From Squalus acanthias (taxonomy: Eukaryota), in NCBI GenBank assembly GCA_030390025.1, contig CM059432.1:88662001-88726000 (forward strand): DNA of 64,000 nucleotides. The letters run 5' to 3'. Positions 1 through 64,000 of this stretch are shown here, one piece after another. The translations under genes and the position numbers were made by a program. Position 1 is the stretch's first letter. The number at the start of each line of letters is the position of its first letter. Below the pieces are notes generated by a model that saw only the letters and a list, made by a program, of their open reading frames with translations, made no database searches and was not told the DNA's origin.

Positions 1-1152
1 TCTGCATGGTGTGCGCAGAGCTCTGCGCAATGTTGGAAACAGACTCCTCCACGCTCCTTACCATTGCCCAGACGCTCTTGGGCACCCTTGCCATTGCACC
101 TATCATCTTGACCATCACCCTTCTTGTGAACGCCTCCCTATCAAGGTCCTCATCTGAGTCCTGTGCAGCAGAACTCGCGCACGAACTCGCCCTCCGGGGA
201 GCTGGCTCCTGAGCTACTCTTTCCATCTGTCCTTGCTGCAGCCCACTCATCCCTGGTGCATCACCCAGTGCAGACCCCTCTACTAAACTTGCCTCTAAAG
301 ATCGCGTAATGCCAGTATCTGAGCTGGTGCCTGCGGGTGAGAGATGCAGTGATGCGGTGCTTTGCTCCTCCTCCTCTTCTTCCTCATTCTCAGTGGGGGC
401 TCAGGGATAGTCTGGTCATCTGGTTGCTGATTATCTGAAAGCATAAAGGCACAAGACCCGCGTTAAGGTGAGGGCAAGGGAGCAGGAATGCAGCAAGGAA
501 TGCAGACATTCTCAGGAGGTGGAAAGTGAGAAAGGTTTGTGGTGTGAGGGGGAAGTGGGATGAGAGAAGGAGAGGGGCTGAAGATACCGTTTTTGCCCCC
601 AACGGGGTTGACGGGGTTGACGTTGCCGACAGACACGGCGCATCACCCCCGCCTGTTCTCTGCTGCTCCCTCCTATCTTGGCCTGCAAGAGAAACAAATG
701 TGTTTGAGTCAGAGTCCAGCTGTGTGTTTGGGAGATATGCCTGCCGTCGTTGAATAGCTGTGATTGTAGGCAAGGCGTGAGATGTGGATGTGAGTTTGAG
801 TAGGTGAAGATGTTTGGTGGGTGAGTGGTGGGGGTGTGGTTGTTTGCGCAGTGTGCACAGACTGAGGTTCAGATGCTGGTGTGTAGGAGCTGGTGAAGCA
901 TGTACTCACCTTGACCACCCGACTGAGGTTGTTGAATTTCTTGCGGCACTGTGTCAGGCTGTGTTCCACCACACTACTGGCTGAGACCTCCTGGGCCACT
1001 TCCCTCCACATTGCCCTGAACACCTGAGGCAATGGCCTCCTTCCAGTGGCCGGGGACAGCACTGCCCTCCTTCGCTCCACTCCAGCCACCAATACCTCCA
1101 ATGCCACGTCTGTGAACCGACGAGCTCTCTCCCTGGGAGTGGGAACAGCCAT
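1..1152 (-). pseudogene. Harbinger Myb/SANT-like partner gene, degenerate (exons ~1152-910, 682-588, 434-<1)
   Basis: Translation RERARRFTDVALEVLVAGVERRRAVL...WREVAQEVSA...QCRKKFNNLSRVVK followed by a GTGAGT donor. Exon 2 begins AKI after TTGCAG but is 95 nt versus 163 nt in sister copies. Confidence 0.8.
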
Positions 1153-1490
1153 AGCCATCAGGGGATTCACTTGCTCGCAGATTGCCTCAAAGCCAGCAAT
1201 GCTGAAAATGAGCATCTGCCCAATGATGCAACCTCCCCTTTAAGAGCTGGAAGGAACCAATGTGAAGAATCATTGCTGAATGCATTGCACCTGAAATTCA
1301 TTAGCGTTCTGCTGGTAGCACCCCTGTAGTGCCCCACTGAGGTCATTAGCGCTTGATTTAGCGCCCCACTTCCTTCCTGGGGCGCTAACACCCAATTTAG
1401 TAGAAGTTCAGAATCCTTAGCGCCTGGCACTAAATTTTCAAAATTTCAAGAGTTAGCGCCTCAAATGGGGCGATACCCAATTTCGCCCCC
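1..1490 (-). mobile_element. Harbinger transposon copy A (family 1), Myb-gene end; remainder lies outside the window
   Basis: Terminal AATTTCGCCCCC at 1479-1490 (reverse complement GGGGGCGAAATT) resembles TIRs of copies at 49092 and 54586. Clustered TTAGCGCC subterminal motifs at 1346-1460. Myb-like ORF on the - strand. Confidence 0.85.
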
Positions 1491-2729
1491 AAGATGTTTA
1501 GACTGCTTACCTGAGAGAATATCTAAGGTAGACCCAAAACTCTTAACAGTGACATTCTCAACACAAAATTAGCAAAGGCTCTACTCCTTCCCTAAACCAA
1601 AAATGTTTGCCAACCGCTGGAAATGGCGCTCCTTAACGGCTCAAAAGCTGTGCAGAAGCAAAATGTGCTGCATTAGTAATGTGTAACACCACCTATTGCA
1701 GGTAAATACACAACCAAAGCTGAACTGTGTTGCACCTTATATTTAGCATTCTTGTCATGCAAAAGATCATGTTGTACAGATGCCAAACATTCGGCATAAA
1801 TCAGTGCCTAGAAAGCTCTTTACTGCTGAATAAACAGAAACTTCATATGCATTGCAAGAGATAATTGACTTAAAATGAAGTCAACAGTAATTTAATTTGA
1901 TGTACCTGTATGCAAACATATGCTTTGCCAAAATTGATATGCTAAAGTAATTTGATCCATGTTGCTGGGTCGTCTTGGTTACGTCAAATTATCCCCGCAT
2001 GTAAATGTGTCAGTGTGAGATAAATCATCATTTAACACAACAAAATGCTACAGCTATCACTTTAAGAGTTAATGTCTTCCCAGTATAATACAGAATATAT
2101 GAGAATAAGATACAGGTAGAAATTCAGATTTAAAAAATCCTTTGTTGTGGTGTCATATTATAGCCTTTTGTATTCACAAGTAACGTTTGAAGTGTCAGTA
2201 TTCTTGAGATTCTCTCATCTTATAATTTTAGGCTTTGATGTGAAGTAGAGACTACAGCTGCAAAGCATAGTCACAGCTGAGAGCAAATCACATGGAAAAA
2301 GACTTAACAAACTGTTTAATCGAACACTCTATAAAATGGCTGTGTGAATGATACAATTGCATTTGCATAACTTTGAAAAATTTATATAGACACAATTAAA
2401 ATAATTAAAATCATTGCTGTGTCAGCTGCATGATGCCACATGGCACAGCAAGTGCATCCATATGTAACGCTGCATATTCAAATTCTTTTATTAAGCAGCA
2501 TGCTTGAGTTTTTTTTAAGTAATTATTACTTTATACTCATTTAAGGATTTTCTCTACACTTCCATTGCTTCTGTTGGCTGCTTGGTGTGTAATCAGCCAA
2601 CACAAGGTGTGATTCAAGTGGGCTGAATGAAACATTTCCAGATTTTCTTCCCTCATGGATAATACAAAGACACCCCACTTAATTAGAACTCGTCTCTAGT
2701 TGGGTTTTTAAAGTCCTGAATTTCCCGCA

Positions 2730-4375
2730 TGATTTTCCATCCAATTTCCCCATCGCAGTCCCATGATTGCCGATATCATTAACCTGTCCCCATCCACCGG
2801 CACAATCCCTATATTCTTCCAATCCAGCACCATCACAAGTTTCTACACAAATCCAATTCAGTCCTTCTACTCTCTCAAACTGCTACCCATCTCCAACCTT
2901 GCCTTTTCCTATAAAGTCTTGAAACAGGCTGCCTCACAATTATGCTCCCATCTCTTGCACCGCTGCCTGTTTCGGACTCTCGTTTAGGCTTCCTGCCTGC
3001 CCATGGCACAGACACTGAACTGGAACAAAGTTACAAGCAACACCATGTGCGACTAGACTATGGCTTACTGTTACTCCCCAAGCTTCCTGACCTTGCCACT
3101 GCCTTCAATTCCATCAATCACTGCATCTTCTTAACATATTTCTCCTCCACCATCCATCACTGTGGCACTGCTCTCTCACTCCTACCTGTCATGATGCATA
3201 CATTACATCACCTCCTGTGCAATCTGGTGCATCACAGTCTCCATCCTTAGTCCCCTCATCTTCATTGTTTACATGTAACCACTTGGCAACATGACCCAGA
3301 ATCACAAAGCTATTTCTACGTGTATGCCCATTTCCTCTCCACCAACCCCAAGGCTGCTTATGCTCCCTTCAACTAATCTGATATTAAGACTTGGAGGACC
3401 TGAAACTTCCTTCAGCTAAATGTCACCAAAATCAATGCCCTCCTCTTCATGTCCTGGCCTTCACTTTACCAATCTCCTATGCTGCTTTCTCAGGCTAAGC
3501 CCAGAGGTGCAGAACCTTGGCACACTGTTCAATCCTGAGCTCAGCTTCCTTCTCCACATCCAACCCGTTATCAAGACCGCTTTCTTTCACCTTTGAAATA
3601 TCGGCCGGCTCCACCCTTAACTTTCCTCCATAGTGCCGAAACTTTAATTGAAGCCTTTACACCTTGAAGTTCAATTTCTCCAATGCTTTCCTGTCTGCCT
3701 TCTCATTTCCACCCTCCACAAACTATATCTTATCCAGAAAATCATGGCTTGCCTCCTTATCTGCAGAACTCTTGATCATCCTGTCCCTTGTTAAACTTCC
3801 TTGGCTCCCATGCCTAAGTAAATTGATTTGGAGATCCTTGTCCTCACCTTGAAATCCATCCAATGCATTTCTCCACCCTGTTCAATGATCTCCTTCAGCC
3901 ATACACATGCTCTCCACTCCTCCAACACTGGCTCACACCATGTCCCCACTTCACCACTGATGGCTGCTCTTTAGCCAATATCTTGTGCCATCTGGAACTC
4001 CTTCCCTCAACACCTCTACCTTGTCACCAATGTTCCCTTTAAGCTGCATGGCCATGCAGCGCTCTGGAGCGCCCTCGCAGCCGACTTACCAGCTTTTAAA
4101 TGGGAAAACCCGCGTGTACGCAGTATATTGAATGGGCCGTGCAACCCCTTAAAGGGGCCATGCATCCCCAAAAAATTAAAGGGAAGATTGCTTGTCAGTT
4201 GCCACCTCCCTCCCTGCCTTTAAAAGCCTCCTAAAAGCCCTTCTAACCTTCCTCAGCTTCTCCTTTCCTTTTCTCCCTCTCAACTCTGTGCTCTGTCCAC
4301 TGCCTAGCAAAGTGTTCAGAGACATCTTCCTTTATGTGACGAGAGCTATAGAAATGTACATTATTGTTGTAAAGA
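2730..4375 (+). mobile_element. L2-like LINE, degenerate RT and 3' end
   Basis: Fragmentary peptides PISNLAFSYKVLKQ, DLATAFNSINHCIFL and SLPAFKSLLK, in the order of an L2-type RT; C/T-rich coding strand; many stops. Confidence 0.7.
4028..4190. mobile_element. 163-bp hAT-type MITE inserted in the L2 tail
   Basis: TIR CAATGTTCCCTTTAA / CAATCTTCCCTTTAA (14 of 15). 8-bp TSD CTTGTCAC (4020-4027) / CTTGTCAG (4191-4198). Confidence 0.75.
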
Positions 4376-4659
4376 CATTCTAGTCGATTTAATATAAGTC
4401 TCCATTTAAAGTTCCTGATCTATACAAAAGGAACAGATTGCATAGTTTGTCCGAAATAGTAAATTTTATGAAAGAGCGCACCTGCTGTGGAGGCTCGCCC
4501 ACCGGAAGCACATAACAGGAAATTGTGGGCAATGAAAATCGGACAGTCATATAACAGATGGCTGCTCCACCTGGATGGTCAGTTGAAAATCTACCACATA
4601 GATTTATGGGAAAAAAGATAGCACAGCACCACCTATTGACACGACAGGTAATAATATTA

Positions 4660-5163
4660 CCAGCCAGGGGCATTCAGCCTCGGATCTGCGGGTAAGCGTT
4701 CTCCAAGGCGGCCTTCGAGATACACGACAGCGCAAAATCATAGAGCAGAAACTGATAGCCAAGTTCCGCACTCATGAGGATGGCCTCAATCGCGATATCG
4801 GGTTCATGTCACGATACAGAACGTGACTTGACATCATGGCCGGTCTTCCCAGGTGTTTTTTTTTTTTTAAAAAAACACAAGAACACAAATTGACAGGATA
4901 TGCAGCCAGCAGGTGGTTTGACATGCTGGACCCCCTGGGACACATCTCATTGTCTTGGCTGTGCTCTTTGTTGTAGCGAATAATGTGAATAGATTTTGTC
5001 TGGGTTTAAATTGTGAATTCTGGGAGATTCTCTCATTGCTAACTTACCTGACGAAGGAGCGATAGCTCCGAAAGCTTGTAAAATTAAATAAATCTGTTGG
5101 ACCTGGTGTTGTGCGACTTCTCATTTTTGTCCACCCCAGTCCAACGCCGGCATCTCCACATCA
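4660..5163 (+). mobile_element. Penelope-like element (family P1), 5'-truncated: GIY-YIG C-terminus plus pseudo-LTR
   Basis: Encodes HSASDLRVSVLQGGLRDTRQRKIIEQKLIAKFRTHEDGLNRD. 3' region matches 53350-53474 including the hammerhead and tail. Confidence 0.85.
5044..5081 (+). ncRNA. Minimal type I hammerhead ribozyme in Penelope pLTR
   Basis: TTAC-CTGACGA-A-GGAGC(GATA)GCTCC-GAAA-GC-TT-GTAA: catalytic core, 5-bp stem II, 4-bp stem I (TTAC/GTAA), palindromic AAGCTT in place of stem III. Confidence 0.8.
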
Positions 5164-5579
5164 TGAATAATATACATGTCAGTGTTGTCATTTAACATTG
5201 AAATTCCCATCACAGCACCACCTAGTGTATAAAAAGTGTCTTACCTATTGACATTAGCATTTCCATAAGAAATGTTTACATAGCAGGTTCGAATGGAGCA
5301 CATGGTCTACGTAACAAAAATATTTTATTATAGATATAAAACCAGTGAATTTTCTGTGGCAATGCTCGCCGTTAGTCAGGGAAGGAAAGGCCAGGGAGTG
5401 GGTGAAGAGCAAGACAGGTGGTGGCAACTGGGTTTAGGAGAGGAAGGGAGCGAGGCAGGCAGTGAAAGTGATGGGCAGGAGAGGGTGCTAAAACATGTCG
5501 AGAGAGTTCACAGCACTACCGTGAGAGTGAATAAGATGTAAGATGAGGTATTGGGACATTACAGAGTTACCAACTCAAA

Positions 5580-8500
5580 GGTCTGAATTTTAATAGTTTG
5601 GCGGGTTGGGAGCGGGGGTGGGGCGGGATCAGAAGTGGTCGGGAAATCCGGGAGAACGGGTTTCCAACAGGCTCTGTAAAATTTAATGGCAGGACCTGAT
5701 TTGCATTGGAAATCTCTGTTTCTCACCTACAGCCACAGATTGATAAGCTGTCTGGCTGCATGTGGGTAGGCCTGGGCACTAGGCCTCAGGGAGGAGGGAG
5801 GGAGCGTTCATGAGGGGGCGGGGGGGGGGGTCGGGGGGGCCGGAGGAGCACGGGGGTGGGGGGTACCCAGAGGAGCAGGGGGGTCCAGACCGATTGGAGG
5901 GACGGAGGAGTGTGAGGGCGGTCGGGACTGATTGGAGGGCTGGAGGAGTGTGAGGGGGGTCGGGACTGATTGGAGGGTCGGAGTGTGAGGGGGGGTTGGG
6001 ACTGATTGGGGGGCTGGAGGAGTGTGAGGGGGGTCGGGACTGATTGGAGGGCTGGAGGAGTGTGAGGGGGGTCGGAACAGATTGGAGGGTCGGAGGAGTG
6101 TGAGGGGATCGGGACTGATTGGAGGGTCGGAGGAGTGTGAGGGGTGTCGGGACTGATTGGAGGGCTGGAGGAGTGTGAGGGGGGTCGGGACTGATTGAAG
6201 GGCTGGAGGAGTGTGAGGGGGGTCGGGACTGATTGGGGGGCTGGAGGAGTGTGGGGGTGTTGGGACTGATTGGAAGGTCGGAGGAGTGTGAGGGGTGTCA
6301 GGACTGATTTGAGGGCTGGAGGAGTGTGAGGGGGGTCGGGACTGATTGGAGGGTCGGAGTGTGAGGGGTGTCGGGACTGATTGGGGGGCTGGAGGAGTGT
6401 GAGGGGGGGTCGGGACTGATTGGAGGGTCGGAGGAGTGTGAGGGGGGTCAGGACTGATTTGAGGGCTGGAGGAGTGTGGGGGTGTTGGGACTGATTGGAA
6501 GGTCGGAGGAGTGTGAGGGGGGTCGGGACTGATTGGATGGTCGGAGGAGTGTGAGGGGGGTCAGGACTGATTGGAGGGTCGGAGGAGTGTGAGGGGGGTC
6601 GGGACTGATTGGAGGGTCGGAGGAGTGTGAGGGGGGTCAGGACTGATTGGAGGGTCGGAGGAGTGTGAGGGGGGTCCGGACTGATTGGAGGGTCGCAGGA
6701 GTGTGAGGGGGGTCGGGACTGATTGGAGGGTCGGAGGAGTGTGAGGGGGGTCAGGACTGATTGGAGGGTCGGAGGAGTGTGAGGGGTGTCTGGACTGATT
6801 GGAGGGCTGGAGGAGTGTGAGGGGGGTCGGGACTGATTGGAGGGTCGGAGGAGTGTGAGGGGGATCGGGACTGATTGGAGGGTCGGAGGAGTGTGAGGGG
6901 TGTCCGGACTGATTGGAGGGCTGGAGGAGTGTGAGGGGGGTCGGGACTGATTGGAGGGTCGGGGGAGTGTGAGGGGGGTCAGGACTGATTGGAGGGTCGG
7001 AGGAGTGTGAGGGGGGTCGGGACTGATTGGAGGGTCAGAGTGTGAGGGGGGTCGGGACTGATTGGAGGGTCGGAGGAGTGTGAGGGGGTTCAGGACTGAT
7101 TGGAGGGTCGGAGGAGTGTGAGTGGGGTCAGGACTGATTGGAGGGTCGGAGGAGTGTGAGGGGTGTCCGGACTGATTGGAGGGTCGGAGTGTGAGGAGGG
7201 TCGGGACTGATTGGAGGGTCGCAGGAGTGTGAGGGGGGGTCGGGACTGATTGGAGGGTCGGAGGAGTGTGAGGGGGGTCAGGACTGATTGGAGGGCTGGA
7301 GGAGTGTGAGGGGGGTCAGGACTGATTGGAGGGTCGGAGGAGTGTGAGGGGGGTCGGGACTGATTGGAGGGTCGGAGGAGTGTGAGGGGTGTCGGGACTG
7401 ATTGGAGGGCTGGAGGAGTGTGAGGGGGGTCGGGACTGATTGGAGGGTCGGAGGAGTGTGAGGGGGTCGGGACTGATTGGGGGGCTGGAGGAGTGTGGGG
7501 GTGTCGGGACTGATTGGAGGGTCGGAGGAGTGGGAGGGGGGTCAGGACTGATTGGGGGGTCGGAGGAGTGTGAGGGGGGTCGGGACTGATTGGAGGGTCG
7601 GAGGAGTGTAGTGGGGTTCGGGACTGATTGGAGGGTCGGAGGAGTGCGAGGGGGGTCGATACTGATTGGCGGGTCGGAGGAGTGTAGTGGGGTTCGGGAC
7701 TGATTGGAGGGTCGGAGGAGTGTGAGGGGGGTCGGGACTGATTGGGGGGCTGGAGGAGTGTGGGGGGGGGTCGGGAATGATTGGGGGGCTGGAGGAGTGT
7801 GAGGGGGGTCGGGACTGATTGGAGGGTTGGAGGAGTGTGAGGGGGCTCGGGTCTGATTGGAGGGCTGGAGGAGTGTGAGGGGGGCTCGGGACTGATTGGA
7901 GGGCTGGAGGAGTGTGAGGGGGTTCAGGACTGATTCGAGGGTCGGAGTGGGAAGGGGGTCGGGACTGATTGGAGGGACGGAGTGTGAGGGGGGTCGGGAC
8001 TGATTGGAGGGCTGGAGGAGTGTGAGGGGGGTCGGGATTGATTGGAGGGTCGGACGAGTGTGAGGGGGGTCGGGATTGATTGGAGGGTCGGAGGAGTGTG
8101 AGGGGGTCGGGACAGATTGGAGGGTCGGAGGAGTGTGAGTGGGGTCGGGATTGATTGGAGGGTCGGAGGAGTGTGAGGGGGCTCGGGACTGATTTGGGGC
8201 TGGAGGAGTGGGAGGGGGTTCAGGACTGACTTGAGGGTCGGAGTGGGAAGGGAGTCGGGACTGAATGGATGGTCAGAGGACTGTGAGGGGGGTCGGGACT
8301 GATTGGGGGGTCGGAGGAGTGTGAGGGGTTCGGGACTGATTGGTGGGTCGGAGGAGTGTGAGGGGTTCGGGACTGAATGGATGGTCAGTGGACTGTGAGG
8401 GGGGTCGGGAATGATTGGAGGTTCGGTGGAGTGTAAGGGGGTCGGGACTGATTGGAGGGACAGCGGAGTGTGAGTGGGGTCGGGACCGATTGGGTTCAGA

Positions 8501-8830
8501 GCAGCAGATCGCAGGCTGGAGGAGCAGATCCTGGGCCGGTAAAGCAGGGGGAGGACCAGAGCAGATCGGGGGCCAGAGGAGCAGGTCGGGGGCCAGAAGG
8601 AGGAGTGGGGGTGGGGCGCTTTTCGGAGCTTCATCGGAGGGCGAAGAGGAGTGGGGGGGAGCGGTGGAGGAGGGAGTCAGATGACATTGGATAGCCGGAG
8701 GAGCATGGTGGGGGCGGGGGGGAGGCCTCGTTGGGAGTGGGGATTGGAGACCTGGGGGTGGATCAGAGGCCTGGAGGGAATCGGAGGCCTCGTGGCGGGG
8801 GGTTCTCTGATCACAGAGGGTGGGTTAGGC
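5580..8830. mobile_element. Harbinger-MITE-like element (left TIR only) carrying an expanded minisatellite
   Basis: Begins GGTCTGAATTTT followed by GGCGGG subterminal motifs as in copies D/G. No right TIR found. Confidence 0.5.
5890..8480 (+). repeat. G-rich minisatellite, ~38-bp unit, roughly 65-70 copies
   Basis: Unit GGAGGAGTGTGAGGGGGGTCGGGACTGATTGGAGGGTC tandemly repeated with variants; degenerate at both edges. Confidence 0.95.
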
Positions 8831-8899
8831 ACGGTTCCTGAATGCAATAGAACATAGTGAAGATACAGGTGGTGGTGCAAATGTTGAATCCATTTGGTT

Positions 8900-9768
8900 A
8901 GACTGAAGGAATAAGAAGATAATATTTATTGTACTGGAATAAACTATCGACCACTGAACAGAAATGGCATAGAGGAAAAGATAGGTAAAAAAAATTGAAT
9001 ACAAAAGCAGGAGTAGCAGGACTTTAATAAAGGGTGACTTTAATTATCAAAATGTAGACTGGGGTAAGAGCAGTGTAACTGGAAAAGAAGGGAAGCAATT
9101 TATACAATGTGCTTGGGTCTGGTTTCTAGAACAGCTTTCTTCCAACAAGGAATGAGGCAGTGCTGGAGCTAGTTCTAGGAATTGACGATGGATAAGTAAG
9201 TAATGTAAGGGTAGAGGAATATCTAGGGAACAGTGACTATAACATAATTAGACTTGATATGAAAATTAAAAAAGACACAGAACAGTCAAAGATAAAAGTA
9301 CTTGACCAGAAAAAATGCCAATTTCAATTAGATAAAAAAGAAAACAGCCCAGATAAACTGGAAAGATATATTGGCAGATAAGACCATGCACAATCAATGG
9401 GAAATGTTTCAACAAGAGATGGTTAGGGTACAGACTCGACACAATTTGACAAGAAGTTAAGGTGATGCAGCAAAAGCTGGATTTTTTTGGATGAGTGGAT
9501 GAATTCACATTAAATGAGATTTAAAGAGAAGCATATGACAAAGCTAGGGCTAATAAGAAAGTCAAGCTGACTATAGAAAATATAGAGAGGAAGTGTAAAG
9601 AAAATTGAAAGGTTAAGATGAGGTATGCGAAAGAATAGCAGGTAACAAAGAGAGAAATAATAAAGGATTTTATAAATATCTAAAATGTAAAAGAGTAGTT
9701 AAAGAAAGGGCAAGACCAATTAAGGATGTGAAGGGAATCTTCTTATGGAAGGTGAAGCCTTGAGAGTT
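8900..9768 (+). mobile_element. Old CR1 LINE fragment (endonuclease end/linker)
   Basis: GDFNY..VDW (9032-9062) and EEYLGNSDYNII motifs; many stops. Confidence 0.65.
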
Positions 9769-11573
9769 TTAGAAACCAGCAAAGGATGAGCAAAAAAATG
9801 ATAAAGAGGGAGAAAATAGAATATGAGAGTAAACTAGCAAGAAATATAAAAACAGATTGTAAGCACTTCTGCAAGTATGTAAAAAGCAAGAGAGTAATGA
9901 AAGTAATGTTCTTAAGTTCTTGAATGTGGGTCCCTTAGAGGCTGAGACAGAAGCAATTATAATGGGGAATAAGGAAATGACAGAGACATTACACAGATAT
10001 TTTGTATCTGTCTTCACAGTAGAAGACACAAAAAACATGCCAGAAATAGTGTGGAACCAAGGGTCTAATGAGAGTGAGGAACTTAAAGTAATTAATATCA
10101 GTAAAGAATAAGTAATGAAGAAATTAATGGGACTATAAGCCAACAAATCCCCTGGACCTGATGGCTTACATCTTAGGGTTCTAAAAGAGGTGGCTGCAGA
10201 GATAGTGGATGCATTGGTTGTGATCTTCCAAAATTCCCTAGATTCTCGAATGGTCCCAGTGGATTGAAAGGTGGAAAATGTAACACCGCTATTCAAGAAA
10301 GGAGGGAGAGCGAAAACAGGGAACTACAGATCAGTTAGCCTGACATCAGTCATCAGGAAAATGTTGGAATCCATTATTAAGGAAGTGGTAACAGGGCACT
10401 TAAAAAATCATAATATGATTAGGCAGAGTCAACGTGATTTTATGAAAGGAAAATCGTGCTTGACAAATCTATTAATGGCCCAGAAATTCGTCCGAATACG
10501 GGAGAGTACGCACTGTGTACTCTCGCGTATTCAGTCCCGAAGTGCCGGTTTCCTGCATGCACTGCGCATGCGCGGGAAACCGGCACTTCCGATATTGCGA
10601 AGGGGGCGGTTCCTAAGTGAACCGCGTGCGCACTACAGGCTGTGCGCACGCAGCACACTTAGTTTTTTTTTCAGGTTTGAACGCGCAGGTAAGTGTTGAA
10701 GATTTTACACATGAAGAAAGGAGGCGTAAGACCCCCTTTTAACAAGGTAAGTAGTTAATTAAGTATTATTTTAAATTTTTTTCAACAGGTTTGTCTTTTT
10801 TAGAGACTTTAAAGAAAGGTAAGTTTATTTTTATAACTTTTAAAAAGAATTTAAATTTTTGTTTAAAGTGGTTAATTTATTTAACTATAGTTATTTTATT
10901 AATGTGATGGTTTTTAAAAAAATTTAATTGAGGTTTAGCTGTTCTTTTGGGGGCAAGTTGTATTCATAGCTTTGACAGCTCTTCCTGTCAAAACTATGAA
11001 TGAAAGATGGTGTGCTGCCATTGGCTCTAACTGGCCCACGTGATCCCAGAGGTCGCATCGCACTAACTGCGCCCCTGGGACACGCACACACTGCGCGCCG
11101 GCACCAGGGAGAGGCCCAGGAACTGAAGTTCGTGTGGGCCCGAAACATAAAGGCAGGCGCGGAGTGCGATATCACGGGGGATCCTTACCCCCGCGGCAAC
11201 CATCGAAGTCCAATTTCTGGGCCAATGTTTTTGAGGATATAACTAGCAGGGTAAATAAGAGAAACCAGTGAATGTAGTATATTTGGATTTTCAAAAGGCA
11301 TTCGATAAGGTGCCACATGAAAGGTTGTTACACAAGATGAGGGTTCATGGGATTGGGGGTAATATATTAGCACAGATAGAGGATTGGTTGCTGGACAGAA
11401 AGCAGAGAGTAGGGATAAACAAATTATTTTCAGGTTGGCAGGCTGTTACTAGTGGAGTGTTGCAAGGATCAGTGCTGGGGCCTCAGCTAATTACAATCCA
11501 TATAAATGACTTAGATGAAGGTTTGCTGATGATACAAAGCTAGGTGGGAGGTAAGCTCTCAGGAGGGCACAAA
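9769..11573 (+). mobile_element. CR1 LINE ORF2 fragment, interrupted by a MITE at 10477-11223
   Basis: Peptides [47 protein letters not shown] and [10 protein letters not shown]; homologous to 29296-31524. Confidence 0.9.
10477..11223. mobile_element. 747-bp Harbinger-type MITE (family M1, copy 1)
   Basis: Perfect 12-bp TIR GGCCCAGAAATT. TSD AAT (10474-76 / 11224-26). Splits the CR1 RT at KSCLTNLL|FFED. Confidence 0.9.
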
Positions 11574-13130
11574 GGACAGAGTTTTCCCCGAAAAAAAGAT
11601 CGGTTTGGAGTGTGGGGGCAATTACATTTTAAAAAATGGGCTTCCCAAACAAATTCCGCCCCTCAACCCGCCCACTTCCGATTTTAACTGAGACAGGATG
11701 GGGACGAGGAGGGGGACGGGGAGGGGGGTAGGCGACCAACCTGCTGCCAGGGTTCGGAACGTCAATTTAAATATTATAATGAGACTGGAAGCCTCTTTTT
11801 TAACGTCCATTTTGAATTTAACTGCATGTGGACGGGTTTCACACAATTCGTGAAACCCATCAGTTAAGTGAGGCAGGGACTCTTGCATCCAGGAGGTAGG
11901 TGACTTTATACCTACCTCCTGGATCTAGGGTCCCTCCCTAACCCACCCGCCGCAATCAGAGACCTCACCACGAGGCCTCTGCTCGCCTTCCTAGGTCTCC
12001 GGTCCCTGTCATGAGGCATCCCCTCCCACCCAACCAGTCCAGATCCTCTCTCTCCCCTCTACCGATCTCCGGCCTATACCCCCGCCGATCCCTAATCCCA
12101 GGCCGACCTACCCCTCCCTGCCGAACTTTTGCCGACCCCCCCACCCCGCCGAACCACGATCCTCCGGCCAACCACCCCCCACCCCAACGATCCCCGATCC
12201 TCCGACCCCCCCCACAATCCCCGATCCTCCAGCCCCCCCACAGTCCCCGATCCTCCGACCCCCCCACAATCCCTGATCCTCCGACCCCCCCCCACAATCC
12301 CCGATCCTCCGACCCCCCCACAATCCCCGATCCTCCGACCCCCCCACAATCCCCGATCCTCCGACCCCCCCCACAATCCCTGATCCTCCGACCCCCCCCA
12401 CAATCCCCGATCCTCCGACCCCCCCACAATCCCCGATCCTCCGACCCCCCCCCACAATCCCCGATCCTCCGACCCCCCACAATCCCCGATCCTCCGAACC
12501 CCCCCCCCACAATCCTCGATCCTCCGACCCCCCCCACAATCCCCGATCCTCCAACCCCCCCCACAATCCCCGATCCTCCGAACCCCCCACAATCCCCGAT
12601 CCTCCGACCCCCCCCACAATCCCCGATCCTCCGAACCCCCCACAATCCCCGATCCTCCGACCCCCCCCACAATCCCTGATCCTCCGACCCCCCCCCCACA
12701 ATCCCCGATCCTCCGAACCCCCCACAATCCCCGATCCTCCGACCCCCCCCACAATCCCCGATCCTCCGAACCCCCCACAATCCCCGATCCTCCGACCCCC
12801 CCACAATCCCCGATCCTCCGACCCCCCCCACAATCCTTGATCCTCCGACCCCCCCCCACAATCCCCGATCCTCCGACCCCCCCACAATCCCCGATCCTCC
12901 GACCCCCCCCCACAATCCCCGATCCCCAGCCGCCCCCCTGATTCTCGACGGACTCCCCCACACAATCCCTGTGCCCTCCACGATCCCTGACGACACCCCC
13001 TATCCTTCCCCAGACCGAAACCTCGCTCCCTCTCTGCAGCTGCAGGCCTACCCACCCGCAGCCAGCCAGCCTCTCAATCTGGCTGGCTGTGGGCGGGAAA
13101 CCGAGGCCTCATGTGCAAATCAGGCCCTGC
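11574..13130. mobile_element. MITE-like insertion in CR1 (left TIR only) carrying a minisatellite
   Basis: Starts GGACAGAGTTTT where CR1 homology stops; CCCGCC motifs; a CR1 3' tail resumes at ~13135. Confidence 0.5.
12190..12925 (+). repeat. C-rich minisatellite, 26-29 bp unit, roughly 27 copies
   Basis: Unit TCCTCCGA-C(n)-ACAATCCCCGA with variable C-run length. Confidence 0.95.
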
Positions 13131-13134
13131 CTGA

Positions 13135-13620
13135 CTTGGCCTACTCCTGCTCCTATTTCTTAAGTCCTTATGTTCTTCTGCAATGATGGAGTTACTAAAT
13201 TAGTAGTTTGCCTCTGTTTTCACAGAAGAGTATAGTAGTGAGAATGAAAAGGTACAAGAGAAAGATGTGTAATAATTACAGCTAGAGGAGTAATGGTGAA
13301 AAAACTGGTGGAGGTCAGTGTGGAAAAGGCACCAAGTCTGGATGGCATGCATTGTCGAATCGGAGAGGAAACAGCAGAGGTTCTGACCACAATCTTTCAA
13401 ATAGACTAGGACATGAACTGGAGAGTTGCCAATGTAACACCTCTGTTCAAAAGAGAAATAAATATAAAACTGGTAACTATAGACCAAAAAGCCTAATAAC
13501 ATTAGCAGAAAATTAATACTCACCTATGGAAACATGGGTTAATTAATGACAGCCAACATGGATTTGTAAAAGGAAAGTCAGGTCTGACAGATTTAATGGA
13601 GTTCCTTGAAGAAGTAACAG
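13135..13620 (+). mobile_element. CR1 3' tail followed by an older CR1 RT fragment
   Basis: GGCCTACTCCTGCTCCTATTTCT tail; then WRVANVTPLFK and QHGFVKGKSGLTDLMEFLEEVT. Confidence 0.7.
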
Positions 13621-13623
13621 TAA

Positions 13624-14124
13624 CACGAAGCCTTCATCCTGCGCCAGACCGGTGTGCCAGCATTCTTCCAGCCACCACATCAAGCTCATGGCTAGCTGCT
13701 GGGAGACAAGGGCTATCTGCTCTCCACCTGGCTCATGACTCTCCTCTGCAACCCCAGCACTCCTGGCCAGCACTCATACACTGAGAGCCATGCTGCCACC
13801 AGGAACATCACTGAGCAGACCATCGGGGTGCTTAAGCAACGGTTCTGCTGCCTTGACCACTCGGGAGGAGCCCTCCAGTACTCGGCTGATCAGGTGTCAC
13901 TTTTCATCGTTATCTGCTGCATGCTGCACAACTTGGCCATCACGAGGGCGCAGCCATTGCTACCAGGCATAGCCGCACCATCTCAGGAGGAGGTAGAGGG
14001 AGATGAGGAGGAGGAGGAGGAGGAACAGGAGCACGAACTGCAGCGACGGAGGAGGCCGCCACTCAATCGGCCTAGTGGAAGGGCGGTCTCATCAGACCGC
14101 CTCATCAGACTTCGGTTCCAATGA
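13624..14124 (+). pseudogene. Harbinger DDE transposase, C-terminal fragment
   Basis: LLGDKGY motif; HAATRNITEQTIGVLKQRFCCLD...CCMLHNLA; poly-E tail. Confidence 0.85.
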
Positions 14125-14289
14125 ATTCGAGGCCACTTCTCGGTTGCTCAGCACGACCCAATCATTCCATCAATTTCTCATTCCATACCACATCCCAAAG
14201 CTGAAATGAGACACAGCCCCAAATCTGCAACATTCCAATAATAAATTTATCCAAATTCAGGAACCACATATATACAACAACAATATTAA

Positions 14290-16125
14290 CAAATCACCCT
14301 TGTGCAAACCCCTACTTCCCCTCTTTACAGTGCCTTTTCCTAATCTACTGATCCTACATAGTGTCTCCCCAGTGGCTGCAGCAGGACTGGTGGAGGGTTG
14401 CTGATTGTCAGTGCTGGAGACTTCAGATGGCCTTGCAGGAAGCCCTCAACCAGCTCTGGGCCTGGAAGGCCCGGCTGTACACTGCGCCACCTCAGGATGG
14501 GCAGCGGCAGTCTGGGCTGGCTGGATGACAGGCAGCGACAAGTGCAATGGCGGAATGGCAGTGGTGGGAGCAGGAATGCTGTCATCCTGAGAGAGGACAG
14601 CAGGTTCCTGCTCCACTGACCCACTGCCACTCCCCCGGGGCAGCACCTCAACATCCCTACCAATCTGCTGGAGCACAGATTGGTGTCCTGCTGTGACACC
14701 GTGAGATCCCCTGCGGACTGTAGTCGACCCAGCCACGATGGCAGCAGTCAGAGCATGTGGGCATCAAGCTGAGACTGCATGAGTGCAGTCTGAGATTCGA
14801 TGCCACCAACCATTGACTGCATTACAGCACTAAGACGTTGTGTCGCCCATGACACGTGTCATGAGGTCTGGATCCGCACAGTCTCTCTGGGAGTCCACCA
14901 TCCTCTGCAGAGTGGAAATGATGGGCTCCATGGTGTGCGCAGAGCTTTGTGCAATGTTGGAGGCGGACTCCTCCATGCTGCTTACCATTGCGGAGAGGCT
15001 GTCGGGCACCCTTGCCATTGCACCTATCATCTCGGACTGCATGGCCATCACCCTTCTTGTGAACGCCTCCCCATCGAGGTCCTCATCTGAGTCCTGTGCA
15101 GCAGAACTCGGCCGCAAACTCGCCCTCTGGGAAGCTGGCTGCCGAGCTACCCTTTCCCCCTGACTTTGCTGCAGCCCACTCATCCGCGGTGCATCACCCA
15201 GTGCTAAACTTGCCTCTAAAGATCGCGTAGTGCCAGTATCTGAGATGGTGCATTTGGGTGAGAGATGCAGTGATGCGGTACTTTGTTCCTCCTCCTCTTC
15301 TCCTTCCTCACTCTCAGTGGGAGGCTCAGGGACAGGCTGGTCATCCAGTTACTGATTCTCTGAAAGCATAAAGGCACAAGACTCGCGTTAAGGTGAGGGC
15401 AGGGGGGCAGGAAGGGAGGAAGGAATGCAGACAGTATCAGGAGGTGGAAAGTGAGAAAGGTTTGTGGTGTGAGGGGGAAGTGGGATGAGAGAAGGAGAGG
15501 GGATGAAGATACCATTGTTGCTTCCAAGGGGGTCGACGTTGCCGACTGCCACACCACCTACCACCTGCTGCCGAATGAGTCACAGCACCCGCTCCTCCAG
15601 GTCTGAGAGCTGCTGGAGCTGCGCATCAACTCCGCCTGTTCTCTGCTGCTCCCTCCTATTCAGAGAAACGAATGTCTGTTAGTCAGAGCCCAGCTATCTG
15701 TTTGGGAGATATGCCTGCTGTAGTTGAATAGCTGTGAACGTAAGCAAGGTGTGAGATGTGGATGTGAGTTTAAGTAGGTTCAGATGCTTGGTGGGTGAGT
15801 GGTGGGGGTGTGGTGGTTTGTGCAGTGTGTACAGACTGAGGTTCAGATGCTGGTATGTAGGACCTGTTGAAGCACGTACTTACCTTGACCACCCGAGTGA
15901 GGTCGTTGAATTTCTTCTGGCCTGTGTCAGGCTGCGTATGACCACACTACTGGCCTAGACCTCCTGGGCCACTCTCCTCCACATTGCCCTGAAGACCTGG
16001 GGCAATGGCCTCCTTCCAGTGTCCGGGAACAGCACTGCTCTCCTTTGCTCCACTCCCCTGAACAATGCCTCCAATGCCTCATCCATGAAATGATGAGCTC
16101 TCTCCCTGGGAGTGGGATCAGCCAT
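14290..16125 (-). pseudogene. Harbinger Myb/SANT-like gene, degenerate
   Basis: Exon 1 16125-15884 (242 nt, frameshifted) with GTAAGT donor. Exon 3 peptides SSAAQDSDEDLDGEAFTRRVMAM and VLSQDDSIPAP. Confidence 0.8.
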
Positions 16126-16480
16126 CACGATCAGGGGATTGAGTTCCCTTGCAAGTTGCCTTCACAGCCAGCAATGCTGATAATGAGGACCTGCACAATG
16201 ATGCAACCTCCCCTTTAAGAGCTGGAAGGGGCCAGTGTGAAGGATCATTCCTGATTGCATAGCACCTGAAGTTCATTATCGCTCTGCTGGTAGCGCCTCT
16301 GTAGCGCCCTACTTAGGTCATTAGCGCTTGATTTAGCGCTCCAGTTCTTTCCAGGAGTGCTAACAGCCAATTTAGGGGAAGCTCAGGATCATTAGCGCCT
16401 GGCACTAATTTTTCACGATTTCAAAAATTAGCGCCCCAAACGGGGCGATAGCGAATTTCTCCCCCCGATATCCTATGTCA

Positions 16481-16858
16481 CACATCCCAATCTACCTTCA
16501 TGTTCACAATGTAATGGGAAATCCCTACCTCAAAAGAACCATGCTCCACAGTTAAAACACTTTCAGAAAAAGGTCTGTTTTCCCTCCCAAAAATGGCTGA
16601 GTCTCATTCAGAAATGTTAATAGTAATGATTTGTCCATGCACTATTAAATACAGAAAGAATGGTTTGCATACTGAAACAAACCAGCACCACCAATCATTT
16701 TGATGATGATATTTAAAAGTAAAATGATTGCTGGTGCTGGTTTGTTTCAGTATGCAAACCATTCTTTCTGTATTTCATAGTGCATGGACAAATCATTACT
16801 ATTTGAGGTAGGGATTTCCCATTACATTGTGAATATGAAGGCAGAGCCTTGGGATGTG
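16481..16858. repeat. Fold-back palindrome (83-bp inner stem, ~55-bp outer stem)
   Basis: 16619-16701 is the reverse complement of 16721-16803 (2 mismatches, 19-nt loop). 16481-16534 pairs with 16802-16858. Confidence 0.92.
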
Positions 16859-16859
16859 C

Positions 16860-17235
16860 ATCCCTCACTTCCTTTGCCCACCATTGGTGGCTGTGCCTTC
16901 AGCTGCCTAGACCCTCAGCTCTGGAATTCCATTCTTAAACCTCTCTGCCTCTCCACTAATGTAATATATAATATAAACAGAAAATGCTGGAGATACTCAG
17001 CAGGTCAGGTAGCATCTGTGAAGAGAGAAACAGAGTTAACATTACAGGTCGATGACCTTTCCACCCCTCTCTCCTCCTTTAAGACGCTGTTTAAAACCTC
17101 TTTGATCAAACTTTTGGTCACCTGTCCTAATGTCTCCTTCTTCGGCTCAGTGTCAATTTTTGTCTGATTCCTGTGAAGTACCTCGGGACGGTTTACTGCG
17201 TTAAAGGCACTATATAAATGCAGGTTTTAGTTGTT
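16860..17235 (+). mobile_element. L2-like 3' end with a Penelope P2 pLTR fragment (16975-17060, -) inserted
   Basis: TIGGCAFSCLDPQLWNS...LSSFKTLFKT peptide and GCACTATATAAATGCA tail; the internal piece matches 17361-17446. Confidence 0.7.
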
Positions 17236-17357
17236 AAATTAGAATGCAGTCCTTTTCAACACCAAGTCTTGCTTCAATTATTGAGATGAGAGTCTCTCTC
17301 TGCCAGCTGCCATGATTCCACATGAAATGTATTTTGCCAGTCTTAAATAATTTCCTA

Positions 17358-17963
17358 AAGTAAAAACAGAAAATGCTGGAAATACTCAGCAGGTCAGGCA
17401 GCATCTGTGGAGAGAGAAACAGATTAACATTTCAGGTCGACGACCCTGCGTCAGAACTGGAAAAAGCTGGAGATCGAACAGGTTTTTAAGCAAGTGTAGG
17501 GGCAGGGAAAGGGGGGAGGAGAGGAAAGAACAAAAGGGAAGGTCTGTGATAGGATGGAAGGCAGGAGAGATTAAGAGACAAAAGGGATGATGGTGCAAGG
17601 CAAAAGGAGATGGTAATGGGACAAGTTAAGAAACAAAAGATGAGTCTAGATGAAGTGTAAATGGCAATGGCAGAATCATCAACAGCTGCCATGTGAGATA
17701 AAAATTAAGGGCCGAGGTTATGGTCTGAAATTGTTGAACTCGATGTTGACTGCAGGAGGCTGTAAAGTGCCTAATCGAAAGATGAGGTGCTGTTCCTCGA
17801 GCTTACGTTGAGCTTCATTGGAACAGTGTAAGAGGCCATCGACCTGAAACGTTAACTCTGTTTTTCTCTCTACAGATGCTGCCTGACCTGCTGCGTATTT
17901 CCAGCATTTTCTGTTTTTATTTCAGATTTCCAGCATCCGCAGTATTTTGCTTTAGTATTTTTT
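17358..17963. mobile_element. Penelope-like element (family P2) with inverted pLTRs
   Basis: - strand encodes KLEEQHLIFRLGTLQP..VNIEFNNFR (GIY-YIG end). 17361-17440 is the reverse complement of 17839-17919. TSD TTAAATAATTTCCTA (17343-57) / TTAAACAATTTCCTA (17964-78). Decayed hammerhead at 17424-17457 (-). Confidence 0.82.
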
Positions 17964-19061
17964 TTAAACAATTTCCTAGTGTACATGGGTTAAAAGTATA
18001 AAACAGGCCATAATTTGGTACTAAACTGGCAACCTTACTGAGAGAGCACAAAAATAGCTACATGAAAACGGAAAAACAGAGTGATATCCTTTGGAGGTAG
18101 CATTAAGGCACAATTTAGGAGTGCGCCAGAATGGTTTAACTCTGACCTGGGAGTATTTCATGCTGACACTATTTGTCAAAAGTGAAAGAAGAGCTCATTC
18201 ATCAAAATTGACATTCCTCAATTTGATAAACACCAAGTTCATCAAAAATAAAATAAAATCCTCTGGATCATGTCACTCCTCTCCAGACTTCTTTTATATG
18301 ACTCCCAAACACAGAGAAATAGAAAGTGCTGAATATGATGTCGCATTTTTCTTTTAAATGCACAAAAACGTGCAGATTGCATTGGCATTAAGACATTTTG
18401 TCAAAAACATGCAATTGTCAATATATATGCATACACACACCCACACACAAACAAACAAGCATACGCATACTATGTATATATATATAAAATATAGGTTTGT
18501 CGTTTCATACATAATATCATTCTTTGGCCTTTAAACTACACTGCAAAAATGAGCATAAGTGTTTAGCACAATTATAACTCATTTATTTTAAAGGGTTTAA
18601 TTTCTCCATTGAAATAATAGAGCAAGGAATTGACATAAATGAGATAAGCATCTGTACGCTAATCTCTGCGCAGCATAATTTCAAATCCTCTCTAATAAAA
18701 GATTTTAAAAATGCCTTTTTTTGTTTTATTGTTCAATATTGCTTTCAGCACACAGGCGCGTACACCTGTACACAGCAAAACAAGACTGGGAGTTTCTTTC
18801 TCATTACATTAGAAGGCGCATCCATTCAAAAATTCAAGTGTCTTTGAAATTGTTTCCATAAAATTGTAGGAACATAATTATTCTGATGAATAGCAAAATA
18901 TTTACAATTAAAGAGCATTCTTTTAATCTCTGCATTATTTGTTCTGTTAAATGACATTGCAAGATTAATGTATTCATTGTGCTACTGTGGATTTTTTTAA
19001 ACCCAAATAATAATGAAGCATGGTAACTTTTTACTTATCCAAAAAACTGATTGGAAATATA

Positions 19062-19824
19062 GGCCCAGAAATTGGAGTTCGATGGTTGCCACGGGGGTAA
19101 GGATCCCCCGCGATATCGCACTCCGCGCCTACCTTTATGGTTTTGGCCCACACGAACTTCAGTTCCTGGGCCTCTCCCTGGTGCCGGCGCGCAGTGTGTG
19201 CGTGTCCCAGAGGCGCAGTTAGTGCGATGCGACCTCTGGGATCACGTGGGCCAGTTAGAGCCAATGGCAGCACACCATCTTTCATTCATAGTTTTGACAG
19301 GCAAGAGCTGTCAAAGCTATGAATACAACAAGCCCCCAAAAGAACAGCTAAACCTCAATTAAATTTAAAAAAAGCCATCACATTAATAAAATAGCTATAG
19401 TTAAATAAATTAACCACTTTAAACAAAAATTTAAATTTTTGAAAAAATTTAAATTCTTTTTAAAAGTTATAAAATTAAACTTACCTTTCTTTAAAGTCTC
19501 TAAAAAAGATAAACCTGTTGAAAAAAATTTAAAATAATACTTAATTAACTACTTACCTTGTTAAAAGGGGGTCTTATGCCTGCTTTCTTTATGTGAAATC
19601 TTCAACACTTACCTGCGCGTTCAAACCTGAAAAAAAAACTAAGTGTGCTGCGTGCGCGCAACCTGTAGTGCGCACGCGGTTCACTTAGGAACCGCCCCCT
19701 TTGCCATACACGAAGTGCCGGTTTCCCGCGCATGCGCAGTGCATGCAGGAAACCGGCACTTCGGGACCTGATACGCGAGAGTACACAGTGCGTACTCTCC
19801 CGCATTAGGTCTAATTTTCGGGCC
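19062..19824. mobile_element. 763-bp MITE family M1 copy 2, inverted relative to copy 1
   Basis: TIR GGCCCAGAAATT / GGCCCGAAAATT. TSD ATA (19059-61 / 19825-27). Near-identical reverse complement of 10477-11223. Confidence 0.9.
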
Positions 19825-20077
19825 ATAGAATAATACAGCACAGAAGACTATTCAGCACCCTGCCCTTTTCCCAAACCCTTTTAAAATTTGTACATAATCC
19901 CTTTTCCTATTTTCATGGGAAACATTGACTACAGTGCAAAATTCCTCTTTTAATAAAAAATGGGAGATTGCCTGTTTTCTTATATAATTACTCATCCACG
20001 AATGAAATTGCAGCAACATGTGATATTGAAATGTGCGATTTCTGAAAAAGATTCTACAGCATTGTGGTTAATATAAT

Positions 20078-21220
20078 GGCCCTGAATTCACGGTCGGTAT
20101 GACGGTGTACTCTCAGAGTACGGCGTCATACCACCTTTGAAATTGACCACAAGTTCGGGATTTGCGCATGTGCTAAATCACGACCTTGCGATCTGTCAAG
20201 TTCCGACTGCACGTTGGCTTCACTGCATGTTTCACCTCCTCATCCAAATCTGGCGAAAAGTTGGGCGAATTGTCCACCTACTGCGGAATCCTATTTAATT
20301 ACCCTGAAAATGTTTACGTCTGGTGCAAACAGGCGCAGGAGCCTGTTTGTTGCACAGCTTAAGGGGGGGCGGGGGGGGATGATGAGAAAATTGTATTAAT
20401 GTTGAGCTAGGTTTATGCTACAGCCCATAACAATGAGGCACTGGTTCATGTCTGAGCTTTGAACTTTGAAAGAAACTTTCATTTGTTTGAGTTTGAAAAC
20501 ACGGCCTTTTTGTGTCACCGTCTTTGCTGCCCAAAAGCCTTTTGTAGTTTCGGTTTAATTGTCTCCCAACTTCTATTTTGATAGGATTTAATTCACTTTC
20601 ATGATTTCCTCATGTTATCAGACATTTAAACTCTCAATTTTAGATTATTTAAATTAATCAAAAGTTAGTTAGTCTAATAGAAACGAATTCGATAGGACTA
20701 TAAGACTGTAATTGTCGGTTTATGTTGTCATGGCCCAGAATGAAAGGGCCGATGTTAATTCAGCTGCATGCTTTGTATAAAAGCATCCTAATCGAGATTT
20801 ATTGTATTATGGTCACCTTTAGTAAAAAGCATCTCAAGACTTTTCAGTGTTTGATCAAATTCTATTAATGTTGAAATCTTGGTTTGTGTATTAAATACTA
20901 TTGCAATTATGTAATTTATCAATAAAATAGCATTTCTAGCTGCTAAATGATTTAAAATGAGTTGTGGGCAAATCAGCGATCTCCTCTGTTTCCTGATTGG
21001 CCAAGTTTCAGGAAGTGAAAGGAGCACCGCCCCACGTGATTCCAGGTTCGCATAAGCACAACGGTGCGTTCCTGGGATCCGTGAGCCACTACGCTGCGCA
21101 CAACTCTGCAACATTTGAAAACAACTTCTCGAAGGGGGGTTCGTACGAGGTAAGTGCGGATTTCATTCGGATGTCGGCGGCGTACTCCTTAGCTACGCTG
21201 CCGACCGCGAATTCAGGGTC
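20078..21220. mobile_element. 1.14-kb non-autonomous Harbinger-type element
   Basis: 20-bp TIR GGCCCTGAATTCACGGTCGG / GACCCTGAATTCGCGGTCGG; flanks AAT / ATT; subterminal hairpins. Confidence 0.8.
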
Positions 21221-21375
21221 ATTATTCTTAGAGCTTTATACACCTAATGTCATTCAATGATACAAACATATGCTCACAAGATAACTACAGATGAGGATAG
21301 CCATTCAGCCATTTTAATTCTTCCATCCAGAGAGATCCTTAGGTTCCCCCTATTGTTGTAGTCAACGATTGTGGA

Positions 21376-22841
21376 TCACCCTGGAGGCACATCTTCAGCA
21401 TGCCTATTGCTTGCTCTATGACACATCTGGTGGCTCTCATTATAACGCTCCTCGGCCTCAGTACTTGGCTTCCTCAGGGGTGTCATGAGCCAAGTCTTCA
21501 GTGGATAGCCCTTGTCTCCAAGCAGCCAGCTGGTAAGTGTGTTTGGAGGTGCGAAGAGCTGAGGGAGGGTGGACTGGCGCAGCACGAAAGAGTCATGACA
21601 GCTGCCAGGGAATCTGGCGCACACATGCATAATCATCCTTTTTATGGTTGCAGACGAGCTGCACCTTGAGGGAGTGGAAGCTTTTGTGGTTCACAAACAC
21701 TCCTGGGTGATGATGGAGTGCCTTCATGACCACATGTGTGCAGTCGATGACACCCTGCACCTGTGGGAAAGCCAGCCAGAGCCGCAAAGCTGAGCGCCCG
21801 CTCAATAACACTGGCCTCATCAGTGGCAAAGTTGATATAATTGGCTGACTTGTCAAACATGGCATCAGTCACCTGGGTGATGCATCTGTGGGCAGCCGAC
21901 TGCGAGATCCTGCAAATGTCTGCTGCAGATCCCTGGAAGGAGCCTGAGGTGAAGAAGTTGAGGGCAGTGGTGACATTGACAGTCACTGGCAAGGAGTGTC
22001 CACCAGGACCTCTAGGCAGCAGGTCTTGTTCCAGCAAACTACAATTGTCTGCGATGACCTGGCACGATAGCCTGAGCCTCCTTTGGCACTGCTGCTCAGT
22101 CATGTTGAGGAAGCTCATCCTCTGTCTGTATACCCTGTGTTGGGGGTATCACCTTCGGTGCACCGCAGCCCTGTGGTGCCCCCTCTCTCCTGTGGAGCAT
22201 CAGGTCATTGAGGAGAAGGCTGCTGTTGTGGCTGCTGCTGTTGCTGCTGCTGGTGGGGCTCATCTTGGTCCGATTCTGAGGACCAAGGTGAGACAGTATA
22301 AGCAGCACCATATCTGATGTAGTAGTTGGCAGGTGAAGTAGTGATCAGAGGGACAATCCCTCAAGGTTCTAATACTGAGAAGCAATGTGCTGAGAGTGGC
22401 TTCCGAGGTTGCAGAAATGACCTGCAAACTCTGGAAACCTAAATCTGTGCACAGAATGGAGTCAGCAAGAGCCTTCCCTTAGGCAACTAATGAGGTGTAA
22501 GGTGTCTCTATTTATCGGTTATTCTCAGCTGTCAATTATTGCCCTCGAATAATGGCCACTGAGCTTCCGACTTCCCTTCACAGGCGAGGTTCTCGAGCTG
22601 AGTGCTTCCCGTGCTCATGCCATTCAATTCAGTAGCTGCAGTTAAAAAGCCTCTTAAGGGTCAGATAACAAGGATTTAACGACTTTAATTAGGTCATCCG
22701 CCTCTCCCGATTAACACGCCCAAGTTAAAGACGAGAGGAGGCAGGATGATGGGGGGTTCCCGATACGCTGCCTATTTTCGCTATTTTTATAGCTGACCTT
22801 CCTCCAAACCCGCACACATGGCAACGGGAAAATTCCGGCCC
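21376..22841 (-). mobile_element. Harbinger copy C (family 2-like), truncated; frameshifted transposase 22320-21376
   Basis: Peptides [40 protein letters not shown] and [10 protein letters not shown] in shifting frames. Terminal AAAATTCCGGCCC ends at 22841. Confidence 0.85.
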
Positions 22842-23917
22842 ATGGTCAATGTGATCTCCTGGACTGAGTTCGATCATCTGAGAGGGTCAGAGAGGAATTT
22901 TGCAAATTTATTTTTTCCCTTATTTTCCTAGTTTTTTGCCTCTCCCGGGAGATAACATGTCTGCCAGGTGTAGGACGTGTCTCGACACGATGTCATGGCG
23001 TTGATCGGGTGTGGGACATTTCTCCCCAAAAGTAGCCCTCATTGCGCCCTTTTCACGCTCCTAAAATGAGAGCACCAAGGTCCAAATTCTAATCCATGGA
23101 TTATGCAAATCATCTATTTTTCCTTCCTATGTGTAGCACTTTACACTTTTCTGCATTAAATTGCATCTGCCATTGCTCAGCCCACTTGCATATTATGTTC
23201 AGCTCCTTCTGAAATTTCTGAACGGCTTCTTTGGTATCATCTGCAAATTTTACTGCTTTGCATTGAGGATTTGAATCCAGGTAATTTATGTAAATTAGAA
23301 ACAGTAGTGGTCCCAGCAGTGAGACTTGAGGTACCCAACTCAGTTCTTACCCTTAGTCTGACATGACTCGTCCAATGAGTATTCATTGGGCTGGATTTTG
23401 CCAGGCCTGAGGAGGCGGGTTTGGAGGCGTGTGAGTTGTTAAAATTGCAAAAAATGGCGGGCGGATCCGATCCCGCCTCTAGCCCGCTTCTGGGCAATTT
23501 TCCCACAATCGGGGTTTCAGATCCCGTTTCCATCCCACCTCCAAGAGGCGGGATAGGCCCTTAAGGCCCTTAACAACCAGTTAAGTGCCTCTATAATCCC
23601 ATTTTGAGAGGACTTTCTGAATTTAACACATTTCCCCCATGCTGCATGTCTCCTCTGGAACACGCCAGTTAATCCTGGCGGCCTCACAAGTGGATGGCTT
23701 ACTAACAGCTGCAGCTCCACCATTAAAAAGGTGTTTCCAGCAATCATCATTTGCAGGTAGCAGAACTTTGTTGTCTCAGGTCTGGGGGAACGTTTAGCAG
23801 ACGTACTCATTGTTGTGGAAATTTGGAGCCTAAGACCCATCTCCAGTGTGACCTCCTGGGAAACCCCTCTCCCCACCTTGACTGAGCGCTTCCTCAACTG
23901 AGGTATATAGCAGAAGA

Positions 23918-25075
23918 ATGGGAAACATTTATTTCCTTTCCTCCTGGACATCAGATTCAGACGAAAACCAGCCGCAGCAGCAGCAGAACCCTGAGCAACA
24001 GCAGCACCAACTGCAGGAGCAACAACAGGAGCGCCAAGCTGCTGCTCACCCACCTGAAGCTGCACAGGCCAGAAGGCGCATGGAAGCACGTCGCCGCAGG
24101 AGATACCCCCAAAACAGGGTTTACAGACAGAGGATGAGCTACCTCAACATGACTGAGCAGCAGTGCCAAAGGAGGCTCAGACTTTCACGAGAGGTAGTGG
24201 GTGACATCTGCGCAATGCTGCAGCAAGACCTGGAGCCCAGAGAAGCGGGTGGACACCCCTTACCAGTGGCCGCCAAAGTCACCACTGCACTCAACTTTTT
24301 TGCTTCAGGCTCATTCCAGGAATCAACAGCAGACATCAGTGGCGTCTCCCAGGCGGCCGGACACACTTGCATCACGCAGGTTACCGATGCCCTCTTTGCC
24401 ATCGCGCACAATTACATCAACTTCTCCAAGGATCAAGCAAGTGTAACCGCGCGTGCGGTTGGGTTTGCGAATCTGGCAGGCTTTCCAAGGGTGCAGGAAA
24501 TCGTAGACTGCACACATGTGGCCCTTAAGGCATTCCATCACAATCCAGGTATTTTTGTCAACTGCAAGGGCTTCCACTCCCTCAACGTGCAGCTGGTGTG
24601 TGACAACAAGAAAGACATTTTGCATGTTTGCGCCAAGTACCCTGGCAGTTGCCATGACTCCTCCATCCTGCGCCAGTCTAGTGTGCCTCCGCTCTGCAAT
24701 CCGCCAGGCCAACTTTGCGGATGGCTACTTGGAGACAAGGGCTATCCCCTGAAGACAAAGCTAATGATGCCATTGAGGAGCCCATCCAACGAAGCTGAGG
24801 AGCGCTACAACTCCAGCCACATTTCCACCAGATCCATAATCGAGCAAACCATCGGCTTGCTGAAGATGCAATTCAGATGCCTTGATAGATCAGGTGGAGC
24901 CCTGCAGTACTCAGCAGCCAGGGTCTCCAGAATCATCGTGGTCTGCTGTGCACGTCACAACATGGCACAGCATCGTGGCTTGCAGCTGGCTGATCGCATA
25001 GCCTCCCCAGATGAGGAGGAGGAGCAGGAGGAGGAGGAGGAGAGTGACAACGAACAGCTTGCGGAGGCGCATTAA
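23918..25075 (+). CDS. Harbinger DDE transposase, uninterrupted 385-aa ORF with Q-rich N-terminus
   Basis: VDCTHV (D), [16 protein letters not shown] (D), IEQTIGLLK (E); HTH-like region [13 protein letters not shown]...ISGVSQ. Confidence 0.9.
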
Positions 25076-25408
25076 CCAGCGGCAGCAGCACGTGAGTACA
25101 TTGCTGCCTGGGATGCAAGGGATGCACTCATCTTGGCCAGATTTGCTTAGCCTGCCCAATCAAACACTTTTGCCTCGCAGCTTCTTACTAGAGCATCGAC
25201 AATGGACAAGAACCTGCAGATTCCTATCACTCTGACCACCATACTGACAATTGGAAGTCACCCTAAGCCCTCAATTTGGGAGTCCCATTTGCAAAATGAC
25301 ACAGGCCACAACTTCAACAGTTTGCCATCAAATTTTTTTATCATCACAATTCACGGATAGCTTTTCAAAATTAAACACAACAGAACACCCAAGTGACTAC
25401 CCTTGTGA

Positions 25409-27377
25409 CTACTTGTGCATTATCTTCCTCTTACGCGTGCTCCTACGTGGTGCTTCCCCTGTGGTTTTAGCAGATGTGGAGGCCCCTTGCTCACTTTTTT
25501 GCTTCTCCTGCCTCGACACCTTTGGCGGGTGTCCTCTGGGGTTGCGAGCCTGTGAGGGCTCGGCAACAGTCTGCTGCTCCTGCGGCTGTGCAGGGGCTGA
25601 GACGCTGATCTCAGTTGGGTGAGGACTCTGGTGGGGCTCTGACCGAGGGCTCTGCAGTGGCATGGTCGTGTGAGCACTTGGAGAGGAGTCCCCACTTCCT
25701 TGTTCTCTGCCACCAACATACCTCTCATGGGTCAGCCCCACTTCAGAGCTAGCAAGTGGCTTGACAGCACCTTGCTGCACTTTAGGGGGGCCATGAGGAC
25801 CCGTTCTGCACTGGACGTCCTACTCCAGAGGACTTCCATGAAGGTCTGGTTTCTCTGCTCAATAGCTGACCATCGCTCCTCAAGAGATGTCAGTCTATTC
25901 TGAACAATTACCATGTTTTCAAGACCCTGGCGACTAAGCTCCTCTACGGCCGTAGCCATCCTCTTCTCTACCATAGCCATCCTCTCCTCTACGGTAGCCA
26001 GCCTTACCACGGAGTTAGCCATCCTTTCCACGGAGGTTGACATCCTTTCCGTGGTGATGCGTTCATGTGCCAATGCCTCCAGAAAGGCTCTGCTCATGTT
26101 GGCGATGGACTCCTCCATTCGCTCCACACTCACAGCGACCCTGGAGACAAAACCTGCCAGAGAATCCTGCACCTGGTCCTGGAGTTCCAGCTCTCCTTCT
26201 GGATGGACCCGGAGGCACAGGGTCGACATGCAGCGGAGCCAAGCTGGGAGAGTCCTGCGCCCTCCAACGAGGACTCTCCACTGCTGTCCCTGTCTCCACC
26301 ATCTGCTGATGCTCACTTGTGAGCTGTGATACACCAGGTGACAACACTACTTTGTCACGCGAAGGTCCCACCGAGATGTGAGTGTCTGCGCTGGTGCTGG
26401 GTGAGCTGAATTCTGCTGACGCTGCGCCCTCAGAGGTTGCAGCTTCCTCTGAGGAATCTTGAAGCTCAGGCTGTTCCTCCTGGACAGTGGGGAGGGGGGC
26501 TGTCGATGGTCCTGTGAGGGTATAAAGGAAAGAGTTAGACATGTGAGATAAACGTTGCATGCACATTGAAGCATCATAATCCATATCAGTCACTCATGCA
26601 ATGTCAATGAGAGAGATGCAAAACGATTCTGTCACCAGCTTGCTGTGATGCGCCCATCTGTCCGTCCCCCACTTGCGCATCCTCCTTCACTCCCATGATC
26701 TCCAGGGCCGCCTCCTCTGCATTGGTGAGCTGGGCTATTGAGGGTGGCCCTCCTCCTGTCCTCGCCCTCTCCCTCTTATTGTGGGCTCTCTTTTCCTGCA
26801 ATGAGGGACACAAGTGGAGTTTGAGTGAGAATGAAGGAGTGAGTGTAGACAATCCATAGCATAGATGCTTAGAAGGACACAAAGATGGAGTGAGGTGCCA
26901 AGACCAAGGGCCCTCCCTGTGTGTTGTAAGTTGTTGTCATAGCATCACAGTGATAGGAAGTGTGAGGGCTGCATAGTTGAATAGTTAAGTGAATGTGAAC
27001 ATACAGAGAGAGGGAATGGGTAAGGGTGCAGTGATGTAAGGGTGAAGTGGGATGTGGAGGAGGAGGTTGACAAAGCAGAGTGCTGGTGATGAGAGGCGAT
27101 CGGGATCAGATTGAGGGTCATGGGGATAGAATACTCACTTTTCCTGTGCGGAGAAAGTCATGAATCCCCTTCTGCACTGCAGCCAGGTTCTGCTGCACAT
27201 TGAAATGGCATTCACCTCTTGTGCCACTTGCAGCCACACAGCTTTGGTCTGCTGTAGAGGCTTTTTCCTCCCTGAGGAAGGAAAGAGCACTTCCTTATTT
27301 GCTCTTGCTCCCTCCACCAGAGCTTGGAGGGAGGCCTCATCGAACCTGGGTGCACACTTTGGTCTGGTGCTGGACAT
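25409..27377 (-). pseudogene. Harbinger Myb/SANT-like gene (exons 27377-27139, 26795-26636, 26511-25409), frameshifted
   Basis: PRFDEASLQALVEG...WLQVAQEV...RTWLQCRR. 1-nt deletion near the end of exon 1 relative to copy G. Exon 2 EKRAHNKRERARTGGGPP. Further shifts in exon 3; basic C-terminus PRRSTRKRK. Confidence 0.85.
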
Positions 27378-28088
27378 ACTTGCAGAAGGAATCCCTCAGA
27401 AGTATGTTGATAAAGTTGTAAGGCTGAAAAAGAACCAAGGCTGCTTGCAGGCCTTAAATCCAGCTGCATAGATGACGAAAATCTGAGGCGAGTTTCAGTA
27501 TCAAAAGACTCATTGGGCCAGGGGTTCCCACACGCTGGAAATCAAGTGCCCAATTAGGGCAAAATCGCACTTTTGTCCCGCCTCACATGGGAGGCGGGGT
27601 CCTGACACGCCGACCACCTGACACGCCCCCAACCCGCCCCCAATGACAAAATCCAGCCCATTGTTTCCCACCCTTCAGTCTGTTTCTTATCCATTCCTCT
27701 GGTTTACCCTGAATCCCCACAGTTTTGGCTTTAATTAATCGCCTTTTATGTGGAACTTTATCAAAAGCCTTTGGGAGCCCATGTCATAGGGCTTACCACA
27801 ATCCATTTGTGTTGTCACATCCTCACGGAAGTCAAGGAGGGTAGTCAGGCAGAATCTTCTGTTCCGAATCCATGCTGACTGCTGTCAATTAGGTTATTGT
27901 TGTACAGATGATCTTCAAGTGTAATCCGATTAATTTTCCCAGCTTTTCTATGACCCAACCTGACTCGCCAGACCTTGACTTCTTCCATCCTTATCCTTGA
28001 TTATTTCCACCCCTTCCAGCCGCCTTTGGACCCCCATCCCTTGCATCGTCATGATTAAAGGCACAAGAGATCCACAAGTATACATAAT

Positions 28089-28869
28089 GGGCCATAATTT
28101 GCTGTCAAGATAATGGTGCAGCTAAGAGTGCTCACCGTTATTTATGCGCAAATGCTGCAGCAACTTCAGGAGAGGGCAGATGCGTGGTTAAATGTGAATT
28201 TCCAAAAGTTGCTGTCTGAGCTGTGCCGCTCCGCTGTTAGCTTCACGAAAACAATATCCCGCTGTCTGCTTCACCATTGAAATGCATTGAGCGGCGTGAA
28301 GATCCTGTACTTACTTGATAGATACGAACTAAAGCCACGCAGAAAGTTAAGTCTTGTCCATTTCAGTCTAAGTACCCTTTTAATGATGGGATAAATATTA
28401 ATTACTGCCCAATAAACTCTCTGGCACTGAAAATTAAGTATTACAAGTGCAAAGTTTCATTCCTTCAGGTTTTAATTGTTGTTGGAGATTTAAAAAATTC
28501 AAATCAAAAATTTTGGTTTTTACTTTTCATTTCTGTCTCTTTTCTCTCTCTCTTAATCCAATCTTTCTTCCCCCTCTATTTCTCTTTCTGTACATGATTT
28601 GACATTGAATTCACCCACTCTAATTTGCACTTCCTTCTCTATCCTTGCACTGTTAATTTTACAATCCTTCAATCTGATTGGTTAAGGAGATATACAGTTG
28701 CTTACCCTGTTCTTACAGATCCCAGATGCCCAGTTTCCCTCGCTGCGCCATTATCAGGTCGCACTTTCAGCAACTTGCCATGAAAAAATTTTAAAAACCT
28801 AAACGTGCAAGGGCAAGCCTTATTAATGACAGATGCTGTTAAATTGACTCCTACAACAAATTATGGTCT
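28089..28869. mobile_element. 781-bp Harbinger-type MITE (family M2)
   Basis: TIR GGGCCATAATTTGCTG / AGACCATAATTTGTTG. TSD AAT (28086-88 / 28870-72). Homologous to 35695-36412. Confidence 0.8.
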
Positions 28870-29064
28870 AATAAAGCTTGGGTGCAACATTGTGGCAGGC
28901 TTATGTTTATCATGAATGACAGCTGCATCCAGGTTTGTAACCTAAATAATGTTATGAAATTGCCAGTCTAAATGTAATGATTAAGAATTAAATTCTCATG
29001 AGTAATACCTATGAGGATGTTTAATATCCACCGTTTTCGTTGTCCTTTCTAGAAACTTTGGAAT

Positions 29065-29180
29065 TCTGGGATATGGGGATAGTGCGGGAAGGTGGAGTTG
29101 AGGTAGATGATCAGCCATGATCTTATTGAATCGAGGGGCCGAATGGCCCATTCGTGCTCCTATTTCTCATGTTCTTATGT
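29065..29180 (+). mobile_element. CR1 3' tail fragment
   Basis: GGGATATGGGGATAGTGCGGGAAGGTGGAGTTGAGG...GATCAGCCATGATCT matches tails at 31390-31524 and 45918-46040. Confidence 0.75.
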
Positions 29181-29295
29181 TATTAATACAATTTTACAAG
29201 ATAGTACTTTTAATATTAATTTATCAATACTTAAAGCACAAGCATTTTCTAATGATGCTTATACAATCCAAAGATAAGTTTTTAGCCCTTGGAAT

Positions 29296-31524
29296 CTGAA
29301 TTTAAATAAAGGAAACTACGATGGTATGAGCGCAAATTGGGTAGGATTGATTGGGGAATGTCACTCAAAGGGTTGACGGTGGATAGGCAATGGCAAACAT
29401 TCAAAGACTGCATGGATGAACTACAGAATTTGTTCATCCCAGTGTGGCATAAGAATAAAACAAAAAGGGTGACTCAACCGTGGCTAACAAGGGAAATTAG
29501 GGATAGCATAAGATCCAAGGAGAGGACATATAAATTGGCCAGAAAAAGCAGTAACCCTGAGGATTGGGAGCAGTTTAGGATTCAACAAAGGAGGACAAAG
29601 GGATTAATTAAGAAGGGGAAAATAGAATTTGAAAGTAAGCTTGCAGGGAACATAAAAACTGACTGTAAAAGCTTCTATAGATATGTGAAGAGAAAAAGAT
29701 TAGTGAAATCAAGTGTAGGTCCCTTGCAGTCAGAAGTGGGGGAAGTTATAATGGGGAACAAAGAAATGGCAGACCAATTAAATGCATATTTTGGTTCTGT
29801 CTTCACAAAGGAGGACACAAATAACCTTCCAGAGATGTTGGAGAACATAGGGTCTGATGAAAGGGAGGAACTGAAAGAAATCAGTATTTGCAGGGAAATG
29901 GTGTTAGGGAAATTGACGGGATTGAAGGCCGATAAATCCCCAGGGCCTGATAATCTACATCCTAGGGTACTTAAGGAAGTGGCCCTAGAAATAGTAGATG
30001 CATTGCTGATCATCTTCCAACATTTGATGGAATCTGGAACTGTACCCATGGATTGGAGGGTAGCTAATGTTACCCCACTATTCAAAAAGGGTGGTAGAGA
30101 GAAAGCGGGGAATTACAGACCGGTAAGCCTGACATCGGTAGTGGGGAAAATGCTAGAGTCCATTATAAAGGATGTAATAGCTGAGCACTTGAAAAACAGT
30201 GACAGGATCGGACAAAGTCAACATGGATTTACAAAAGGTAAATCGTGCTTGACTAATCTACTGGAATTTTTTGAGGATGTAACTGGGAAAATAGATAAGG
30301 GAGAACCAGTAGATGTGGTGTATTTGGACTTTCAAAAGGCTTTCGATAAGGTCCCGCATAAGAGATTAGCGTGTAAAGTTAAGGCACATGGGATTGGGGG
30401 CAAGGTATTGACTTGGATAGAGAACTGGTTGGCGGACAGAAAGCAGAGAGTAGGAATTAATGGGTCTTTTTCAGAGTGGCAGGCAGTGACTAGTGGGGTA
30501 CCGTAGGGTTCGGTCCTTGGACCCCAGCTATTCACAATATACATTAATGATCTGGATAAGGGAACTAAATGTAATATCTCCAAGTTTGCAGATGACACAA
30601 AGCTGGGTGGGCGTGTGTGCTCCGAGGAGGATACTGAGAAACTCCAGGATGATTTGGACAGGTTGGGTGAGTGGGCAGAAGCGTGGCAGATGCAATATAA
30701 CGTGGATAAATGCGAGGTTATCCACTTTGGTGTCAAAAACAGAAAGGCAGACTATTATCTGAATGGCAATAGATTGGGAGAAGGGGAAGTGCAACGAGAC
30801 CTGGGTGTCCTTGTGCACCAGTCGCTGAAGGTAAGCATGCAGGTGCAGCAGGTGGTGAAGAAGGCAAATGGTATGTTGGCTTTCATAGCGAAAGGGTTTG
30901 AGTATAGGAACAGGGATGTCCTGCTGCAGTTGTACAGGGCCTTGGTGAGACCACACCTTGAGTACTGTGTGCAGTTTTGGTCGCCTTATCTGAGGAAGGA
31001 TGTTCTTGCCATGGAAGGAGTTCAGCGAAGATTCACAAGGCTGATACCTGGGATGGCAGGAATGACATATGAGGAGAGATTGGGTCGATTGGGCTTATAC
31101 TCGCTAGAGTATAGAAGAATGAGAGGGGATCTGATCGAAACATATAAAATTCTGACAGGTCTGGACAAACTAGATGCAGGAAGAATGTTCCCGATGGTCG
31201 GAGAGTCCAGAACCAGGGGTCATAATCTAAGGATAAGGGGTAAGCCATTTAGGACAGAAATGAGGAAGAATTTCTTCACCTAGAGAGTGGTGAACCTGTG
31301 GAATTCTCTACCACAGAAGGTAGTTGAGGCCAAGTCATTAAATATATTCAAGAATGAGTTAGATATATTTCTTAAAGCTAAAGGTATCAAGGGATATGGG
31401 GAGAAGGCAGGTACAGGGTACTGAGTTTGGATGATCAGCCATGATCTCATCGAATGGCGGAGCAGGCTCGAGGGGCCGAATGGCCTACTCCTGCTCCTAT
31501 CTTCTATGTTTCTATGTTTCTATG
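29296..31524 (+). mobile_element. Young 5'-truncated CR1 LINE (~2.2 kb); RT in one frame with two TAG stops
   Basis: ORFs 29337-30506 and 30615-31283 share a frame. Motifs [22 protein letters not shown] and KFADDTK; (TTCTATGT)n tail. Confidence 0.95.
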
Positions 31525-31571
31525 CAGATTCCACTGGGAAATTTTCTTCGGAAGAACATCTGTGTGAATTT

Positions 31572-31781
31572 AAAAACAGAAAATGCTGGAAATACTCAGC
31601 AGGTCAGGCAGCATCTGTAGAGAGAGAACAGAGTTAACGTTTCAGGTCGTTGACCCTTCGTCATCAACCTGAAACGTTTACTCTGTTTCTCTCTCTGCAG
31701 ATGCTGCCTGACCTGCTGAGTATTTCCAGCATTTTCTGTTTTTATATCAGATTTCCAGCATCCGCAGTATTTTGTTTTTGT
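31572..31781. mobile_element. Minimal Penelope P2 insertion: two head-to-head pLTR ends plus tail
   Basis: 31571-31647 is the reverse complement of ~31667-31744. TSD ATCTGTGTGAATTT (31558-71) / ATCTGTGTAAATTT (31782-95). Confidence 0.82.
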
Positions 31782-31954
31782 ATCTGTGTAAATTTACTTG
31801 TCTTCAGCTGTAGTAATCTGTTGTATCCTGAGGATGAATTGTCCACCAGATTGTTGAGCTGGGAAGTGCAGTAGAGTAGTAGACGGGGACCCTATTCCTT
31901 CCACACAAATTGTATAGTCTATCCCATCATGAATATGTAGCCTCCCAACATGCA

Positions 31955-33440
31955 CTTCCACTGAAGCTGTGGAGTGCGCTGGCTGACAGACAACGACACA
32001 TATCAGGATGGCTCAGGGACTGAGGAAGAGGGCTCACAGGTTCTCAGAGGTGGCATTGGAGGTGCTAGCAGAGGAGGTACAGTGGAGGAGGGAGGTCCTG
32101 TACCCACAGGGGGGAAGGAAGCCATAGAGGCAGCTAATGTGGCGGATGGGGAGGAGATTGCCGAGGAAGTCACAACCAGGAGCACTGCCCTCAGGACATG
32201 GCTCCAGTGCCACAAAAAATGTAATGATTTGACACGAGTGGTCAAGGTATGATCCCATCTCACAAACACACTGCTCAATAACTGCACCAGCATCAAGATC
32301 ACAACCTCAACACACTTCATCCACCATTTAACTATACACTGACATTCACATACCCCACACTACTGCATCTTTCACAGGCACTACTCACACCTCAGGCACA
32401 GCTCACAGCTCTTCAACCATGTGAGGCATCACATATACACAAACACACCTGCCAATACACTCATTCACAATCACCACTCTTTCTCTTCCAGAATAAGATA
32501 GCATATAATAGGCACCAGCAGGACCTGACCGGGGGAGGGGAAGCACAAATCCATGAGATCACTCCCCTTGAGAAGGCAGTGCTAGCAGTCATCGGGAGGG
32601 GAGTGGCAGACAACATGGCCACAGGCAGAGCAGAGGAAGAGGCACCTCACCACCAACCCGCCCCCCCCCGGAGGAAGAGGAGGAGGAGGAGAGCGAAGAA
32701 GAATGCACTGCGTCAATCGCTACTGCTGTCGCAGGCACCAACTCAGAGACCGGCATCCCATGTCGAGGCTAGTTTAGAACAGGGATCCTCACAGTGGCAT
32801 GCACCGGGAACTAGTGGGCAGCAGCCACGCTGGGTGGTGGGGACACCACAGGTGCTACCTTGCCGGGGGGGCTAGGTCACATACTAGTTCTGCTGTAGAG
32901 GAGTCAGATGAGGATCTCGCAGGGTCAAGCTTTAGAAGAAGGCTGATGGATTTGACAAACCAAATGCTTGGTGCAATGGAGATCTGGCTTGAAAGCTTAG
33001 GGGTCATGGTTATGGGGATGGAGGTGTCTGCCTCCTGCTTGGCCCATGGCTTGACGCAGAGCCTGGAACTCATCCTGTCCAGTGTGGAGAGGCTGGCCAA
33101 TTCCATTCAGCATCCTGTGGAGCCAAACATCATGCAGTGTCTGATGACTGAGGTTGCAGCCTCCACTGCAGTCATTGCAGCTTCTGTGGAACACCATACA
33201 ACTTCTATGGAATGGCAAGCTTCAGGCTCTGGGCCCCTCGGTTGAAAGGGGCTTGCAGAGTGTCTCAGCTGGCCAGAGATCTGTCCTCCAGCAGATCACT
33301 GGGCTGGCTGAACAGACATCATAAGGTAGTGGCGTGGGAATCATGGAGCAGAAACCCACTGGCAGCATTCCTGCTCCCTCCCCGCCACTCCACCATTGCC
33401 CTTGCAGTTGCCTGTCACCCAGCCGGCCCAGACTGCTTTT
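31955..33440 (+). pseudogene. Harbinger Myb/SANT-like gene relic (no TIR or transposase seen)
   Basis: ATG 32007 MAQGLRKRAHRFSEVALEVL; RTWLQCHKKCNDLTRVVK|GTATGA; exon 2 after TTCCAG (NKIAYNRHQQ); exon 3 SSAVEESDEDL. Confidence 0.8.
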
Positions 33441-33444
33441 TAAA

Positions 33445-33728
33445 AAATTAATTCCTGGGATGTGGGCATCACTGGCAAGGCCAGCATTTATTGCCCATCC
33501 CTAATTGCCCTTGAGAAGGTGGTGGTGAGCCGCCTTCTTGAACCGCTGCAGTCCGTGAGGTGAAGGCACTCCCATAGTGCTGTTATGTGGTATGGGGAGA
33601 GAGCGGTAATATGGTATTGAGATAGAGGGTCAGCCATGATCATATTGAATGGCGGAGCAGGCTCGAAGGGCCGAATGGTCTAATCCTGCTCCTATTTTTC
33701 TAAGTTTTCTATGTTTCTATGTTTCATG
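33445..33728. mobile_element. LINE 3' end (-, 33445-33585) abutting a CR1 3' tail (+, 33587-33728)
   Basis: - strand ends FKKAAHHHLLKGN* plus a short UTR; + strand CAGCCATGATCATATTGAATGGCGGAGCAGG...TTCTATGT. Confidence 0.6.
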
Positions 33729-35694
33729 TTAAAATCCTCTTGAACATTCTCTGTGGTTTATAACTGTACCAATCAGTTGTATGAAAGCACTCAGATATAC
33801 ATTACGATTAAGCATATGATCTGCTAGAGGAAAAAATACATATTTAAACAAAATATCTTCTAGGTGAAGAACAAGTTCCACATAATTGAAATAAATGCAC
33901 TTGTGGAATAAAGTATTTCTACTGAGGAAGCTGTTTTCACATGATTTGTGGAAAGGGGTCATGAGCTAGCCTTGCACCATACAACTCATATTCCAAATAG
34001 CCAGCCACTGAGCCTCTGTCTCCCTCAAATGGATACAGGATGGCGGATTACTTCAGAATATGGCAGTCAGCGGAACTTTCAGGAAGCTAAGCATTTGTGA
34101 GCCCGAGCTAGTTATCACTTCTTGTTGAGCGATCTTTTCATTTAAGTTTTGCATTGCATTCATGGAGGATGCTCTGGTTGCTACTTGCTACATGGATGTA
34201 GTCCTGGGAGGCTATTTGGAGGTGGATTTGTAGCAGGGCAGAACTTTTGCCTGGTCTATGGTTGCATTCCTTGTCCCAAATCCTGGGGTGAGGAACATTT
34301 GCATAGTTCTGGTGGGAGCCAGTGCCATTCATGTGAGATGCAGACCTTTGGTGAGGAGGGGGAAGGGATTTAGTGGTGGGGCCTAGACACAGCATGTGGC
34401 CAGCATTGATGCAAAGAAATATAATAATCTTGCTGGTTTCGCTGTAGTCTGGTTTCCTGAAAGCAATTGAACATTCTGGGACACACAGATGTCCCTTGTT
34501 TGTTTTGTGGGCTCATGGCCATGAAATGATGGCGGCATGGTGCTCCTTTTTCTAGAGCTCGGTTTTAAAAAAGGAATCATCGATTGGCTTTGGGAAGGCA
34601 TTCTTTTAAAATTCAAATCCTCTTAAATTAATGGAGGATAATCAGGCAGGATCCTTTACAGATAAATGGCTCGATACGACCAATTGTCTGACATTCATTG
34701 CACCCAGGTGATGCAGTACACCTGGGCTCAGACCCAGGGAAAATCCTCCCTTCTACAGTATCTGCTCCATTCTACAATGCTCCACCGATTGCAAAATAAA
34801 ATATTTGCCAACTCACCATCAGCAATGCCCAGGAGCTCCACTAACGTGCATGTATCTCCCAGGATGTTGCTGATAGACAGAAATTAAATTAAAAATAAAA
34901 TGTATGTCTCTTTCTCTTTGTTTCCCATTCACTTCTGTTTGACGTCAATTCTTTCTCTCTCCCTTTTTGTTTCCTCTTTCCCTGTGTGTTTGGTTTTGAG
35001 ACATTTTCTGTTGTTGTCTCCATTATTATTTGTCTCCAAGTCTTTCTCAGTCTCTGTCTGCCTCTTTTTGTAAGTCTGTCCTTCTATCTGGCTTCTCTTT
35101 TGTATGTGTCCTCCTCTCTGATATGCCTGGCACACAGTTTGAATGTCTGTCTGAATCTGTTTTCTTTTTTGCCTATTTGCTTGCTTTATTGGTGTCCTGG
35201 ACCGTGAATGTCTCTCACACACTTTCTTAACTTCTCCACCTCAGGTGTTTTTTAGAAATGTTTTGAATTTGCTCTGCCTCTTTTCTCTTTCCGGAGGGGA
35301 GTAGGCAACATATGTATAAGAGACACTTAATTGACACTGAACATGTACAAAGGCCCGAAAAAGATCACAACCACACTTGCACACGCCACTAAAGGGCCAG
35401 AAAAGGAATACTCAGCTGCAAGGTCATGCATGCTCAAACCAAAGAAAAAGGTGGGAAAACATTGCAAGCCCTCAAGGCAGCACATCTATAGGACTGAAAA
35501 GCAACTCTGAGCTCTCAGGTTATACATGCAGAGGCACAGAAGACACTGTGATCCAAGGCCAAGTTCAGGGATCCCAGCTGTGGGAGTGGAGCAGAAAGTA
35601 GGCCTGAGGCCCTTGAGAGGGAGCAGCCTGTAAGGAAAAGCTGTTTTGGAAGATGGAATGAATATGATTAAGGGCAATGTATTTTCAGAGCTGT

Positions 35695-36412
35695 GGGCCG
35701 GAATTTGCTGAAAAAATAGCAGTGTGTGAACAACGCATGCTGTTATTAATGTACAAATCAACCAGCAATTTGTGGCGAGGAGGAGATATCCATGAATTGC
35801 GAATCGTCACAAGTTGCTGGATGATTTGTGTTGCTCCGTTGTTAGCGAAAATAGCAACTTGCACTTAACTTCCCCCATGAGTTTCATTAAGTTACTGCAT
35901 TTGCACATTAACTGCCCATTAAACTTGCCACAGAAAGTTGAGTCTAGTAATTTAACGATGTGATAATTGTTAATGATTGCCAATCAACCTCACTGGCCCA
36001 GAAAATGAATAATTAAAAGTATGGAGTTTTATTTCATCAGGTTTTAATTATTTTTGGAGATTTTAAAAATGTCAAATATTACATTTTTACATCTTTTTCT
36101 TAAATTTCCGTTCTATCTCTTTTTTCACTCTCAAGCTAATCTTTCTTTCCCTCTCTATTCTTTTTCTGTACCTGATTTGACAATGAATTCACCCACTCTA
36201 ATTCACCCGCCGTCTCAGGCCTTCGTCTCTTTGCTTCTTAATCCTTAAATCCCATTGGTTAAGAAGATACACTGTTTGTCCCATTGTTCACTAAGGTCCC
36301 AGATGCCCCGTTGCCCTTGCTGTGCCATTATCGGCTCGCACTTCCAGCAACTTACAGAGCAAAAGATTTTTGAGCTGAATCAAGATGCCCCACTCCAGCA
36401 AAATTCTGACTC
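35695..36412. mobile_element. MITE family M2 copy 2
   Basis: TIR GGGCCGGAATTTGCTG / GAGTCAGAATTTTGCTG; flanks TGT / TAT; colinear with 28089-28869. Confidence 0.7.
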
Positions 36413-36415
36413 TAT

Positions 36416-37198
36416 GGGGGTGATTTTACCAATGGGGAGCTTTTGGAGGCGGGACTCCCACTTGTCGGGTTTCAGTACCACCTCCATCAACTTCTGGCCA
36501 ACCCACGCTATTTTCCCTTGATTGACCTTGTTAAGCCCGCCCAGCGGGCTTAGCAGGCCAATTAAGGTAAAGCTGGTTGCAGAGCTCTGTGAAGCTGTCA
36601 AACAGTGACATTCTCTGTAGTTTGATGAGGTCTTGAATTCAAGACCTCATCAAACCTCTTTCTTTTGCAGAAATGAGATGGTTGTTGCATTGGAGAATGC
36701 AACAGCCATCTGTCATCTCTACCGCGGAGGTGAGAGACTCTCTGCATACCCACCGACTGAAGCCTGCAGGAAGAAACAAAGGTAAGTACACTTTTTCTAA
36801 CACTTTCCACTTACCTCAGATACTCACCTCTCCACACTTGCACCCATCACTTACCTTCACAGCACACTTTTGCAACCCCCCCCCCGACCCCCGCAGACCC
36901 ACTACTCGCCTCCCTGACCTGGCGGGGTTCGGAGCCTTCGGGAAGCCCGCACTTGTGTGGGCAAAATGGTGATAAGCCTATTTTCTGCCTGTTAACTACC
37001 TGTTAACAGGCAGTTAATTGGCTTTAATCCCTTCCCGCCTCCAAGGAGACGGGACCCGGCGCGGGACGGCTACCCACCTCCTGGCAAGATGGCATGGAGG
37101 CGGGTTGGGGGCGGGTTGGCACCTGCCCTCAAATTCTGCCATTTTCCCGGCAGTCCCGCCTCCATTCCTGCCTCCCCAGGGCTGGCACGATCGCGCCC
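36416..37198. mobile_element. 783-bp Harbinger-type MITE (family M3 copy 1)
   Basis: Starts GGGGGTGATTTT; decayed right TIR. TSD TAT (36413-15 / 37199-37201). Homologous to 39154-39996. Confidence 0.82.
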
Positions 37199-38073
37199 TA
37201 TGTGTTTGTTATGTGATAAATTTTATTTTTTAGGGTTCATTGTAGGGTGGGTGGGGAATCAACATTGCCACTCAAAATTGTTTTTCATGGATACAATAGG
37301 TTCCTTTATTGTGAATGGGAGTTTCTTTTGCTATAGAGATTTTTGCTTGGCTCAAATTCCACATTCATTATAAAACAACCAATCAGCATGCTTCATACCC
37401 ACAGACAATTCAAAAACATGTCAGGAACAAAACTTCCATTGTGATAAAAATTACATAGGTTTTAGTACAATAAAAATATTTTTTTAAAGTTTGTTTATGA
37501 TAGTTCAGCTTTTACCTTAATACCATGTGTATGTCCCAATCTTTATTTTGCTTTCTGTAAAATTTATAAAAAAGTGAAGGATAATCAGTGCATTTTACTT
37601 CCTGGTTTGCTGTCTGTGAGAATTCTTCAATATGATTGGCTATTTAGCCTGCTTGATGACATCACTGTTGCTGGACTTTGGAGATTCCCTTAGGGCTGGT
37701 GCCAGAATCAAACTAACATCAGGAAAGGTGAAATCAATGCCACAGAGCTCGCTAGATCTTTGTGGGCAGCTTTCTTTGAGGTCAGTGCCGAGCACTGTCA
37801 CCACCGCTGATGGCAAAATCCAGGCCATTGTCTCCACTTCAGTGTTATAATTAACCTAACAGCCAATATATTTAACATTGGGGTTCACCCACTGGTCCAG
37901 GTCCTGGTTGCCTTCACATTCAGACTGCTAGTAGAGGATTAGAAATTTAAATCCAAGCCTTCATTTTTATTTTAATTCACCGAGTGTTACCAATAAAATT
38001 GAAACCAGGCTGCTGGAGGTATGCATAGCACTAGGTCACTTCTATGTAGGGTGGAATAAACATTGACGGCAAT

Positions 38074-38242
38074 CAATGGTCCCCCTAATTATTTTGGGTG
38101 CGCGGCCTCTTTAAGGGGCTGCACGGCCCATTCACAGATTCGCACATGAATGAAACTTAACATTGAAAAAGTCGGTCTGGGCTGCGCGAGACCGGGAAAT
38201 AGCTGTGCGGCTGCGCGGCCATGCAGCTTATAGAGAACTTTG
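38074..38242. mobile_element. hAT-type MITE, second copy (inverted relative to 4028-4190)
   Basis: Internal sequence is the reverse complement of 4028-4190; flanks ACGGCAAT / ACTGCGAT (6 of 8). Confidence 0.6.
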
Positions 38243-38269
38243 ACTGCGATAGCCCTGCCTTGTAAAAGG

Positions 38270-38776
38270 ACACAGCCAGGAATGTACCACATCAAAGACA
38301 TAGCAAGATACAACTGAGACAATGAGGTGGAGTCGCAGGGGGTCTAACGTGTCAAAAGCTGCCGTCTGTATGTAAAACGAAAAGCTTTAAAATTTTTACT
38401 TTTTTACTGGGAAAATTTTTACTTTTTTACTGGGAATCACATCTGTGAACAAGCCAACGACGACTCGAGTCCGGATCACGTCATGTATCGTGACATAAAC
38501 CCAAGATCCCGGTTGAGACCGTCTTCATGAGTGCGGAACTTGGCTATCAGTTTCTGCTCGATGATTTTGCGCTGTCGTGTGTTTCTAAGGTTGCCTTGGA
38601 GAACGCTTACCCGCAGATCCGAGGCTGAATGTCCTTGACTGCTGAAGTGTTCCCCGACTGGGAGGTAACAATCCTGCCTGGCGATTGTTGCGCGGTGCTC
38701 GTTCATACGTTGTCTCAGTGTCTGCATGGTCTCGCCGATGTACCATGCCGCGGTGCATTCTTTCCTGCAACGTATG
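38270..38776 (-). mobile_element. Penelope P1 fragment (GIY-YIG domain and 3' UTR)
   Basis: IRCRKECTAAWYIGETMQTLRQRMNEHRATI...THEDGLNRDLGFMSRY. Confidence 0.88.
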
Positions 38777-38779
38777 CCT

Positions 38780-40734
38780 AGGGGCGATTTTTGCTGAATA
38801 TTTTAGGCGCTAAAGAGGTAACAAGGTCACCAAGATGGGGTCTTCAGCTGAAATGTCGGTGTAGCCCGTGTTTAGTGCAAGATGCCATCTTGGTAAAGGA
38901 GTTGAAGCCAGAGCTAGGAACAACCACCCAGAGGCTTGTTAAACAGCTGATTGCCACTTAAAATGCCTGCTAGCGTTCATTAAAGAGGTTGCATGGCATT
39001 TTGGTGACTAACGCTTCAGCTAATGCCCTCTCCTAACAGCGACCAGCTGATTGGGAGTAAACACTGCGATGATGTCGATGTCAAGCACTACTTAAAGAGA
39101 TACTCACCACTTAAAGGGATACTCACCACTTAAAGGGATACTCACCATTCAAAGGGGGTGATTTTATTAATGGGGACGTGATGGAGGCGGGAAAGCTGCT
39201 TGTCGGGTTTTAGTCTCGCAGCCATCGACGTCTGGCCAACCCACGCTATTTTCCCTTGATTGACCTTGTTAAGCCCGCCCAGCGGGCTTAGCCGGCCAAT
39301 TAAGGAGAGCCGGTGACAGAGAATGTCAGTGTATGACCCTTCATCTGTCAAGATTTTTTGACAGCTGAATTGTCATCGTTTGACAGCTCTGTGAAGCTGT
39401 CAAACACTGACAATCTGTCTTTAAAGTTGAGGCCTAGGACACAGGCTCACTTAGAAAGCTTTCCTGATCAGAAAGCAGAAGGCTGCTGCATTTAAGAATG
39501 CAGCTGCCATTCTGTTTTCTCTGCCGGTGAGATGAGGCAGCTCCGCAGCCTAAAGGGATGAAGCCTGGAGGAAGAAGCAAAGGTAAGTAATCTTATTAAA
39601 ACACTTTAGACTCACCTCACACACTTACCTCTCCACACTTGCACTCATCACTCACCTGCACATCGGACATTTCGGCCCCTCTGACCCCCGCAGACCCACG
39701 GCTCACCTCGCTGATCCTGGCGAGGTTCGGAGCCGTCGGGAAGCCCACACTTTCGGGCTCAAAATAAGGATTAGCCAAAAAATTGCCTGTTAACTACCTG
39801 TTAACAGGCAGTTAATTGGCACTAATCCTCTTCCCGCCTCGAGGAGACGGGACCCGGCGCGGGTCGGGTACCCACCTCCTGGGAAGATGGCACGGAGGTG
39901 GGTTGGGGGTGGGAGGGGTACCCGCTCCCAGATTCTGCCATTTTCCCGGCAGTCCCGCCTCCATACCCACCTCCCCAGGGCTGGGAAAATCGCCCCAAAG
40001 AGTTACTCACTATTTCATGTTCATTGCTGCTGGAGCTGTGAAGAGGACCTCTGAAACACATCGGGAGACTTTCTGGGACACTTTGGCAAGACTTCACCCA
40101 ACACTCGAGCAACATTTATTCCACAAATTCTTTGAAGACTTCACCTAAAAAGAGTAAGTGCTTTGCTACTCCACCTTATGGGACACCTTATGGGAGTCAC
40201 CAGGAGAAAGGGAGTGCTTGTTCATGGGCATCGTTCCAGGGGTCCCCCTTGGTCTGGACGAGGAATGGGAGGACATGAGGCCAAGCAGGGCAGCACCAGC
40301 TGCTGCAGGAGAGAGGGACAGGAAGGCGAGCAGGGTGATGTGCGTCCTTCCCCCTGTGTGTCCAGGATATTCCTCCTCCTCTGGACCTCCTCCACCAACA
40401 CCTCCAGTGCCGCATCCGAGAACCTGTGCGCCCTCTCCCTCGGTCCCTGAGCCATCCTGAAGTGTGCCACTGTGTGCCAGCCAGAGCACTCCACACCTTC
40501 AGTGGAAGTGGGTGCGAGGAGCCCACATATACTGCTCCACAAAAATTGCATCTAGTCAGCACTTGAGTGCCAAACCTGCAGGTGTCCGTTTAGCACCTCC
40601 AGGCAAGTTCAAATGATGGTAATCAGCAATTAGGAGCAAAATTGTGTGCTAAATCTGGACTTCAGAACAGGTGTGTCTTATCAGTACAGCACCCATTTAG
40701 TGCCTGTTTTCACCCTTTGGCCAAAATAACCCCC
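38780..40734. mobile_element. Internally deleted Harbinger, hosting MITE M3 copy 2
   Basis: Ends AGGGGCGATTTT / GGGGGTTATTTT (reverse complement). Myb start on - at 40455 (MAQGPRERAHRFSDAALEVLVEEVQRRR) breaks off near 40340. No TSD readable. Confidence 0.65.
39154..39996. mobile_element. MITE family M3 copy 2
   Basis: GGGGGTGATTTT ... AAAATCGCCCC; TSD AAA. Inserted in the last unit of a 19-bp tandem ACTCACCACTTAAAGGGAT (39102-39153). Confidence 0.82.
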
Positions 40735-40769
40735 CGACTATCTGCTGGTAATATTATAGGAGTGCTCGC

Positions 40770-43448
40770 AACCATAGCAAAGTCCGTGAAAGAGCAAGGG
40801 GATTTGGGGGTACAGGCTAACAGGACATTAAAGGTAACACCTCAGGTTGATAAGCCATAAAATAATCTAAGGTTTTATCACAAGAGGTGTAGAATATAAA
40901 AGCCAAAAGGTAATAATGAGACGACAAAACTTTAGAAAGACCTCAATTAGAAAACTGTCTGCAGTATTGGGCTCCATGCTACAGGAAGGACATTAAAACT
41001 TTAGTGAGACTACAACACAGATTCATAAGGATGCTGCCTGATATGAGGAATATAAAAAAAGACTTGAAAGATTGGCGGGGTGAAATTCGATAAAGCCCGG
41101 AAACGGGCGGGGGCACCGCAGGGTGAGATTTGCTCGCGTTGTTTAGAAAGCACGTTCGGTGCTGCCTGCTAATTTGAATAATTTTAGCGCACAGCCCAGC
41201 GACAAATGCACTGCTTCAAGCTGTGCGCTCAGCAGGAGGCACAATGCCACACTGCTGCATTCTCTTAAAGCAAGGCTGTCATTTTTGAAAGCAGTCTCGA
41301 GCCTTTAAAGGTGAACAGCCTTCTGAAACAAAATTAAAAATCATTTAAAAATAGGCCCATAAAGCTCAACTGCATTCTGAAAAAAAAACATTAAAAATGA
41401 TTCCGAATTAGGCAGCCTTCAGCTCTTAAAGCTCAACTGCCTTCTGCATGTAAAAAATGGTAAAAGTACTTCAGCACTAACACAAATGGCTTAATAGGCA
41501 TGGGAATGGGCATCCAGGGTCTCGCACGCAGCACTCCAGCTTTGTGCAGAGGGTCAACACTGGAAGTGAGGTCCTCTACCCACAGCGGGCCAGGACGCCC
41601 TCCAGAAAGAAGGACGTGGGACCAGATTACCGAGGCAGTCACTGCCAGCAGCATCGCTCCAGGACCTGGCTCCAGCATCCAAAGAAGTTTCATGACCTCA
41701 GATGAGTGGTCAAGGTCAGTGAATGCATCTTCAAAAGCCGTCTCCTACCAACTGCACCACTAGCCTAATAAAGATGCTGATATCTCATATGTTATCCTCC
41801 TTCTCACATTCCAGTTCCCCCTCACCCCACAACCTCTTGCTTTATTGCCCTCACCTTACCACAACCCTACCCTTGTGCCTTCCTCATTTCAGACACCCAA
41901 GAAATCCAGCCTACCCAGCCAGTGGTTGACCAAGAAGAGGGAGAGGAGAGTGAAGAAAAAGAAGAAGAAACACCATCACTTGATTTGACACTCCCAGTCA
42001 CCAGTTCCTCAAGGTTGACCAACAAGGCCATCTGCAGTGTCCCCCACTGACAGTCAGCAGCCTTCCACCAGCAGTGCTGCAGCCACTGGGGTAACACTGC
42101 GTGACATCAGTAGGATAGGCAAAGGCACACACAAGACAATCATTAAGGGAATGCATAAGTGTAATTAGATTGATTTTTTGATGTAATATTGGATGCATAT
42201 ATGGATAAAGTTGGATTGGAAAGTTTGCTTTGTGGTGGCTTTTATTTCAACTTTGCGGCTAAGAGGACCCTGTGATGGTCAGTAACAGAGGGAAGGTAAG
42301 GTGTGGAACAAATATTGAATGAGGAATCGGGGTTGTGGTCACTGGTACCACAGGCGGATGGTTCGATCCTGATATCCCGGCCAAGAAGGCGCTGTCTTCC
42401 TTCCACTTCCTTCTCTGCTGCTTCTTCCTCCTCCCTCTGTGAGCAGCTTGTCCCCTTTGCTGCTTCTGCTTCATCTCCAGGTGGTGTTCTCAAGGGAGAC
42501 TGCAACTACAGCCCCCAGGACTGTGAGCAAGTGGTGTTCTCAGAGGCCTTCCTTTACCATCCAAAGCCTTGCAAGCATCCAGCAGCACTCCCTGCACTCC
42601 CTGCACACTTTAACAACTTTTTTAAATGTATTGCATCAAGCCGCTACTGCAATAAAATGTAAAAAAAACACTCCAAATGCTGAAATCAAAACTTACCTGA
42701 AAGATGTGTGTGTCCCTTTAAGAAGCGCCGACAGCGTCTCTGTACAACTGCTGCACGCACGTTCTTCCTTGCATGATTAGGAGAGGGCGGTATGGAGTGC
42801 GACAATATCCAAAATCGCAGTCGTGCATCAATTCAGATGTTGCACGCTGATTGACGTCACAATCTGCACATTTACATGGGAGAGGCGAGCGCAGGTAACG
42901 GCAGCGCTACAGACCTCTCCAATATGGTGGCTGTCGTATTCCGCGCCGGAAGCGGGCGAAAGCAAGGCGACTGCCATTTTTTCAACAAAACCAGCCTTAA
43001 CGGTCGGTGCTACACTCCCGGATTTCATGACCTGCGTCTTTTTTCATTAGAACAGCGCAGATTACAGGGCGATATGATAGAAGTGTTTAAAATTCTAAAA
43101 GGACGGGGCAGGGTAGATAGAAGCAGACTGATTCGAATAGTTGATGGGTCAAGAACGAGGGGTCATAGAGACAAGATTAAATGTAAGAGATTTAGAACAG
43201 AGGGCAGGAGAAACCTCTTTACACAAAGAGTCGTGAGGCTGTGGAATTCACTTCCATGGTTAATGGTGGAGGCAGAAACTGTGTCAACATTCAAGATTAA
43301 ATTGAATAGGTGAATAAAGGAAAAGAGATTGAATGGATATAGAAACAGGGTAGGTGAATATGATTATAACTTTCTGCTTGCGTGATGGGTGAATGCTGGT
43401 TGGGCCAAATGACCTGTTTCCATTTCGTAATTTCTATGTATTTCTATA
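40770..43448 (+). mobile_element. CR1 3' portion (40770-41075 and 43033-43448) split by a Harbinger relic
   Basis: RPQLENCLQYWAP...RLERL | LFSLEQRRLQGDMIEVFKI...; removing the insert restores the CR1 reading; TTCTATGT tail. Confidence 0.78.
41076..43032. mobile_element. Decayed, internally deleted Harbinger (~1.96 kb)
   Basis: Ends CGGGGTGAAATT / GGTCATGAAATC; flanks TGG / TGC. Myb relic TWDQITEAVTASS at 41614-41652; exon-3-like acidic stretch at 41930-41975. Confidence 0.65.
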
Positions 43449-44356
43449 GATAATTGTATTTTCCCAACTAACAGAGAAAATATGATAACAGGAGACAGCA
43501 GAAGGATACCAGTAGGGAAGGTAATGAAAATAAATCCGTCCATTTTCACTGTAATGCTAGGGTTTTCTTTAAGTTTTGAACAATAGTATGGTCTCCTTTT
43601 CTGTCTCTTTTAGCTCCTTTTTGTCATCCATGTAATGAGAAATAGTTGCTGGTCTCTTACTGTGTTACTGCTTTAAACGTGACTATAAAATTAAAATGAC
43701 CCCTTGGATAACAAAGCAGTGTTTAGTTATGTTAAATTCAATTTTATTAGTTATTGATTTTGTTGCTTGTTTAATGTAACCATTTATTGTTTGTTATCCA
43801 ACACTAAAGGTTCTTACAAAAATAACAGTAATTATACGGATAATGCAGTGGTGGAGCTCCGTGAGGTACCAGTGCATATTGCTATGGAGAGCAGGGACAC
43901 AGGTTCAATCTCCTATTTCACTGAGTTGCAACGTAAACTACAAAACTACGTGGAAACATTGTGCAGAAGCCAGCCCCCTCTGCACATGGTGAAGTAAAAC
44001 CAGTGTGGTCCTGGACCACTGTCAAATAAATCATGGCTGCTGCCTTAAAGCAGCATCGGCAGAATTCTAACAGCAATATACCCACTAACCATCAAAACTG
44101 CAGTTGGTATATAGACTGAAAGAACAAACTTCTAATTATGTAGCACCCTTCATGACCTCAGGACAATCCAGTGAAGTACTTTTGAAGTGTAGTCATTGTT
44201 GTAATGTAGGGAAACGCCCCTGCTCTTCTTCAATGGATCGTTTACATCCACCTGGAAAAGCAGATTAGCCCTTGGTTTAATGTCTCATCTGAAAGACGAC
44301 ACCTCCGAAAGTGCAGCATTCTCTCAGTACTGCACTGAAATGTCAGTTGTCATGAT

Positions 44357-46411
44357 GGGGGAGAAATTCAACATCGTTGTGCCCATTTATTTGACATTAA
44401 ATCACCAATGTGGGGGTGAATTTTGGGTCGCGACTTCCCGTGCCCAATCTCTCCCAAAAGTGCACTGGCTGGCAAATCGGAAGCCATCGACTTCTAAGTG
44501 TGTAGAGTGCCCACCTGAAATATGCATTAGGTGTCCTGCAAATGCAAATCGGCATCCTAATACTGGCTGTAAGACCCCGATCAAAATTGGTCAGCTAATG
44601 GGAAGAGCTTGTCCCATGCATGAGCCACCCAGTTGTTGCAGGTCTTCAGTTGTCTAACCAGTGGTCCTTAGGGAAAATGCTAGAATCTATTATTAAGGAT
44701 GTGGTTACAGGTCACGTAGAAAATAATAATAGGATTGGGCAGAGTCAACACGGATTTATGAAAGGGAAATCGTGTTTGCCGAATCTGTTAGAGCTTTTTG
44801 AGGTTGTAACTAGCAGAATAGATAAGGGGGAACCAGTGGATGTGGTGTATTTAGATTTTCAGAAGGCATTCGATAAGGTGCCGCACAAGAGGTGATGAAA
44901 CAAAATTAGGGCTTATGGGATTGGGGGTAATATACTTGCATGGATTGAGGATTGGTTAATGGACAGAAAACAGAGAGTAGGAATAAACTGGTCATTTTCG
45001 GGTTGACAGGCTGTAACTAGTGGGGTACCGCAAGGATCAGTGCTTGGGCCTCAGCTATTCACAATCTATATCAATGATTTGGATGAGGGGACCAAATATA
45101 ATATATCCAAGTTTGCTGATGATACAAAGCTGGGTGGGAATGTAAGTTGTGAGGAGGATGCAAAGAGGCTTCAAGGGGATATAGACAAGCTAAGTGAGTG
45201 GGCAAGAACATGGCAAATGGAATATAATGTGGAGAAATGTGAAGTTATCCACTTTGGTCGGAAAAATAGAAAAGCAGAGTATTTTTTAACCGGTGAGAGA
45301 TTGGGAAATGTTGGTGTTCAGAGGGACCTGAGTGTCCTTGTACATAAATCACTGAAAGTTAGCATGCAGGTACAGCAAGCAATTAGGAAATCAAATGGTA
45401 TGTTGGCCTTCATTACAAGAGGATTTGAGTATAAGAGTAAAGACATCTTACTGCAATTATATAGGGCCCTGGTGAGACCACACCTGGAGTATTGTGTACA
45501 GTTTTGGTCTCCTTAACTAAGGAAGGATATACTTGCCATGGAGGGAGTGCAATGAAGGTTCACCAGACTGATTCCTGGGATGGGGGGATTGTCCTATGAG
45601 GAGAGATTGAGTAGACTAGGCCTATATTCTCTAGAGTTTAGAAGAATGAGAGGTGATCTCTTTGAAACATACAACATTCTGACAGGACTTGACAGGGTAG
45701 ATGCAGGGAGGATGTTTCTACTGGCTGGGGAGTCTAGAACCAGGGGTCACAGTCTCAGAATAAGGGGTCAGCCATTTATGACTGAGATGAGGAGAAATTT
45801 CTTCACTCAGAGGGTGGCAAATTTTTGGAATTCTCTACTCTAGAGGGCTGTGAAGTCTCAGTCGTTGAATATATTCAAGACAGAGATCGATAGATTTTTG
45901 GATATTAAGGGAATCAAGGGATATGGGGATAGTGCAGGAAAGTGGAGTTGAGGTAGAAGATCAGCCATGATCTAATTGAATGGTGGAGCAGGCTCGAGGA
46001 CCAAATGGCCTACTCTCGCAACTATTTCTTACTTTCTTATGTAAAGGGACTACTGGAGGCCACTCAAAAAAGGAATGAAAATTTTCAATACTTTCATTTA
46101 TGTGGAACCACGAGGAGCAGGAGTGCTCTTCCTGGCCCCACAAAAATACTACGGGCCGCTGCTTACCTCCCTCAACGTCACTACCCCTCCCCACATGAAA
46201 GACCTGCCTGCCTGCGAGCTGTCTCGTCATTGGAGCTGTCTGAAATTTCTAAAGCCCCGACCTGTGAGCCGCATCTGCCGTTTGCTGGTTCAATGCAAAT
46301 GAAGCCCGAGGTCCAATTTCATTCGGGCCTCAGGCTCATGTCTTTGGGTGCATGTTAGGATCGCACTACTCATTTTGTGCTGGAAACTGAGGTGAGTTGA
46401 ATTGCTCTCCC
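44357..46411. mobile_element. Harbinger-type MITE containing a CR1 insertion
   Basis: TIR GGGGGAGAAATTCAAC / GGGAGAGCAATTCAAC; TSD not readable. Confidence 0.65.
44668..46042 (+). mobile_element. 5'-truncated CR1 LINE (RT and tail), several stops
   Basis: GKMLESIIKD...[15 protein letters not shown]...[10 protein letters not shown]...; CR1 3' UTR. Confidence 0.93.
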
Positions 46412-46751
46412 AACGTGATCAAGTCTCTTGAGTGGGGCTCAAAGCACAATCTTCTGACTTAGAGGCAAGCGTGCGACCACTCAGCCAAGGCTGACAACTA
46501 GAAGATCAATAGGAGTCAAGGAGAAACTATGCAATTTCATCAAAGAAAACCACAATGTGTGAGTAGCAGACTCTTTCGACAAGCACAGTTTACAGAAAGA
46601 ATTGGTAAGTACATTGCTATAGAGAGCCAAGTAACTTAATAGTCACCTGCCAACAGAAAATTGCACAGATACAGAAGCATGGCATTGATTAATAAATAAA
46701 AATGAGAAGTCGCACAACACCAGGTTATAGTCCAACAGTTTTATTTGAAAT

Positions 46752-46786
46752 TACGAGCTTTCGGAGCGCTGCTCCTTCGTCAGGTA
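46752..46786 (-). ncRNA. Minimal type I hammerhead ribozyme (left pLTR)
   Basis: - strand TAC-CTGACGA-A-GGAGC(AGC)GCTCC-GAAA-GC-TC-GTA. Confidence 0.8.
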
Positions 46787-47780
46787 CAGTGAAGGAATAC
46801 AAATCAGTTACAAAGCATATATAAAAATGAGAAGTCGCTATAGATAGAGAACAATGTGTCTGCAGAGATACAATCTGTCAGGGAGGCATTACATCAAAGA
46901 CACAGCAGAATACAGCTAAGACAATGAGGTGGGGTCACAGGGGGTCCAACGTGTCAAATGCTGCAGTCTGCAGTTAAGCTTTTTACTTTTTTTTAAAACT
47001 GGAAATCACATCTGTGAACAGGACAATGATGACTCTAGTCTGGACTCTAGTCTCGACTCTAGTCATGTCCTGTAGTGTGACATGAAACCGAGATCCCGGT
47101 TGAGGTCGTCCTCATGGGTGCGGGTCTTGACTATCAATTTCTGCTCGATGATTTTGCGTTGTCGTGTGTCTCGAAGGCCACCTTGGAGAACGCTAATCCG
47201 CAGATCCGAGGCTGAATGTCCTTGACTGCTGAAGTGTTCCCCGACTGAGAGGTAACAATCCTGCCTGGCGATAGTTGCGCAGTGTCCGTTCATACGTTGT
47301 CTCAGTGTCTGCATGGTCTCGTCGATGTACCATGCTGTGGTGCATTCTTTCCTGCAACGTATGAGGTAGACAACGTTGGCCGAGTCACATGAGTATGTAC
47401 CATGTACCTGGTGGGTAGTGTCCTCACGTGTGATGATGGTATCTGTGTTGATGATCTGGCATGTCTTGCAGAGGTTGCCGTGTCAGGGTTGTGTGGTGTC
47501 ATGGTCGCTGTTCTCCTGACAGCTGGGTAATTTGCTGCGAACGATGGTACTTTTGAGGTTAGGCAGCTGCTTGAAGGCGAGTAGTGGAGGCGTGGGGATG
47601 GCCTTAGCAAGGTGTTTGTCGTCATCGATGACATGTTGAAGGCTGCGAAGAACATGGCGTAGTTTCTCCGCTCCGGGGAAGTACTGGACGATGTAGGGTA
47701 CTCTGTTGGTTGTGTCCCATGTTCGCCTTCTGAGGAGGTCTATGCGATTTTTCGCAGTGGCCCGTCGGAACTGTCGATCA

Positions 47781-48880
47781 ACGCTGTACACCAGATACAT
47801 CGATGACATTTTCTTCCTTTGGACCCGCGGCGAAGGATCACTGAAAGGGCTACACGATAACATCAACAAGTTCCATCCCACCATCAAACTCACCATGGAC
47901 TACTCCTCAGAATCGGTTTCATTCTTGGACACACGAATCTCCATCAAAGACAGACACCTCGGCACTTCACTCTACCGCAAGCCCACGGACAACCTCACCA
48001 TGCTCCACTTCTCCAGCTTCCACCCTAACCACGTTAAAGAAGCCATCCCCTATGGACAAGCCCTGCGAATACACAGAATCTGCTCAGACGAGGAGGAACG
48101 CGATGGACACCTACGGACACTGAAAGACGCCCTCGTAAGAACGGGATATGACGCTCAACTCGTCGATCGACAGTTCCGACGGGCCACAGCGAAAAATCGC
48201 ATAGACCTCCTCAGAAGGCGAACACGGGACACAACCAACAGAGTACCCTACGTCGTCCAGTACTTCCCCGGAGCGGAGAAACTATGCCATGTTCTTCGCA
48301 GCCTTCAACATGTCATCGATGATGATGAACACCTTGCTAAGGCCATCCCCACACCACCACTACTCGCCTTCAAGCAGCCGCCTAACCTCAAAAGTACCAT
48401 CGTTCGCAGCAAATTACCCAGCTGTCAGGAGAACAGCGATCACGACACCACACAACCCTGCCACGGCAACCTCTGCAAGACATGCCAGATCATCAACACA
48501 GATACCATCATCACACGTGAGGACACTACCCACCAGGTACATGGTACATACTCATGTGACTCGGCCAACGTTGTCTACCTCATACGTTGCAGGAAAGAAT
48601 GCACCACAGCATGGTACATTGGCGAGACCATGCAGACACTGAGACAACGTATGAACGGACACTGCGCAACTATCGCCAGGCAGGATTGTTACCTCTCAGT
48701 CGGGGAACACTTCAGCAGTCAAGGACATTCAGCCTCGGATCTGCGGTTAGCGTTCTCCAAGGTGGCCTTCGAGACACACGACAACGCAAAATCATCGAGC
48801 AGAAATTGATAGTCAAGACCCGCAACCATGAGGACGACCTCAACCGGGATCTCGGTTTCATGTCACGCTACAGGATGTGA
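47781..48880 (+). pseudogene. Penelope ORF, 5'-truncated: RT C-terminal part and GIY-YIG endonuclease
   Basis: YTRYIDDIF (RT catalytic motif), FLDT, LYRKPTD, NVVYLIRC...WYIGET. 1-nt deletion near 48746 relative to the inverted copy. Confidence 0.9.
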
Positions 48881-49449
48881 CTAGAGTCGAGACTAGAGTC
48901 CAGACTAGAGTCGTCATTGTCTTGTTCACAGATGTGATTTCCAGTTTAAAAAAAAATGTAAAATGCTTAACTGCAGACTGCAGCATTTGACACGTTGGAC
49001 CCCCTGTGACCCCACCTCATTGTCTTAGCTGTATTCTGCTGTGTCTTTGATGTATTGCCTCCCTGACGGATTGTACCTCTGCAGACACATTGGGGTAGAA
49101 ATTAGGTCGCGCCCCATTTGGGGCGCAAATATCGTCTGGACGCAAATATTAGCGCCTGGCGCTAATTATCGGCACTGACTGGAAACTTCACTTTTACCGC
49201 CCCGGGAGGTGAGTGGAGCGCTAAAGCAGGTGCTGCACACCTGTCTTAAGGCGCAAAGGCCAAGGAGTGAGGCGCTAACTCAGCGCGCGAGCGCAGCACA
49301 ACTGCTGCCAGTTAGCGAGGGAACACAGACACACTGGCGCCGGACACTTCTTAAAGTGGGGGGGGCCACTTGCTCCCCAGCCACACCCTGCTCATTGCAG
49401 CCTTGAATCTCAGCCTGGAGAGACCTGTGAATCCATTTTGCTGCCAAGC

Positions 49450-51334
49450 ATGGGGAGGGTGAGAGAACGCGCTCATCGCTTCACCGAGCGGGCCTTGGAT
49501 GCTTTGGTTGGCGCAGTGGAGCGCAGACGATGTATGCTGTTCCCTGAGAGTGGCAGAAGGCCTTTGCCACGCGAGTTCAGAAGAGTGTGGAGGGAGGTGG
49601 CTCAGAGCGTCTCCTCCAGGAGCATGGTGCCCAGGACCCATACTCAATGCCGCAAAAAGTTCAACGACCTCACTCGGGTCGTCAGGGTGAGTGGCTTTTT
49701 CTCAATACCTCTCCATCCCTCCATCTGAACCTCACTCTATGGCCAGAGGGTCTTAAAACCCCAATGCACAACACTCATCCAACACCTATGGCCCTTTCAT
49801 TAAACACACACACACATTCCACACTTTGCATTCAGTAAGGGCTATTCACCTATGGGAGGCACATCAGGCAACACCATGGCTGTATATTGTAAGGGCTATT
49901 CAGCTATGGGAGGCACATCAGGCAAGACCATGGCTGTATATTGTAAGGGCTATTCACCTATGGGAGGCACATCAGGCAAGACCATGGCTGTATATTTACT
50001 CAGATGCTGTCCTTTTTCTTGCAGGCTAAGCTGGCTCATAATAGGAGACAGCAGCAACGGACAGGTGGAGGGCGGCCTCAGCTGCAACCCCTCAGCGATC
50101 TTGACGAGCGCATCCACAGGATTGTGGCAAGCCGGGTGATCGGTCCCGTCGCCACTGGAGACGCCGACCCCGTTCTGGACAGCAATGGTAAGGTCATCAC
50201 CTTTTTGTCCTCTGTCCTTCCACTTGTCCCTCACAACACCAGCCTTTGACACTTTCAATACAACTTGCTAACTCGCTGCACTTATTCCTCCCTTACTGCC
50301 ACCCTGTCCTCACGCTAAAGCCACTCTTGTACCTCCCTGCTTTCAGATGGTGATTCACCAGCTGAGGAGACGGGCCCTGAAGCTGCCACTGGGAGTGATG
50401 CTGCAGCTGAGGAGGAAGAGGAAGCCAGAGCATCAGTGCCACCCTCTCCCGAGGAAGCCCATGCCCACACTGGGAACACGCCTTCCCCGGAGGGGAGCAG
50501 GGGGGAAGGGTCTGATGAGGGTGAAGCTCCAGGACCCAGCTGGCTGCAGCAACGCCATGGGGGGGGGGGGGGGGTAGGGAAGAACGGGGGCCTTCTCCCC
50601 AGAGGGAGAGTATGCCAGACACTCCTACTGCAATGGACGCAGAGGAGGAGCGGCTGATTGCAGAAATGAACACCCAGGCGGTGGGCATGCACACTGAGCT
50701 CATGGGTGCAGTGGGAAGGGTGCCCGAATGCATTGAGTCACTGGCAAGGAGTGTGGAGCACTTCGCTGTAGCACAGGCGGATGCCACACTAACGCTTAGT
50801 GCTGCAATTCAGTCACTGGCTGCCGTGATCCCATCTCTGACTGCTCTCATACAGACTCAGATGGAGGCCATGCGAGCACAGACTGCTGCCAACCTCGATG
50901 GTTCGTGCACATGTCCCCGGGGCTGTCACCGCGCTGCAGCAGGCCAGCAATCTGTTCTCCGGCAGATTGCTCCGGATGCTGAAGTGCTGCCCCGTGGGAG
51001 TGCCAGTGTGTCGGGCGAGCAGGGAGTTGCTGTCCTCTCTCACGATGACAGCATTCCTGCTGCCAACACTGTCACTTCTCCACTGCACTTGCCACCGCCT
51101 GTAGGACAGACTGCTGCCGCCCATGCAGAGTTGGTGCAGTCTGCAGCCGGGCCCTCCAGGCCCAGAAGTAGTCGAGGCCGTCCTTCAGGGGCATCTGCAG
51201 TGTCAGGGTCTGACGAGCAGCAGCCTTCCACCAGCCTTGCTGCAGCCACTGAGGTCCCATTACGGAGGAGCAGTAGGGTTAGAAGGGGGGAAGTGCGCAA
51301 GGGAAGGAGATCACCCTCGAAGGGCAAAAAGTAG
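49450..51334 (+). CDS. Harbinger Myb/SANT-like partner, exons 49450-49686, 50025-50187, 50347-51334; one frame break in a G16 run
   Basis: GT-AG junctions keep frame (phases 0 and 1). RERAHRFTERALDALV...WREVA...QCRKKFNDLTRVVR|AKLAHNRRQQQRTGGG. Frames before and after 50559-50574 are each open. Confidence 0.75.
49835..49996 (+). repeat. 3 x 54-bp tandem repeat in Myb intron 1
   Basis: Units start at 49835, 49889 and 49943: GTAAGGGCTATTCACCTATGGGAGGCACATCAGGCAACACCATGGCTGTATATT. Confidence 0.92.
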
Positions 51335-51628
51335 GAGGTGTGACAAAATACTGGTCATTTTTTAATTAAAGGCCGAGGTTCATGGTCCAACTTTTGTTTA
51401 GTGTTTTGGACATTATCTCCAGGTTGTGAGAACCAGTTATGTTATTGACTGTTTTTTTGTGTTTATTTCTATGAGTTTGTCATGAGGAATTGACACACAC
51501 AGAGTTTGTAAAATAAATAAGTTTCTGTATTCAAAATATACATGGCTGGTGGTTGGAATTATTGGTGCCTTGGCCGGCTTAGGGGTTGCGTGCTGGGTTG
51601 ATTAATGTTGGTAGCAATGGCAGGGGCC

Positions 51629-52789
51629 CTAGAAGCGGCTTGCTATTAGCCGTTGACGGACGGCCCTTGCAGTTTGACCATTGTGGGCCGCCCTCTCGCC
51701 TTGGTGCTGCTGATGATCATCATCCTCGTCCTCTTCCTCCTCTTCCTCCTCCTCCTCTGGTGGTGCTACAAGGCCTGGTGGCATTGGCTGGCTCCTGAGG
51801 ATTGCCATGTTGTGCAACATGCAGCACACGACTACGAAGTTCGATACTTGCTCAAGCGAGTACTGCAGGGCTCCTCCGGAATGGTCCAGACAGCGGAACC
51901 GTTGTTTCAGCACGCCGATTGTGCGCTCAATAATGTTCCTGGTTGCTTGATGGCTTTCATTGTACCGCAGCTCAGCAGGGGTGTTTGGCGTACGGAGCGG
52001 TGTCATCAGCCAGGTGCTCAATGCGTACCCCTTGTCCCCGAGAAGCCAACCAACTGGCTGATGCGGTGCCTCGAAAAGTTCTGCCACAGTAGTCTGGCGC
52101 AGGATAAAAGCATCGTGGCAGCTGCCAGGATAGTGGGCATTGACAGCGAGTATCAGCTGTCTGTGGTCACAGACCAACTGGACATTCAAGGAATGGAACC
52201 CCTTTCTGTTCCTGAATTCCTCTGCATTCTCACGCGGAGCACGCAAAGCCACATGCGTGCAGTCAATGGCGCCCTGCACCATGGGGAAGCCCGCTACCCT
52301 CGCAAAGCCCAGAGCGCGGTCACGCTGCTTGTCTGGGGTCATAGGGAAAGAGATGAACTCTCGTCTCCTTCTGAAGAGGGCATTTGTGACCTGCCGGATG
52401 CAGCGATGCACCGCGAACTGGGAGATATTGGCGAGGTCCCCAACAGCAGCTTGGAATGAGCCAGTGGCGTAGAAGTTCAAAGCCACTGTGACCTTCACTG
52501 CCACCGACAGAGACGTCCTGGACCTCAGTTGAGGCTGCAGATCTGGCTGCAGCAGGTGGCAGAGCTCAGTGACCACCTCCTTGCTGAATCGCAGCCTTCG
52601 CAAACACAGCTCCTCGGACATATGGATGTAGGAGAGCTGTTCACGATATACCCTGGGAGGGTAAGCTCTCCTGTACATGCGCCTGATGGCCCTCCTCCGT
52701 CTGGCCATCATTGCCACTCTCTCTCTGCATCTCTGTATCCTCCGATTCAGCTGGAGCAGGACGACGCCCCCAATCAGTGCAGCCCCCAT
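51629..52789 (-). CDS. Harbinger DDE transposase, uninterrupted 386-aa ORF
   Basis: ATG 52789 (MGAAL) aligns with MGAVL of copy E. GAIDCTHV, YPGSCHDA, LLGDKGY and IERTIGVLKQRF motifs are all intact. Confidence 0.93.
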   Translation of the reverse strand: MGAALIGGVVLLQLNRRIQRCRERVAMMARRRRAIRRMYRRAYPPRVYREQLSYIHMSEELCLRRLRFSKEVVTELCHLLQPDLQPQLRSRTSLSVAVKVTVALNFYATGSFQAAVGDLANISQFAVHRCIRQVTNALFRRRREFISFPMTPDKQRDRALGFARVAGFPMVQGAIDCTHVALRAPRENAEEFRNRKGFHSLNVQLVCDHRQLILAVNAHYPGSCHDAFILRQTTVAELFEAPHQPVGWLLGDKGYALSTWLMTPLRTPNTPAELRYNESHQATRNIIERTIGVLKQRFRCLDHSGGALQYSLEQVSNFVVVCCMLHNMAILRSQPMPPGLVAPPEEEEEEEEEDEDDDHQQHQGERAAHNGQTARAVRQRLIASRF

Positions 52790-53351
52790 ATTCTCTTTGC
52801 AAGAAAAGTAATGAGGGACAGCCACTAAAGTAGCAACAAAGTTAGGATGAATAGGCAAAACTACCTCACAAAGCGTTGAGTCAATGTAGAAGTCTCTCTC
52901 TCTCTCTCTCCGAATCTCTCTCTCTCTCTCAGAACGAGTGGTGCATAAATGTCGACCACAGAAAAAGACAGGAAGAGGCCCCCTTTAAATTGCGCCCCCC
53001 CCCAGCCCCACAGCGATTGATAGCGTTCCAGTCTTCCGGTCGTTGGAAGCGCCAGGCGGTAAGGCAGGGGGCGCCACTCAATTTCCGCTCCGGGGCGCCC
53101 CAAGGGCGTTGCACCATGGAATGACGTCATAATCTGCGCGCGCAGGTGGTCACAGCGGTAAGTTTTAGCGCCGCCGCACAATCTCTGGTTAAGTTCTCGA
53201 GCGGCGCAAACATCGCTGCGCCCGGGCGTTAGCGGCTTTGCGCCCCATTAGCGCCCTCTTAAGGCGCTAACGGGAGGCGCAACCAACTGAATTTTTACCC
53301 CATTGTTCTCTGTCTATATATGCTTTGTAACTGATTTGTATTCCCTCACTG

Positions 53352-53386
53352 TACCTGACGAAGGAGCAGAGCTCCGAAAGCTCGTA
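53352..53386 (+). ncRNA. Minimal type I hammerhead ribozyme (right pLTR)
   Basis: TAC-CTGACGA-A-GGAGC(AGA)GCTCC-GAAA-GC-TC-GTA; predicted cleavage after C53383. Confidence 0.8.
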
Positions 53387-55050
53387 ATTTCAAATAAAAC
53401 TGTTGGACTATAACCTGGTGTTGTGCGACTTCTCATTTTTCTCCACCCCAGTCCAACACCGGCATCTCCGCATCTTGATTAATAAATAGGAAGAGTTGCA
53501 ACACATATATGTATAATACTCATTATAAAATCAAGACATCTGAAAGATTATTTGTTTAAAGCTGGTTGATCACTCTTTACATATCTACAATACTCTTGCT
53601 AAAATACAACAGTTTTAGGTGTGGCGAATGCACAATATTTGAATTTAGATAGTAATTGCTATGAGATGTAATGGATGGTCAGACATTCTGATATCAGGAC
53701 AGAAAAACAACCTATATAATATACACTAGGAAAATAAGCTGGATTGATTTGTTTAGTCAAATGTATTTCTGAGATTTGGCACGTGAGACGTCTTGCAAAT
53801 TGATGCAAAAACATTTCAGCACTAGTCACCGATCACCAGTGCTGAGCCAGTCGTTGGTTTATGTTGGTGATATCCGGTTTCAACAAATGGATTTGGGGGT
53901 CTTTCTTTGTCTTTTTTATCCAATTTGCACCAGAATAATTTACTTGTGACCATTAGCAGGATAAATCGGCAAAATTTGATTGGATTTGTACAGAACAAAT
54001 ACTGCAGTGTAACTGGTGCTTAAGATAGAAAATAAAAATAATTGTCTTACAAGTATTTATTTTCCTATCCTCTTAAAGATGTTCTGGGGTTGAACTAATC
54101 ACATACATTGTTTCTGAAATGATTTGCTTGTTGGTGAAGTGCTGTCGTTGAGTAGCTCTGCGACATTAATAAAACACACTAGATTTTCGTTTAGCTGCTA
54201 AAGCAACTCTGTTTCCATCAAGCATGTCTCAGGTTTTCATGAAGAAATTCGAGTGGTAGAGGTGAAAAATGACTTTTCTCACCCGGTCATCTGTCTGTCG
54301 TGTATTAGTCAGGACAGTGTTTGTCCTGAAGTGTATCATTCTGAAGTTGTTAGGTATGCAATATGCTCAATGTAAGTCCATCAGACTCTGCAAAGTTGAT
54401 TAGAACAGATCGCCTTTCAGAAAAGGTGCAGGTTATCTCAACAGATTGACTGAAGAAGACTAATCATAAGCATATGTTTAGAAAAGGAACAAATCTTAAT
54501 TTTGCAGTTCGATGCATATGGGGGCAAATACCAGAGACCTTCACTCCTCACCACGCTGGAGTCTCTGGGGTTAGTGAGGTATCAAGGGGGAAAAATTCAG
54601 TTGGTTCGTGCCTTTAGTTAGTGCCTGGTGGGGGCGCTAATGGGGCGTTGAGGCAGTAGCGCTGGGGCGAGGTGAATCCAGCGCCGAACGCCAAATCAGC
54701 CGGGGACCTCAGCGCCAGGCAGATTGTGACGCCAGTGCAATGCTCACTGGGCGCCCGATCTGCAAAATTCATTGTCACCCGCTGCCTTAGTGCCTCGCCC
54801 CGACAGCGACAGGGAGAGGAGGCGTCACGCAGGCAGATGCCGGCTCCAGGGGCGCTACTTAAAGGGATCATGAGTAATGAGTGGCAGCTGTCAGGTGAGT
54901 GCTGTTTCACTGCTTCCTTGTCAGTTTGACATTGTGTAACAGTTTAATTCAGTTATTTAAAGGTTATTTAGCATCAGGAGTGTTGTGGCTACTAACAATT
55001 AGTTACATTTATTCTCACAACATATCAAAGTGCTACACTTCATTACATTA

Positions 55051-56135
55051 ATGGGGGCTGTACTGGCAGTCGACCTCACCATCCAGGATCTACTGCGGAG
55101 AGAGCGGAGGCAGCGAGAAAGATTGGAACATGTGGCTAGAGGGAGGAGAAGGGCCATCAGGGCTCTCAACAGGAGGCCTTACCCGCCGAGGGTATTCCGA
55201 GAGCACTTCTCCTACCTCCAATTAAGCAAGGAGCAGTGTATTAGAAGGCTCCGCTTCAGCAAGGAGGTGATCACAGAACTCTGCCACCTCCTGCAACCAG
55301 ACCTCCAGCCTCAGATCAGGGCAACCACAGCTCTCTCAGTGGCAGTCAAGGTCACCGTCACCCTCAATTTCTTCGCCAGCGGATCCTTCCAGTCTGCAAC
55401 AGGAGATATAGCTAACATCTCGCAGTTCGCCGTCCATCGCTACATCCGGGAGGTCACAGAGGCTCTCTACAGTAGGAGAAGGAACTACATTTCCTTCCCC
55501 ATCACCAGAGAAAAGCAGGACGAACATGCATGTGGCTTTGCCAGGATAGCAGGATTCCCCATGGTGCAGGGCACCATTGACTGCACCCACGTGGCTTTGT
55601 GGGCACCGCATAACAATCTTGAGATCTTCCGTAACTGCAAAGGCTGCTACTCACTTAATGTGCAGTTGGTGTGCGACCACAGACAGCGAATCCTCAATGT
55701 GAATGCCAGCTATCCTGGCAGCAGCCATGATGCCATCATCCTGCGCTAGAACGGTGTGCCAGCACTCTTCCAGCCACCATGTCAAGCCCGTGGCTGGCTG
55801 ATCGGAGACAAGGGTTATCCGCTCTCCACCTGACTCATGACTCCCCTCTGCAATCCCAACACTCCTGCCCAGCACTCATATAATGAGAGCTCTGCCACCA
55901 CCAGGAACATCATTGAGCAGACCATTGGCCTGCTCAAGCAACGGTTCCGCTGCCTTGACTGCTCAGGAAGAGCCCCTCAGTACTCGGCTAAGCGGGTGTC
56001 CCATTTCGTCGTGGTCTGCTGCATGCTCCACATCTTGGCCATCATGAGGGCCCAGCCCTTGCCACCAGGGATTGCGGGACCACCTCAGGAGGAGGAAGAG
56101 GGAGAGGGGAAGGAGGAGAAGGTCAAGGAGGAAGA

Positions 56136-56166
<31 letters not shown>

Positions 56167-56253
56167 TATCAGGAGCAAAGGAGAAGGCAGCCACTCAATC
56201 GGCCTTCTGGAAGGGTGGTCAGTGACCGCCACATCAGACTGCGGTTCCAATGA
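55051..56253 (+). pseudogene. Harbinger transposase, single frame with two nonsense codons (55747 TAG, 55831 TGA)
   Basis: GTIDCTHV, YPGSSHDA, LIGDKGY and [12 protein letters not shown] motifs; long acidic tail. Confidence 0.9.
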
Positions 56254-56408
56254 ATTAAACCCCAGATCACCACATCCCCATCATTCCATCCCTGTTGCAG
56301 GTCATATCACAGTGCAAAGCTGAAATGAGAGACACCACAAAATAATCCAAACTGAATTAATAAATTTATCAATAATTAGTGAACACATATTTACAACAAC
56401 AATATTAA

Positions 56409-58291
56409 CTATTCACCCTTGTGCAATCCCTTAGCGCCTCTCTTTACTGTGCCTTTGCCTACTCTAGTGCTCCTACGAAGTGTTGGCCCAGAGGCTGCAG
56501 CAGGGCTGGTAGAAGGCTGCTGAGTGTCCGGATGGGAGACTTCAGATGGCCTTGCAAGATGCCCTTGACCAGCTCTGGGCCTGGAAGGCCCGGCTGTAGA
56601 CTGCACCCTCAGCAGGGGCAGCAGCAGTCCGGGCTGGCTGGATGACAGGCAGCGACAAGGACAATGGTGGAGTGGCAGTGGTGGGAGTAGGAATGCTGTC
56701 ATCCTGAGAGAGGACAGCAGGTTCCTGCTCCACTGACCCACTGCCACTTCCCCGGGGAAGCACCTCAGCATCCCTAGCAATCTGCTGCGACACCATGAAA
56801 GCCCCGGGTCGACGGTGGTAGACCCAGCCACGATGGTATCAGTCACAGCTTGCGTTGCATCAAGCTGAGACTGCATGAGAGCAATCTGAGATTGGATGCC
56901 ACCAAGCATAGACTGCATTACAGCACTAAGACGTTGCATCACTTCCGCCTGTGCTGCAATGGAAGCTGCCAGATCGCCCATCACACGCGGCATCAGGTCT
57001 GGGTCGCCACGGTCTCTCTGGGAGTCTACCATCCTTTGCAGACTGGAAATGATGGGCTCCACGGTGGGCGCAGAGCCTTGTGCAATGTTGGAGGCGAACT
57101 CCTCCACGCTCCTCACCATTGCCAAGAGGCTCTCGGCCACCCTTGCCATTGAACCTATCATCTTCGTGTGCATGCCCATCACCCTTCTTCTAAAGGCCTC
57201 CCCTTCGAGGTCCTCATCTGAGTCCTGTGCAGCAGAACTCACGTGCAAAGTCGCCCTCCGGGGAGCTGCCCCCGAGCTACCCTTTCTTCCCTGGCCTTGC
57301 TGCAGCCCGCTCGTCTCCGGTGCCTCACCCTGTGCAGATCCCGCTAATATACTAACCTCTAAAGAACGCGTAGGTGCCAGCATCTGAGCTGGTGCCTGCG
57401 TTTGAGACATGCAGTGATGCGGTGTGTTCTTCCTCCTCTTCATCTCCCGCCTCGCTCTCAACGGTACCCTCAGGGACAGGTTGCTCAGGTGCTTGCTCAT
57501 TATCTGAATGCATAAAGGAACAAGATTCGGGTTAAGGTGAGGGAAGGGAACAGGAAGGCAGAAAGGCATGCATACATCATGTTTAGCTGGAAAGTGCGAA
57601 AGGCTTGTGGGGTAAGGGGGAAGTGGGATGTGGTAAGAAGGAGTAGGGATGAACATACTGTTGTTGTCCCCAAGGGGGTCAACGTCACCAGTGGCCATGG
57701 TGCCAACCACCTGGCGCCCAATAATCTGCAGCACTCAAGTCTCTAGCTCAGACAGTGGTTGGGTGTCGGCTTGTCCCCCACCTGTGTGTTCTTGCTCCCT
57801 CCTGTTGTGAGCCACCTTGGCCTGCAAGAGAAAGGAAAGTGTGTGAGTGAGTGTGGAGCAATGTGTTTGGGTGATGTGCCTGCCATAGTTGAATAGCTGT
57901 CATTGTGTGCAAGTTGTGAGATGTGGGTGCGTGTGTTAGTAGGTAAAGATTGTTGGTGAGTGAGCGCTGTGGGTGTAATGCTTTGGGCAGTGTGTGCAGA
58001 CTGTGGTTCAGATGATGGTATGTAGCATTTGTTGAAGCATTGACTCACCCTGACCACCTGAGTGAGGTCGTTAAATTTCTCCCTGCACTGTGTGTGGGTT
58101 CTGGGGACCACAGTGCTGCCCAAGATATGCTGGGCTAGCTCCCTCCACGTGGTGCGGAAGACTTGTGGCGAGGGTGTCCTGCCACTTGCCAGGTTGAGCA
58201 CCGCCCTCCGTCTTTCCACTGCGAACACCAAGGCCTCCAATGCATTGTCGCAGGATCTGCGGGCTCTCTCCCTGGGGCGTGGATCTGCCAT
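56409..58291 (-). pseudogene. Harbinger Myb/SANT-like gene (exons 58291-58049, 57821-57659, 57503-56409)
   Basis: Exon 2 is 163 nt as in copy F but has a stop; frameshifts in exon 3. Confidence 0.85.
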
Positions 58292-59277
58292 CATTACTGC
58301 TGCTTGAGTTGTCTGGCTCCATCTCCTTGACCTGCTGCTGCTGGCTGAGATGGCTGCACAGCCAGCAATGATGAGAATGAGGTTCTGCAGCATCAATGAA
58401 CCTTCCCTTTAAGTACTGGAAAGAGCCTGTGGCAATGATGACTTGTGATTAAACTTCACCTGATATTGGTCAGTGCTTCGAGTTTAACACCACTGAGCTA
58501 GGCCATTAATGCTTGAGTTAGCGCTCCAATTCTTTCTTTGTGCAATGAGACTGAATTTTGCCTGACGCTAATTCTCAAACTTTTCAAAAGTTACCGCCCA
58601 TTCCTTGGCTATAATGAATTTCTACCCCCAACTGTTTAACAGATATTGGGCAAGGTGCCCAGCCATTATCCGAACATCTTGGACGTTCACTACGGGGCCG
58701 CGGGGGGAATGGGGAATGCAGCTCCGGATGGCCGCATGTTGGGCTCTTTCCCTCAAAGTGCAGGAAGAGAGGTAGACCATCCCTCTCGTTAGGTAGGTTC
58801 AACAGGGAACAATATCCTTACTTTTCAATGTGCCATAATGCCAACCTGGAGATCCAAGTGGGTCCTACTTCAGTCCCTTGGCAGAATTGTATGCCGAGTT
58901 TATCCTGGCTGAGGAAATTACCAGCATGGTAGATCCCTCTACTCAACCCCCCCACCTTCAACATTGTAGACCATATTTCAGGCATGTGGAACCTCCACTC
59001 ACCTCAGGCCACGATTTTACCATCGGCGGCGGGTTGGAGTCGGGTTGGCTGTTTGGCGGGTTCCGGTCCCGCTGCCGGTTTCAGCCGCTCTGTATTAAAG
59101 ATTTTCCCTTCACTGGGCTTATTAAGCCCGTCGTGCGCGTTGCCCGGCCCAATCAGGGGGTTCGGGTCTGCTGCTCGCCTCTGCTGACGTCTTCCATCCA
59201 GCTGCATTTAAGGGGCCCATGCAGCCTTGTGGTTTTTCATTCACATTCTGCTGCTTCTCAGTATTACTGATAGCGAG

Positions 59278-61193
59278 ATGACTGCTTCAAGAGCCAAGGC
59301 TTCTCCCAGATTTGATGATGACTCCCTCCATGCTCTTGTGGAGGGAGTGAGAGGGCGTAAGGCGGTTCTGTTTCCCTCAAATGGACACAGGAAGCCTCCT
59401 CAGCAAACCAAGGCAGCCTGGCTGCAAATTGCTGAGGAGGTGAGCGCCAGGTCTTTGTGCTCACGCACCTGGGTTCAGTGCAGGAAAAGGTTCAATGATC
59501 TGCTACGCTCAGCAAAAGTGAGGATAACATCACACTTACCTTCAATCTGCTCCCCATCTCCTCTCATCACCGACACTCTGCATTGTCAACCTACTCAAGC
59601 ACATCCCAATTTACCCATACATCCCTTGCACCCTTAACCATCCCTCTCTCTCTATGTACAGACTCACTTCACCATTCTACTATGCACCCCTCACACTCGC
59701 TATCACTGTTATGCAATGACAACAACTAACAACGCACAGGGAGGGACCTTGGTATTGGCACCTCACTCCATCTTTTTCTCCCTCTAAGCATCTATGCTAT
59801 GGATTCTCTACACTCACTCCAACATTCTCACTCAAACTCCACTTGTGCCCCTCATTGCAGGAAAAGAGAGCCCACAATAAGAGGGAGAGGAGGAGGACAG
59901 GAGGAGGGCCACCTTCCATGGTACACTTGACCACCGCTGAGGAGGCTGCTTTCGACATCGTCAGAGGTGCTGAGGAGCTGGAAGTGGGGGACAGAGAGAG
60001 GGGCGCAGTAGAGCAAGCTGGTGACAGAATAGATTTGCAACCCTCTCATTTAGATTGCATGAGTGACTGATATGGCATCTGATGTTCATACAGATTGAGT
60101 TCTGATCATCTGCACAATTGGATGTGCCTGCTACATTAATTTCACATGTCTAACTCATGCCTTTACTCCCCCACAGGATCATCGAGAGCCCCCCTCCCCA
60201 CTGTCCAGGAGGAAGAGCCGGAAGACTCCTCAGAGGAAGCTGCAGCCTCTCAGGGAGCAGCAGTCAGCAGAATTCAGCGCACCCAGCACCAGCGCAGAGA
60301 CGCACACCTCGGTGGGTCATTCGCGAGATAGAGTAGTGTTGGCACCTGGTGTATCACAGCTCAGAAGTGAGCATCAGCAGATGGTGGAGACAGGGACAGC
60401 AGTGGAGAGTCCTCGTTGGAGGCCGCAGGACGCTCTTAGCTCTGCTCAGCTGCATGTGGACGCTATGCCTCTGGGGCCATCCAGAAAGAGAGCGGTGCTG
60501 GAACTTCAGGAACAAGTGCAGGAGTCTCTGACAGGGTTTGAAACCACTGTAACTGCGAGTGTGCAGAGAATGGAGGAGTCCATCTCAAACATGAGCAATG
60601 CCGTGGTGCACACAATGGCAAATGTAGGTGCCACCATGGAAAGGATGGCAACCTCCATGGAGGACATAAATCGCCAGACTGCAAATGAACATGGCAACTC
60701 TCTAAATAGATGGTCTGCTATGGATGATCGATGGCCATCTATTGATGAGAGGAACCAGAGGTACATGGATGTCCCCGTTATGAGGACTGTCAGTACAGAG
60801 ACGGGTCCTCATGGCCCCACTGATGTGCAGCAAGGTGCTCTGCAGCTACTTGCTAGCAGTGAAGTGCATGCGACCCATGAGAGGGATGTTGGTGGTCGAC
60901 AACAAGGAAGTGTGGGCTCCTCTCCAACTGCTCACACTCCCATGCCACTGCGGAACCCTCGGTCAGAGCCCCAGATTCCGCACCCAACTGAGATGGCCGT
61001 CTCAGCCCCTGCACAGCCGTAGGAGGAGCAGACTGTGTGCGAGCCCTCACAGGCTCACAAACCCAGAGGACGCCCGCCAAAGGTGTCAAAGCAGGCGCAG
61101 CATGAAAGTGAGCAAAGTGCCTCAACATCTGCTGAAGCCACAGGGGAAGCACCACGTAGAAGCACAGTTAAGAGAAAGTTAACACATAAATAG
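59278..61193 (+). pseudogene. Harbinger Myb/SANT-like gene (exons 59278-59517, 59861-60020, 60177-61193)
   Basis: PRFDDDSLHALVEG...WLQIAEEV...WVQCRKRFNDLLRSAK|EKRAHNKRERRRTGGG; frameshift near 60265 and TAG at 61020. Confidence 0.85.
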
Positions 61194-61479
61194 TCACAAG
61201 GGTAGTCACTTGGGTATTTTGATCTAATACAAAGTGACGAATCTCATCGTTATTTCAATTGTAATAATGAAATGCGATGCCAAATATTCAAAGAGTTGGC
61301 CTATGTGTGCCCAGAAATGGAAGTGTCACAGTGAGGGGTGAGGGCACCTTTCATCTGAAATGATGGTGGTGAGAGTGTTAGGAACCCACAGTTTATTGTA
61401 CAGATGCTGAATGGTGTGTTAAGAAAGTCAGCTAGACACTCATTTCCATGTGACAGCCACATGTGTTTGCTTTGTAAAC

Positions 61480-62670
61480 TTAGGCGAATCTGGCATGGAT
61501 TAGTGCATCCCTTGCCTCATGGCCAGCAATGTGCTCACGTGCTGGTGGAGCTGGGACATCCACCTCCACAAGGTCTTCCTCCTCCTCCTCTGAGGAGCCT
61601 GTGCACTGAGCCACTTGTTCCTCAGGCAGCGGTAAGCCACGCTGCTGTGTGATGTTGTGCAGTACACAGCAGACCACGATGATTCTGGAGACCCTGGCTG
61701 GTAAATACTGTAGGGCTCCACCAGATCTGTCGAGGCATCTAAATCGCATTTTGAGCAAGCTGATGGTTTGCTCTATGATGCTTCTGGTGGAAATATGGCT
61801 CACATTGTAGCGCTCCTCAGCTTCGTTTGATGCCCTCCTCATCGGTGTCATTAGTCACGTCTTCAGGGGATAGCCCTTGTCTCCAAGTAGCCATCCAGAA
61901 AGTTGGGTTGGCGGATTGAGCAGCTGAGGCACAGGATGAACAAGTCATGGCAACTGCCAGGGAACTTGGCGCAAACATGCATAATGTTCTTCCTGTGGTT
62001 ACACACCAGCTGGACGTTAAGGGAGTGGAAGCCCTTGCGGTTGATAAATACAGCTGGGTTGTGTTGGGGTGCCCTAATAGCCACATGTGTGCAGTCTACG
62101 ACGCCCTGCACCCTTGGGAAGCCTGCCATATTTGCCAAGCCAACCGTACGCGCGGTTACACTTGCTTCATCAATGGAGAAGTGGATGTAATTGTGTGACT
62201 TTGCAAAGAGGGCATTGGTAGCCTGCGTGATGCAGGCGTGTGCGGCCAACTGGGAGATGCCGCTGATGTCTGCTGCTGATCCCTGTAAAGACCCTGAAGC
62301 AAAAAAGTTGAGTGTGGTGGTGACTTTGACAGTAAGGAGTGTCCACCCGCACCTCTGGGCTCCAGGTGTTGATGCAGCATTGTGCAGATGTCAGCGACTA
62401 CCTCTTGCGAAAGTCTCAGCCTCCTTTGGCACTGCTTCTCACTCATGTTGAGGAAGCTCATCCTCGGCCTGTAAACCCTGTGTTGGGGGTATCTCCTGCG
62501 GCGCAGTGCCGCCCTGCGCTGATGCCCTCTGCCCTGTGCAGCATCAGGTGGCTGAGGAGAAGGTTGGCGCTCCTGTTGTTGCTGCTGCTGTTGTGCTCAT
62601 TCTTCTGCTGCTGCGGCTGCTCTTCCTCTGATTCTGAGGACCAGGATGAGAGGATATAAATGGTTCCCAT
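61480..62670 (-). pseudogene. Harbinger transposase, frameshifted
   Basis: [49 protein letters not shown] across several frames. Confidence 0.88.
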
Positions 62671-64000
62671 ACCGCGGGTATATATCTCAGTTGAGGAATA
62701 GATGTTATAAGCGCTCAGTCAATGTGGGGAGAGGGTTTTCCAAGGAGGTCACAGTGCAGATGGATCTCAGCTTAAACAGTTACAAGCTCAATATACCTGC
62801 AAAATGTGTTCCAAAACCTCAAAACACAAAGTTCTGCCATCTGAAAGTGAGCTCATGTTACAGGTCCACTTTTATGCTGCAGGTGCAGCTGTCAAGAATT
62901 CAGCTACTTGCTGAACCCGGCACAATCAGCTGGCGTGTTTGGCGCATGACGTGCAACACGCTGAAAATGTAGTAAAATGGGAAGAGTCTCTTAAAATGGG
63001 ATTATGTGGGCAGTTAACAAGCTGTTAACTGCCTTAAGTGCCTTTCTCGCCGCTTGGTGTCGGGTCTGATCGGGACTTGCAGACCCCACACTTTGCAAAG
63101 TTGCGTGGAGGCGGGATGGCGGCAGGTTCGCAACCCTTATCAATCATTTAGATTTTCACTCCTGACTCGCCTCCAAACCCGCCCTCTGAGCGCCAGCAAA
63201 ATCGCGGCCAGTGTTTCTGCATTCCACCAGAATCCTTACCTCAGTTGTACCTCCTTGGGCCTAAATATTTTTGTCCCCCATTTTTCTTTTGTAATTAGTT
63301 ATTAATTATTGTTCAGATTACAAGATTATTGTATTCTGCACATAAATTGATATCTTGCTATAAAAGAAACAAAACAGTATTCCAAATTCAGACCTTCCAT
63401 GGTTCATACGCTAAAATGGGATGTCTGAGGTATGACACCTGAAGTGTGACAAGAAGCAAGTGTGATGCTTATTGGAAGTGCACGTTTATGCAAAATTTTA
63501 ATTTATTCTAGATAGCATAATAGCCAATATTTCATACATACTACAGTAAAGTGATCAATATTGATCACGTAACAACTGTCACTACAAGGCATTTCTAAGA
63601 GATTTGATAAAGGTGATATAAATGCAAGTCTGCCTTTCTTTCAATATCCCCACGTGATATATTCAAGTAACTATTTTATCAATAAATAGTTTCAGTAAAA
63701 TAGGAATCTTATATTATCTGAAATTTTTTGGTTAAAAGAAAGTGCTTAATTATTAAAGTAAATTAGGTTTCAACAAAAAACATCAATTTAAAAAATAAGC
63801 CAACAAAATGTTGCTAATTCAATACTATTACCTCCCTTTTCCCTTTGAGCAAAAAGGTGGATTTTATATTTCCTTGCCACATATCATTTACATATTAAAA
63901 TGAGTGTTTAATATAGTTCCTTGTGTGTTCGAGTTTACATTGTCATTTTAAAGTTGCCTTCATCAACAGAGAGAAATATTAAGGTCAAAGCTTGATTCAG

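What the first reader, a model, noticed from the sequence alone, without database searches (positions are those of the whole stretch)
49092..53301. Candidate autonomous two-gene Harbinger, broken only by one G-run
Seen: both TIRs, a perfect TSD, an uninterrupted 386-aa transposase with all three D/D/E motifs, and a three-exon Myb gene whose splice phases work. The only visible lesion is G16 at 50559-50574. With G14 or G17 the frame reads through (..QQRHGGGG-GREERGPSPQRESMPDTPTAMDAEEE..) to the stop at 51334, matching exon 3 of copies B and E. Established: Harbinger transposition needs both the transposase and the Myb-like DNA-binding protein. Inference: this copy may be active or trivially revivable, and the run may be an assembly error or a slippage-prone on/off switch.
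Basis: partly seen in the sequence, partly recalled or inferred. Interest (0 to 1): 0.72.

Follow-up and report, generated by a model that had tools for sequence, protein, structure and literature searches.

The report
Decaying shark Harbinger copy, G-run frameshift
This is a real, full-length cut-and-paste (Harbinger) transposon from a very abundant family in a shark-like genome, but its long G-run is an 11-base expansion of the family's short in-frame run and the copy carries other changes of its own, so it looks like ordinary decay, not an active element or a built-in switch.

Summary
The anatomy is confirmed: 4,210 bp, TIRs (11/12), ATT duplication proven by an empty site in the window, an open 386-aa DDE transposase, and a three-exon Myb gene cut to 236 aa by G16. 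The interpretation mostly fails. A deep contig from a public run of the family has G5, in frame, and three related elements in the window are 10-11 nt shorter there, so G16 is an expansion, not a family feature. The run is not the only lesion: 19 of 35 listed in-element differences are near-fixed in the family but differ here, 7 of 9 coding ones change an amino acid (as expected without selection), including transposase P312L. The family is very high-copy, so the Myb protein could come from other copies and a switch here would matter little. Still open: the true run length at this locus (no raw reads; G14 or G17 would be in frame), splicing, and whether any family member is active. A contig break just after G5 hints that longer runs exist in a minority of molecules. 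The scan reported the same situation before on other DNA of this genome (e1-7789957). New member of a known kind; low interest.

The parts
49089..49091 (+). [quoted passage not shown]
   Evidence: one ATT at the empty site in the other arm
49092..49103 (+). Left terminal inverted repeat (12 bp, begins GGGG)
   Evidence: 11 of 12 match the right TIR
49104..49391 (.). Left subterminal region with 6 copies of a GCGC[T/A]AA motif; candidate Myb binding sites (inference)
   Evidence: 11 copies in the two 300-bp ends against a mean of 0.57 and a maximum of 4 in 2000 first-order Markov simulations; none in the interior
49450..49686 (+). Myb gene exon 1 (Myb/SANT trihelix domain)
   Evidence: PF13873 E=6.2e-9; GT donor also present in window elements A, B and E
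49826..49996 (+). Three tandem copies of a 54-bp unit in intron 1
50025..50187 (+). Myb gene exon 2
   Evidence: acceptor kept in A and E, donor kept in A, B and E
50347..51334 (+). Myb gene exon 3, frameshifted at the G-run; premature stop at 50655-50657, original stop at 51332-51334
   Evidence: the part after the run is predicted as about 90 residues of helix plus a disordered basic tail (single sequence)
50559..50574 (+). G16 run; the family's main path has G5
   Evidence: table 4 and record 10 (248-nt contig, depth 220.5, 11 letters left out, 2 other differences); (44 nt here against 33, 33 and 34 nt in A, E and B)
51629..52789 (-). DDE transposase, 386 aa, open frame, convergent with the Myb gene; D176/D252/E288; differs from the family at R21C and P312L (V165I is a majority, not near-fixed, difference)
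53002..53289 (.). Right subterminal region with 5 copies of the GCGC[T/A]AA motif
53290..53301 (-). Right terminal inverted repeat
53302..53304 (+). Right copy of the target-site duplication, ATT
46698..47783 (-). Inverted arm of the host repeat, holding the empty target site; dates the insertion
   Evidence: 30 mismatches in 1066 aligned positions (2.8%), gaps of 1, 1 and 19
47784..53440 (+). Host Penelope-like retroelement fragment (reverse-transcriptase end, GIY-YIG, 3' repeat) into which the Harbinger inserted
   Evidence: ORF 47697-48809 with YIDD; GIY-YIG E=4.8e-4, 20.8 bits, below the 22.6 cut-off; the Penelope label rests on recalled architecture and note e1-7805368

Best explanation
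A full-length copy of a very high-copy elasmobranch Harbinger family, inserted by cut-and-paste into the 3' part of a Penelope-like repeat and decaying without selection since. The family works like zebrafish Harbinger3_DR (inferred from homology, not assayed): the Myb protein binds subterminal motifs and brings in the DDE transposase, which excises the element and inserts it at a loosely preferred 15-bp site with a 3-bp duplication. In this copy, or a small branch leading to it, the family's G5 grew to about 16 G, presumably by replication slippage once the run had lengthened (inferred). The gene now gives a 236-aa product that keeps the DNA-binding domain and loses the long helix and basic tail. 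The copy is non-autonomous as assembled, but its ends could still be moved in trans, and its transposase frame is open, with unknown activity.
For: Shown: TIR, TSD, empty site, two genes. G5 on a contig of depth 220.5, in the range of that run's other main-path contigs (53-292) and above its minor ones (7-19). Window relatives are 10-11 nt shorter. No row for a 1-3 nt change of the run reached 5% in any of the 3 runs with coverage (table 4). 40,785 and 62,858 contigs were laid in two DNA runs, which means many copies. 19 of 35 listed in-element differences are at least 85% 'other letter' in all three runs; 7 of the 9 coding ones are nonsynonymous, against 0.756 expected without selection (P=0.62) and P=0.019 under dN/dS 0.2. 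Position 312 is P in 85 of 106 close and 91 of 121 more distant homologues with a residue there. Divergence lies between 0.45% (lower bound) and 1.4% (half the arm divergence).
Against: G5 rests on one contig, 220.5 of 1014.3 summed depth at that place, with 25 letters left of the run, under the tool's 31-letter bridging rule. No contig of X1 or X2 was laid across the run with a gap. That contig starts exactly where a 31-letter word first includes the base after G5, which suggests other molecules continue differently there. Only 40 of 208 difference rows were shown, picked by support, so 7:2 is a small, non-random sample. Contigs drop rare alleles, so 'private' may mean 'minor subfamily'. L312 also occurs in 5 of 106 and 11 of 121 homologues and three window relatives have A there, so P312L may be tolerated. 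The transposase frame and all three catalytic residues are intact and the model folds well (pLDDT 91.7).
Confidence: 0.74

Rival explanations
1. The run is long but really in frame (G14 or G17), through a 1-2 base consensus error or a segregating length allele. The copy then encodes a full Myb protein with 3-4 extra glycines in a loose linker and may be autonomous.
For: Long homopolymers are a main class of residual assembly error even with HiFi reads (PMC12212083, passages). The transposase frame is open. The run lies in a low-complexity linker where extra glycines could be tolerated (inference).
Against: Only one in three run lengths is in frame. The copy still carries 7 amino-acid changes against the family among the listed rows. 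No 1-3 nt length variant reached 5%, although a single copy would be far below that level.
Confidence: 0.12
2. The long run marks a small subfamily: a frameshifted copy that multiplied in trans, so G16 and several 'private' changes were inherited and this insertion is younger than its divergence suggests.
For: The contig break just after G5 implies another continuation in run X13; among the five other main-path contigs, ends fall in the same way on listed forks at 49428, 51251-2, 52297 and 52851. The window's letter keeps thousands of depth units at some near-fixed sites.
Against: At several sites the window's letter has a residual depth of 0-70, the level of a single copy or none (51855, 52823, 51350, 49301). 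The other continuation could be a substitution rather than a longer run.
Confidence: 0.07
3. G16 is wholly an assembly artefact and the locus has G5.
For: The family has G5, G5 is not a slippage-prone length (general knowledge), and no record shown displays G16.
Against: An 11-base overcall is far larger than the usual homopolymer error (recalled, not tested). The fork after G5 suggests longer runs exist in independent data. Contigs drop single-copy alleles, so the lack of a G16 record says little.
Confidence: 0.03
4. The run is a selected slippage switch: length changes flip the element between making a full Myb protein and a truncated, DNA-binding-only form that occupies the ends and damps transposition.
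For: The premature stop lies in the last exon and the 236-aa product keeps the whole Myb domain. A 16-G run is mutable (general knowledge). There is a possible length fork in the family.
Against: The main family path and three other families have a short run. A switch in one copy among many intact-frame sisters has little leverage. The coding changes look unselected.
Confidence: 0.04

Closest known systems
Harbinger3_DR / Harbinger3N_DR of zebrafish (reconstructed; seen only through passages of PMC2836001, PMC3016246, PMC9392472 and the introduction of PMC9179366; the primary paper was not held)
   Same: Two separate genes, DDE transposase and Myb-like protein; short TIRs; 3-bp TSD. This site matches 8 of the 12 flanking bases of its 15-bp target consensus.
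   Different: The central triplet is ATT here, not CWG. This is a natural, frameshifted copy, not a consensus, and no activity is shown. No direct sequence comparison with Harbinger3_DR was made.
Harbinger-Snek of sea kraits (PMC8437027, abstract and Results part 1 of 2 read)
   Same: Massive expansion of a two-gene Harbinger in a marine vertebrate, with many complete copies, of which some are intact and many keep only one good gene.
   Different: That element came by horizontal transfer and has intact copies (269 in one species). Here the transposase groups with elasmobranch proteins only among 25 chosen rows, and intact copies were not counted.
Unnamed elasmobranch Harbinger transposases annotated 'putative nuclease HARBI1' (Pristiophorus, Narcine, Mobula, Heptranchias and others)
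   Same: Best protein matches, 65% over 90% of the length, E=1.7e-156; they share a 19-row elasmobranch group in the tree.
   Different: None of the 120 listed (of 375 hits) exceeds 66% identity, so this family is not among them. The name HARBI1 is an automatic label.
NuwaI and PIF/Harbinger groups of the PHIS scheme (PMC4482050, passages and Results part 1 of 2 read; supplements not opened)
   Same: DDE plus Myb/SANT genes, length near 4.1-4.5 kb, TIR starting GGG as in NuwaI.
   Different: The TSD is neither TWA nor CWG at this site. ATT fits the Pangu pattern ANT, but Pangu's second gene has no known domain.

Membership tests
PIF/Harbinger superfamily (broad sense, PHIS) | DDE transposase of the Harbinger type with the catalytic triad | tested here: met
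   Pfam DDE_Tnp_4; D176 98/117 and 108/129, D252 94/116 and 112/128, E288 76/116 and 109/128 in homologues
PIF/Harbinger superfamily (broad sense, PHIS) | Second, separate gene with a Myb/SANT domain | tested here: met
   PF13873 above its cut-off; gene model
PIF/Harbinger superfamily (broad sense, PHIS) | Terminal inverted repeats and a 3-bp TSD confirmed by an empty site | tested here: met
PIF/Harbinger superfamily (broad sense, PHIS) | Myb protein binds the ends and the transposase; both needed for transposition | not testable with these tools
   Only a candidate motif was found; the requirement comes from PMC2836001 and PMC9392472 passages
Potentially active family (criterion of PMC4482050), applied to this copy | Both reading frames intact | tested here: not met
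   Myb frame ends at 236 of an expected 458 aa as assembled; true run length unverified
PIF/Harbinger group in the narrow sense (PMC4482050) | TSD 5'-TWA-3' | tested here: not met
   ATT here; TTG around window element E
NuwaI group (PMC4482050) | TSD 5'-CWG-3' | tested here: not met
   ATT at this site; TIR start GGG and the Myb gene do fit
NuwaI group (PMC4482050) | Transposase falls in the Nuwa clade | not tested
   No named Nuwa sequences were in hand; the tree has none
Pangu group (PMC4482050) | Second gene without a known domain (with ANT TSD) | tested here: not met
   The TSD fits ANT but the second gene has a Myb domain
Domesticated HARBI1/NAIF1-type host genes | Single copy, no TIRs or TSD | tested here: not met
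   TIRs, TSD and tens of thousands of laid contigs
Slippage-based on/off switch | Long run kept across the family | tested here: not met
   G5 on the main path; short in A, B, E
Slippage-based on/off switch | Run length varies among molecules at this locus | tested here: inconclusive
   No raw reads laid (X21: 0 reads); a fork after G5 is inferred from a contig end

The most novel reading that the evidence does not exclude
The G-run is length-variable across this shark Harbinger family and works as a slippage switch: in-frame lengths give the full Myb helper, out-of-frame lengths give a truncated DNA-binding protein that competes for the element ends, in a family that is still transposing. That would be self-regulation by repeat slippage in a naturally active vertebrate Harbinger. 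A milder version (the family has intact G5 copies and is still active, with no switch) I put at about 0.2.
Probability: 0.04. Interest if true: 0.65.

Novelty: new member of a known kind. Interest (0 to 1): 0.22.

Why it matters
The copy itself matters little. The family is of some use. PMC9179366 (passages) found no Harbinger in elephant shark and asked for other cartilaginous fish to be checked; PMC12498223 (one passage) already lists Tourist/Harbinger as the commonest DNA transposons in a reef shark. A young, very high-copy two-gene family with an in-frame main path gives an easy consensus for a second vertebrate Harbinger transposition assay with an extended target preference. In 2010 Ping and Pong were called the only naturally active members (PMC2836001, abstract passage), so proof of current activity in a shark would be notable; nothing here shows it.

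Tried and rejected
No whole genome is held, so no copy census, consensus or per-copy run lengths. Run search: no RNA holder listed. The one raw RNA run laid (X21, another organism label) gave 0 reads: no test. X13 is only guessed to be RNA; its 458-nt contig crosses the first donor unspliced, and neither predicted junction is among the 15 joints shown of 73, so splicing is inconclusive. Empty-site joints say nothing on insertion polymorphism, since the flank is itself a high-copy repeat. Zero residual depth for this copy's letters in X1 and X2 does not show absence, since contigs drop rare variants. Metagenome scans for the run's flanks and for the transposase found nothing. The Myb part after the run had no protein hit among 8000 candidates; exon 1 found 1 longer relative among 150 candidates, whose match to the C-terminal part is negligible (E=0.032); the Atlas gave only sub-0.9 unnamed hits. 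Foldseek against PDB: 0 matches at E<=0.001, best rows were other DDE/integrase folds. Complex prediction of transposase 1-340 with the post-run helix: no verdict, score 0.01. Rfam: 0 matches in 46500-54700, so no hammerhead model supports the host repeat. A paper search for slippage switches in DNA transposons (4 of 5 terms required) returned 0, too narrow to show absence from print. Look-ups of earlier findings by sequence, relatives, words and 'near' gave nothing. Rejected: domesticated gene (TIRs, many copies); excision from the other arm (less parsimonious; precise excision cannot be excluded).
Full report
**Observation.** The element runs from 49092 to 53301. Its ends match at 11 of 12 bases and are flanked by ATT on both sides. 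It sits in one arm of an inverted duplication, and the other arm (46698-47783) has the same site with a single ATT and no element. The minus-strand frame 52789-51629 gives 386 aa with no stop, matches DDE_Tnp_4, keeps D176, D252 and E288 and folds confidently (mean pLDDT 91.7). The plus-strand gene has three exons with GT..AG introns at the stated positions. Its splice sites are mostly kept in three other elements of the window that are only 65-76% identical, which supports the gene model. G16 is at 50559-50574 and ends the product at 236 aa.

**Host and family.** The best protein matches are shark and ray proteins labelled 'putative nuclease HARBI1', at most 66% identical among the 120 listed of 375 hits. 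In a tree of 25 chosen rows the transposase falls in a 19-row group of elasmobranch and window sequences. The genome is therefore shark-like (inference). Of 23 runs listed, 20 hold part of the stretch, under six organism labels and ten studies, at word shares of 0.42-0.80; only organism A was confirmed by laying. In two DNA runs of organism A, 40,785 and 62,858 contigs lay on the stretch, covering all 30 bins. That depth is not a copy number, but it shows a very abundant family.

**The G-run.** In run X13 a 248-nt contig spans 50534-50792 with 11 letters left out at the run and two other differences, so it reads G5, which is in frame. Its depth (220.5) is in the range of the run's other main-path contigs (53-292) and well above the minor ones (7-19). 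Elements A, E and B have 33, 33 and 34 nt where this copy has 44. The short form is thus the older state, and G16 is an expansion. Limits: this is one contig, with 25 letters left of the run; no contig of X1 or X2 was laid across the run with a gap; and no raw read of this organism was seen. The contig begins exactly where a 31-letter word first includes the base after G5. Ends of other contigs in that run fall on listed forks in the same way (49428, 51251-2, 52297, 52851). So some molecules in X13 probably continue differently after G5, either a longer run or a substitution (inference; the 31-letter word size of the contigs is recalled). This makes a purely artefactual run less likely and leaves a minor long-run branch possible.

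**Other lesions.** One search showed 40 of 208 difference rows, chosen by support; 35 lie inside the element, and the 5 in the flanks were dropped. In 19 of the 35, at least 85% of the depth in all three covered runs has another letter. Nine of these are coding: 7 change an amino acid and 2 do not. Without selection 75.6% would be expected to change one (P=0.62 for 7 or more of 9); under dN/dS 0.2, P=0.019. In the transposase the changes are R21C (R in 19 of 25 homologues with a residue) and P312L (P in 85 of 106 close and 91 of 121 more distant homologues). Residue 312 starts the helix that carries the conserved LHN motif. L occurs there in 5 and 11 homologues and A in three window relatives, so the effect is unknown.

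**Age.** The 19 differences give a floor of 0.45%. Word shares of 0.75-0.80 imply 0.7-0.9% if spread evenly, and six long X13 contigs differ at 29 of 1617 positions (1.8%), probably an overestimate. The host arms differ at 30 of 1066 positions; if they were identical at birth and not converted since, the insertion is younger than 1.4% divergence. At the epaulette shark rate of 7e-10 per base per generation (PMC10587355, abstract) even 0.45% is about six million generations. That figure is rough: it is another species, CpG sites change faster, and some differences may be inherited. The copy is young by sequence but probably not a fresh insertion.

**How it most likely works.** Shown: two convergent genes, TIRs, a 3-bp duplication, and 11 copies of GCGC[T/A]AA within 300 bp of the ends against 0.57 expected. 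From the literature: both proteins are needed, and the Myb protein binds the ends and carries the transposase into the nucleus (PMC2836001 and PMC9392472, passages; the primary paper was not held). Inferred: the motif is the Myb site; the family prefers a 15-bp target like that of Harbinger3_DR (PMC3016246, passage), matched at 8 of 12 flanking bases here, where about 3 are expected by chance. The frameshift removes about 90 residues of predicted helix and a basic tail; whether that part binds the transposase is unknown. As assembled the copy cannot make its own full helper, but could be moved by sister copies.

**Rivals.** A true length of 14 or 17 (0.12): long homopolymers are a common residual error (PMC12212083, passages), but only one length in three is in frame. 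A small long-run subfamily (0.07). A wholly artefactual run (0.03). A selected switch (0.04): the stop is in the last exon and the Myb domain survives, but the family does not keep a long run and the copy shows no sign of selection.

**Comparison and novelty.** It is a PIF/Harbinger element in the broad sense and works like Harbinger3_DR. It fails the TSD tests of the narrow PIF/Harbinger (TWA) and NuwaI (CWG) groups of PMC4482050 and has the Myb domain that Pangu lacks, so I do not file it in a subgroup; that paper's supplements were not opened and may list families with other TSDs. Large two-gene Harbinger expansions with intact and half-broken copies are published for sea kraits (PMC8437027). 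Two searches for Harbinger with shark or elasmobranch terms listed 5 and 3 papers, none of which, by title, abstract start or the passages read, describes this family; Repbase and Dfam could not be checked. Earlier notes of this scan report a near-intact copy with a frameshifted Myb gene elsewhere in this genome (e1-7789957) and other decaying copies (e1-7789976); I did not check those loci. PMC12498223 was seen as one passage.

**Verdict.** Observation confirmed, interpretation partly supported. An ordinary young copy in decay; new member of a known kind; interest 0.22.

Noticed in passing
window 53403-53405 (host repeat): Joints in runs X1 and X2 link the element's ends to this triplet of the host repeat (53301 to 53403, 53404, 53405; 53404 to 49092), so other copies of the family sit at one spot of the same repeat, about 100 bp from this insertion. 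The spot matches 8 of 12 flanking bases of the zebrafish target. Agrees with the hot spot of note e1-7805368.
   Followed up: partly
window 46698-47783: The empty arm has a 19-nt insertion a few bases downstream of the ATT target, copied from the end of the same repeat; it looks like a templated repair insert.
   Followed up: no
window 1-64000: Dense Harbinger cluster: Myb exon-1 matches at eight places (about 1134, 16107, 27353, 32020, 40440, 49450, 58279, 59308) and transposase matches at six loci, most with stops or frameshifts.
   Followed up: partly
proteins P0004/P0005, P0011/P0012, P0024/P0025/P0065, P0039/P0041: Harbinger transposases from distant sharks and rays pair up with very short branches: candidates for domesticated genes or horizontal transfer in elasmobranchs.
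   Followed up: no
window 54586-58628 (element E): A second full-length element with both TIRs and a TTG duplication lies 1.3 kb downstream in the opposite orientation; both its genes are broken.
   Followed up: partly
protein P0008: A 523-aa sawshark protein carries both Myb_DNA-bind_5 and DDE_Tnp_4; probably a gene-model fusion, but a natural fusion was not excluded.
   Followed up: no
window 53344-53375: The host repeat holds a hammerhead-like motif (recalled pattern: conserved core, short hairpin, GAAA); Rfam gave no match.
   Followed up: partly
window 52995-53003 and 49358-49365: Two more runs in the element (C9, G8) differ from family contigs by one base or an adjacent substitution, so run-length drift is not limited to the Myb exon.
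   Followed up: no
window 5804-7459 and 12126-12962: Tandem arrays with units of about 38 bp and 26-27 bp.
   Followed up: no
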